Under the pieces are notes generated by a model. The model searched no databases, was not told the DNA's origin, and saw only the letters and a list, made by a program, of their open reading frames with translations. From NCBI GenBank assembly GCA_003693705.1, contig RBZT01000234.1, positions 20,282-84,281 of the forward strand: a stretch of 64,000 nucleotides of DNA, written 5' to 3'. The DNA comes from Polymyxa betae A26-41. Taxonomy: Eukaryota; Protista; Endomyxa: Phytomyxea. Below are positions 1-64,000 of the stretch, one piece after another. The translations under genes were made by a program, and so were the position numbers. Within the stretch, counting starts at the first letter, position 1. The number at the start of each line of letters is the position of its first letter.

Positions 1-1350
1 GGAAAGGACAACCATCCCTCGGTATGTTTCCAGATTCGTTGCCAGTGCTTCATGCTGATGATGGATGCTAGATTAGAAGAAGGCTGCCAATCTCAAAGCA
101 TGAATCAGCGCCGTAGCTCTCTGTGTGCAAAAAACGTGAGAGTGTACAAATATGATGATTCATTACCAAATGTAAGATTTCTGTAAATGCCGAGAATAAT
201 ACAATTTGATTTATCAATGTTACCAATTAATGGGGATGAAGCAGAATTCTTTTGAGGGTATTTTAAAGTTACAATCAATTTCCAAGTTCTCATTCAATGA
301 TGCCAGTCTGATGAAATGCAGACGATTGTAAGCACCTACTTCATGATTCAATACGCCTGTCTAGTGAACGTCTAAGAGCAATTTACCTGGGACCGTTGTG
401 GAAATTTTGACTTTGATGCCTGCCACCATATGTCGCATCGATACCACCATGCTAACGCTTTTCTTCTTCGCTTTGTACTGACCTGCAGGAAAGGTCTTAG
501 AATAACCGATTCTCGCTTTAAACAAACGGCAAGGTTTTGACCGAGTTCAGAAACGATTGAACTCAAAATACAGCTGCCGTCACACCTTGGAATACGTGCG
601 ATTGTGGATAATCGCCTGGATGACATTGACGATATTTAGGTATGAAAGTACCTGGCGGGTCATTCAGCAAAGCATAATGCACCTGGATTAAGAGTGAGAT
701 TAAGCAAATGCTGTTAACCATCTAGTTTACAGTTCCATCGCAAAAGAATCGAATGTATCTATAGTATGAGAAGCGCTGAGGGCGATATCCAGACAATTCT
801 GTTCCTTTCGCCCAGTAGCTTACGTGAAGGTAATAAAATCCATCGAACCGTAAATGAGGCTCATGGATAAATTTCTGAATATCAAATTCAGATGCCATGC
901 CAATTCTGCAAAGACGGTAACCTAACCTGCTTCCAATCGGATTTCAATGAAGGCTGTCTTGGGATTGACTGCTCACCAAACTGGGCAGCATAAACGCCTT
1001 GCCACAGATTGGACTGAGCAGCAACTCGGTGCCATAGCCATGAAAGGCATGCACATCGGGCCAGACTAAACGAAGGTTCACGAATCCGTTGAAAACAGGG
1101 CCAAAAACTTACCTATATCCGTCAAGAAATGAGAATATTAGCGAAAGTTGATCCGAATCGAAAGGGAAGTCACTGAATAAACGCTAAGTTCGGACAACAC
1201 ATCAGCATCCTGTCGAATTCGGTACAAGTTCGGTCTAATTTCGATCCCAACAGGGCGATGAACATTTACATGATTTACAGAGTGGGATAGATCGGGAACG
1301 AGCCCAAGCCGTTCCATGCATGGTCTCGGAACCGATCTTAGCACAGCCAT
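1..1350 (-). CDS. F-box domain protein (multi-exon, appears to run off the window start)
   Basis: Splicing across the GT-AG intron at ~1066-1112 gives FPFDSDQLSLIFSFLDGYSLARCACLSWLWHRVAAQSNLWQ, an F-box signature. The start is ATG 1350 or 1317. The downstream domain is not recognised. Confidence 0.65.
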
Positions 1351-2016
1351 GGCCACACTTATCAAAATAGCGTAGCGCCAGACACGTCAGCGAAGCACCC
1401 GGTCTGCGTACTGTACCAATTATTATTCCAAGCGCACCGACTTGTTTTACAATTTTCGGAAGCTATCTAGAATGACCGCATGCCAGCTGTCACTGTCTTC
1501 GCATCGTCGGGATCTTATCATGTTACTACAAAATCTTGATGATTTTCTAGAAAAAACGACGCCAAATCTGACATGTCTGAAATTGAACTGTGTAAAACCA
1601 TGGTCACGGATTCTCTAACCAATAAGCTGCCGGAAGTTTAGCACAGTCAGGCAATCAGTCGTCAGCTTGTTCAGGCAGCACAAAATTGGATGGAATCCAG
1701 AATTTATCGGCGCCCCTCGAAAGCTTTGGCTGCCTGTTCACAGCTTCCACGAGTAAAGAGCGGGACAGATGGCATCGAGCCTTCTGCCCTACGTGCGTGC
1801 TCAATCGAGCAACAGATCGAAGAAAAACAACTTTTTGAATCAGATTGGCTACGGAACTTTTAGCGCGCCTATAAGCGTGAGCACAATGGTGATTGCAGGA
1901 ATGGGTTGAATGAGAAATGAGTCCGCAGGTAGGCCGCGCCTCCTGAGTGTTTAAAGGCAAGGCCTCCTGGATTCTTTTTCGGTCTCACTTTATTAATTTT
2001 AATTTCCTGTATCGGC

Positions 2017-4087
2017 TTGCAGCTGTTGGCGAACAGCTCGGCGATGCTGCAAACGCCAGCGGCGCCGTCGAACTGGCCGCATGCGATAGATTCTCTGTAT
2101 GATAATGGAAAACGCCGGCGCAAACAGTATTTTCCCGATGGGTTACCGGGCATGTATTTGCTCAGCAAAACCGAAGTCGCCGACGATATTGACTTGATCG
2201 AGGCGGATGCTGACCGGACAGGTTTCAGTGCTCGGCGTAGAGCCTGCCGATCTGATGCCAAAGACGAAGCTGAAATGGATCTTGATCTTGGGTACGAAGT
2301 TTGGTTATTTATTTACACTTTGGCATTTAATCGGTCATAAATGGCATCATGATTAAGTTGAGGAGCATTATTTCGTTTCTGTCAATTTTCACTGTTTTTT
2401 GCTTTCTTACTGTTTTCGTTGCTAATTTACAATCTGATATATCTTCACAGAGAGATAGCTAGCGGCGTTCAAAATGGCAATGGAGGACAGAATAAAGCAT
2501 CTAAGCGTCAACGACTTCTGGAAAGAATTCTGGATGAACACGGCATCAGGGAAGATGCCCGTGTTGAATTGACCAAGGTTTGGTCGACCGTCTTTTTTCA
2601 AAAGAGAAACGTTTGCTGAATTCTCGCATGTTTGCTCTACTGTTTTCAATGTACTATATACGATGCTTAAAATGTTTAGGCTCGACGAGCTCTTGATGAT
2701 ATCGGGGAACAAATTCTGGCGATTGGCGATGAGACTGCAAGAGTCGAAAGACATATCGGTAATCTGCTGTTTTTTTGCAGCTTATTATCCGTTTTTATTA
2801 AAATTTGCGATTTAGCGCAATGTAAGGCTGAAGAGGATTCTTTGAAAAGAATCCTCTTTAAAAAACACAGTGAACTCCAACAGATCACCGAAGAGTTCGA
2901 ACAGATCAGGACGGTTTTTCTAATGAAGATTGATGCAGAGACTGAGAACATAACGAAAACAGAAGAGCAGGTAATTTTCTGAAGCGATGTTTTCCCAGAC
3001 AAGATCTGTTGTGTATTGCGTTATTCACTTGGCTCTATTTCTCGGTTGAAACTGTACCAACACGCTGTCCAGATTGACGTTTTCGTTCGCTATGAGCAGA
3101 CATTGGCCGAAAGGAATAATGCGATCAGCTCACAACAGAAAGAGATTGAAGCATTGAAGCATGAACTTTCTGTTTTGAAACAGTGTACTGACTATCGGCA
3201 AGCCAAGACCGAACCAGTCTATCATAATGGCGTCGTGGAAGTCGAAGAGGCTTCTGGATCCGTCGGGACGCCCTCAATTGATTTCTTTATGCAGCGATGT
3301 TCTACAGAACTGCAAGATTTCACAAATCATGTCAAGACTCTCACAGTTCATCTGACTGATATTGAGCAACAAAAAATTGATTTGGAGCAACGGCTGCGGC
3401 ATAGCATGTTGCAGTTGGAATCCGCTCAAAACGAGATCAAGAAACAGTCTGATATTGAGGCACAGTTAAAGGCAGAAAATGCTGCATTAAAAGAGAACGT
3501 TGAAAGGGCCCAGGGAGAGGCGAAGAAGATCGCAAAGATGACGGAACATTTATCTTGCGATGTGGAGATGGGAAATGAGCGAATTGCGGCTTTTCAAATG
3601 GTTGTCGAGGCTGCAGACCAGCGCGTTCGAGTCGCCGAACAAAGGCTTCATGAGGTTACCCACGCCCAGGCAGTTTTAAAAGGTGCAAACATCCAGTTGC
3701 AGGTTTGCTTCATTCTCAGTCCTGTTTCGGCGCTTATTGAGTGTTTTTTAGAGAAAATTGACGCAGTTGGCTGAACAATATCAAGCTTTAAAACAAGAGC
3801 GAGATGGTTTAGAAATGGATCTTGCCGGCGGTGGAAATGGCTCTCCTCCGTCGCCTCTTGCCCAAGGCTTTGAAGACGATAGGCAAGATAACAATGTCTC
3901 ATCCAACAATGTCTCCGATATTTATGATAACGGCGTCTTGGACGACAACGGTGACGGTGAGACCATGGCTTCAGGCGTGGTTCAACAGTCTCCGATGCAC
4001 CCAGAAGAAGTCACAACGACCGTTCGAAAAGTTGGTCGTCCGAGTAATAAGTCACTAGCGTCTCGTAGACGTTCGTCTCGAGCCTAG
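2017..4087 (+). CDS. Coiled-coil protein of unknown function (multi-exon, 5' end uncertain, may begin ~1570-1770)
   Basis: Successive + strand exons (2017-2292, ~2452-2577, ~2680-2970, ~3100-3702, ~3751-4087) with long E/Q/K/L heptad-rich helices and a basic tail (RKVGRPSNK...RRRSSRA). Confidence 0.6.
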
Positions 4088-4568
4088 GCAGTTCTTGCAC
4101 ATAACGTAAAATGCAGCTTTAATAAATTCCACTGCTGCGAAGACATCAATCCTGTTTTGAAATGTATTCAATCACAAAACACGATTAGTGATATTCATTC
4201 AAACAATCAGTTTCTATGTTTTCCTGTATCTCAAAGTTTAATGAGAAACGAACTGTGAATTGGATTGGATTTTGCCTGATTTTACATTTGTGCTGCAGGT
4301 TGTGCAAAAATCCTCATTGTCCTGTATAGAATCTCACTTTCCTTTGGTCATGAGATTATAACACAGCATGTTGAACCTCCGTGATTCTAAGAGCATTCAC
4401 TGGAACAACAAAAGTTCACGTGATGAGCTGAAACCAGTGCGTCTTGCGTTTTGAACTGAAAATGTCGAGCTGGGGCCTGAAGGTCTCTGCATGTTTGGAT
4501 GTGAAGCCAAAGGAGGCCGCGCCCCTCTTCTTTGCTTTAATGCGGCAAAGAGCTGCTGGTCGCTGTCG

Positions 4569-5441
4569 ATGGCGACCAACGCCGACAACTTGGCTTGGAT
4601 TTCTGATGAGGACGATCCAGTAGGTAACCAGAATCGTCCATTGGGATCATGTCGAATAACATATCGACGAACCATAGGTAGATGTTGAACGTCGCCTTCG
4701 CATCGCAAGAATGACGGCACCAATGCCATACGATGACGATGAGATGACACCAGCCCAACTCTCCAGATTCATGGCCACTGCCCGGCGTCTGACATCAAGA
4801 AGGAACCCGGATTATATGCAGATCGAACGTGAGAAACGGAATGATCACACGACATACTACAATATTTTCTTCGTCATCGATACGAACGCGATTCTGCAAT
4901 ATTTCGACTGGTTGCTGTCGATCGGCCCCATATTTGCAAACGAGAGTATTGTCATAATCGTACCATCAATCGTTATGGACGAGCTTGATGGGCTTAAGGT
5001 ACCGTCCATGGGTTTCTATTCTTTATCTTTTTTGTCAGCGTTTTAAACGACATTTTGTAGTATTTTCAAAAAATATTCTAATATACCGTTAAGAATGGTG
5101 GCAATGATTTAGCTGCTAGAGTGAGGCAGATATCCCGACAGCTTTACGATTTGCTAAGGAGACAAGACCGGTCTATCCGGGGACAAGTTGTGACCAGGGC
5201 GATGTTATCGGATCTACCAGCCACAGCCTCAAACGACGAAAAGATTCTGGCTTGCTGTGTCTGGCTTAAGAGAACTACCAGAGTTATACTCTTCACAAGC
5301 GATGTAAATCTTAAAGTGAAGGCGCTAGTGGAGGGTATTCCGGCCGTTGGAAGTGAAGACATCGACAAAGCTGTGAATGAGGACGCCATTGGTCCATTCA
5401 TTGACAGTTCATATAACGAAACTGTGCATCAAACCTATTAG
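4569..5441 (+). CDS. PIN-domain ribonuclease (SWT1/PIN_4-like)
   Basis: PIN motifs FVIDTN, IIVPSIVMDELDGLK, NDEKILACC and LFTSDVNLKVKALVEGI. One intron at ~4999-5093. The start is approximate. Confidence 0.85.
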
Positions 5442-5599
5442 TTCACTTTCTATCTACAACAATCTATTGTATTTCTATGTATTTCTACTAAATTATATCC
5501 CAACCCAATTCCCATTCTAATATGCTGAACCAAGATATGAGTCAACATTGTCAACCCTTCGATTATGTTCGTGATGACTCATTTACCACATTGACCGAC

Positions 5600-5902
5600 A
5601 TGCGTTATCGCTCGATATTGGTTGCCGTCACGCTCTCGGCATTTGTAGCAGTTGCATATTCGGCTTCAGCCGATCCTTTCGAATTCATCAGATGTCGAAC
5701 TGACTGCTTGCGTCGTCAAAACGTCTGTGTCACATTCTGTCAGAAAACTTGCCGCATTTTTGAACATCAAACTGTCGATGAAGAAGAATGTGGTTTGTTC
5801 CTGGATAAATGCAACCAATGCTGGACAGATTGCCACTCCAGCGCATTACAATGTTTCGAGAAATGCTATCCCGATTACGATGCGGCTGCTATACATCATT
5901 AA
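5600..5902 (+). CDS. Small secreted cysteine-rich protein (effector candidate)
   Basis: ATG 5600 opens the signal-peptide-like MRYRSILVAVTLSAFVAVAYSASA, followed by a ~76-aa mature part with 11 Cys. Intronless. Confidence 0.75.
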   Translation: MRYRSILVAVTLSAFVAVAYSASADPFEFIRCRTDCLRRQNVCVTFCQKTCRIFEHQTVDEEECGLFLDKCNQCWTDCHSSALQCFEKCYPDYDAAAIHH

Positions 5903-6164
5903 TCTGGAAGAGCCTCGAAGTCCTATCTTCACCGAAACAATGCCGCAAGTTCAAGTTCTATCGTAAACAAAAACGGCACGGTTGCTCAAATTAAATTTGA
6001 TTAAATCTCCCAGTATTCCAGCAGCAGTGGTACCATGATCCTTTGAGAATTGCGATTTTGTTTTTCATTCAGTATCAGTGGATATTGTGACGATCCTGGA
6101 AAATGCAAAGGGGCGCTTTATATAAATAAAAGACGATGCATGATTCCATATTATACATTGACGA

Positions 6165-8274
6165 CTAGGAGTATCGTATCAAGGCCTGTTCAGCGAAGAA
6201 TTTCACATCAGGATCTGAATCGTCCTTTTCCGATAGTCAGTATATAACATTGCCCAAAATCAAATCTCATTTACCTTTAGTTTCTGTAAGACAGGCTTCA
6301 CTTGGGTCGACTTATATGAAGACTCCAGGTATTGACCGATTTCGATCAGACTTCGAGCAACGTTCAATCGAACTACCATTCAAATCAGACGTACAATAAC
6401 AACAGAAGACATAATTCACCATTCGGGGTCGGATCTTTGGCGGCGTTAACCAAAATCGAAGCTAACGTCGTGGATGCAAACTGGCCCTTAAAGGATGTAA
6501 TACATTCCATCGCGATTTGGTGGGGAATTAAGCGATGCAGATAATTACTCTTGGATTCGAACAACTTCAATATTTCAGGAATCAGTTTTGCCTAACACGG
6601 CGGTTCATAAGAACGACATCAGCCGGAAAAGCAACATACCTGGCCCCATTCGACACCAAAGTTCTGAATGAGTAGCTTAATCTGCGAGGCAGTAACCGTC
6701 CTTACCTCAGAAACCGTATCGCCGATTAGCCTCATCACTATATGATGATATTTCTGTTCATAGACAGAAACTGGGACGCTCTTAGTCAGAATCGGGATCT
6801 TTACAACCACACCCAATCGAATACGCCACTAAATCACAGAGCATTAGATACGAGACGACTCGCTAAATTCAAAACCAGAAAGAAAATGGCAAGCAATGCC
6901 ATCCAAAAGTAACGAGACCAAGTATGCAAAAAGTAGATGAATCTTTCAGAATCTCAATTTTACCTTGGCGTCATTGGAGAGTGTCGTTAAGGTGGGAGCG
7001 AGCAACTGAGCCCAAGGTTCACTACCGGGAGGCGTGATCGTCACATCGATGTTATCTAAGATGTTCATTCGAACCTCGTAAATCTCGTCAGTGAGCAACT
7101 GCAGTAATAACGGGAACATGGTCGTTTGAGCAGCTTTTAAATCGACCAGAGCGCACAAGGTCGGCAGCACCTTGGCGAAGCCGAATCGCGCATCTTCGAA
7201 TGGATCCGTCGAGAGCGCTTTCGCCACCGGAACAATGTGCTGGCTAGTTAACGCTGGTCCAACAGCTTTTGCAGTTTCGATGATCGATTCGATAGAAGCC
7301 GCCCGAACTTCGCCTTCGGGATCCACCAACAATTTGCTGAAAATCGGCATGAAATTGGCGCTCTGAACTTCGGCCGGAGACGCCGCACAGATGGCACCGA
7401 ATCGTCGCGCCAGATGGCGACGAACCCGCCAGCTCATGTCGGCGGACGCTTCCTCCACCAATGGAATCGAGATGTCGTTCGCCAGCGTGGCATCGATAAC
7501 CTTGGCCGTCTCCACAGCACAATCTGCCAAATACATTCGCGACGCATCCTGATCTTCTTCACAAAGCGCTCGAAGCAGCGTCACTAAGTCGGTTCGTAAA
7601 AACGTCACACCGACAATCGAGCAGAGTTCAGGCAGGGCGGCAAACGCCGTTTTTCGGACCATTGGCGTTTCGTCAGCGATGAGCTTGGCAATAATCTGGC
7701 GTAGCGTCGATTTGCCTTGATCTGATGTGACCCGTTTGTAAATCGGAATGATGAGCTGAGCTGATGAGCAGCGCCCTGAGAACCAAGTTGTTGACGCCAG
7801 CCTCTCACAACATGGCAGAAGCAGCTCTAATGCTACGGCGGGAGATGATAAAGCCGCGATTCTGGCAGCGCCTCGGGCGGCCGCTTCCCGAACACACGTC
7901 TCATCGGCCTGCATCAAGGCTTCCAACATCGTTAAAACGCTGCTAGCTGGTAAATTCACAGCTGGTGAGCACAACTCTCCTAACTGTTCAGAAAGAACTG
8001 ATAGCGCCTCGTCGCTGACCACCCGATCAAATGTCTCCTGCAATGGCGAGACGCCAGCACATTCTGCTCCGCTTGCAGCGGCGGCAGCATTTTCATTGGC
8101 CATCTCGTCAGCGTTTCTCAGCGTTGCAAACTGGGAGAGCATTGGCAGAAGTTCGGCCTTGGCACGAGTTGGTCCCAGGGCTAGCGCTACTGTCTCCAGA
8201 CGTCGGAGCGTCTTCAATACGATGGCGGTATCTTCGCTGTAGAGCCCATCATGCAGGAGTTTGAGCGGATCCAT
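6165..8274 (-). CDS. PPP2R1: Protein phosphatase 2A scaffold subunit A (PR65, HEAT repeats)
   Basis: Motifs ALALGPTRAKAELLP, DETCVRE, WFSGRCS, DETPMVR, DMSWRVR, DPEGEVR, then in downstream exons WRIR, NYLHR, KDPTPNVRLNVARSL and DSDPDVKFFAEQAL-stop (6165). Confidence 0.95.
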
Positions 8275-8864
8275 AGCAGGGGACGCCGCGCTTGGATACT
8301 CGCCTCTGGGCGTCTCTCCCAACGACGATTATGACGGGAAGCCCGGACCGAGGAAGAGGGCGGCCACAACTGCAGACGACCGTCAGACCCTTTCTTGAAA
8401 TGAAGCTGATGACAGGCCGGCTGGAATCGGAACTCGGAATGGGTCCAAGGACCAGCTTAGGGTGTGGAAAGGCACGCTTTTTTCCGATCCTGGATTATGT
8501 TAGTTTCGTATCGGATCGGTTCTAGATTGATCACCTTTAGTCAATGATGGATCGCTAGGCAATCGGTTGTGATATTTGAATTCTAATTGCCCTTTGTTTC
8601 TCGATGATGCTGATAAATGTTGACAAATAAAAGGTGACTGTTTAAAGGGAGAGAGCGCAACCTCTTCTCAGGCATGGTCGATGTAACATATTACACATTC
8701 AGCTTGGATCCATCTCATATGGGATCTCTCATTTCTTAATTAATTGCCATAACTGTAGAAAGTCTGATTAGAGAGCGTGATTGGCATTTGCCAAGGAATC
8801 GGTGAACCCGATTGGTTCAGGACGCAGTTTCTTGCCGTCTTCAAGAAGCTCTTCTGCGACTGGA

Positions 8865-11163
8865 ATGGGCGACGATGCCGAATCGTTCGCGTGCTGCATC
8901 TGCAGCCTAAGCTTAGACAGTATGAATCTGATGGAAAGAGAAGCCCATGTGAACCAGTGTTGCGAGGATAGGGAGAGCTGTGATGTGGTTTCCATTAGCT
9001 CCACTGAAACTACCGAACGGTATGACCATTCAGCAACGAATCCAGCACTGCTGCACCCAGCTCAATGCGAACAGAAAAGTCTGTCGAGTTATTCTATTTC
9101 GAATAATAATTTTGAAATCGTTCATGATCGTGTTGAAATAAGTCCAAATTTTCTTGATTGTCTGAAGACGTCCAGTGATTCCACTTGTCGACATCTAAGT
9201 TCGGAAAAAGGAAGTGATGCGAAGGATGAAAATCGTCAAATCAATCGGGCTAATATTAGCCATGAATTTAACACTCTACTGAAAGAGTGTCAAACCGATG
9301 TTCCTCGCTGCTCCTTTCCGGGAACTTCGACTGGCTCTGAGTCTGACGATGGTGTGGATGGCGAATTGACGTTTTTCAGAAATCGTAGAATAGGCCAAAC
9401 TGACCTTCTACGTCGACTGAAAGCTTCTGGCAAAATTTCTGGTTTGGGTTCCGGCGTTACCTGTTGCTTTTGAATAACTCAGTCAGCAGAATCGAGAGTC
9501 AACGAAGGAGGCGTTGTCGAAAAGCATGAACTTCCTCAATCCAAAGATGGCGATCAAAATGCAGACTCAGGTTTGCTTTCAGCCTGAAGCTTACATAACT
9601 TTCTGATTGACACATATAGACAAAGAACTTGATTTCAGCTGTAGAACATCAGAAAAGTCGTTACCTCTCTCACGCGATGTGATTTCTGATGGTTGGGTCG
9701 TATCCCTCTGCTATTCCGACTTTACGCTGACAGATCTGTAGAAGGCGTATTCGACATAGCCACTAGATTTACAACCACGAGTCTTTGCTATGAATCTGTT
9801 TCTGTAGCATTCTGCTCAATGTGACTGTCTAGATCTCGTCGCCGAAGCTCATGAGCCACGTAAAACGTTCCGATGCTGGCTTTGTGCGAAAACAATCACG
9901 TTAGGGTCGCTATCAAATACTGATCATATCGCCTTCTGCTCGGGCCTAAATCGCCAAATTCTGGATGCTATTTTACCCGATTGCGAGAACCTGTACGATT
10001 ATCCAGACGGATTGCTTTTTTTGTGACTTTTGCTTTTAGCTCAACGCCTCAAGTGCTTCCACCTGCAATTGAGCGGATCGATTCGATCATCGATAGGCTA
10101 AAGAAAGTTCGTGATACTCTAAACGTATTGAAATCGTAGCCCTCGGTTGTGTTATTGTTCTGATGCTTTCTAGGGACTGTGCCCCATTCCAAATTCGAAT
10201 GAGCATTCGGCTCAGTCCAAGGCGCTGCCAATAAGATCAAAGCCCGGTACCTCTCAGGTAGGCTTCTTGCATTTTTTCTGCTGTTTGACTCACAAACGCC
10301 AAGAGGAAATTACCTGTGAAAGGGCTTTCATCAATCCCATCAGAAGACCAAGAGAACTGTTTTTCAGCTGTTAATGAACGGACAGAAGCTTTACCACCCT
10401 GTCCTGACTATAAATCCATGTCGGTTCCTGAGCTCAAGGTTAGCTTGTAATTTGTGGAAGAACTTCAAAAAGCAACTTAATCAGGGCCTTTCTCGCTACT
10501 CGTCCTAACTGATTTCTAGAAATTAATGGCGAAATACGGTTATCGAGCTGGAACCAAAGCCTACATGGTTCGGGAGCTCACATTGGCTTGGCAAGCACTG
10601 CACTCTCCTGCAGAACCCGCTCCAGATTTTTGCCCACAACCTGACGAACCAGAAGCTGAATTACCGCCAAGGGATTCCTTTAGATCACCAGTAAGATCTA
10701 GAGCTCGGAAGGTCGTTCGTGGTTCCCCTTTTTCTTTCAATAAACCCGATGTTTAAATTTTGTCGTTATGTTTTCGTCAAAGTTCGAGATTTCAAATGCT
10801 GTCAAGACGTTCAAGCATCATACTCTGAATTTGAAAATGTTTAGACATCAACTGCTGATTGCGAATCGAGAAGCGAAGCTATCAAGAAGTTCATTGTAGA
10901 TCATGAGCGTCTTCTCGAGCATATTCTATGCCTTCAGGTTCGATAAAAATCATCTTATTACCTATAATTAATGCTGTCTCAATCAGCCGATCGATATAAA
11001 AGAACTGCACGCTGCAATGTGTCAACGAAACATAGCTGTCTCGCTAAAGGTCGGTTTTGTGCCAACTGATGGTATGAATCTGTCGCTCATTCTTTGGTAG
11101 GACGTTCGAGCATTCTGTCGCTTTCATGGACTAAACGTTGTTGGCAATTGGAGAAAAACTTAA
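8865..11163 (+). CDS. SLX4: Structure-specific endonuclease scaffold SLX4-like (multi-exon)
   Basis: N-terminal UBZ-type finger (CCIC...REAHVNQC), SAP domain (PDYKSMSVPELK/KLMAKYGYR...LAWQALH) and C-terminal SLX1-binding domain (HILCLQPIDIKELHA...DVRAFCRFHGL). TAA at 11161-11163. Confidence 0.8.
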
Positions 11164-11468
11164 AATTTTCTCATTAGCAGACCAATCTCCAGCGTGGCAG
11201 AATATCGGGAGACAGAAACTGTTTTGTTGAACTGGTGATATAGACAGGTCTTTGAGTCGATGCATTGCGGATTTTGGGGTTTAATTCGAAAACAGTGATG
11301 TTGTAGGTTGAGTCAATGATGACTCCTGCTCCTTCTATTAATTCAGTGAATAATGCATCTGGGCTCATTCAGCCTATTTAAAAGTTGGTCGAAGCCAGGC
11401 TCACCTTTCTCTTTAACTTAAGCATTCAACTCTGTTGTTTGCAAGGACTTTAAAATCGACTTAATTTA

Positions 11469-12419
11469 ATGGAAGAAATTAATGCTGTCACAGCTCGGCG
11501 GGCCAAATCTCTGGACAACGTTCCGAAATCACGCCGTCATTCCCAAACTTTAATCTTGGGCTACGATCTCGAACGTGTCATCCGCAAAACATTGCAAGGC
11601 TCAGTGATGCTAATGAAGCAATCGAGAACAGGGCGTCAAGTTGCCGTTAAGGTCGCCCATAAAAGATACGTTGATAGCGGGTTGGCGTCGAACGGAGTCC
11701 GAATCTGTGAGAACGTCCGCAACGAGGCCAAACTGCTGAAAGCGCTGACAGCGACGCCCTGCGCTAACATCATCCAATTACTGGATTACAGAGAAGACCC
11801 TGACAAATTCGTTCTGGTCATGGAGCTGGCCCAGGGCGGCGAACTTTTCGACTGGGTCAAGGCGCATGGCAAAGTATCGGATGCGAAGGCGCGAGCCATG
11901 TTTCGCGGGATTACGAGAGCGGTGTCGTTCCTTCACAAACGCAACGTCTGCCATTTAGATTTGTCTTTGGAGAACGTCCTGCTAACGACAGATTCCACGC
12001 CGAAGCTTTGCGATTTCGGTCTCGCTCGCGTGTTCGTGCCTGGCGTCAAGTTTCGCGGGAACGTTCACGCCAGGCCCGGGAAGCTGTCATACATGTCGCC
12101 CGAGGTCTATTCAGGGGCCGATTTCGATGGTTCTGCCGCCGACGTCTGGTCGCTAGGTATCGTACTCTTCATCATCGTGTTCGGGTTCCCGCCGTTCGAA
12201 GTCGCGTCGCGCTCTGATGTTCGCTACGACTTCATGCTGAAACGGGGCCTGGGTTCCCTGCTGCAGGAATGGGACCTTCGAAAGGAGATCAGCGACGACT
12301 GCCTCGATCTGATCTGCAAAATCCTGCAGCCAGAATCACAACGACTCACCCTGACCCAGGTCCTGCAGCATCCTTGGATGACCAGCTCGAAAGTCCTTGA
12401 TGCTGTGGTTAAAGAATAA
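11469..12419 (+). CDS. Ser/Thr protein kinase, CAMK-like, intronless
   Basis: 316-aa ORF with VAVK, ELAQGGELF, HLDLSLEN, DFG, YMSPE and DVWSLG. Confidence 0.95.
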   Translation: MEEINAVTARRAKSLDNVPKSRRHSQTLILGYDLERVIRKTLQGSVMLMKQSRTGRQVAVKVAHKRYVDSGLASNGVRICENVRNEAKLLKALTATPCANIIQLLDYREDPDKFVLVMELAQGGELFDWVKAHGKVSDAKARAMFRGITRAVSFLHKRNVCHLDLSLENVLLTTDSTPKLCDFGLARVFVPGVKFRGNVHARPGKLSYMSPEVYSGADFDGSAADVWSLGIVLFIIVFGFPPFEVASRSDVRYDFMLKRGLGSLLQEWDLRKEISDDCLDLICKILQPESQRLTLTQVLQHPWMTSSKVLDAVVKE

Positions 12420-12673
12420 GGTTCATTACTAAAGGATTCTACCATGCCGCGATAGGAAGAAGTACGACAGAGCAGCTCTTGTTGGAATTCAAAATGATGC
12501 ATCGCACAGGTCTGAGTTTATAGACTATTCACTATTGAATGTAGCCTGTAGGTATGTAGGTAAAGAGAGACAATTTGGATTTTTTGACGTAAAATTTGCC
12601 AAAAAAAAATCGCGCAGATTCCACGAACTTTTGCGCCACTGTATGTGTGCAGAAAATTTTCTCCATTTTCATC

Positions 12674-13126
12674 ATGATTCGAAGGAGCATCGCTGCTGTT
12701 ATAGATCGGCTAGCTTGTGGACGTTGTCGGCATTCGACTTTAGTGCCTCAACGATGTCTAGCTCCTTTCAGACCGAGCGGCTTTCGAGCATTTTCAAGCC
12801 TACCCGCTAAGGGATCTGTCGATTCTGGCGTCGTTTCTTCAACATCAGAGGCAGATCCAAGGCTCCATATACTGTTTACTTGCAAGGTGTGCTCCACGAG
12901 ATCTGCAAAGTCCATGTCACGCCAGGCTTATACCCATGGTGTCGTAATCGCCCGCTGCTCAGGCTGTAACAATCTGCATTTGATCGCCGACAATCTCAAC
13001 TACTTCGGTCGCGGCCGCTGTAATATTCAAGATATCATCGGCGATAAGAACATTGTCAAAATCGACGATGGAACCTGGGAGGTCCCTCCAGAAGTCGTTG
13101 CCGGTGGCTCAATCAACATTGCTTAA
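12674..13126 (+). CDS. ZIM17: Mitochondrial DNL zinc-finger Hsp70 escort protein (Zim17/Tim15/Hep1)
   Basis: R/S-rich presequence followed by FTCKVC...AYTHGVVIARCSGCNNLHLIADNL. Confidence 0.93.
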   Translation: MIRRSIAAVIDRLACGRCRHSTLVPQRCLAPFRPSGFRAFSSLPAKGSVDSGVVSSTSEADPRLHILFTCKVCSTRSAKSMSRQAYTHGVVIARCSGCNNLHLIADNLNYFGRGRCNIQDIIGDKNIVKIDDGTWEVPPEVVAGGSINIA

Positions 13127-13205
13127 CCTTTTCGTACGCTAATAGCCTTAATCAATCTACTTCAGCGAAACAATATAACGCATCCAGAGCAGCTCGCTTC
13201 TGATA

Positions 13206-14018
13206 TTATGTATTGTTGTCAAGATCCTCTAGAAACAGCTGCCTTGCTTGTGCCATTAAGCTCGGTACTGCCATCATGGCCAAGATAGCAGCTCTTCTCT
13301 CAGTGAACAAATGCCCATTTCGTGTCTGTGATGGTCTAGCTCTGGAAATTGGAGGCTGTCCAGATTTGCTTTTCGGTCTTCTCCAGGGCAGAATTGGTGC
13401 CATCGATATTAGAACCTGGCCCAAAGCTCTCTGGACGTCGTCCTGGACAGGTCTCCCATTTGGGTCGAAATATTGTCTTAGTCCCATCAATAAGAAAGCA
13501 ATGTCGAGATTGTCATCGCTAGCTCCATTTTGTTGAAACATTTCGCTTCCTAATAGGCGGCTAACGGTCAAAAGGAAGATCACCTTCCTCGCCAATATCC
13601 TCATGCCTCTATGATGATCTAGAGCTCGCTTATGGATTTGTTCCTCTTCAAGTGATCTTGAAGTTGTTATGGCTGCAAATTCTGATGGAATTGGCGGCCA
13701 GGGGTTTGGATTGGCAAACATTTTCATCGTCGTTGGCTGTCCGCTTTCTTGCGTTAAGAACTCCTTGATCGCTTGCTGGATGCGGAATTGTGCCATATCG
13801 GATGAAAGCGACGTTTTCAGAAACGTATCCAGTTGGCTGACAGAAAACTGCTGCTGATTCGACGCATTGGCTGAAGATAGATTCCTGATTGACGATTTTG
13901 GTGAGATTTGTAGTCTCTGAGAATTTACATACAGTTTGCTTGTGGCCGCTTGCATGCCAATCGCTTCTCGAATGATGATGACATTGATAATCACGAGGTT
14001 AGTCAGTCGCCAATTCAT
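13206..14018 (-). CDS. Hypothetical protein, possible N-terminal signal peptide
   Basis: Intronless ORF of ~270 aa from ATG 14018 (MNWRLTNLVIINVIIIREAIG). No domain recognised. Confidence 0.6.
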   Translation of the reverse strand: MNWRLTNLVIINVIIIREAIGMQAATSKLYVNSQRLQISPKSSIRNLSSANASNQQQFSVSQLDTFLKTSLSSDMAQFRIQQAIKEFLTQESGQPTTMKMFANPNPWPPIPSEFAAITTSRSLEEEQIHKRALDHHRGMRILARKVIFLLTVSRLLGSEMFQQNGASDDNLDIAFLLMGLRQYFDPNGRPVQDDVQRALGQVLISMAPILPWRRPKSKSGQPPISRARPSQTRNGHLFTERRAAILAMMAVPSLMAQARQLFLEDLDNNT

Positions 14019-14263
14019 CGATGACGCCAACAGGGCAACCGAAACCGATGTCGAACCTACCTGGCCGCCAAACGTCCTTGCGCACAAGGGCCCGACCCGA
14101 TTAAGTGCCTGGCGACACTTAGCCTAAATCGGGTCTTGCCGCCTTCAAAGCCCCGAGACTTCGGAAAAATCCCCCCAACTACACAATGCTTCGATTCTCA
14201 TTCTTAGCTGATAATCGACTATAATCATTGTCCCAGGTTAAAATGCCCTTCTCTTTGGGTTGC

Positions 14264-15025
14264 TTATTTATCAGTGATAGAGATGTATGGATCAGGTGAT
14301 ATATCTACAGGCTGGAATTCGATAGCAGCTGCAGTCACCAGCGCTTTACCGAATTCGTTGGCGACCGCAGCCAGAGCTAGTAAAATACTGATCAGACGAT
14401 CTTCAACCAGTGAAAACTCGGCAATGGAACAAATCGCTCCTCGGCGCATGCACCGCTCCATTGCGAATTTATCTTTGGCATCAGCATCGTCTTTCATTTT
14501 GGCACATTGCCCAAAACGCTCGCCGAGAACGAAACAGAACCCTTCTTCGTCTTCCTCCGGTCTAGCCTTGATTTTACCACTACTGAGGCAAAATCTGACA
14601 TACTTTAACGACTCCCATGCGACAAGATCAATGGGTGGTAAGGCCCACGAGCTAAACAAATCCAGCAGGTTAGAGAGAATCGACTCGGGCGATAATTCAG
14701 GAATCAAGGCCATATTGGTGGCCTCAACGGGTATCTTATGACCATTGATCATGAGGTATGGAAACGACGCTTCTTCTTGCTGTTCCGGTTTGATAATCTG
14801 ATAGACTTCACGACGTCGTTCGACAGGCATCGCTTGCCAGACATGGCGAATGGCCGATTCGTGCGCATTCCAGAATCGCTGCAGTTGCGCGTGCAGATGC
14901 CGAACAGCGGCTAGGCGCTGGACATGAACCGAATCGCCATCGATGGGCGAGCTTGGAAGCTGATCGTGATCCTCGACCTGATTGTCATTGGCATTGGCCT
15001 CTGATTCAAGAACCACACGACCCAT
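14264..15025 (-). CDS. Hypothetical protein
   Basis: Intronless ORF of ~253 aa from ATG 15025 with a globular-looking composition. Confidence 0.7.
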   Translation of the reverse strand: MGRVVLESEANANDNQVEDHDQLPSSPIDGDSVHVQRLAAVRHLHAQLQRFWNAHESAIRHVWQAMPVERRREVYQIIKPEQQEEASFPYLMINGHKIPVEATNMALIPELSPESILSNLLDLFSSWALPPIDLVAWESLKYVRFCLSSGKIKARPEEDEEGFCFVLGERFGQCAKMKDDADAKDKFAMERCMRRGAICSIAEFSLVEDRLISILLALAAVANEFGKALVTAAAIEFQPVDISPDPYISITDK

Positions 15026-15481
15026 GATGACGAAGTAATCGACGACAAGCTTAGATGAGTGGCCGCGCCCCACTGGGCAATGCGGCCTCTCATCCTTTCC
15101 ATCTTCGTTTTTCTTTCGTGAAAGCGTTCAGAATCATATTTGGACGGCATACGAGAGAGCCCGCTGAGCCGCTGCGGCTTTCATGATTCGACATCGCTTC
15201 CGACTTTTGGTCTCCGGCTCGACCACTTCTTTGGAGTCCAGGGAATCATCTCCAGGGCGAGATTCTGTTTCGTGGCATTACACATTCGTTAATTCATCCA
15301 GTAAGAACTCTATCGGATGTCAATTTCTCGACAAATATATAAGCATTTTTGACAATGCATTATTAGCTGTTATTTCAGGATTCCTCTGCTTTTCTGCAAG
15401 CTTCCTTTGAAAGTTTTTTCATTCTAACGTAGATTTATTGCTGTTGCTGGTTCTGGTAGATTTATTACACTCGCAATAGAG

Positions 15482-16864
15482 TTACTTCTTTTTTGCTCCC
15501 TTCCCAGATTTTGATTTTCCCGATTTTTTCTTCTTCTTTTGTGCAGCCCTTTCGGCTCGTTTCTGTTTGGCGTTTCGCCATGCTTTCTGGATGGTGGCAG
15601 CTGCGTCTTTGAGGCGTTGAACATCGGCATCCTTCTCCGCCTGGATCTTGGCGGCTGCAGCTTCTTGCGCTAGGCGTTCTTCTCGTTCCTGTTCCATTTT
15701 CCACCGAGCTTCTAGCTGATCCAGCTGTTCTTTCGCCTCGGGATATTGTGTTTTTAGCTGCGACAGCTCTTCCTTTTTCTCTGCGAGCTCCTCTGCAAAT
15801 TTCGCTTCCCATGATGCCAGTTTCTGTCATTTTCATGTCGTTTTCAGCTTTTGTAAGAACAGTCGATGAAGCCTACCGATCTGTTGGTTTCGATCTGTCG
15901 TTCCAGAAACTCTTTCGACTTCCCCGAAACTTTCGCTTCTCGCTCGCTGTCGGCTTCGCATTGTGCAATTTCTAGCGACACTGTTTGTTAGTTGCTCTGA
16001 GGATCAATATCTAGACTACCATGTCGTATGGCTTCGTGCTCGTTCAGGCGTAATCTTTGCACCGTATTAATCGAGGCTTTGGAGATATCGGTCTCTAATT
16101 TGGCCTGGACCGCAAGATCATCGGTCGCTTTCTTCAGTTCGCCTGTCAGTTGTGTGATAGCATCATCGATGTCTGCGTTTCGTTCTGCGAATTGATCCTC
16201 GATTTGCTGAAGTTCTGTTTCTAAAGCCTGGCGCTGCGCTTCAGCTGCACTTTGTCTTTGCAGCGTCTCTTTCAGCTGGCGATCTTGGCTCAGGCACCGC
16301 CACACCTATATGGATCCTTAGCTGATGGTTCAGCACCCCCAAGACTGTCAACCTTCTCGGATAATGAGGTGAACGTTCGTTCGGGTTCTGACAAATCGAA
16401 GACGAGCTGCTTGAGTTGATCGACCAGACTGGAACACTCGGTGGCGATCTCGCCCAATTTCCTGACATGTTCCGGGTCTTCGGCGCCCATGGCTTTTGCG
16501 ATCGATCTGCGACAATAACGCAGGTTTTCGACGGTTTCGGTCAGTTCGTGCTCCACATCCGTCGCGTTTCTTCTGGACAGCTCATCGGTCTTGGTTGACC
16601 TTTACGAATCGTCATCTGCCAAGATCTATATGGAACAAGCGAATACTTCGAGGTTTCACGGCTCTGTGCTAATTTGTGATATTGTTCCTGCATATCAGCT
16701 TGTGTATTCAGCAGGGACGTCATCGTGGCCCTTGCCGCCGCCGATCGTTTGCCGACCTGCTCCGATCGAACATGCTTCTGCAGGCATCGAAGCAGTTCGA
16801 GGCGTTGGATGGTCTCTTCAACGACAACCGAGAACCGCGCCGCATCGGTTTCAGACAATGACAT
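15482..16864 (-). CDS. DRC9: Dynein regulatory complex subunit 9 (IQCG-like; DRC10/IQCD is the alternative)
   Basis: Coiled-coil exons (EETIQRLELL; LSEPERTFTSLSEKV; IDDAITQLTGELK), a C-terminal IQ motif AAATIQKAWR and a Lys/Gly tail KKKKKSGKSKSGKGAKKK. Confidence 0.75.
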
Positions 16865-16966
16865 TGTCTGATAGAAACCCTAATTAGGGCCGAGTACTTG
16901 ATACGATCTCGTAATAAAGCTGTGAATGGAACTTGTGAATGTATTATACTATGTCTATAGATTCAT

Positions 16967-19900
16967 CTAATAACGGGATTCCAGCCATTGTAGCAGATCT
17001 ACATATCGGCCGCTTTGTCTCACTGCAACAAAATCAGTTGAGGAATTGGAATGATCATGGTCATGGGACGTACACATGAGTTTTCCCTGTATGATCTGGA
17101 TATAGAGCCGATCTCGACCCAATCGATAAATAAAATCATCCTCTCTAGCGATAGGAATCGTGACATTCATCTGCTGGAATCTCTGCTTCAGATGTTCAAT
17201 GGCTCGATCAACTGTCTCTGCATTCTGCAACAGCAATCAGCACCAAACCAACACTGAATCATGATCTCGTAATCCTACAGCTCGTGATGGCGTCTTCCTC
17301 TCACCCTTCTTCGATCTCCTCGGATTTCTCGCTTCGCCTTTTCTCGTTCCGGGAACATTCCACTCGATTGGCTCCGTCACGACGCCTTCCTTCACAGCCG
17401 TATCCGTAGCAGACGACAATCGCCGAATGAGATCATCGGCGATGGATTTCGCTGTTAGCCTCCTCTGCCTTTCTAGCTGTAGCTCCATATCATTGGCCTC
17501 AGCCTCAGCACTGGCCGCATGCAGAGCCATCGCTAAACTTTCCAGCTGAGCACTGAGTTTCATTTTTTCCTGCGGTGGCGGCGGCGTCTCTATCAGCTCC
17601 GGCACCGGCGCGGACGTCGTCATCTGCGCCAGCTGTTCCAAGGCTTCGTCGCGCTCCTTCTCCACCGTATACAGAGTCAACGTTGTCATGCGCAGCTTCT
17701 CTTTGAGTTTGTTCATCTCGGATTCCAGACGACGAATCTCGGCGCCGAGATCGGGCTCCGGACTGGCGAGGAGATCGTCCTCGGTTCCCGCCAGCACCTG
17801 TAACGCCAATGGAGCCGCCGCCGCCGCCACATCGCTTCCGCCCTCCATCTATTCGATCTCTAATTGCAGATCGTTCGTGGTACCATCACCAATAAACAAA
17901 TCCGAGAGCGTCCTGATTTATTGCGATTCCCGAACCGGCGCCATCATGTCGCTGTATTTCGGCCAGCACGACGGCGATGGCGGCGATGGCGACGGGCGCC
18001 AGACCAGGCCGCGGGAGCGCTCGGTCAGCTCGCGGCGCAGGCGGTCGGCGTTCAGCTCGAAAACTGTCAGGTTCTCCTTCTCCGGATTCAGGAGGTGACA
18101 GTCGTCGTCGTACTGGCCCTGGATATCCTCGAGGCAGCACTGTGTGCGGACGGGGTCACGGATACCGCTGTATCTCCATTGAAGCAGGGCTCTGTATAGG
18201 TGACGGTGTTGATGACGTCGCAGACAGGCCCGGAGTGCGGCCCGACCACGCACTCGCCGCAGCCAGACCTGGAACACGGCTCGCACGCGATTCGGGTCGG
18301 ATCGGATCACGGCCGCTCTCATCATGAAATAATCGCGCCTAAAGCAGCGGGTGAGATTAAGACCATTATCTCCAGGGCGTGATTGCAACATACATTGTCG
18401 TGAGATCGCTCAGCGTCACCTGTAACGAATTCGTTTCGGCGTGTAACGTATCCAACTGGGACCGGAGCTGTCCCACGACCAGATCATGTCGATCTTGGGC
18501 CTGATTCAGTTCGATCTGTTTCTCTTCATTATACACAGCCAGACGTGTTAATAATCGATTTCTATCGGCTTGTAATCGTCTCATATCTTCTTCAATCTTA
18601 TGACGATATTCATCCAGTTCACGACATCGACCATGCGCAGCCACCAACCCCTCGTACTGATCCCGTAACGTATCCGACTCACAGCTGGCCGCCGCCAGAC
18701 GTCGCCGTAGCACCAGGCACGCCCATCGCAACAGGTCATTGCGCCGGGCCAATACGACCCCGGTCTGGTGCCAGAGGCGGATCAGGTGCACGGGGCGGAT
18801 CGGCGCCGGTGTCTGTGGAGGCGGCAGCGCCCGCCACCGCTGTAACGCAAGACCCAGGTGCCAGCGGGCGGCGTCCCGCACCCGGACCAGTACGGCGCGT
18901 TTCAATCGCCGACAGCGGGACGCGTCCGCGTGCCAGGCCGAGACGATGCGGGCCTGCAGGTGCCGGACGCGCTCCTGACGGAGTCCGAAGAGTGCGCCGA
19001 GGCGGCAGCTTTGGGCGCCGCGTCTCTGCCATCCTGTGTGCGTATGATCGGATCAGAGCGAGCCCGGACCCCGGATTGGACCAGTACGTACGGCGGAAGT
19101 AGATTGCGCAGCGCTGATGACGGGAACGTGCCATGACGAGTCCGCTCAGGAGGAGGTAGTACGACTGAATGAGGCTGGAGCCCAGTGACCAGCGGCGTAG
19201 GGCGAAACGTTGCTGTTGGCGTCGGGCCAGGGCCAGTACGCGCCGGATCCGTTCCCGGCGCTGTCCGTATGCTGCATGTGTCAGACGCCAGGCCCGCCAC
19301 TATGAAACATAATCAGATTAGATGGTGAATGAAAAAGCATTATGTAACACACCGCATCAGTGATGGTGATGTAACGTGAACATCGCCGAGCTGTACGATT
19401 ACGGACTGTAGCGTGTTTCCATCCGCATAGAACTTGTCTCTAATGTGTAATATATCAGATATTATGCAGATAGGAGATCACGGACATTGAATGGACCTTG
19501 ATAGATGTAGCTCTATGTTTATGTGATTCCTGAATATGAAATCGTTCTGTACAGCGATCGGACTTATATGAACGCCATGAATAGAATGTATCTGTTAATA
19601 GTTGTATGATATGATGTGATTCATGAGTAAGTTCAATATTCAATTGCATCAGGGCAGTATGACGTCTATCAGCGGCAGTCCACTGAAATCGTCTGCCGAC
19701 CAATCAGTACATGAACCGATTTCTTTCAGACGATTTTCAATCACATGAATGCAGCTCGAAGACAGCGCCATCTCTGTATCTGATCGATTCTCTCAAACAG
19801 GCTCTGAAACCTCCGCAGCTGACTGCAATAACGACGCCACGATCGTATCGCCATCGTCACCGACCTCCTCTGAGCATCATTCAGGCACTCGCAGAAACCA

Positions 19901-22900
19901 ATACAAATGTTGCTTCGACCTGGATCGTGCATCTGCATCGTATGAAGGCGCTCTGCACTAAATGCGTCCATTGTATGAAGGATCTCCATCGACCAACTCC
20001 GTGGTGAAGTCCATTGTGTCGACCGATCATCAGACTGCGTCTGACGGCATCTCTACACCAAGCCACCCCACCATCAGTCATGACAATCACCCCACAACCC
20101 CATATTCGTTACCGTTTCAGGCGGTCACGCTGTACACGCGCCGTCCAGGTCCGCAGCGACCGCAGCAGGACGCGGGCACGGAGTTCCCCGCACAGACCAC
20201 GGCGCACACGATTCCTCTCCGTGATGATCCGCAGCGCCAGCAGGCCGCGCTCATACCACGCCAATCGCTGCCGTAACTCTACCAAGGGACCCCGTCAGCA
20301 TCGGGGGCCAGTACGGCCATAGGCGATCGACCGAACCGGATCGGGCGGAAACGCGAGCGAGTGCCGCCTGATGGGAGCGTTGACGAGCGCTGTCCTGGGC
20401 GCAGTGCGAAGACCAATGATGTAACGCGGATTGTAACGCCCTGATTCGTTACACAGTGTTAACGTGACACCCAATGTGGTCCGTGAGCCGTACCGGAGTC
20501 GGGAACTTTCAGCCAGAAGCCGGACCGTGACCTGTAACGCACGGGCACCCGCCGATCGCAACTGACGACATTGGCTGCGGTGTTGTTCGACCTGGCACAC
20601 GCGAGCTATGTAACGTTGCCTGCGTTACAACACGCATTAACGGTTACATTGTGCAGCGGGGTGAGTCCGGTACGACCGGCTTACCATCGATCGAACGCCG
20701 ATCCAACTCGGGAGCGTCGAGCGATCCTCGACATAGTCTGCAAAATGTAACGTCGCCGACGACGTCGCCCGACGTAACGTCTCCATTCCTGAAACGTAAA
20801 CGGCAATCATCAGTCAAAGTGACAGCAGCCTCACAAGAGGTTGTTTTACAAGAAACGCGTAACGTGACTTGACGTGTTCACAGACACGCCGGACGATTGT
20901 AACGTGATTCTGTACTTGACGGTGATCGGACACGTAACTCTGCCAGTCATGCCACGCATGTCGGACGCGGCTCCGGACCCAGACCTTCACACATCGCGAC
21001 AGACTGCGCAGTCTAGCAACCCGGTGGGCGTACTGCCCCAGCCAGCACTGCAGCACGCGATACTTGATGTTACGAATACCACGACGTGATATTTGCTGGG
21101 CGGTGATATCGGCCTCTTTATCGAGCTATAGCGTATGGTAAGTGATGGAAACCCTAAACCCTAAGGGTTTTACGTACATGCGCCTGACGGTTCCATTTCC
21201 TTAAAGTATGCAGTGCGTGACGTCGCAGATGATGGCGAGAGACCCGGAATATCAAGCTGCGAATCATTGCGGTCTGGTAACGTCTGCTGCACCATCGCTG
21301 CAGCCAGCGCCGTTTCGCAGATAGCCGATGCGTGCGCGCTTGTTGTCGGTGTAGCTTGGCAGTCCGCCAACGCGACCAACTGGACATTACACGGCGCAAA
21401 CGGATCCGGGTATCGAAATGTGCCAGTGCCTGTGCAATAACGTTACAATGCTCAAGTCACGATAACGTTTCGCCAACTGCGAACCAGGGTCTGATAACGT
21501 AACCGGCGGTCCTCATCGACGTAGCGTTGCCACAGATGTAACGCGATCGCTATGGCGCGTTGACGCTTGCGACGGACTGCACGACGGATCAGACGGAGAC
21601 GTCGCGCTGAGCGTTGCCACGTTCGCAAAGTCCGCGATACGAAACGACCTTGGTAACGAGAATCCAGGACAGCATCATGATGCCGTTCACTGTCACATTT
21701 CTGCCTGGTTCACAGTCAGTAAACCCTAACCCTAGAGCCCTAAGACCCTAATCCTACTTCCATTTCTGGAATGCCATACAGACACTGTATGTGTTCATCT
21801 TGGTCATACAGCGGCATAATGCGCGACGGACATGTTGTCTGTCACGGACTCCGTCACGCCATTTTTGCAGCACACGTTTACGTAACAGGTACCGCACGCT
21901 ACACAGCAATCAGCTCGGGCATCTTCACATATTGGTAACATTAACAGACCGTTCACGATACAGCTGCTGATGTTTCCGTCTTTGCACATATCGTCTCCAG
22001 GCCGATATCGTTCGCATACAGATACGCAGGTCGTACACGCCCTGGGCCTTCTTCTCACCCAGTTCCTGCGCAACCACACACCTCAGCCTCTCTGTATTAT
22101 TATTGCTACCACGGATCAGTATGACCTGGGTCATATCGAGCAGTTTGTTCTTGAGATAGGCGACGTACCAGCCCCGTACACAGTGACGCAGCCTGCGATG
22201 TCGTTGAAGTAGCGTTGACCGCACCATACTACAGCGACTGTCAGAGAGGGCGGACTCCGTGACGGAGATGATGGATGGATCCCACCTTGTTCTGGTATGT
22301 TTCTGGATTCTGATGAATGATCTCCAGCGGAGGAACGTGGATACTAAGGCCCGTAGACAGTATGCGGCCTGTGTCTGTAGTAGCCGAGGTAACATAAGAT
22401 CCATGAATGACTCGATTGTTCGAGGTGGATTCTGTATCGGTACTGAATAGAGCAACGTGTTAAGTATGATCTGTAGAACTGCAGATATACGTTACCATTG
22501 GTGTATACGATACCGGACATGGGACTGCGAGCTAATGATACGTTCTTCGATGCACAGGCCCGCTCAAGAAGCGGGATCGGAATCGTGATGGAAGATCGCG
22601 TGTTTTGATACCATGTACGTAACGTTTTCGATAACTGGACAGACTCAACATCAATCATCATGTGCTGTAACGTTAAAAACACGGAACGCAACGTAAAGCA
22701 CCCGATCAAAAGCCCAGCCTCAATCAAACGCCATCGTTACCTGGCAATGAGTGATGCGTTTCACAAGATGGTGCAGTTGGAGACGACGGCGGTAACCCCA
22801 CCTCCATCTGAACCAGTAACGAAGCAGCCATCGTCTCTGTAACATCACTTCCTCGATCTGATCGATTTTATTCTGTAACCGATCCTGTCTCAATTGACGC

Positions 22901-25900
22901 CATTGAAAGGCCCATCGTCGCAGCCAGCGTCGTCGTCGTTCACGCTCAATATCATCGCGCTTCACACGACGACAACGCGCATATTGTTTCTGCATTTCCA
23001 CTGAGATTGGGGGAGCGGGGTTGGCGGGGGCCGGTATTACCCAGCATCGGAAGGCGATCTGGGCGCGGTTCTGGAGACAATGCGATCGCAGACGTTGGAA
23101 AACGTTGGAGCGGCGGATGGCTGAACGCCATATTGTGAAGCCATCGCGAACCTGATCGAAATTGAACAACGCTTTCAACAATGTGAGAAACAATTTGTTT
23201 AAAAAAAAATACAAAAAGACAGAAAAAATTCCATGAAAATGTGGACGACTTTGCCGTAGACCAGAATTCGGACCGCGTGATCCGCAAGGTAACGGAAGCG
23301 GTGGCCTTTCACAAGTGCGCGGCGCCACATGCACCAGCTGTAACGAATATACGATCTGCCAAATGGGTCGAATCACGTTTCATATCGTTGATCGGGTATC
23401 GTACCGGGTCCGTTTCCAGTTGGTGATGGCGTGTAACAGAGATGTAGCGTTAGACTCGTTATGATACAAGTTCCGATGCAGTAACGAGAGCCAGGCACGT
23501 AAACACCTAAGTCACTGTCAACTCCGTCCGTGATAACTGGAACCGAAAACCCTAGATAGCCGTAGGAGACAAATCCGGTGCAAACCAGGGTAACGTGTGC
23601 ACATACTGTCTCTGGCGGTTATTTACGATACGTTCAGGGACGTAACGTATGCGAGTACGATGAGCCGCGTAGTTCCGCCACCAGTGTATAGCGTTACCAA
23701 GAGCCACATAGCGTGATCGCCGTGCGACAGCATTGGCGCAGATCTGATTGGTGGCGGACGTGCGTGTAACGAGATGCCACTGGCGCCAAGCGTAACGTAA
23801 CTGACTGCGCAGGAACCGACTCACAGTCCGTGAGGCCAATTCACGCTGACGACGCCGTCGTAACGTGATATGCAGCCAACGATACAGCAGCTGCTGTTTG
23901 CGATGATGTCGACGTTGCGCCTGAAACGTTACGGCGACTTGAACAGGGAGTGGCGATACGGCCTGCCAACGTAACATAACGATACGTAAGAGACGCGCTT
24001 GAACAGTCTGTCCGATTCGAGCGATGGAACGGGCCGCGTTGTGTTGCGCTGTAGCGATCCGGCGCCAGTGCCGTAACGTAGAATGTAACGCCATGCGCAC
24101 ATAGCGTTGTAACAGCCGCTGACAGAGCGGTCCACGTCGAACATGATGACGCCACTGTCTCCATACGTTACAGACATTGCGCTGTTGGTCATGTAACATA
24201 ACCGCGTGCACCTTCCAGATACCCATCTGTAACATAATCAGCACGATTCCAAACGTCTCACGGTAACGTAAGCAGGTCAATCGGAACGTCAAATATGCCA
24301 ACAGACGATTTCATCCAGCGTCGATGATGGTCACGAAAAAACGAAAACCAGAAACGTTAGCACAGGGACTCACCTGAAGTCTGCGGTGTTGTATCTGTTT
24401 CGTTACAGCTGCATATGCAGTCCAGTGCCTCCATGCATTGCGGACCCTATCTGCCTGAGCTCGACACTAACGTAAACATAGGGGCAGGAGGTTAGTACCG
24501 AGCCGAGGTTAAAGAGTGACCTACCAGTGCCGCAACCAAACGCTTAGTACAGGCAACACGTTTCTCACGTAACGTGGCCCACTGCTGTAACATTCGTTCC
24601 CGGAGACGGGTCGACGAGCTGAAATTCAGGGCGATCTCGGTAGCGCGACGAGCTTGCGTCTGTATACCGACATGAGTAACGTTATAATAATGGCTTGGTT
24701 GTAACGTTACATTGGACTGGAGTTGAGCCCAGACATATTTCAGTCTTTCCAGTCGGACATGTAACAGCCGATAACAGATCAGCTGACGAGCTCGATGTCG
24801 GGCTGCAGTCCAGCGGCTCCCTGCGGACGTAACATCAAGGTTACGTTACGTGCAACATTACGGCCACGTTACAGGCATGGAATGCGGACACTACTGTACG
24901 CTGCCTCCATCGCACGATAATCTCACGGCGACGCTGACGCAATCGCCGGATACACGTTACCCATTTCTTGAGTAACAGAATCCCAGACCGGCGTGCGCAC
25001 CGTCGATCGATGCGACCTGCGTCATGGTGGTCAGGCTGGCCCCTATAGCGCGGGTAACGTGAATGCGGCCTGATATGTACCTAGTATCGTGTGCAGAGTC
25101 GATTTGCGCTGTCGGCTGCTCTGGACGTATTGGCGCCATCGCTGGAAACATGATCGTCGCGAATGTAACGTATTGGAGCATAACGACATCCATCGGGACA
25201 GTACAGCTATATGGGACAATCAGTTCCACAGCAATGACTGCAACGTAAGTGATTGAAATTCGGAACGGAAAGATCCAACAATAGGCCAGGTAGCAAAACT
25301 ATGATATTATGTTTCAACTGGAATAAACGTTACCGTGAATGAGATTTGGTGGTCTTTGTCCACGTCTCCATAAACGTAACGTGTGTCTTATAGTGAATGT
25401 GATCATGATATGACCGACCCGATTCCATAATCTTCTCATATAGATAGATCTCCTCATACTTAATAGACAGGATCGTAAAATCCGTCTCCGTCCATGATGT
25501 TCACTGCGTTCTTCACATCGCTGCTCGCTGCATTGGACAGCACGCCAATGCGACAGAGCGGCACGCATTCGGACGTAAATGTCACGGCGCAGGATACGTC
25601 GAAGTAGGTGGCGCCGATCTCGATGTAGTTGCCTCCATGCTTGTAATGCCAATCGCTGCCTGTATCGGCGTCGTAATCTGGCAGCCAGATACTCCGCCCC
25701 TATTCATGTTAGGGTTTTGAGGGTTTAGGGTTTAGGGTTTCTCACCTCGATATGCTAGGCCACCGAGCCGCCATTTTCGCCATGCTATCCTAAGACGAAC
25801 AGTACAACCGAGCTGGATTGATCGTTGTACGGCCTCCGTGCATTGTCGCCGTCGTACTAGCCGCTGATGCCAACGCAGGAACGTTGCACAGCCCAGCTGC

Positions 25901-26673
25901 TGGCGATGACGACGCAGCGATTCGGTCTGACGGCGAACGCAGCCGACGCTGTACGCCAGCCATTGCCGAATCGCCGACCGCGATCGGTGCAGTACGACTC
26001 GGCGTAGACGTACCAGCCCGGCCCTGGTCCGCAGCCTGGATCTGAACACCGAACGCCACCCCGAGAGAGCCCGCTGACGGCGGCGGCGATCAACCAGCTG
26101 GAAAACGGCGTGCTCAAGATGCTGACCGTACTGCCCCTGCTCCTGACGAACATATCGCCGCCACTGCTGCAGGTAACAGCGCTCCGTGCTAATGGTCGAC
26201 GTGTGCTGCAACAGAGCATGACGCCGTACTGTCCCGAATGCTTGGCGCAGGGCAGCGGCCCGCGTAATGCGGACAGCGCGCTGCAGCCGCCTCCGCAACA
26301 GACGACGTTGCGTGGTCTGCAACCGCCATGTTTGGACGGTACGACTCAATCGGACCCGGCGGCATTGCTGACGGAATCGGCGCGTTTCTCGCCGGCGGTC
26401 CTGACAAGCGCGCCATGCGTGGAACGCTCGTCGCCGCCTCTGTTGCTGCCGATGTCGAGCGACGAAATCGCCGGCGAACGCATCGGCGTCATCCTGGTTG
26501 AGGAAGACGGCTCGTGCAGCGGCCATGATGATGGGTGATAGAAGCCCCCGATGCAGAGCTGACGCTAATGCAGCCTGTGCAGCATACCATCGGTCCAGAT
26601 GAGATGCTTGATGTAACAGATTGTGTCGCAGAACGGCCACCAGATTGGCATCGGAGTCGCCAGCTGGGGCCAT
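16967..26673 (-). CDS. Giant Sfi1-like (centrin-binding Trp repeat) protein with coiled coil and C-terminal GAS2/GAR domain
   Basis: From ATG 26673 there are dozens of Arg-rich helical repeats of the type A/L-x-x-W-R (RRAFHAWR, ALSGWR, MAFQKWK, CFQRWRQ). The junctions I checked splice in frame (25700-25745, 24821-24872, 24660-24710, 21705-21757, 21126-21177, ~18339-18393, ~17849-17933, ~17224-17277). The last exons read IYRLGRDRLYIQIIQGKLM-x-RQSGRYVDLLQWL, which is GAR-like. Not every junction was verified. Confidence 0.7.
21149..21171. repeat. Head-to-head telomere-like repeats inside intron 21126-21177
   Basis: aaaccct-aaaccct-aagggtttt. Confidence 0.75.
21720..21756. repeat. Degenerate telomere-like (CCCTA) array inside intron 21705-21757
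   Basis: taaaccctaaccctagagccctaagaccctaatccta. Confidence 0.75.
25709..25740. repeat. TTTAGGG-type telomeric repeat array inside intron 25700-25745
   Basis: ttagggttttgagggtttagggtttagggttt (four units). Confidence 0.85.
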
Positions 26674-26891
26674 ACTGCCCCCTTCCCAGGTTGTCGGATT
26701 TGTGGGTCTCAACAGCAATGTTCTGTGCCGAGTATGAAACCTTGCAACATCTGGTCTGGTTGCCGTTTTTTCTCTTTTTTTCAAAAAAATTCGATTATAA
26801 CGATATCAGTTAATCCATTATTGTAAACGTTGTTAGGCATGTTTTTATGTGTGTTTTGACAAAACGTCGAAGTTTGAAGGGTGGATGGGAT

Positions 26892-27565
26892 CTAAAGCCA
26901 AATGGAAGGGTACTTCTTCCTCCTGAACTTTTCAAATACGATCGTGAATACGATCAGAATACAGGACCCTATGATAAGCGGGAACATCAGATAGAAGAAC
27001 GAGACCATTGACAACGGTTGATGAGCTATTATATAGGCTGTAGCACCACCAGGTGGATAGGAGATTCCAATCACCTAACAAATCACAAATCAATATTTCC
27101 TCTCTCTACAATTCCATCCCGAAAAATCACAGCGATATTTGAAAACAGCGAAATTTCAACATCATTTCGCATCGCTGGGAAATGTTCGCTTAAGGAAATC
27201 TGCTCGTGCAGACGGATCACCTTCATGAGCATTGTGCTAACAGCAACGGACAACGATGAACGAATCCATGTTGATGATGGCGCTGGCAATGCATAGGCGA
27301 AGGCAGAGGCGGTGACCGCTGACAAGACCTGCCCGCCAATCACATGTCGAGGGATGGCGGCCACCGACGTCGGAATCGCATACATGATGACGACGGCGGC
27401 GCCGAACGACCCGTTCAGCCATGGGAAGTTGGTGGCGACGGTCAGACCTTCGAGGACGATGAAGGTGACGAACGGACCCAGGAACGAATTCAGAATGTGG
27501 CGGGGATAGGGCGGGCGCCACGATCGGGACACCCACGTCTCCCGCTCTGCTTTCACCGAGAACAT
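26892..27565 (-). CDS. HPP-family membrane transporter (2 exons: 27565-27221, 27074-26892)
   Basis: GSFGAAVVIMYAIPTSVAAIPRHVIGGQ and ISYPPGGATA motifs, with several hydrophobic helices. Confidence 0.88.
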
Positions 27566-27852
27566 TACAGATGAACCCAGCCTCCGATCATAGATTTCGA
27601 CAACGTCGATGAAAAGAGCCCAGCGAAGGTTAATCAGTCTCTCGTGATATGGGTCAAATCTGGAATCAGTTTTTATTATAAAGTCGTTGGTGACTCTGAA
27701 AATGAAACTTTTTATTGGATTAAAATCGACTTTGAAATTTATTACTGCATATTATAGAGAGAAATTTGAAGTGAGACGATCGAGCGCTTATAGAGAAGAA
27801 ACCGTCATCGTGGGTGCAGTGTTTGCTGACAGACAACATCATAGTTAGTCCG

Positions 27853-29710
27853 ATGTTCTTATGGAGGCTGGGGCGGCGACGGCGTCCGTTCTGCAGGTTC
27901 CTGTCGGTCGTGGCCAAGGACAACCAGCAGCGCTATGATCTGGTCGTGATCGGGTCGGGGCCGGCCGGCCAGAAATGTGCCATCAATGCTGCGAAGATGA
28001 ACAAGCGGGTGGCCATCGTCGATAGCGGCGTCATGATGGGAGGCGTCTGCGTCCATAAAGGCACAATCCCGAGCAAGACGTTTCGGGAAGCGATTCTGTA
28101 TCTAACGGGATACAGACAGCGAGGTTTCTATGGCCGAGACCATCAGGAACGGGAACGAATCGATTTCTATGATGTAAGTCCTGTCTAACAAATTCGTTCA
28201 AGCTGTCTGTAAATCTTGTTCAAATAACCTTTATTATGAATGCAGCAGTTGAATGGTTTGTGCTGTAGATTATGGAGCGAGTGAAGAAGGTTGAAGGATG
28301 GGAGACCGAAGTCATCGTCTCGCAGCTGCAGCGAAATAACGTGACGGTGACGCGAGGCCTGGCGTCGTTTATCGATGCCAATCGCATCCAGGTTCAGCAT
28401 GATCCCAGAGAGGCTGCTGAAGGAGTTGTTCATGATTCGGTACGTTTTCTGCTGCTTTTTACCTCGTTGTAATGGCTTAGCTGGTTGTCTCTTGTGTTTC
28501 ATGCAAAATCTGAATCATCTCCGTCCAGAGCATGATAGAATTTGATTACGCTATGGTAGCTACCGGAACATTTCCTGCCGGATCGCCATTATATCCCTTC
28601 GACAGCAAATACGTTTTCGATTCGGACTCGATCCTGAGCGTAACAGCCGGAAATGTTCCTAAGAATATGATCGTCGTTGGTAGTGGCGTCATTGCTCTAG
28701 AATACGCCTCAATGTTCAATGCATTACCTGGGTTGGTTGCGATGCTTCTCCCATCTTTATCGCAGAAGCGTTCGTGTTCGTGGAACAATGCGTATTGACG
28801 TCCTTTCAGATCGCGGGTGACGATCATCGACAAAGCTGCTCAATTTTTGAGTTTCGCAGATCAGGAAGTCTTGGACGTTCTTCGCGATAGCATGCGTGGG
28901 AACGGAGCAACTTTTAGGTTGGGCGAAACCGTCACCAAAGTCGAGGTTCGCGAAGGTCGCGTCCATGTCTGGCTGGAATCTGGAAAGATAGTCAAAGGCG
29001 ACGCGCTGCTATACGCTGTGGGCCGTCAAGGGAATACTGCCAATCTGAATCTGGAAGCAATCGGCATTGAACCAAACAATCGCGGTCTGATTCCAGTGAA
29101 CCAGCAATATCAAACCAGCGTCCCGAACATCTATGCTGCTGGAGATGTAATTGGGTTCCCTGCACTGGCGTCGGTGTCGATGGAGCAGGGTCGAATCGCA
29201 TCCAATCACATGTTCAAAATGCCAATCGAGAGCAGCATCAACTTGTTCCCGTACGGGATCTACACGATTCCTGAAATATCCATGGTTGGCGCTAGTGAAC
29301 GTGATCTAACACATAAACGGATCCCTTATGAGACCGGCGTTGCCAAGTTCGATGAGCTGGCTAAAGGGCAGATGTTGGGGCTCAAGCATGGGTTTCTGAA
29401 GATTCTCTTTTGCCCCAACACCAGAAAATTGCTCGGTGTCCACGTTATTGGTAAATTTGCTTTCTTTGTTGATTGTCGCGTAGTCTATGCCTGACCTAAA
29501 GACAGGTGAAAACGCCACAGAAATCATCCACATTGGGCAAACTGTATTAACGATGGGCGGAACTATTGATTATTTCAGAGACCACGTGTTCAATTTTCCT
29601 TCTTTCACTCAGGTAGAGATGCCTAGATGCAAATTAAGGCTTAGCAGAATCACGACCCTCTGTAATAGGCATACCGGGACGCCGCTTTGGACGGAATACG
29701 AAGGCTCTAA
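27853..29710 (+). CDS. sthA: Soluble pyridine nucleotide (NAD(P)+) transhydrogenase, SthA/UdhA type, with putative mitochondrial presequence
   Basis: Six exons: 27853-28173, 28269-28439, 28529-28731, 28810-29450, 29506-29612, 29669-29710. Motifs [32 protein letters not shown] (CxxxxT), [51 protein letters not shown] and [17 protein letters not shown]. Confidence 0.92.
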
Positions 29711-29728
29711 TACAATACTTCGTCTCGG

Positions 29729-31062
29729 CTATTGATCCGAGATTGTTTCACGAACTGCTTTCATCATATTATATGATACGTTAATTGGGAACGTCGCAAA
29801 CCAAATCGTTCGCTTGAACTGTCGTGCCAACCACGGAGCCTTTTCTTCTAAATGTCTCTCTATCATCATACGTTATTACAACTCTGCAACACGCTCGCCA
29901 AAAAGAGGAATTGTCGAAAGTTTGTGAGAATTGAGAAATATTGTGGGAATTTGCTACCTAAGATATCAGGCAGTCTATAGCCCTCATCACCTTCGGCAGA
30001 AACCAGTGATTCAACCAGAAGCTCCTCCATCCGACTTTTATCAACACTAAGTATCCTTGCCTCATGCTGTGCTTCAGCAAGGACGCACTCCATCTGTTTT
30101 ATACGCTCCGTTACGTGTCTCATTTCATCTTGCAGCCCACTAAGGATTCTTTGTGAACGGTGTTCTTCTTCCTCCAATAGCTCCCGAATTATTCGGTTGT
30201 GAGCGCTAACAGACCATTTTCAGAGTTAACAATCCAAAATCGATGTCTTAAAAAAATAGTGCCAACCTCGCCTGCTTTCTCCAGAGCTTAATTTGAGTGC
30301 TACGAGAACATTGTCTTCTATCTGCGGCGTTAAGAGCTGTTTGAACTACAGAAGCTTCATCGCGGATACGACGCAGCTCATTCTCCAGAACTTGCTGATG
30401 AACAGAGGCTAATGTGATAATTAGGAAAATGTTGTGATCAAAGACTACCGAACCTATGATTTGCAGCTTCACCAAATCTGAGTTTAACTGCTGAAGACCT
30501 TGGAAATCATGCGAGCGTATGGAATCGAATCCTTTCACAACAGTTTGTCTTTGAAATGGAAATTGATCGCAACGCTAATTGCCAGTTAGGAACAAAAACG
30601 AAAAAGAACATTCACTAGCAACTTGCTCGAATCGCTCAATTTCAGTAGAGAGGTAAAACTGAACTTGAGCAAGATGGCGCTGAAGTGAGAATAGAGCAGA
30701 TCTGTTATCGTCACCGTCTGCGTTTTCAAATCCTGGAATATCGTCGATGACCAGGATGAGCATATCTTCAAGCCGTCGCATGCGGGATATAGATTTGGAT
30801 AAGTTACGAATAGAAGCATCAGCCTATTATTTCTCAGTATTGCAAATCAGCACAACCGCCTTTATAAAAGTTTATTGTAGGTATGAGTACTTAGCAAACA
30901 AGGGCATAACCCCAAACTTTAGGACTTATTAAAACATAGGTGCATCAACCAAATTACGACGTACAGAAGCGGATGCATTCTGATTTTCAGGCCAATACTG
31001 GCACAAGGATGCCGACTCCTGGTCCTGACGAACAATGATTCGTCCCTCCTGGTGGTCGTCAT
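29729..31062 (-). CDS. Coiled-coil hypothetical protein (multi-exon, start uncertain)
   Basis: Minus-strand coiled-coil exon fragments (30575-30781, 30248-30538, 29866-30177). The last exon reads EEKAPWLARQFKRTIWFATF...ISDQ-stop at 29729. Confidence 0.55.
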
Positions 31063-32075
31063 GACTTGAGGATTGCATGAATGGCTAGCAAGTGCCAAGT
31101 ACTGTACCAAAAAACGGATTTAAAATCGCGTTACATGCAAGCCAAAAAGTAGGCGCTCACAGTCGCGCAAAAACTGCTGCGCAACATTCCTGTCACTCAC
31201 AAAAACAAAAAATCAAAGCAGTCCTAGTCCGCAATGTGAATTTGATCCGCACTGTGTTTACAGTTTTCTTTTTTTTATGCGTGATAAACCGGAAAGATGC
31301 AATAGTCATATGGAAGATCCATATGGAAGGATGGAGTCCAAAAAGCGTACCAGCGATGACCTGCTTCGAATTTCGCGAATTCTACAGTTTATAGTCTATA
31401 AAACGAAAGTATTTTGTGTTATTTTTAAAACCAGCGGACTGTTGCAATTCCCTCTTCTTGACAAATCATGTCTCGGTCTAACTATCGCCAAGTTACGATC
31501 CTGTTGAGTGCGGTCGAAACCAACGAGCTCATTAAACTGCTCGGTTCCCGCTGTTTCACATCGATAACATGATAATTTCCACCATCAACTAAATAGATAT
31601 GCATGGCAACCCAGCGACATTCGAGTTTACTATTAATTCCACCATAGTAACTCAGAATCCATTATGCCAGATGATCGAAAATTGTTCGGTGTCATCGACG
31701 TCTTGGATCGGAGCGAAGCAAAATTTTGTTAATCTTTACTGACAGAAATTCCAGATTTTTTTTTCGTTTTCATTTCAAACTGGCTGATTTCTTTCATCCT
31801 AGTGGAATTCCAGCTCTGGAATAAGACAATAGTGAGATCCCCCACCTACCGATCACCTTACGAAATGGTTTCTTGCCATTAGCTAATCGGCCAGGTAGTC
31901 TAAACTGGCTTTACAGTTGTTGGAAATCAACATCAGTCTTCGTATTGGTTATTTTGCTGGTGCTATAGACTTCTAATGCGCCGATTCATTTGAAGGAAAC
32001 GTGAGAGTCGACTGAAGTGCAGCAAAAAGTCGAAGTCGCGGCCTCGATCCAATCCATATCGAGGTTGCTGTCCGC

Positions 32076-32801
32076 ATGGACAATGGCGACCTGGTGTGGT
32101 CGTCTCCAACCAAGCCAGACGCCAGCGTCCGGGCGGAAGGTGAACGACGGCCGGAATCATCCGACAGCTCCATTCCTGGGGTCACCATCAGGACGCTTAA
32201 TCCTAATGATCTGGACAACCTGCGCCAGCTCGATAAGCTTCTGTTCCCGGTCACCTATTCTGATTCGTTCTATCATAATCTGCTAGCGAATCCTAACCTA
32301 AACAGGGTTGCTGTGAATGCTGATCGCGTATGCCATGATCATCTGAAAACCAGCAGGTGCTGATATGAAATATTTTAGGAAATTGTTGGCTGTGTCACCT
32401 GCCGTTATGTTCGCTATAAACAGTATGGCCGCTCTGTATGGGTATCGACGATTCCACAATGTGTTGGATATATTTCGACTTTGGGTGTCAGTCCGAATTA
32501 TCGCCGCCGTGGTCTAGGAAAACGTCTTCTAGAAATCGCCCTAGAGGAGCTTAGCAAAGAATGCAACACTGTTATATTGCATGTGAAAGCTGATAATACC
32601 GCTGCAATTCAGCTCTATCTTAACGCTGGCTTCGTTCGGGTTAAATATTTACCGAATCATTACTTGTTCGATAATCAGTATCACGACGCCATTCAGCTGC
32701 AACGAGGTCAATGTGATACTATTCACTCTTTAGATTCAGCACTGGACCATGAGGATGATGGCTCGTGGCTTTCGTGGGCACCCAGATGTACCATATTCTA
32801 G
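32076..32801 (+). CDS. GNAT N-terminal acetyltransferase, NAA60/NAA50-like
   Basis: LFPVTYSDSFY, YISTLGVSPNYRRRGLG, LHVKADNTAAIQLY and YLPNHY. One intron at ~32328-32379. Confidence 0.88.
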
Positions 32802-32942
32802 CCAAATTTAGATTTCATTATGCATTACCCATATATCGATTATTGTATTTATCTGTTTAACTAAAGTCTGAATTCGCAGTCTCGATGTTTGTCTGTTAAG
32901 TTGAACAGAATTCATGCTTGGAAGCTTTATTGAACTTTTGCA

Positions 32943-34133
32943 TTAATATACCTCCCAGTGCAGGGACCAAGGGCCTTGGTAATGCTCTTTCTTGCCAGAA
33001 GAGAGATTGTCGACTTCGATTTGGGTGACATCCCGAACCTGATCAAGATTGAGCCCATTACAGAACTGAAAGTAGGCTTGCGTGACATCGACAACACGAT
33101 CATACTCAAGGCGGGCCATGTTCATCATATCGCGATGCATCATCCCAATCATGCCCATAAAACCAGCTGGTTTGCCATTGAACGTGACCCGGATTGTTTG
33201 AGAATCCATCGGAGAGGTCACGTTATGAAGCAACACAATTAAATGTTTGTGATCGGGAACGCCAGCTTCCATAGGTTGGAATTGTATTCCGGTGCCGATA
33301 CCTCCATCAACAGCAGAAGCCGCTCGTCGGAAAACATCATTATATGGAAATTTTACATTTCGACCGTATGCTGCTTGAAACGTCGTAGTGGATCCCACGA
33401 GATCATAGCCTCCGACAACCTGATCGTTAAAAGCGGCTAAATTAGCTTTCGGATGTAGTGCTATCCACATCGAAAACACGACGTTAACGAAAGAATGATG
33501 TAGCCAGAAGATCGGGTCAAATGCCGACGTCTTGACAGGAACCATTGTACCACCGATACTGTTGTGGACGATAGCATGAACGGCTTCCAGCTCGCGTTGA
33601 AATTCGCCAAAGTCGTTTCGTGTTAATGCACGATAAACGTATTCGGCAAGATACGGCGCACTCAAATCTTGCCAATCACGGGTGGTTAAGACGTTTCGTA
33701 GTTCGCCACCCTGTGCACTATCGTACATGTAGCCAGTGTTTAGAGGGTTTCGTTGCCCTTTGTATGTTGGAGAATCGATAATTGGAATATGAATCTCTTC
33801 GGTCCAGTCCCAATACGGCCACATATAGCCCAACTCGTTTTCCATGAAGATCAGATACGCCCGATGCCATGCAAGAAAGGTTGGTTTTTCGTGTGGGCAT
33901 TGATACCGGTCATCACCATGCATTCGAGCGATATCAACGTATTTGCCAGACTCTTGAAGACGGCCAAGCTTGCCAAGAAACTTGTCAAGATCGGAACTGG
34001 ATTCAGCTAGAGCTCGGATATCAACAGGTGTTTGAGCATCAGATTTGTTAAGCAAGAGAAGCACGACGCCGATCGTGATTCCAACGGCGATTAATGACAC
34101 GCCCATCAAAATTATTGCTCGTTTGCTGACCAT
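32943..34133 (-). CDS. Tyrosinase / type-3 copper oxidase with N-terminal membrane anchor, intronless
   Basis: CuA site MHG...QCPHEKPTFLAWHR and CuB site EAVHAIVH...AFDPIFWLHH. Residues ~6-28 are hydrophobic. Confidence 0.93.
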   Translation of the reverse strand: MVSKRAIILMGVSLIAVGITIGVVLLLLNKSDAQTPVDIRALAESSSDLDKFLGKLGRLQESGKYVDIARMHGDDRYQCPHEKPTFLAWHRAYLIFMENELGYMWPYWDWTEEIHIPIIDSPTYKGQRNPLNTGYMYDSAQGGELRNVLTTRDWQDLSAPYLAEYVYRALTRNDFGEFQRELEAVHAIVHNSIGGTMVPVKTSAFDPIFWLHHSFVNVVFSMWIALHPKANLAAFNDQVVGGYDLVGSTTTFQAAYGRNVKFPYNDVFRRAASAVDGGIGTGIQFQPMEAGVPDHKHLIVLLHNVTSPMDSQTIRVTFNGKPAGFMGMIGMMHRDMMNMARLEYDRVVDVTQAYFQFCNGLNLDQVRDVTQIEVDNLSSGKKEHYQGPWSLHWEVY

Positions 34134-34476
34134 AAGTCAACGTGCTCGCAAGTGCCGTTTGTTGATGGCAACAACGGTGCCAGGGGATTGGTAAATTGCC
34201 AGAAGGCTTGGGATTGGATGGCCCTTTGGAGATGGAATTTAGCCCGGTTCCGATTCTGGAAGAAGCATCGGAAGTGACTCATGCGGGGTCGGCTGTCGAT
34301 TTGGGTGCGGCAGTTCGGGTGTTGCTGCCAGAGACGCCAATGTGCTGTCGCCATCGCATCCGTATGAAGTCGTCAGCATGCCTATTAAGCATAACATAGA
34401 AGATTGTCAAGATTTCAAATAAATTTCATACGAAAATCTCGAGTATCGTAACAGGTCTTCGCGGGACCTGCAGCCC

Positions 34477-34484
34477 TATAAAAG
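34477..34484 (+). promoter_or_regulatory. Candidate TATA box in the divergent tyrosinase/DENN intergenic region
   Basis: TATAAAAG about 125 bp upstream of the DENN ATG. Confidence 0.3.
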
Positions 34485-34605
34485 GGGTGACAAATTCAAT
34501 TTGCTGCTTGGGGCGGCCACCTCTTCTCTTTGACGATCATAGTGTATGTAATATCGGTCGGAGCTGCTGCATGATCGCCTGATCGTATGGCCGTTGGCCA
34601 GCCGA

Positions 34606-37600
34606 ATGTCGTCGCGATGCATCGATTACTTCGCTCTGGTTCGATGTCGTAACACTCCGGCTTTCACAACCGAAGTACAATTGCGGTTTCCGCTTGATGA
34701 TCATGCGGATTGTGCCTTCCCGAAAGAATTGCACATGGTAATAAATTGATATAGTTAGTACAAAAGTATTTATTCGGAATTATAGTTCTGCTTTCCTACT
34801 GGGGATGACATTTTCCGCCGACCTGAAACGGTCCTTCGAGAATTTAGGTTAATGAAGTCATAGCAGCGCTGTGTTTGTAGCTGACGACGATATCAGCTTT
34901 CTCTTAACAGAAATTGATGGACGCCGTGTATACGTCAGCATTATTCGATTTCCCGATGAACACTCAGATGGATCGGTCTGCTGTCTTGCGCTGACGTCAC
35001 ATTGGCCGTTCTACAAACAAATGCTGCAATTCCTAAGATATCTTCGTGCAACTCTTACGACATCCAGGTAGCTGTCTGCCCTGATCGCTGCCGTTTGGTC
35101 CAATAAGACTTTTACAGAACATTTGCCGCTCCTCTTGAATCAATCCTTACGAATCTGATTTTTGAGGTTCCATTGCCTCCTCGTGGAAGAACAGAGGTAT
35201 TAAGATTGTTGTTAATGAACTTCATCACAGTGTCTTATTGTTGACCTTAGGTGATCGTGCCATTAATCAGCACAAATACCGCCCCAATGGAGCTTTGCTT
35301 TAGGCGGCCGCCACCAAATTCTGGCGCTCTTATTGACTACGACTTTAGTGCATTGTTTTACTACTTCTCCCTCGATAGCATAATCACTGTATTCAGCGCC
35401 ATATTCAGCGAAAGGCGAATTGTGCTGGTTTCAAGTCATGAATCATGCTTGACGACGCTATTCGAAGCTGTTCGTATTACACTTCTCTTGCAATTTCCTT
35501 TTCTCAGACATGAACAGTTCAATTGCTTAATTTTTCCGTTTCTATGGCGTCATGCATATATTCCACTCTTGCCCTCGTCTCTGGTTGATTACATCTGCGC
35601 TCCAATGCCGTTTTTGATGGGAATATGCCGAGTGTACTTGCCAGAAAAATCGGCTCTCAATGGCGTCGTGCTCATCGATTGCGACATGAACCATGGTATT
35701 CTGGCCTTGAGACTTTTTGTGATTTCCATTTTGAAGTTTATATTACAGTTACTTTCTTTGACGAGTCAGGAAATGAAGCGACGCCAACTCCATTGCCCGC
35801 TTTACCAGATCGTGCCGGAAAACAGCTTTTGAAACGCTTACGGGCCTTAATTTCACTACAAGAAACGTAAACCCGACATTATTCGTTTTGCCTTTTGCTG
35901 GTGATTAATACGCAATGGCATAGAAATCTCGTCTGCCCGCCTGACGTTCCCATTGATCATGGCTCAGTTAAAGATTGTTTTCTACGATTCTTTGCCGCCA
36001 TCTTCCTCAATTTTCATTCCCATTTTGATGACTCCAAAGAACAATGCTTCGATAAGAAAGCGTTCCTCGAAGCCTGCTCAGAACGGTTTAGATGCCTATC
36101 GTACTGCAATCGATTGCTGATTGTCCATTTAGCTGCGAGTTTGTAAACCAACTGCTAAATACGCAGATGTTTGCTTCGTTTCTTGACGAGCGCATTCAGT
36201 TCTCAGATGATATGGATACTCTGCTTTTTGATGAATACATTCGGCGAGAGCAAGGGAAACCGGCAGCATTTCTTGCAGACACTTCCCAGGTTGCCGATAT
36301 TTAACAATTCGCAACGTATTCATGGTTTCGTTTAGACACACCAGTCCCGGTATGTTTGCCAATCGCCGATAACGAGCGGGAAGGTCACGTATGATTTTGG
36401 GTTTCCTCAAAGTTGGGATACTGTGTCAATTCCTGCTTCAAGGTCAACCGAAATTCTGGTTGATATCTCAACAGAATCCCAGAGAGCGACAACTACGGTA
36501 TGTCTTGGCTATTTCTCCTTACTTCTGCTTTCTAATGATTATAAGGGAATGTCATATGCCTCTTTAAAATTCTTCATGGATCAGGCAAGAATATCTCATG
36601 TCAATTGTTTCTTAAATCTCACAGTCCAACAGAAAACATATTCTCGAAAGCTCCACACAATGTCTCAGCAGTGTGGGCGGGATGATCAAATGTTTCTGTC
36701 CATTGTTAAAAGTATGAGTGAATGGACTACGTTGCAACGTTCAGCTGCGACGACGGAATGCAAATTGCGATTGAATAAGATGAGTCCTGGGGATGAGTTT
36801 TCAATTGCTGACGTTTGGAATCAAGTTTGCGTTTATGTTGAGTAAGTCAGGCAATCCAGTATGTATTGATATTTTGTTTACTAAAGTTAGAGCGACCCAA
36901 AATACCAGACATGCTGAAATGAAGACCATGAACTCTTTGAACGATGATCTGGCCGAACAGATTCACTTCATAGATCGAGAAATTAGGATTCTTTTTGACG
37001 AATCAAAGTAAAGAGTGTCTCAAAATCTACATCATGCATTAATGCAGTGGATTCAGGCAACTTGATGCCGAAGCTACCATGCGCAAAACGGAACTGGAGC
37101 GTGTCAAGCTGCTCTTGGTGAACTCGCGCCAGAAGTTGGCATTAACCGAGCAAGAATCAAGACTACCAGCAGATTTACGCAAATCCGTTTCTCTTTTCAG
37201 GCAAAGTGATCTATCACGCCTTGGTAACGCTTCAGTTTGCATAAACCCATTGATCTCACGAATCTTGCCTTGTAGTCGCTGCCAGATCAGAGGTTCAAGC
37301 AATAAGTATTGAACAGAGCGAAGCGGAAACTGCTTTCTGGACGCATTTGGATCTGTACAACTCCCGGATTCCACAGATTATTTCGGAGCTTCAACGATTG
37401 AATCTATGTCGCGTAGCTGCTCTGAAATCAGCACTGAAGCTGTAGGTACAACGAAGTGTTGAGCATCGAATGTCTAACACTGATATTGTAGACTGACTTC
37501 CAGCCGATTGGAACAACTTCATCAAGAGACGTTAGCGCTTCAGAACCTTTCAGATTCCATCAATTCTGTCAACATAGACGAGACATTGTGAGTTTTCTAC

Positions 37601-40520
37601 CACCAGCATCATCCAGGTCTGACAATGATTCAGGTTTCGAGACAATTTTCCTGCAGCATCTGTCCAACCTAGTCCTCACACGGAGCCAGAGTCTCTTCAT
37701 GCATTCACACCAAGCCCAGTTCCTACACCAAGCGTGAGGCTCGGGGCATCAGATTCTAGGGACTCGCCAGTAAGCTAAGCTTTTTGTCGCTCTGATTCAT
37801 TTATTCTTGACTGCGATTAAAACTTTATATAGACTAATTCATTAGCGAGAATGTCTTTCTCAGCGGACTCCACCAAGTTGTTCCGTTATTCGATTTTACT
37901 TTGGGGGCAATTTGATGTAGTATTTCAACATGCTGTTCATGGAAAAGCAGTTGTAAAGCAACTCTCTATTATCGTGGATGCTGCTTCTGGTCTTTTCGAG
38001 GTATACTTGCTCAGATCGAACGTCGCTCCTGGTTTTGATAATTTAACAGTTCGTCTCTCGCAGCATGGGTAAACTACCTAAATCCAGGTTTGTCTCATCA
38101 TTCAATATGGTCGCTCAATCATAGCTCAATCACAGCAGCGGTCCATCTCGAACAATATCGGCAACTGGTTCATTATCTTCAAAGTTAGTTTCTGCCCGCT
38201 ACATTGTTCGCCATTGTGATGTGGAAAACGCGATTGACGATCAGCTCGATGCGCTTTGCTATGAAGGCTCTCAACAAACGTTACTGATATCACGAAAACT
38301 TCAGCAACTAGTTAGTCTATATTCCTGACAGACTCTGCCGAATTCTTATCTTCTTTCAGTTTGTAGAGATCCGAGTCTTGAAGCGGGAATGTAAGGGCTC
38401 GTTCACAATGATTCAGCGCCGTAGAAATAAACTCGAATCCGATATTCAAGCTGCGAATGAGATTTATCACAAAAATGGTGCTGTGGGATATCCAGTTTTC
38501 TCAAATGTACTGGCATAAGTTGGTACTGATACGACATAAATTTTAACCAATTTCCTTAGACCAATTCAGTTTCAAAATCGCAAAGAGAAATCGATATGCT
38601 TGCCAGGCAATGGGAAACCGCTCTGGTTCAACATCAGCTTGGCAATGCACATCTGCTCGATCAGTTTCAGAGGATCGAGCAACTCCGCCTTACGTCGCTG
38701 AAGAAGATAATGACCGATCTGCATAGCGCTTTGAATGATTTCTGTTCTAATTGGAGAGAAAGTACGAGCAAATGGTGCAAAAATGTCGGCGTTGCTGATG
38801 TGATATTTTCAGTGCAAGCACGGCTTCTATCAACAGTCGATGATGTCAACGTTAGCGTGATCATTGCCGAATATGCTGCCCAATTTCCAGAAGAACAAAG
38901 CAACAAAGAAGTAATGGGAATGTGCTTGAGCGCATTCACGAATGTAACTCTGGGATTTAGCTGTTTGATTTTGTTGGAGATGGAGTCGAGCACGTTTCCG
39001 GCTTGATAGCCTTAATGGAGAATCTTGTCAGTATCGATGAAAAACTGTCCAGCAAGCTACGAAAAATAGCATGGAGTATAGAATTTCAAGAGGTACAGAA
39101 CGGCAAAGTGTTTAACTTGTTTTTGATGCAAAAGTTTAGGCGATGCCATCTATATCAAAGGCATTGGGGTCGGTTTCATCATTTTTCCAGTTTTGGCCGA
39201 AAGCGCTTGATAAAGATGTCATGATCCGGAGGTTGAAAACTTGAAACATTGTGAAAATCTTTCTAAAACGACATCAGGGACGACATTGTTGAACTGCGAC
39301 GATTGCGAGATCAATGGCAATCGAAACTCGCTATTGCCATAAACAAGGCTCAGGTTAGGTTACTTAATCAATATGAAAAGCCATCACCAAAAGTCTTAGG
39401 TGGAAAAGAAGAATCGAGATGCTGTGGTATCATCATATGAGCATGCTCGAGCTGATCTCGCCAAAGCAATGCAAACAGTCACTCAAAATCGGGAGCGTCT
39501 TACCAGAGCCGAGTCGGAAAGTTCCCAGCCCGACGCTGGCCTGAGAATAATGAAGTTTATGAAAACCCCAATTGACAAACAACGGTAAGCATCCTCGAAA
39601 GGAAATAGCTTTCCCAACTAAATTGTGAAGGATTCGCCTTGTAGAATCTCAGGCTGAACTAGAAGCAGCACATGCTAATTGTAGTCGTCTCGAACTGGAG
39701 ACGAAAAATACAGAACAAAAATACACTTCAGCGATCAGTTCACTTCGCGCCTTTGCACTGGTCGGGAATTGGGCAGAGCCTTTGTCAGAACCTAATATCC
39801 TTTCAGGAAATCGAACAGGCTCGCCTCAGTGGCCTCTTTACAATAACGAAAAAATTCATGCAACATGTCATGCAAGGCAACGGCATTATTGCTGATGCTG
39901 TTAGTTCGTTGGCGACGGCTGTTCGGGAGGGTATATAGTGTGTCATATCATCGTTGTGTATATACACCAAGCGTTGTTTGTAGTTGATGTCCAATTGGAC
40001 ATGACTAGCTGGGTCGAAACCATGAGAACGAAAACCTCTTTCGAATGCCCAGAGGTTGTCTTACGTAATCTGGAACGGGGTGTTGAAGATGCAGATCTGC
40101 AAATACAAGATCGGAGTGATGGTGCTTCAGCTGAACCACAATCCATGAAGTATCTGCGTCCAATTGCTGAGCACGGTAAGACGACGCCATACCCAAATGG
40201 TATCACTAATATCCTTGCAGCAACACTGGAAACCACAACCACATCAACTGCCATTTCAGGCAGTAACTCTCCAAAGCCGTTTTACACAATCAATGATCAT
40301 ACAAACGGAGAAAATTCTCTATCAGTATGAACACGAACTTATACACCGATTGATGATAACCATGACACTACAGAATGAAACAGACGATGGGCGTTCCAAT
40401 CAAGCACCTCTTGCGAATGAAGCTCCTGAAGGATTTGATCTGGCCCCTCCCCAACGAATAAGGCATTTGGCTGCCGGTTTTGTCTCCGATGCATCAAGTG
40501 TAAGTACTCTAAGCGATTAG
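34606..40520 (+). CDS. DENN-domain (Rab GEF) protein with C-terminal F-BAR-like helical domains (>20 exons)
   Basis: uDENN (IDYFALV...RFP..D; FCFP; FLLTEIDGRRVY), cDENN (LIFEVPLPPRG; SERRIVLVS; FPFLWRHAYIPLLP; APMPFLMG), dDENN (FLRFFAAI; TQMFASFLDER), then helical modules including LWGQFDVVFQHAVHGK, FQRIEQLRL and FQEIEQARL. Confidence 0.8.
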
Positions 40521-40763
40521 ATGCAATCATCGTTGAGCGTATGAGCATCAAAAATGGCCAATGCAGAAAGGGACAGACTGCATATTTGCTTTATCAAACA
40601 ACGATACAAACAGCAGGCCAGAAAGAATCCCATTCCGGTAGATCTTTAAAAATGTATAATTATTTCATAAATGATAAACTGCATACAATATTAATGGCAA
40701 TAGTTACCATGGAAACAGTAAAATCATCGGTACCGCTTAGACAGATATATAAAACGATCGTAC

Positions 40764-41311
40764 TCAGTGCCTAACACAAAGCGGTGGAAAGTGGTCAATT
40801 CTTCGCCGTTTACGGAACATAATCAGGTTTCGACAAAGAATGAAACGCCCGATTTTATATTTCTGGTCTTCTTCAGCGGTTGATAACTACAGCCCATTGA
40901 TTTCTGAACTCAGTACGAATATTGAATAGGCATGTATGGCTTACATAATGCCAACCAAGCTCAGCTCCACATTCGAGGCAGTATATTGGACAGATGACAT
41001 GCAAGCCGGTGTTCAGCATTTGCTGTCTCGCCGGACCGAATCGTAAGTTCGCCCTGGAATCACTGTTGGCAGAGGACTTAACCAAAAGCATCCAGTTCAT
41101 ATCCTCACACAAAGTTGAATAGATAAGCAGGGCTTGACTGACTGATGAAGTTCTACCATCAGTTTCAGAACAGGCTCAATTGCACTGAGCCAGCAATGAC
41201 ACCTACTTTGCTGATCAGGTCGCGCTTCACAGCCAGGTGCATCCGACAATGGCGGCAGATAATAACCGAATCCGTCGAACCGTTATAATATTGGACCAGA
41301 AGATGACCCAT
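40764..41311 (-). CDS. Yippee-like zinc-binding protein
   Basis: ICRHCRMHL...DLISK, RQQMLNTGLHVICPIYCLECGAELGWHY and EEDQKYKIGRFIL. Confidence 0.93.
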
Positions 41312-41687
41312 GATCGGATGACACTAAGTGATAGTTCCCTGCGATGAACCGAAATCTTATATGATGCGCAGCCGCTCATTGCACCCCGCTGAAAGCCATC
41401 TATAGTCTATCGGCATGGCGCGACCGCCAATCATCTTCTGCCATGCAATAACGAGGTTGCTGCTGGGCGGTTATGCCGGCCCATCCGCAACAGGCGCAGA
41501 TTGAGGATCTGGAGGGGTTCCATCGTGTATATAGCATTTGTTGCTGGTTCCTGTTTGTGTGTATAGATGTATCGACACCAGCAAGCCATTGTTGAAGATC
41601 TCGATAAGAGAGCCTTTCAGCGTAGTATTCAGCTATAAGCTTGCGAGGGATAGAGAAAACTGGAACAGTGACGTCTGAGGTATCAGT

Positions 41688-42485
41688 TTAATTGCAGAGA
41701 TGCTGACGATGGAGAACAGCTTCCAAATGCTTTGTTAGAACGGGATTCGATTCCGTAGCCATATCGATCGTATAGTGCAGTTCGTCGTTCTGAACTCGAA
41801 TCTTTCTTCTACCATAGAAAATCAATACGATTATAAAGCACATTCATGAACCATACCGAATCTGGGTGACAAACGGTGAAGAAGCGTGGCTGATTCGATT
41901 TATTGCTTTCGACTCCAGTTCAATAACAAGTTCGCCGCTACTATCAATGAGGTGTTGTTTTCCAAAGGCCTCAGAACAAACTACTTCTCTGCATTGAGTG
42001 TTCCTTCGCTGATCTCAGTTAGGCCCTTAGCATGACAGAAAACGGCTTCGATTTTGTCGTTATCGAAGACTTGCAGGTAGCCAGACTCACCGTGCATTGG
42101 CATCGATGTTTCGAACTGGAATCGTCACGACTATAAGCTCAAGGCGAGAGATGGGCATGGACATACATTTTTAGTTTGCTGTATCATGAAGAGAAATGGC
42201 TGGCCTGTAGAGGAGAAGGAGATGGAATCTTGGTACTTGAAGGACTTGATAGTTGGATACTCACCAGACCCCATTCCTACCTTTCGAGCATCAATATCAA
42301 GTGATAATTTCATCCCATATCAACAAACAACAAAAATCAAACCAAAACGTCGTAGCAAAAAGCCATTTCGCACTACCCATGAGCCTGTAAAGATGTCACA
42401 TGGAATCAGTAAGGGCAGTCATCTACCCACCAAAAAGATCCTGAACAATTGACAATTTCGGATGGATCTGCTTAGAGGATTCCAT
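41688..42485 (-). CDS. Nitrobindin (THAP4-like / DUF1794 heme-binding beta-barrel)
   Basis: Spliced product IHPKL...FGSWVGMGSGEYPTIKSFKY...GQPFL...PMHGESGYL...GLTEISEG...LHYTIDMAT...LTKHLEAVL, including the heme-ligating His. Largely missed by the ORF track. Confidence 0.88.
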
Positions 42486-43518
42486 TGTCGGATGAGCACT
42501 CATTCTATATTTCGTCGAAATTTGCCAAAATAAAGAAACCAAACGGAAGGTATCAAAGTTGCGCAATCCGCTGCTTTATTCCTTTGGCTTGCTTTCAACA
42601 GGTTTTTCTTTGTTCGGTTTTCTTCCCACGCCAGAGTGACTCGTTTCGACACTGTCTTCGCTGTCGGTATCGTCCAGCATGGCTAGAAGTAGAAGAATAT
42701 CATCGCTGTCGTCACTATCGCTGTCGTTAAACAGTCTCGACTGTCACTGTTGCCAGAATGTAGCTTGATCCATGATCGATCGCAGATAGTGATTGCACGT
42801 GCCGGTGGAGGACCCCGTCCAAACCTTTATTTCAAATATCAATATGTAAATGTGATGATAAAGATGTAATTGCGCGCGTTGCTGCCGGTGCTGGCGGTGC
42901 ACATGCTCTAAAAGTTAAATAAAGCAAGCGTTTAAAGCAAAATTTGTGCGGGAGGGAATTAAACCTGCTCGCTTTGAAACAAAAGCAATCTATAATCAAA
43001 CTCGATATGACACGCCAATCACTTCGTGGGCGACTGTTGGAGGATGCTGAACAGTGCTTTCTGCTGCTCTGCATGCAATATGCCATATCTCGCAATAGGA
43101 ACCGTCATCGCGCTGATAGGTTAAAGCAAACTTGCCAATAAACTGATACAGTTTATTGCTGTGCTTCGTCACGTTGGAAACTCCATTTGTTTTGATTTTA
43201 CACAGAATCATTCCTGTTTAGGTTCGAAATGTCGCGCCTCGTCGCAGGTTGCCTAGAGACCTGGGAGGTATAGGAATCTGAGGAAGAAGTTCGATGCTGT
43301 GCGATGCCCTTTAATAAAGAAATAGAAGAACAACAACCTACAACCGGTAGTACGTAATACTTGAAATATATGCATTGAACATTATAAAAGCTGAAAATGT
43401 TGAAGGATAGAGCCAATATAATTACGGACGAAAATGAAGCAGATGTCAATTAAGTTTAGAACGTCATATGACTATAAAAGATCATAGTTAGTTCTATCAA
43501 TTCGAAGATTAAGGAGTT

Positions 43519-44310
43519 TTAGAAAGAGAAGAAGGGCGAAAGCAATAACGACACTGCCAGAGGTACTAACTCCATCATTGCATTGTCATCGATGAAGGAT
43601 AGTTTGGGATATTCGGCAGCTACGCTTAAAGGTCCCATAATGGCAACCAGCCACCAGACCGCTTCCCGAATCGTAGCTCCAATCGCAGCCCAAATCGCCC
43701 AAACGGCCACAGTCGCGATACAGCTCCTTTCTAAAGTCGAGAATCCATGACCAGGCCTGAACAGTCTTCCGAATACGCCATGAGATTTCAGCTCGCCGAT
43801 TAACGGGTCGATTATGCCCAGCGTCCATAAAATCGGCATACCGATTATAGCTCGCTCACCAAATTGCTGATCGGAGGCCCAGGGTCGTTTTTGGGGCGCA
43901 GCGATCAAGACAACAGCAGCACCAATCGTTCCCCAGGCTTGAGCTGAAACTTGATCGGCTTCATAGCTTCGGAATCCGAAACACACGAACTTGAATCGTA
44001 TTCGGATCAGTTCGAGAACGACTTGGATCAGAGCCAGGATCGTGAGGATCTTCGACGCAGAGATGCCAAAGAACTGCCCGATCTCATTGTAAAAGTAATA
44101 ATATAGAAATGAGCAAGATGTGAACAGGCCGATATGGTACGAACGCCTGAACAAATGAGGAAGTCCACCACGTCCATGACCGCCGACCGTTAATGCAGCT
44201 GTATTCTGATCAGAAGGGATCCCAGAATTCTGTGATGAATTTCCTGGAGGTCTAGAAACATTGTCTAAAGGAACAGCAGCGACATCAATATCGACTACCT
44301 GGCCATCCAT
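43519..44310 (-). CDS. Integral membrane protein, CTP-dependent lipid kinase-like (phytol/dolichol/DAG kinase superfamily)
   Basis: FRRSYH, LELIR, RSYE, IIDPLIGE, AAE and IDDN motifs with ~7 TM helices. Intronless. Confidence 0.65.
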   Translation of the reverse strand: MDGQVVDIDVAAVPLDNVSRPPGNSSQNSGIPSDQNTAALTVGGHGRGGLPHLFRRSYHIGLFTSCSFLYYYFYNEIGQFFGISASKILTILALIQVVLELIRIRFKFVCFGFRSYEADQVSAQAWGTIGAAVVLIAAPQKRPWASDQQFGERAIIGMPILWTLGIIDPLIGELKSHGVFGRLFRPGHGFSTLERSCIATVAVWAIWAAIGATIREAVWWLVAIMGPLSVAAEYPKLSFIDDNAMMELVPLAVSLLLSPFFSF

Positions 44311-44521
44311 GAAGATGGGCAAATGACAGTGATAATGATGGTATTGCTAAAATACAGGCAGTCATAACGAAATGGGTCCGAATCTGATCGATGCAAAGAT
44401 TAATCGAGGCATGGAATAGTCTCGAAGGATGAGATCGACAGGCTGAGCAAGCAATATATTCTATTAACGATTAAAATGATGTCGAAATATTGTAGATAAC
44501 GCAAAGCTAACATCGTACAGA

Positions 44522-47500
44522 CTAGCAGGAGGAACCTTCGACAGAACGCAGCTCGACTGAAGATTCTTTCGTGTCATGATCACTGACTGGCATAGATTCT
44601 TTGCTGGCTTCCGAATCGATGCCGATGCTCTGACCCTCTCGACCGTCCTTATCTTGAACCTCTTGCTGAAGCTGCTGGACGGTCTCATTGTTCAAATAAA
44701 CAACTTCTTTAATAGGAGTAAACACAGACGGCCTGAAGGATATTAATGTTCGGTTCGGAATGCAGATAAAACATTGATACTTTGCCTGCTGAATCCAACA
44801 GAGAGCAGCAGCAGTCGGTTTTACAGTGATTTGTTGTGGGTCATTCTTAGCAGCTAGAACAGCACCTCGTGTGAACATATTCAACCAATTATTGCATTGA
44901 GCAACAAGACCATCTACAGAAATGTCAGCATTCATCGACGTTCCTCGCTAATCAATGTACCATTGCCAAGCGATTGGGCAGCAGTACGAGCGCGTTTCTC
45001 GTATTGGACAGCTTCCCGAAATTGACGCAGGACAGCGTATGAGAACGCAATGCTGTGGAAGGCAGTCACCAAATGCAGATGCACAGCATTGGCACCAGTG
45101 GCGCGTTCAAGCCTGGCAAGGCCATCCAGCTGAACTTTTAAAGCCTCTGCATAACTGGGCTAAATCGCAAGTAAAAGAAGACATTTAATCAATTACCCTC
45201 TGGTTTGGAATATTCCATGAAAATCACACCGAGATTCAACATAGCAGTAGCAGTTTCAGGATATGAAGGCCCTCCCAAAATCTACAAGGCACATTTATTA
45301 GTACAAAGAGCATTAGAGAACGTCGCAATGCGTAAAAAGAAACAGACCTCAAATATTTGTTTAGCTTTAGAGGCATGCTTCAAAGCACGCTGATGGAATC
45401 CGCCGCACATCAAGAATAACGCATGTTGTGAATGCGCCCGGGCCAATTCTCCATCAACGGAACCGTAAAGGCGCTCGTAAATGATAATTACACGATATGA
45501 ATGATCAATGGCGCTGACAGTGTCACCGCATCGATAGCTGTGGAAAGAATCAATGAAAAAAATGAATGAAAAGAATAACCATGCTGTACGAGATCAAAGA
45601 TAGCATGGAGAACGCCTCTGCCACATCAGGATGAATTGAACCAGCAACAGAGCACAAAACTTGAATTAGTTGAGAGAGAATTTCATGAGCGGATGCATGA
45701 TCGTCTGAGATCGAGCTAAGCAAAAAGAGGAAAGCATCACATAGCAACAAACCGTTGGCCATCTTGCTCCGAGCTGTTGCAAATACTGATGACGTATCAA
45801 TATTATTAGGTAGATAATATTTGGGAACCGGTTTCATATCCAGCAGGTCATCAATTGAAATTCCTTTGCCAGATTCACTGAAATCATACTCGCTACGTCG
45901 AAGTCTCAAACCAACAGCTGAAATGCATGTCAGGATATCAGATTGGAGTGATAGAAAACCCTGTACCTTGACAAATGGCGGTGAGCACAGCAATTGGCAC
46001 GGGATTGCAAGAAACGCGCTCATCATGGACGTAAGAGAAGCGCGACACCATCTAAATGTCACGTCAGGCAACAACAAATGAGAAAATGTTTGAACGACCT
46101 CATTAGTGATACGAGTCCAGCAGGCGTTTCTTGCCTTGTTTCTGGATTGTCGTTGAAGGACATTGTTCAGGAACGCAACAATGACTGGGGCCACAGGACC
46201 CGATGCACCAATTGCACGAAGTTCTGAGGACAGAATATGTTTGCATGACCGAACAAGCATTTCCCTGAATACGCAGGTGGCCAACGTAATACATAATTCA
46301 GGCTGCTTATCGAACAGGTTCTCTCTAAAAAACGAATCAGAAAGGAGAATACACCGAAGATTGAGCGAAAGACGAACATGATATATTGGTGAACATGGCC
46401 AAGATAACGCATGTTGACACCATGAGAATGGAAGAGACCCGAGATGGATCGGCTGTCAATACAGCTATTGGTGAAGGACAGCATATCTTCAACAATGGCA
46501 GGAATTGCTCGATCATAAATCGATTTGGCAAGCTCTTGCAACATCTAAACAGCATTTAAAATCGGCGGCTTTTCACGACCTCTGTTCAAAACCTCAAGAT
46601 CTCGGGTGCTTTCGGAAGCAACGCGATATTGGGTCATACAGTTGAGATTAAATTTAACTGCAGCAGCCTCAGCTTCAACGTCCGCAACTGCAATAACACA
46701 AGGATTTGTCGAAGAGGTGTCAACTTCGCCAGTGGACGATTTTCTTGGTTCAAGGTCAGAAACAACGGTTCCATCAAGTTCGCCAGTTTCAGCGCGATCG
46801 AGCGACTTTTTGGTGTCGTTCACATGGGGCGAAGCCGATTTCATAACCTTGTCTAACGCAACATCATGACACCACCTAAATGTGATCAGACCGATGCCAA
46901 TTTCAAGAGTTTCGAAAGTGAATCTAACCGGTTAACTAATTCGAAACGCAGCACAGCGGATAGCATATCCGGAAAATTGGCATCTCGTGGTGTAATGCGA
47001 ACCATATCCATCAAGTAAGTACGACCATCAGATGTTGACAAGCCTGTAAAACGTTAACGGCAGCCAAAGATCCAGAATCAGAACGGACCTTTGCAATCCA
47101 TTGGCAGCGCGATCGATTCTAAGACGTTTTCATGGCTATCCAAGATATCGCTTTTGGCCCAATGAAGCCTACAATCATAAGAAAGACGACAGGAGGTTTT
47201 CGCCAAACACAAACCTTTCAGCAAGCTTCTCAGTTAAGTCGACAAACGCCTGATTATCAGTTTTGTTAACATGAGGTACCATGGCTGGTGCCATATCGGC
47301 TTCTTCTGGTGATTGATCGACACTGCCAAACAGCAACGTCGATCCACCACCATTCAGAATACCAGGAATGATGGCCTGACAAACTAGGCGAACCCCAGCG
47401 TAATCGACGACAGCCGACATCAGAGTATGAAGTTTGGCATCACCAACTTCGCTCTTTGGAAGAACAATGAAAATCTGCATTCCGACAAACCCATTAGACA

Positions 47501-48971
47501 TACGAGAAGGATCTTAGACACCATGTGGGCAGCATGCATATCATGTAAGGCGAATTTATGTGCAGTAAAATCACCACCATGGTCGGCATAAATGCCTCGT
47601 GAATCAACTGCAACGCTGAAGAAGATGTTGTTATGAAGATAGACATGGCTAGATCTAGCAGAGGGCTCAGAATAGCGAGAAGGAGCAGCATGCAGAGGCC
47701 ATACTTCGGTTCGTTGATGTTCAAAGGAGCGATCTCGCCTTGAACAACAGCAACGGAGCCAGCGATAGCACTGTTGACAAAATCTACATAAACTTCTCAG
47801 CTGAAAGGATGAAGCAGATCTCAGACGGTATACCGGCATAGGTCTTATACTGGTTTCGGAATCGGGCGAGAGCGTGTTCCGCCGTATTTTCGCCAGGTTG
47901 GTCAATCCAGACAAGGAATTCGTCGTTCCAGTTACGTTCTGTTTTGATGCCCTCGTAGAGCATCGAATGCTGATTGATCTTCGGGGCAACATAGATGGAG
48001 GCCCCCGCCGAGGGAATCGGCGATGGTGCTTGCATCAGTGGATGTAGAAGCGATGTCTCCGACATGAGCTTATTGAACTCGGTTCGGAAAGCCTGGCTGC
48101 ACTTCATAAGCACGGCAGCAAGCGTCGTGGAGCGATGTCCAGTTCGTAATTTACACGAAGCTGTGCAAGAAAAAACTTGTTAACGACACCTAACACAACA
48201 AATTTCTGATAGTACATACGATCAAATACACCATTGCGGGTCTTATTGACGAAAAATCCAGCTTGCGTTCCAGATATATGGATCACGTTGCTTTCGGCCA
48301 ACTGAACATCTAGATAGATCAAATCGCCCTGCAGACGACGAGGGCCGACTGGCGGGTCGTGCTCCGATTTGCGAATAAGAACGGATGATATGGGCGAGTA
48401 CGAATCATCATTTGCCTCCTGATATTAAGTTAGACATTCGAATCTTATAGCGTTTTGGCAATACGCATTCAGATTGGGACGCCTCTTCAACTGAAAAAGC
48501 AAGCGGTGTGACAGGCTTCTCATTCACATCATTCGTGTTGCTCTCCACTAAATGCTTCAACCAATTTTCGATGGAGCTGTAGCAAGTGAATCTACAGCCA
48601 AAGTTTGGGAATGCGTTTCATACAGGTTTTTAGCCGGATGTCGAAGCAAATCCTGGAAGCGTTGAACATGCTCACGAATGGTAGCGAATGTATAAGGAAT
48701 CTCGGCGATTTTGAAATGACGTCTTTCAGAACCAATCTATAAACAGTGAGCCAAGAAGCAGTCTCTGACAGATACCAGAATCAACCTGTTCATAGTCAGA
48801 GCAAACGCTGCCTTCAAACTCAAGATTATACGATGTGAAGGTGCAGAACGTTGGGCATTCAAGCAAAGCAGTTCGCAAATCGACAAACAGGTCGGTTGGT
48901 GCTATTTGAAGACAGGCGGTCGACGCTGATCCCGAGCCTGGACCGACAATGGTGACCTCAACGATCTCCAT
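44522..48971 (-). CDS. CLU1: Clustered mitochondria protein (CLU1/TIF31/CLUH)
   Basis: GDLIYLDV, RNWNDEF, YLHNNIFFS, VVDYAGVRLVCQAIIPGIL, HSHGVNMRYLG, EMLVRSCKH, followed by TPR-like repeats. Confidence 0.92.
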
Positions 48972-49093
48972 CGAGGCAGTTGGTTATTATGGAGCAATTG
49001 ATGGTGATATCGAAGCGGACTGCGTATTGCAAACCCTGGTCCATGTCAAAGAGGGGAACACTTGGTTACGCACCATCACTGCAATCTGTGAAC

Positions 49094-49125
49094 TAGGGTT
49101 TGTCGGAGGACTGTCTCTAGGGTTT
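49094..49125 (-). promoter_or_regulatory. Two telo-box-like AAACCCTA motifs upstream of CLU1
   Basis: tagggttt at 49094-49101 and 49118-49125, 120-155 bp upstream of the CLU1 ATG. Confidence 0.35.
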
Positions 49126-49616
49126 ACGTCAGTGCTCATTCAAACATTGTTCGCCGTCCTCACATGAAAGTCTTATCCGTCTTTGATTGGATACGAAATA
49201 AACCAGCATTGATTCAATATACTGTAATGAAATTGGCGCCAGATTGAAATCGATAATATCGCTTGAATCGCTGCCTATGAAGCATTTGTCTGGTCCCTTT
49301 AGCGACTATTAGACAGTTTGGCAAATGGTATTCAGATAAAGATCAGTGAATATACCTTACTCGGAATGTTATGGAGAACGTGATACAAGTTTGCGGTTTT
49401 CTTGTGAAACTTGAAATTCCGTGAACGTCATTCACTGCTCTGGGCGTTATCAACCTCGTCATTTGCAATCGGAATTCATCTTATTTGTTTTTCTATCATT
49501 GAAATTAGCCCAGCTGTGCAGCTAGCTCACTCCAACCGGAGTCCCAAACGGAACAAAACGGCTGTCAACATCGCCCGAGCGATTGCACCGAGTTCGCTGC
49601 TTCTGATTACCATCTA

Positions 49617-52572
49617 ATGGCGGCTGGGTCTGTTGCCGATTCGAATGAGATTATTTCTCTAGAAGATGGCTGGAATCATTGTCTACAGACCGGAATCAAT
49701 CCGCTGCTGCAGCGAATCGAGACTGCTTTTGATGATATCGAATTCGAACGCTGCACAATCAAAGCCTCTACTTATATGGAGGTTTATGAGTGAGTCTTTT
49801 TTTCATTTTTTTCTGGAGTTCATACTTTAATACTCATCTAGCAAAGTTTTCAAAATGTGTATCCAACGTGATCCTGATAACCATAGCGAAGCCCTTTATA
49901 ATCGTTTATCGCAAGCAGTTCGAGCATATCTACAAGACACAGTTATGCCAGAGATGGTGAAAGCCAGAAACTCCAACGAAATTCTGTTTCTTCGCGAATG
50001 GACCAAACGCTGGAATTACCAGAAAATGCTGGTTAAAGGCCTTGCTGGAATGTTCACATATCTGGTTCGAATTGCTGGATATTTCGCTTCCTATGATTTG
50101 TTTACCTGTAAAATTCAGGATCGCTTTTTCGTTCCAAATTCCGAGGATAGGTTGAATTTAAGTGAACAAGGTTTTACTCTGTTCCGAAATGAGATCTACG
50201 ACGGTTTTCATGCCTCTGCTAAAGATGCGATTCTGAATGCAGTGACAAAGGTTCGGCTTGATGGTTTTGTAGATTTTTTCTTCTTATCTTAAACAGGAAC
50301 GTGAAGGAGAGCAGCAAGATAATGATCTTCTGCAGTCTGCGGTTCTTGTGTTCGTCGAATTGGGAATGCGGTTAAGCAGCGTCGAGTTGCAGCTGTATTA
50401 TATATCAAGACATTGGTTTATAATTTACTGATTATGCAAATAGATACGAAGAGAATCTAGAATCTAACCTAATCGAGCTGTCAAAGCAGTTTTATATGAA
50501 TTGTGGACGACTCTGGATGGACAAAGAGGCCTGCCCAAACTATATGATTCTGGCTGAAGGTTCGCTTCGCAGCGAATCTCAGCGTGTTGACTCCTATCTC
50601 TATCCCTCAACCAAAGCGAAATTAATTCAAGCCGTGCGTCATGAACTGCTCAAAGTTCACCAACTTGAACTGATGGATAAACCATCTGGCATCAACGCCA
50701 TGCTAGAAGGAGTGAAAACTGAGGTATTGAGCTATTCGTCAATTGTCCTTGAACTGATTTTGCCGTTTAGGATCTGTCCCGAATGTACCGATTGTTCAAA
50801 GAAGTCGAAGATGGTGTTAAGCATATCGCGAAGGCGTTGCGCGACCATGTCAAGAAGATCGGTATTGCTTATATCGACCAATCCAAAGAGGAACAGACTA
50901 CTGATAGAGCTGAACAACAATCTGCAAAGGACGAACATGACCTCATCAAGAAGCTGATCGCCCTGCATGATCTGTTTCTGAATGTCGTCAAGGACTGCTT
51001 TGCTTCTGACACTGTTATTGAGAAAGCTTTGCGAGAGGTACAACGTCCTTCGCTTTTTTATTGTGATCTAACGATTAAGTAGGCATTCGAAGACATCATC
51101 AATCGTGAATACTACACATCGAACTTGCTGGCTAAATTCGTTAACGCCGTACTGACGAAGGGATCTAGGGTTTGTTTGCACCAGGAATAACGAAATCATC
51201 GCTCAATTCGCGTCCATAGCTCTCTGTTGCTGCTTTGGAGCAAACCTTAGACCACGTTGTTATGCTTTATGGTGGGATTTTTGGAATCGTACTCTCCCGT
51301 CTTTCTCAGTCATGTAGGTTATATTCGAGATAAAGATATTTTCGAGGAGGAATATCAGACCTATTTGGCAAATCGTCTTCTGGGTCAGAAATCGGAGTCT
51401 CATCAAGCAGAAAAGACCACGATCGCTAAGTTAAAATCGGAGTGTGGTTATCACTGTAAATACTTCGACTGGTTCTATGAACGATTGTTCACTGTTCTCT
51501 AGGGACTTCAAAACTTGAATCAATGTTTAAAGATATTCAGCTTAGTGAAGAGCTGATGCAGGCGTTTGTCTCTCAAGTCGGGAAGCAGTTTACAACTGAG
51601 CTAACCGTAAATAAACATGTCGAGTATTTGTTTCGTCATTGTTTAACGTTTGCAGGTGAATATTTGCACCATGGGCCGGTGGCCAAATGCTGTTCTCCCC
51701 CCTTGTCACATGCCCAAGCAGATCAAAAGGCTGACCGACACCTTCAAGATGTTTTATCTCAATAGACATAGCGGTAAAAAGATTGAATACCAAATGGACA
51801 AGGGCGAGGCAGATGTTGCTGTGCGATTTGGTGCTCCCAATTCGAAATCGAGCACTCGATTGCTCGTTGTTTCTACGTTCCAGATGGTTGTGTTGCTGAT
51901 GTATAACGAAAAGCTGGAGTTCACCTTTCAGGTGGGCATTATGTATCAGCTCTTGCTCGCAGACTAAATACTGCAGGAAATCCTTGATGCCACTGGTATT
52001 CCAAGATCAGAGCTTGAAGTTCATGTATTGTCCTTAGCTCATCCGAAGGTAATTTTTTTCGGTGTGTCCAGGTTTTTGGCTTAACGATAATTATTTAGGT
52101 GAAAGTTCTGATCAAAACTCCAAATACAAAGGAAATCCGTCCAGAACATGCTTTTGCCCTGAATACTGCTTATACGTCGAAATTGTTCAGAGTCAAGGTT
52201 CCCTTAATGAAGGTGATTGCAGGATGTTCCATTTTTGCCACTTTCAAGGTTTAATCTTCGGTATAGGCCCCGTCAAAGAAGAGTGCTGAAATAGATCCCA
52301 AATTGCAGACTCAGCGTCGCCATCAAATTGATGCTGCCATTGTTCGGATTATGAAAACTCGCCAACGGCTTGCTCATAATCAGTTGATTTCTGAGGTTGA
52401 ATTCCCGAGTCTGTTTATTTGCCATTTTTGATGTTCCGACTAGGTCATCAAGCAGCTGCAGCGCTTCAAGCCAGCTGCTGCTGATATCAAGAGGCGAATC
52501 GAGCATTTGATCGAACAAGAATATCTGGAGCGCGACGAGAAGGATCGACGTATGTATAACTATCTAGCCTGA
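49617..52572 (+). CDS. Cullin (CUL1-like N-terminus)
   Basis: IISLEDGW, MFTYLDRFF, YIRDKDIFEEEYQTYLANRLL, KLKSECG, MFKDI and the neddylation domain IDAAIVRIMKTR...IEHLIEQEYLERD...YNYLA-stop. Confidence 0.95.
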
Positions 52573-52733
52573 GAATTAAAATATAATATATGCATATGGG
52601 CAGTGAAATGTATTCCATATCGATTGTCATTAATGTTGAAACACTGTCGGGTAGACGCAAGGAGGATTCTCTGGTGATCAATTCAGATTCCTCCACGAAA
52701 CCTCATACTAGCAGGCGGTCACACTGAACAGAG

Positions 52734-54860
52734 ATGGTGCAAATTGGCTCAAATGTTCCATCCGATGACTTCAGAGATATGGAGTGTCGGCGGCGGAAAC
52801 TTAGTATTGATACGAATATGCCTTTAATAGTCGAGCCCAAATCCATCCGAAATATATCGATTTCATGTCAGGAATTGAAACCCCGTTCGCCCCATCTGCT
52901 CTCTCCGTACTTATCATCTCCTAATTTGTTTGAATGGAAAGAGTTAAAGCCAGAAAATGGTGAAAATCCACCCGAAATGTCAGGCATCTCTGCTAATTTC
53001 GTTGATGATATTTTGTATATTTTCGGTGGATACCACGCTCCCAATCAATTCGATGGCTCCGCTCAAGACATCTTGTATACTTACGATATTCACCAACGAT
53101 CTTGGACGAACGTGAAAACGACCGGCTCTCGTCCATCCCCAAGAACAAGCCATTCTACAGTTGTTGATGAACTTGCTAATAAGCTTTACGTCATTTGTGG
53201 TTCCGGATCCTACTTTGGAGCAACGAACCACAGCGATGTATTTGAGCTCAATTTAGCATTGCACTCGTGGCGTCGACTTCACTTTACTGGTCCGGAATTA
53301 TCGCCAAGATACGGCCAAACGGCCGTTCTGTATTCTGATCAAATTTATATTTTCGGTGGAACTTCCGGGCGAGAATTCAGCCAGGAATTTTTCAGTCTCA
53401 ATTTGAAAACTTTGTGCTCTCGAAAACTTCCCATGATCGGTTCTGTTCCTTCTCCTCGTTATAAACATGCCGCCGGAATCTTTGATCGCGACAAGATGCT
53501 GATCTTTGGTGGTTCCGAACACCATAATCGTTACTTGGACGATGTTTACGCTGTCAATCTCAATTCTTTAATTTGGATACGCATGGAATGCCATGGAACA
53601 AAACCCGGCGGAAGATTTGCTCATGGTTTTTGCATCCATAACGATAAAGCTTTCGTTTTTGGTGGTAATGAAGATCAAGGCGCAGACTTGTACATTCTTT
53701 ACATTCATGCCAGAAAATGGACCAAGATCGACTGCTCCGGGAGCATTCCTCGCGGTCGCCTGTTCATTGGGATGACCTTCGATCACAGCAGGTCTACCCT
53801 GATGGTTTGGGGTGGCAAAGAAGCATCAGCAAACCCTCGTCGGGTCAGCACTCTGCATGCCATGATCGTCGAAAAGGGGAAAGACTCAAGCGACTACTCA
53901 TCGTTGTCTGACGATCTGATCAGCCTGCTGCGAAGCGGCATGGACTCCGACTTGATCGTTAACGACCTCTATTCAGCTCATCAGTTGATAATGAGATGTC
54001 GCTGCCCGCAATTAGCAGACTGTATTGTGTATGGTGAACGCGGCCCCTCCCTTAGGCTGCCCTATCACAACAGTGCCATTCAAGTTCTGCTGCATTTCAT
54101 ATATAGTGACGAGATCCCTCATGACCCTGTTGATGAAGACGTTTTGCTATCCACATTGATCGCCGCATGCGATTTAGGTTTTCCAAGATTGACCGCGCTT
54201 TGTGACCGATGCCTTCGCCGAAGAATAACGCTGGAAAGAGCAGTTCGATGGTTGCAGATACTGAATGGAGACGATAGAGTATTGCTTGTCAGTGTCTTGA
54301 ACGTGTACATCGAATCGCATCAGCCTAGAGAAGGCGAGAGATCATCTGTGGATTTGTTTCCTATTATACCTCGTGTTGAAATCCCACACTCCACGCTTAG
54401 ATTAGATTTCTGCAGACTGAGAAAAATGTCATGGATCGAGGCAGACACCGAATCAATACCATTTGATCTACGCTTTCAATGTGGACAATCGAAGAAGAGG
54501 CTCTATGCTCATCGGCTTATTCTGTCAACAAGATCGCGTTATTTTGGGTCCTTTGCGTTTAGAGAAGGAATGAGAGAAGGCGCTACAGGTCTCTGTAAAT
54601 TCCCACCTCCAACAGAGGGAGTTTTGTCGTCAAGGGCTCTGGAAGCACTTCTTGATTACTTATATTGCGATGGGATTAAGGTGGATGAAGAAGAGGCCAA
54701 AGAGTTATTACGAATAGACGTGGTGAACTTTTTTGGACTGACAACCAAGCACTTAAAGAATATGCTGAAAGCAAGGCTCGATAGTGGCGAAGAAGTTAAT
54801 TTTATGTTCCCCTATGATTCGGCTAATCCTGAACCGATAAAAAGGTGTTCTCTATCTTGA
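52734..54860 (+). CDS. Kelch-repeat + tandem BTB protein (LZTR1-like architecture), intronless
   Basis: Six Kelch blades (YIFGG, PSPRTSHS, PRYGQT, PRYKHA) and two BTB domains (SAHQLIMRCRC...FIYSD; YAHRLILSTRSRYF...YLYCD). Confidence 0.93.
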   Translation: MVQIGSNVPSDDFRDMECRRRKLSIDTNMPLIVEPKSIRNISISCQELKPRSPHLLSPYLSSPNLFEWKELKPENGENPPEMSGISANFVDDILYIFGGYHAPNQFDGSAQDILYTYDIHQRSWTNVKTTGSRPSPRTSHSTVVDELANKLYVICGSGSYFGATNHSDVFELNLALHSWRRLHFTGPELSPRYGQTAVLYSDQIYIFGGTSGREFSQEFFSLNLKTLCSRKLPMIGSVPSPRYKHAAGIFDRDKMLIFGGSEHHNRYLDDVYAVNLNSLIWIRMECHGTKPGGRFAHGFCIHNDKAFVFGGNEDQGADLYILYIHARKWTKIDCSGSIPRGRLFIGMTFDHSRSTLMVWGGKEASANPRRVSTLHAMIVEKGKDSSDYSSLSDDLISLLRSGMDSDLIVNDLYSAHQLIMRCRCPQLADCIVYGERGPSLRLPYHNSAIQVLLHFIYSDEIPHDPVDEDVLLSTLIAACDLGFPRLTALCDRCLRRRITLERAVRWLQILNGDDRVLLVSVLNVYIESHQPREGERSSVDLFPIIPRVEIPHSTLRLDFCRLRKMSWIEADTESIPFDLRFQCGQSKKRLYAHRLILSTRSRYFGSFAFREGMREGATGLCKFPPPTEGVLSSRALEALLDYLYCDGIKVDEEEAKELLRIDVVNFFGLTTKHLKNMLKARLDSGEEVNFMFPYDSANPEPIKRCSLS

Positions 54861-55088
54861 AAGAAATAAATAGATATAGCTAGTATGTTCGTAACATCAA
54901 TGGAAATTGTTCGAATTTCTGTTCAGAAATTTCATTTCCGTTGCGGGAGTATATTATATATGTCTCATGAATTCTCACAGAATTCATGGTATTACAGCTA
55001 AAGAAGTTGCAGAGCGAATCATGCGAACACCCTGATGGAATTTCGACGAGGATAGCGGAAGGTCTGATCCTGATTTTAAGGGAAAGTG

Positions 55089-58000
55089 TTATGGTTGGTC
55101 AGCTGAATGCAAGAATAGATTTCTGTCATTTCTTGGAGTGTTAGGTAACGTCGTTAGGCTTACAGAGAATCTGGGCTCTAATACAAAGGATATCTTCTCA
55201 TTTTCATGAGATTCCTCAGGGACAGGTTCAGCAATTGTTGCCGGTTTTGGCAGACCGGTAAATTCGGGAATCGGAACAAAAGTTGCCATCGTGTTCATGA
55301 CATATTTAATTCGTTCTCTATCGGCTGGTTGCAAGGCCGGATTCTCTTGCAGTTCTTGCAAAATCCCGATTGAGGCCCGCTGGTGCTTGTAGCCTTCCAT
55401 AAACTTGTCTTCAGAAGATACAGTCCTGCTTGAGGTCCGCCTTTCATTAATCTCTACACCGGACGGTCGCATTTCAGAAAAAGTCAAAGACACTTTCAGG
55501 TTCGGATGATGCTGTTCCTCGTCATTGCCAACAGTAATACTGCCTGGATCAATATTAGACATAATTGTTGGCAATCCGCTTCGATCAGCTTTTATCGGAT
55601 CCTTTTTCGATCGATCCGCAAAGCAGCAGAAGATCTTCCTGAAAGCGAACTGTTTAGTCTTCGTTTCGGGAATGTCATTGCTGGCCACGGTCAGTCCAGG
55701 AGGTGAAGTGACACGCTCATCAGCCCATTTAATTGGCGACATAGACATCATGTTGAACGAAGACCTCGATATTCGCGATGTTGAAATTCGCGATGGGATA
55801 ACAGTTGACTTCCTTGTACCAGAAGCCGACAGGTAATCATCAAATTGTGTAGAGTTGGCTCCTGAGAGAACAATATGCCTGCTCAATACCATTTGCTCTT
55901 GCTCAACGTCGTCGCTTTCTTGGAGATGTGCTTGTATGTAATCGCAGCATATCCGATGAAGCTTTTGTCTTTGCTTATAAAGCATGATCTGGTACAAAAA
56001 ATCGCGAACGAAACCGTAAGAGAATCGGTATGTCTTAGCATCAGCGGAAGCATCATTCATAGTGTATGGAATTGGTTCATGATTCATCTCCTCGTCGAAA
56101 TCGATTGGAATCAATTCATCCCTTATCTCGTCTTCATTCCCTCCAGGAGTAATATCATTAATTGTGTTAGGTGATGCAGTAGTAGGTTGGTCGATTTGAC
56201 CTCCAGATTCTTCAAACACAACCCCAAATTTGATCAGTGCCCTGATGTCGGATGATATAGTACTGATATACTCGTGAATTGGATTGGTGAGGCGAACCAT
56301 GGCTAAATTGAATCGCAACGCTCCTTCTCCTTGCGCAATGCAAATGACCGCTGCAATTTTCAGTAGCATTGTTTGGGAAGGTGTTAGACGATCTATTTGG
56401 CATGCTGTTATGCGTTGAATGCGATAGGGAATAGGCAATTCTGTATCCCATTCTCCTCTGGTTCGCCATTCGGCAGAAAGCTGACATTTATCTTCCATAA
56501 CCTACGAAAAGCGATTAAGAACTTGTATATCTCACCGAAGCATATAATTGATACCAGAGCATTGACAGCCAATAGGGCATCCATGAATTTGACACAAAAT
56601 AATGGTCGACCACCAGTTCTTTCGTAAATGAGCGAAATCAGCTGTGCATCAGCTTCAAGTCCACCAGTTTTTGATTCGATCAAGTCTTTAGTCTCGTTCA
56701 TTCCAAGATTATCCAGTACCACGTTGCTGTACGTTGGGCCAGCTCTTAATTCAAAGTATTGAGCTGGTATTTGGCCCCAAAGAGGGCGATACTTTTCATG
56801 GTCCAATGGTCTTGTACCAACCATGAGAGAGATGGAGGTTAAAGACTTGTTCTCAACCATTGAGCATAGTGACCCCAGTACCTCCCACGAATCTTGACCA
56901 ACCCACCTATGGATAGATAAGCTGGCAATCCACGATCACGGAATGTCAAGCAGCAAGAGCTCAACAAATTTAAAATTAACTGCACTTACTGGCATTCATC
57001 GAATATCAAGAGCAATTTCTTGCTCGGTTGCTGGACAGACCGGAGAATATTCACAATGACATCCAGAAGCTTTGAAGACAAATCCTCGTCATCAATATAC
57101 GACAGTGTCCTTTGCAAAGGCGGCTGGCTCGTTCTTCTAGTGCAATCACCCTCGAACGGATTAATGAGGTCCAAGATTGGAACCAGGTCAGGTCGGTTAG
57201 CATCCAACAGAATGGTTGCCAAGTCGGTCTGCTCTGAGTTGGACTTTTGTAATGACAATATTGATATAAGGCTTGAGAAAAAACTCTGAAATATTTGTAT
57301 GGACTTCATTGAGCTGAAAGGATCAGCTCGACCCCATACTATCGCCAACTTCTCATTGTACTGGAACGACAAATGGCCTAAAAAAACCAAATCAATACAG
57401 CTCTCAAAAGCAGCTTCTTTGAAAACAGACATCATAACGGAAATCTACTTACGTAGAAGGTGCGTTTTGCCGACGCCAATTTCTCCAGTTATACAAGCAA
57501 CGAATCCTTCTCCGGATTCGGAAAGGAACTCATCGAGGAGCGACGAAATGCGTGAAATTTCCGTTTTAAGACCAACAGTGATTTTGCATTTAGGGGCTGG
57601 CTGAAACCTCTCTAGCCTGAGCAATTTCAAACATTGAGTGCGATAACAGTAAAGTCGCAAAAAAGAAAGTGAACCTAATTGCAAACTCTGGCTGGTGGAC
57701 AACGACGGTCTCGGTTTTGCCTTTCACGTGAATTGGGGGCGGAGTGCAGAATTGAAGCCTTCTTTGATTCCTCGTGGCCAAAAATGTGGCATGATCACAT
57801 AGCACATTACAATCGCTTGCTTGCATAAGCCTTGCAGATAAATTCACGAGGTCTCCTAATACTGAGTATTCCCGACGGGAGCCACTCCCAACTAAACCAC
57901 AAAGGGCTAATCCTGAAGTCACACCAATTTTGCATTTCAAATTCATTTTGCTCATGGCATCCTGAATTGTTAAGCTAGCTAGAACAGCACGAGTTGGATC

Positions 58001-59098
58001 ATTCTCGTGCGCTAACGGAGGTAACCCAAAGACTACCAACAGAGTACTGCCTTTGTCATCAACCAGAAACTTATTTAGACTGCCTTCGTACCGATAGGTC
58101 GCTTCTTGAATAGCTGATACCACCTTTTGCATCAAATCCAGTGGGGTGGCAATGCCATCAATATTGTTGAAATCCTCCAGTTTGAAGCCCAGATTGATAA
58201 AAATAACAGAGACTTGACGAAGTTCAGCAGACCATAGTTTTTGGTTCACTTTCAAGTAAGGTAAAACGGCAGCAGGGACATAAGCTTGCAACAAATCCAT
58301 CGATCCCTTGTTCCATTGCAACGGCGTTCTTCTGACGCTGATATTACGAATAGCATGTTTACAGCCTTTCAGACGGACGTTATATTCGTCAATCTGCTCT
58401 CCCGAAAATTTTGTTTGCACCAAATTCCAAGCCTCGATCGACATTATTGCATCACCCGCCGAAGCTTTATGCTCGGCTCGGAAAGCCTGCATTAAAGGAG
58501 TGCCGGCGGCTAAGAACTCAATACGTCCATGGACGCCACCGACATGTAAAATGGTGACTCTTCCAACACCAATCCCCAATTTCAGTGACATCGTCACATG
58601 CTGCTCCAAAACGGCATTGTGAAGCTCGCTTTGAATATTCAAAGAACACGACGCAGCTCGATGAACCATATCGGCTAGATCTGTAGGCGACAGCGAGTCC
58701 TGCTCACTAGGCCATAGCACAACAATGGCGTCTCCTGCGAATTTAAAAACGTCGCCGCCACTTCGTGCTATAATCTTCACTAACTGCTCTAAATATCGAT
58801 TCAGGTAGAACCCGATTTCTTCGGCGCCTAAAGGTCCTTTTTTCGCTAATAAATCGGTTAGGGTAGTGAATCCGCTGACATCAGCAAATAGAGCAACAGT
58901 CTCGAATGATTGGCTGCAATAATGTTGATCTTATATGATACCACTACAAAAGCGTATATACCTTTGTGGTACTTTCAGTTCGCCATTATGCTCGACAACT
59001 TTCATAATATATCGTTTAACCGATTCTGGGACGAACGATGCCAACGAGGTGGCATATCTACGCTGCGTCGATATAGCACCGATATCCTCATCGGTCAT
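55089..59098 (-). CDS. Soluble adenylyl cyclase (ADCY10/sAC-like): two class III cyclase domains plus P-loop domain
   Basis: LFADVSGFT, GAEE, GGDVFKFAGDA, NKFLVDDKG, REYSVLGDLVNLSARLM, P-loop GEIGVGKT, LLIFDECQ, RTGGRPLF and QIDRL. The 5' end is uncertain. Confidence 0.92.
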
Positions 59099-59749
59099 CG
59101 CCGCAGATCTCAATAGATCTGGACGTAACACGATGATGAGATTCTAAAGCGGGTACTTGGGTCGGACTGGAGATCATATATAACAGGCGGGAGATTTCCA
59201 TAGATATTGTTGCAATAATATCCACGTAGTCAGCATTAGGGAAGAGCAAGTTCGAAATGTATTGATGATAGAAGAACGACATCGATTCGGGGTGTATGCA
59301 GTCCAGAATCCCAGTATACCCTGCGTTGCTATTACTATTAGAATGCCCTAAGATATGTTTGTACATAACAACATCTGCACTACCATGACGACCCAATACA
59401 TACGATCGAAATAGGAAACAACAATCAAATGCAGCACTATTCAATTGGATTTTCAGTTAGATCCGCTGAAAACAGTTCCAATAAACAGCATTTAAAAAAT
59501 GCTCCATTCCACGATGTGATCATTCAAGCTCGAGAGCGAGAGCGAAGTGAATGAATGTGGGCGAGAGGCCGTCTCAAACTGACTCTGGGTCTTTGCTAAT
59601 TGAAGCAAGCAGAAACAACAAGGCTTCCAACGCAGTTTCGATAACTGAGATAGTTCGAATAACCATGGATTACATTACACTCCATCTGTGTAAAAATTTT
59701 CCAGATCCGCACTCCGTCGTCGATTGCCTCCTTGGATGCATTGAAAGAA

Positions 59750-62519
59750 ATGTCATTGTTAGCGACCCCACCGACATCCAGAAAGAGGACACGTCGGACG
59801 TCCAGCGGCGCCTTTCTTTCCAGAAATGATTTTCGCGTGTTGGAATTGGTAGCGCCATGCCCGGCTATTGCCCGCCAGACTGTCAAAGAGGCGTTGCTGT
59901 CAAATACAACGTTCTCGTCTGCCATCGAGCCATCTGGATTCGCTATCATCATCACACCCAATCGTTTATTGGTATGGAATGCACTGCGTCCAGAACAGGC
60001 GCCCATTGCACTTGCTTTCGACCATCACGAAGTCGATTCTGAATCGTCGGGTCGTGTTGCTCTTGTCTACACCAACCCAGACCAGAAGGTTCTCCAATCT
60101 GTTTTATATGCTCAACGAACTGGCCTGTTTCTCAACATCAACATTAGTGGAAAACAACAGCGAACTCATCTGCCTTTAACTCGTTATGAGTTTGTCACCG
60201 CGTGCAGTCTCGTTTCACCACTTCTATGCATTGTGGCGACATCGTCTCATCGTCTATTGAAGATTCGACTCGACACAGAACGACTTCAAGCTGAGCTTGT
60301 TCATGTCGAACGAAGCGGCGCCAGCTTATTGGGTCTGGTGGGTGCTCCACCTTCAACGTTGCCTTATCGTAAATTAATCAGCCACGCCCCAACAAAAATG
60401 TTCGGTTTTACCGAAACTGCAATAGAAGAATTAGTTGCCAGTGAATCCGGTTCCTGGAAGTTATCGTGGTGTTCATCGTGCGTCTTAGAAGACACTCTTG
60501 GAGCCGTTTCTGGTGCATCAAAAGCATCAATTGTGGATGTGGCGGTCGCCCAAAATCGTATTGTCATTTTGACATCGGCTCCCGTTGGCCCGTTAGATCA
60601 GTTGCAGTATTGCATTGCACTGTATGAGCACCGTCAGCAGCAATCAGATATCGTTCCAGGTGAGCATGGCTTCGTCTTCTGCTGTCTGCTTGCTAATCCG
60701 TACAGTTTATCGTGCACAGTTGCTGGACTCCTTAGAGGCTGAACCAAACGAATCACTTAGGATTGAATTAAGTGATCAAGATACCGCCCTTGTTTTCGTC
60801 TATGGTAGACGTTCGTTATCAATTTTTGATCTCTCAAGCGGCATCCACGATTGTGTTCGCTTTGACGAGCCAATGTTGTTGGGCGGTGGACGAGGTATGA
60901 TAAACCTTTCGGTTATTCGAGAGCTGAGTGTTTGCGGTTAGCTCGTGACCATCGAGGCTGCTTCTTTGTCTCTGCTGCGAATGGAATTATTTGTGCTCGT
61001 TTGGCTCGGGGACCAACTACTGTTTCGCTCGCGTATGCTGATGAGAAAGGGCCTATTCAAGGTACTGGCTTGTCTGGCGCCTTCAGCGCCTTCCAACAAG
61101 CCCGAATCGCAAACTGCAGGAATCTCGTTGCTTCTCTGGCGAAAGCTGATATCAATGAAGAGACGTTGAAAATCAGCAGTGAAATTCTCGATTCTGATAA
61201 TGTCACTTTGCAAGAAAAACAGTCTCATCATGCGTCATTCACTGAATTTCTGATGTCAATGCCGACAACTACTGAAGCGCTTTGGAATCGAATAAATCCC
61301 GGTACACGGAAAGATGTTCGTTTGCATGGCGACTACATCGAAATGGCGCTATCTTTCGAGCAAATCCTTTCCTCTCCAGCGATTAGCTTCCATGAGGTTT
61401 CCCCTGCAGCAAGTCATGAACTGGATCTTGCTCGAGAAGCTCTGCTCCCTGTCTCAAAAAGGAAAGAATTTTTCGCTAAATTGTCGAAATTTACGTTGAT
61501 GTTCCGAAATGTGATTGCCTCACTCGACAATGTCGAATCACGGAGGCGTCTGTTAATGTTGGTCGTTCTCTCACGAGCTGTTCGTGTCATTTTTAATTTT
61601 GCATCTGAGGACATTCACCCGGATTCGTGGCTTTTCCAGCCAGAAACCAGGGAATGTCTACGGCGACTACTTCAGCATTTACGTGATGCTGTTGTTGATA
61701 AGAATATAGCAACGGACTGCTTACAGGTAATTTAGCTTTTCTGCTTTCAGAACGTTGATTGTCTTCATTTATGCATCGTCACCTTACTCACACGTTGCAA
61801 TTTAGAAAGGTTTCGCTTATACGAATTACTATTATATCTCGTGTGTGCTCTTGAGCGGCTATTTGTCCCAATTCTTCGCGCTCGAATCCGTCCCTGGTTG
61901 CTCGACATTACGCTCTTCACTCGACGTTGAGTATTCCAATGATCGAACCCGATTAGGCCGGGATATGATCGAACTCGCTCTCGATACCGAAACTAATATT
62001 CGTCAACGTTTTGCGCTAGCTTTTGAATTCGGCGAGCGATTCACAGATTGTTCTGTACTGGCAGAGCTTTGCGAAAAATGCCGATGGCCTGAGCGCTCAG
62101 ATGCTTATGCTCGAGAACTTGGCGATGCTTACGCTCTAGCCTGTTGTAATATCTGGTACAATACCAAGCAATATGGGCAGCTGCTAGCACATATCGGTCA
62201 GCCATGGCTCGCTCATTTCGTCGAGGATAAGCCTCGTTTGTCCTGGATTGTCGACATGGACCAAGGCAACTTCTCACTGACATGGACGAAGCTTTCTGAT
62301 CTTTCCAAGGATGAGTCGATAGAGCTGCAATTAAGAGCTTTCTTTTGTGCTATGGCTAAGCTAGCGCTGTTGCGGGTTTCAGAATGCACACCGGTAAGAT
62401 GTTTTCATGCTATGCATGCAGCTGCTGATTTCTTCCAGGCGAAGCTTAGCGAGTTAAACGCAGAGTTAAATGCCATTAAAGCTCTGCGTACTGAGCGCAG
62501 CAAATCGTTATTAACTTGA
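59750..62519 (+). CDS. NUP133: Nucleoporin Nup133-like
   Basis: N-terminal beta-propeller (SGFAIIITPNRLLVW) and a helical C-terminus (AFEFGERFTDCSVLAELC; YGQLL; PRLSWI; AMAKLA). Confidence 0.72.
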
Positions 62520-62589
62520 TTGTTAAAACAATGTCATATTTCTTGTGTTTGCGCCCATTTTGCTGGTCTGGAAGTGGAGTACCTATTTG

Positions 62590-64000
62590 CAGGCCTTATA
62601 AATAAAAATAGTCAGTCTATAAATAGATGACTATTTTCACTATTTTCACTTGGAAAAATAACTATTTTTACGGAAATTTTTGAAAGAAAGGTTTTTTTCA
62701 TTTTATGATGAGTTGCGGACTGCGTGGCTGCCCTTTCCATGCAGTCTCTCCCTAGAATTCGACATTTCTTGTTCATCACTTCCTCTATCGCTTTCAGCGT
62801 CTGTTATCATATCCGCTGCGCCACCATCAAAGAAGCAGAAGAGTTTAGGCTCTGTTACGACACCGTTCCTTGTCATAAGTCATAACCAACTATAGCCTGC
62901 CTTAGATATTTATCAGGTGTTACACAGTAAGTCTGTAACGGTTAGCTTTTTCAATAAAGCCAGTTGTTCAACGCCGTTTTGAACCGAATTTTATTAGTTT
63001 CTTAAAATCGTAGTTTACTCACCGCTCTCCTCAAGTCCCTTAGTCCAGCCCGTCTCCTCCTCGTCCTGCGAATTCTCCCTCTGATCCAGTCCCCGCTCTC
63101 TACTCCTTCCCATTCCAACATTCAAAGGGTTCTCGGGTTATTACATTCCTGTCTAAGCATGAGCTAATGTACGGTATTAAGCCCTGCGGCTATGGTCCTG
63201 CAGGTGTTGTTCTGGGGGCGCGATGCCGTTTTTGTGTCGTTTTCGGTCGAGAGAAGAAGGGAGTCGCAGTCTTGCTGGATTTTCAAGTCGCAGTTTCGTC
63301 CTTAGAATTATTGGAGTCACCTCGTTTCTCAGGAACGTAAGTTTCAACATAATTGCGACAAATACAGAAGCAACAAACAAGGCGACGACCATGGCAAAGG
63401 GCGAGAAAGAGAGGAAACGTAAAGCAGCTGAAGAAGCAGCAGACCAATCAGCTGATCCAATCAATAGCGAAAGACGGAAAATTCTTCAAAAGCAGCGCGA
63501 AGAATCAAAGCAGCTACAAACCAAGCAAACGACGAACTTAAGAACTCAAGTGAAGACGATGATGTAGAAGACTCAACTAATCAAACATCTACAGAAAATC
63601 ACTCAAACCCTGGCCCAAAAGGTTCTCAACCAAGTACCACTCCAATTAGCCGTCTATACGCGAAAAAAACGAATACTCCCACGTCGAGTTCCTCTAACAG
63701 CACATCATCAAAAACCAAATCTATGGTAAGTCATGTAATGCTAAGTCTATAAGTGTGAGGACTGGGACAGGGCGAGGAAGAATAAGTGAAGGCTACGAAG
63801 AAGCAGGCGAACAAGAGTTATAAGAATCGAATAGATTCGAGAATGATTGTATTTCGATAAACAGAGAAAGCAAAGGTTCGAAGTTGTGAGTCACGATACT
63901 TGAGTCAACAGGAACTTGGAATTGATGGTAGATGACTCATGAGGTAGCTCGGAAGCTGAACGGAAGTAGTGAATCATGACATTACCCCCCTTCTAGACGA
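62590..64000 (+). mobile_element. Probable degenerate transposable element (type uncertain)
   Basis: Gene density drops abruptly. CAGG at 62590 is followed by an inverted repeat (62605-62637) and repeated CTATTTT units, then a frameshifted charged/low-complexity ORF from ATG 63391. No transposase core is visible. Confidence 0.3.

Follow-up and report, generated by a model that had tools for sequence, protein, structure and literature searches.

A spliced nuclear gene of the SthA transhydrogenase type in Polymyxa betae and its eukaryotic relatives

The plant-root parasite Polymyxa betae A26-41, a plasmodiophorid, possesses a spliced nuclear gene whose product is, judged by its full sequence signature, a transhydrogenase of the SthA type. 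The gene lies on the + strand of the window analyzed here, i.e., a stretch of 64,000 nucleotides from contig RBZT01000234.1, and occupies positions 27853–29710 of it. The observations are best explained by a nuclear plasmodiophorid SthA gene (EC 1.6.1.1) that belongs to a eukaryote-wide clade and whose product would couple the NADPH and NADH pools in the mitochondrial matrix, a joint reading that we consider probable. The gene is ordinary in sequence; its value lies in its evolutionary and cell-biological context and not in a novel protein type.

To our knowledge, reviews restrict soluble transhydrogenase to certain bacteria and assign NNT to mitochondria. A structural preprint from 2025 likewise describes the soluble enzyme as confined to certain bacteria, with eukaryotic mitochondria using NNT. 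Our search of the literature on eukaryotic, oomycete or plasmodiophorid SthA found no study, and the initial annotation was apt in speaking of a little-described eukaryotic redox system, on which the searchable literature has essentially nothing. Orthologues have already been named automatically in UniProt and NCBI as “NAD(P)(+) transhydrogenase (Si-specific)” and, in oomycetes, as “putative soluble pyridine nucleotide transhydrogenase.” The new point, under-appreciated and overlooked in the literature, is the existence and coherence of a eukaryotic SthA clade.

Gene structure and transcription

The gene model, rebuilt from the raw sequence, comprises six exons with 1485 nt in frame, encoding 494 aa and closing with a TAA stop codon at 29708–29710. 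Exon 1 (27853–28173; aa 1–107) contains an N-terminal extension of ~22 aa (27853–27918), a putative mitochondrial presequence without counterpart in bacterial SthA, followed by the FAD-binding GxGxxG motif GSGPAG (aa 34–39; 27952–27969), which falls in Pfam Pyr_redox_2, and by CVHKGT (28048–28065), in which a single Cys and a Thr occupy the site of the CxxxxC disulfide of lipoamide dehydrogenase (LPD). Exon 2 (28269–28439) encodes aa 108–164, and exon 3 (28529–28731; aa 165 to part of 232) encodes the NAD(P)-binding motif GSGVIA (28679–28696) and Pro231 (28727–28729), the residue of a one-residue xPGx insertion discussed below. The remainder of the NAD(P) domain, the central domain, and the start of the dimerization domain are encoded by exon 4 (28810–29450; aa 232–446). 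Exon 5 (29506–29612; aa 446–481) carries NFPSFTQ (29592–29612) where LPD reads HAHPTLSE, and exon 6 (29669–29710) supplies aa 482–494 and the stop codon.

All five introns are bounded by GT..AG and have a G+C content (0.36–0.49) below that of the coding sequence (0.51). They measure 95 nt (28174–28268, phase 0), 89 nt (28440–28528, phase 0), 78 nt (28732–28809, phase 2), 55 nt (29451–29505, phase 1), and 56 nt (29613–29668, phase 0). TTTAGGG repeats are also present in introns near the gene.

Transcript contigs from public runs were compared with positions 27600–29900 of the window. Two runs from two studies (X4 and X6) each yielded one contig from which the five modelled introns, including the last one before exon 6, are precisely removed with zero mismatches, and a contig from a root metatranscriptome of a third study (X3) supports the first splice joint. 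Exon 1 is covered by transcripts. The gene is thus genuine and expressed, its splicing follows the model, and the six-exon structure with five GT-AG introns reported in the initial annotation stands. The transcript starts at or before 27795 and ends at or after 29862, with the first ATG at 27853. Because the next Met stands downstream of the FAD-binding motif, the N-terminal extension is necessarily translated.

Assignment to the SthA family

Family profiles were scanned against exons 1–5 individually, the joined 494-aa model being used solely in local alignments and trees. The best match of all five scanned exons, and the sole family match of exon 2, was NF003585, the NCBIfam SthA equivalog named “Si-specific NAD(P)(+) transhydrogenase.” The exon scores of 102.1, 26.4, 60.1, 277.4, and 41.5 bits give a rough sum of ~507 bits, the cut-off being 465. 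The LPD profile TIGR01350 came a distant second, with exon scores totalling ~259 bits against a cut-off of 408.8; for exon 4, the two families scored 277 and 158 bits. A similar separation was obtained in full-length scans of the orthologues from Spongospora subterranea (P0190) and Plasmodiophora brassicae (P0464), for which NF003585 gave 584 bits and TIGR01350 gave 337. More generally, full-length eukaryotic members from four supergroups reached 531–585 bits on the former, above its cut-off, and 282–337 on the latter, below its cut-off. Among solved structures, exon 4 matched the soluble transhydrogenase PDB 9n4y best (1e-50), as compared with 3e-32 for the best LPD/E3 structure. The Pfam domains of the product are Pyr_redox_2, Pyr_redox, and Pyr_redox_dim, and ESM Atlas look-ups yielded just generic members of the family, uninformative as to taxonomy.

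The residues at the catalytic sites agree with this assignment. The protein was aligned with E. coli SthA (from NC_000913.3), bacterial and eukaryotic relatives, and P. betae’s own E3, giving 91 SthA rows. Both dinucleotide-binding motifs, GSGPAG (FAD) and GSGVIA (NAD(P)), align with those of E. coli SthA. At the CxxxxT columns, Cys occurs in 70 rows and Thr in 88; the motif reads CVHKGT here, CTHWGT in E. coli SthA, and CLNVGC in P. betae LPD. At the site of the LPD HxHPT motif (HAHPT), the P. betae protein has NFPS (29592–29603) and E. coli SthA has NYPT. Tyr and Thr are the usual residues there (68 and 79 of the 91 rows), the F/S pair being a minority variant common to all three plasmodiophorids, i.e., P. 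betae, Spongospora, and Plasmodiophora. The CxxxxT motif, the missing His of HPT, and the replacement of YPT by FPS, all listed in the initial annotation, were thus confirmed by alignment. Two further substitutions were found. The Glu that follows the NYPT motif (79/91 rows) is Gln in P. betae (29610–29612) and also in Spongospora, and Ala stands two residues past the end of the NAD(P) beta-strand, where Arg is usual. These changes could alter the kinetics or the preference for a cofactor.

The known relatives provide a frame for these features. With bacterial SthA/UdhA (E. coli b3962; Azotobacter vinelandii STH, PDB 9n4y; NF003585), the P. betae protein shares domain order and length, both GxGxxG motifs, Cys-x4-Thr, N-[YF]-P-[TS] at the catalytic-His site, and the IIHIGQ and AAGDVIG blocks. 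Unlike the bacterial enzymes, it is the product of a nuclear gene with introns and has an Arg-rich N-terminal extension, the xPGx insertion, FPS for YPT, and Q for the conserved E. For the Azotobacter and Pseudomonas soluble transhydrogenases, the 2025 structural preprint describes filament formation.

Mitochondrial E3 is a genuine matrix enzyme. It belongs with P. betae SthA to one flavoprotein disulfide-reductase fold family and shares its Pfam domains; however, E3/LPD contains the CxxxxC disulfide together with the HxHPT-x-x-E dyad, both of which P. betae SthA lacks. An LPD identity was rejected on account of the missing second Cys and His, TIGR01350 scores below the cut-off, and separate placement in the tree. 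Equivalog scores, motifs, and tree thus agree with the initial reading of an SthA-type enzyme distinct from LPD. GR and MerA identities were rejected by HMM scores, the trees having LPD alone as outgroup.

Origin and distribution of eukaryotic SthA

Three trees were built, each rooted on P. betae’s own E3/LPD: two quick ones with 83 rows and with 91 rows (the latter under a mixture model), and a careful one with 64 rows under LG+G4. In all of them, eukaryotic SthA was monophyletic, with SH-aLRT support of 99 (83 rows) and 100 (91 rows) and UFboot/SH-aLRT support of 100/97 (64 rows). The P. betae gene falls deep inside SthA, away from the LPD outgroup. In the 64-row tree, it is sister to the Spongospora gene within monophyletic plasmodiophorids (100/100), and branches inside the eukaryotic clade are short. 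This clade adjoins SthA of Terriglobales and Thermoanaerobaculia MAGs (94/96), and the group of eukaryotic and Acidobacteriota-type sequences nests in turn within wider bacterial SthA, including the Nitrospira and E. coli types. The xPGx insertion is present in 47/47 rows of the eukaryotic clade and missing in 44/45 other rows, the 45th being misaligned there. Together with an intron position found in P. brassicae, it provides two independent characters that agree with the trees.

Direct orthologues occur in the other two plasmodiophorid genera that have been sequenced, namely in S. subterranea and P. brassicae (PBRA_007794); they are 76–79% identical to P. betae SthA over their full length and resemble it in length class and presequence type. 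Whereas the P. betae gene has five introns, that of P. brassicae has two, and only the last coincides: intron 5 lies in the same position and phase in both species (phase 0, between FTQ and AYR). In an exhaustive search of representative sequences, exon 4 found many matches with 50–62% identity that were longer than bacterial SthA. SthA was present in every oomycete genus sampled, namely Phytophthora, Pythium, Globisporangium, Aphanomyces, Saprolegnia, Bremia, Peronospora, Plasmopara, Hyaloperonospora, Lagenidium, Peronosclerospora, and Nothophytophthora. Like P. betae SthA, the oomycete proteins (e.g., Phytophthora rubi P0301) belong to the clade and carry its insertion; unlike P. betae, several oomycetes have two paralogues of ~520 aa and ~558 aa, only the longer having a presequence-like N-terminus. 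Brown-algal copies were found in Ectocarpus and Undaria. Further homologues include one MMETSP transcript and EukProt records, one of which we take to be from Rhodelphis marinus and two others of which, prefixed “Clim” and “Nk52,” presumably represent Corallochytrium limacisporum and Parvularia atlantis. Environmental relatives, including P0001 and P0183, fall in the plasmodiophorid-side subclade; contigs of environmental relatives are regarded as eukaryotic because neighboring genes encode RRM, Myb, PH, and FAM192A domains. In the P. betae genome, contig C761 carries another SthA-like paralogue, which is strongly degenerate.

Whether the gene belongs to the P. betae nucleus and when its lineage entered eukaryotes can be considered together. 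The published assembly was obtained by binning of metagenomic data from infected roots (PMC6328671), a procedure that could in principle bring in bacterial DNA. However, the five spliceosomal introns are removed in transcripts, the contig, no shorter than 84 kb, also holds eukaryotic neighbors with introns, and the orthologue of P. brassicae resides on a 1.1-Mb chromosome-scale contig. Bacterial contamination was rejected outright on the strength of spliced transcripts and eukaryotic gene context, and the initial annotation was right to treat the gene as a true eukaryotic nuclear one. A recent, lineage-specific transfer from bacteria into P. betae or the plasmodiophorids would be in keeping with an enzyme that is overwhelmingly bacterial and patchy among eukaryotes, and with the fact that Acidobacteriota-type bacterial SthA is as similar to the plasmodiophorid protein (56–59% identity) as other eukaryotic copies are (53–58%). 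Against this stand a single clade (100/97) that unites Rhizaria, Stramenopiles, Opisthokonta, and Archaeplastida to the exclusion of any sampled bacteria, an insertion unique to that clade, and the intron position common to P. betae and Plasmodiophora. We consider such a transfer very improbable. The proposal of horizontal acquisition in the initial annotation thus survives in part: bacterial ancestry holds, and a plasmodiophorid-specific event is rejected by the tree, the common insertion, and the named eukaryotic homologues. Wide occurrence and vertical inheritance among eukaryotes, which the initial annotation itself named as speaking against its proposal, largely agree with the observations, the gene ranging from Rhizaria to oomycetes, brown algae, Rhodelphis, Corallochytrium, and Parvularia.

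The trees and shared characters show that the gene is of bacterial ancestry through an old acquisition common to eukaryotes, and that inheritance has been vertical at least within the plasmodiophorids. The patchy eukaryotic occurrence may reflect later loss or spread from eukaryote to eukaryote, and adjacency in the tree makes an Acidobacteriota-like bacterium a candidate that may have been the donor. A fuller scenario can be advanced tentatively, and we consider it slightly more apt to fail than to hold in all its parts: one ancient acquisition from an Acidobacteriota-like source would have given rise to a patchy, pan-eukaryotic SthA, ranging over Rhizaria, Stramenopiles, Archaeplastida, and unicellular Opisthokonta and marked by the one-residue insertion, with import into mitochondria in plasmodiophorids taking the place of NNT.

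Localization and proposed function

Positive charge, few acidic residues, amphipathy, and an R-2/R-3 motif are established traits of mitochondrial presequences. Bacterial SthA proteins start 6–9 residues ahead of the FAD motif; the P. betae protein is ~22 aa longer. Its extension contains seven Arg, zero acidic residues before D23, and the sequence R-F-L-S. Extensions of like character are found in Spongospora (HRLLST) and Plasmodiophora (RRWLST), with sequences that otherwise barely align. The Arg-rich, acid-free extension noted in the initial annotation is real, mitochondrial-looking, and echoed in both relatives. Its composition, cleavage-like motif, and conserved character make a matrix presequence, cleavable at an R-3 site, plausible. 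The longer oomycete paralogue also has a presequence-like start, e.g., MLLRRSVTAASRP. Because other clade members carry long Ser/Pro-rich extensions or none (P0001, P0179, P0002, and the short oomycete paralogue), localization probably differs among members of the eukaryotic clade.

NNT is the usual mitochondrial transhydrogenase. It was sought exon by exon in the whole P. betae assembly (27,085,814 bases in 1001 contigs). The published draft is described as comprising 1,001 contigs and 27,085,946 bp, with 45.1% G+C and 91% CEGMA completeness (PMC6328671). PF02233 (PntB) and PF12769 (PNTB_4TM) gave zero candidates in this ~91%-complete assembly. No credible PntA was found in it either, NF006942 and PF05222 yielding short N-terminal matches alone. 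The NF006942 matches scored 17–23 bits, and a search of the whole assembly with PF01262 gave a single 25-bit Rossmann match. Weak AlaDh_PNT_N/PntA matches were rejected as NNT, as they span profile positions 5–61 only and the assembly yielded no dII or dIII domains; one locus with a weak PntA-type match, on contig C1, is presumably saccharopine dehydrogenase, as recognized by eye. The same exon-wise search readily recovered SthA and E3 (with an E3 copy on contig C68). The SthA protein itself has no PntB, 4TM, or PntA domains. At ~91% CEGMA completeness, NNT thus went undetected in P. betae, which is the outcome of the genome check suggested in the initial annotation.

By homology, the enzyme would be an FAD-containing homo-oligomer that exchanges hydride between NADP(H) and NAD(H) via its flavin without energy coupling. 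Hydride would pass from NADPH to the flavin and on to NAD+, or in reverse; with no proton gradient involved, the direction would be set by the mass-action ratios of both pools. NNT/PntAB performs the same net hydride exchange but differs from SthA in being an unrelated, membrane-bound protein with coupling to the proton gradient. The Arg-rich extension is predicted to direct matrix import, with cleavage probably after R-F-L, so that the enzyme would operate in mitochondria apparently devoid of proton-translocating NNT. There, it would tie the NADH pool of the respiratory chain to that of NADPH, which is linked to NADP-dependent dehydrogenases and to demand from biosynthesis and antioxidant defense. 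Placed in the matrix, such an enzyme, being energy-independent, would tend to run down a high NADPH/NADP+ ratio. In E. coli, SthA reportedly serves chiefly to reoxidize excess NADPH (Sauer et al. 2004).

Two alternatives bear on this proposal, one concerning location and the other chemistry. The same enzyme could reside in the cytosol or elsewhere, its extension not being matrix-targeting; at ~22 aa, this extension is short, and many clade members have extensions unlike presequences or none. In all three plasmodiophorids, however, it is Arg-rich, free of acidic residues over at least its first 20 positions, and terminated by R-[FLW]-L-S; in P. betae, it must be translated, and neither a hydrophobic core of the signal-peptide type nor a C-terminal PTS1 was seen. 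A non-mitochondrial site is therefore rather unlikely in our estimation, and we regard matrix import of plasmodiophorid SthA as reasonably probable. The chemistry could also have changed, given that the activity of eukaryotic members is assigned from sequence, that P. betae has E->Q (29610–29612) and FPS for YPT, and that the degenerate paralogue in the same genome points to a family still evolving. A diverged flavoprotein with another activity, e.g., an NAD(P)H:acceptor oxidoreductase or diaphorase, is nonetheless improbable in view of the identity between a plasmodiophorid orthologue and bacterial SthA (the 56–59% given above), equivalog scores far over the cut-off, the intactness of every cofactor motif, and the short branches of the eukaryotic clade. 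Transhydrogenase activity in the matrix is thus the function that we infer for P. betae SthA.

The coherent eukaryotic SthA clade spans crop pathogens and virus vectors, including plasmodiophorids and oomycetes, and some of its members look mitochondrial. These findings raise the question of how NADPH and NADH are balanced in mitochondria without NNT, and whether the parasites need SthA, which plants and animals lack. If the proposed reading is true, SthA would no longer be only bacterial, and plasmodiophorids would possess a matrix link between NADPH and NADH that is independent of membrane potential and lacking in their plant hosts.

Convergent 3′ ends at the SthA locus

Transcript contigs of the SthA mRNA extend beyond window 29862 and join to about 29961, a joint equivalent to skipping a 98-nt CT..AC interval (window 29860-29957) that is a GT..AG intron of a convergent gene on the minus strand. 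The ORF of this gene occupies window 29866-30177 on the minus strand. The 3′ ends of the two genes therefore overlap or abut, at most about 150 nt from the stop codon of SthA.

Other features of the window

An intronless ORF of 396 aa lies on the minus strand at window 32943-34133 and encodes an N-terminal transmembrane or signal segment together with the His-rich motifs HRAYL, HNSIGG, and WLHHSF, which, by eye, resemble a tyrosinase-type copper center. Upstream of SthA, an intron-like stretch of a giant gene (window 25700-25745) is made up of TTTAGGG telomere-type repeats, a hint of the organism's telomere type.

Relatives of the window protein

The genome's own canonical dihydrolipoamide dehydrogenase, carrying CLNVGC and HAHPTLSE in one large exon (G000:C68:23012-24397, plus strand; L002:922-2307), served as the outgroup. 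A short exon upstream, separated by an intron, apparently encodes MILLGRRHINLVSK… and would give a further start of presequence-like character. Oomycetes possess two SthA paralogues of about 520 and about 558 aa (records P0299-P0342), and a presequence-like N-terminus is confined to the longer one; one Phytophthora aleatoria record (P0299, 746 aa) also includes EF-hand domains, through a fusion or a merger.

A second, multi-exon SthA-like paralogue is encoded on the plus strand of another contig of the assembly (G000:C761, about 22069-24031; L012:1117-3079; loci L010-L015). Scored exon by exon against NF003585, the NCBIfam equivalog model for SthA, it matches weakly in all parts (25-44 bits per exon), and it diverges strongly from the window SthA, with approximately 25-55% identity per block. 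The FAD motif GSGPAG is retained and NYPSFAEAYRVAA is still present as the C-terminus; the Cys-x4-Thr motif is absent, the region there reading …SMGSIQLDLSTGAALPYFTFREA…, and the NAD(P) glycine motif has degenerated to GATTQG. This paralogue may be a pseudo-enzyme or a neofunctionalized copy.
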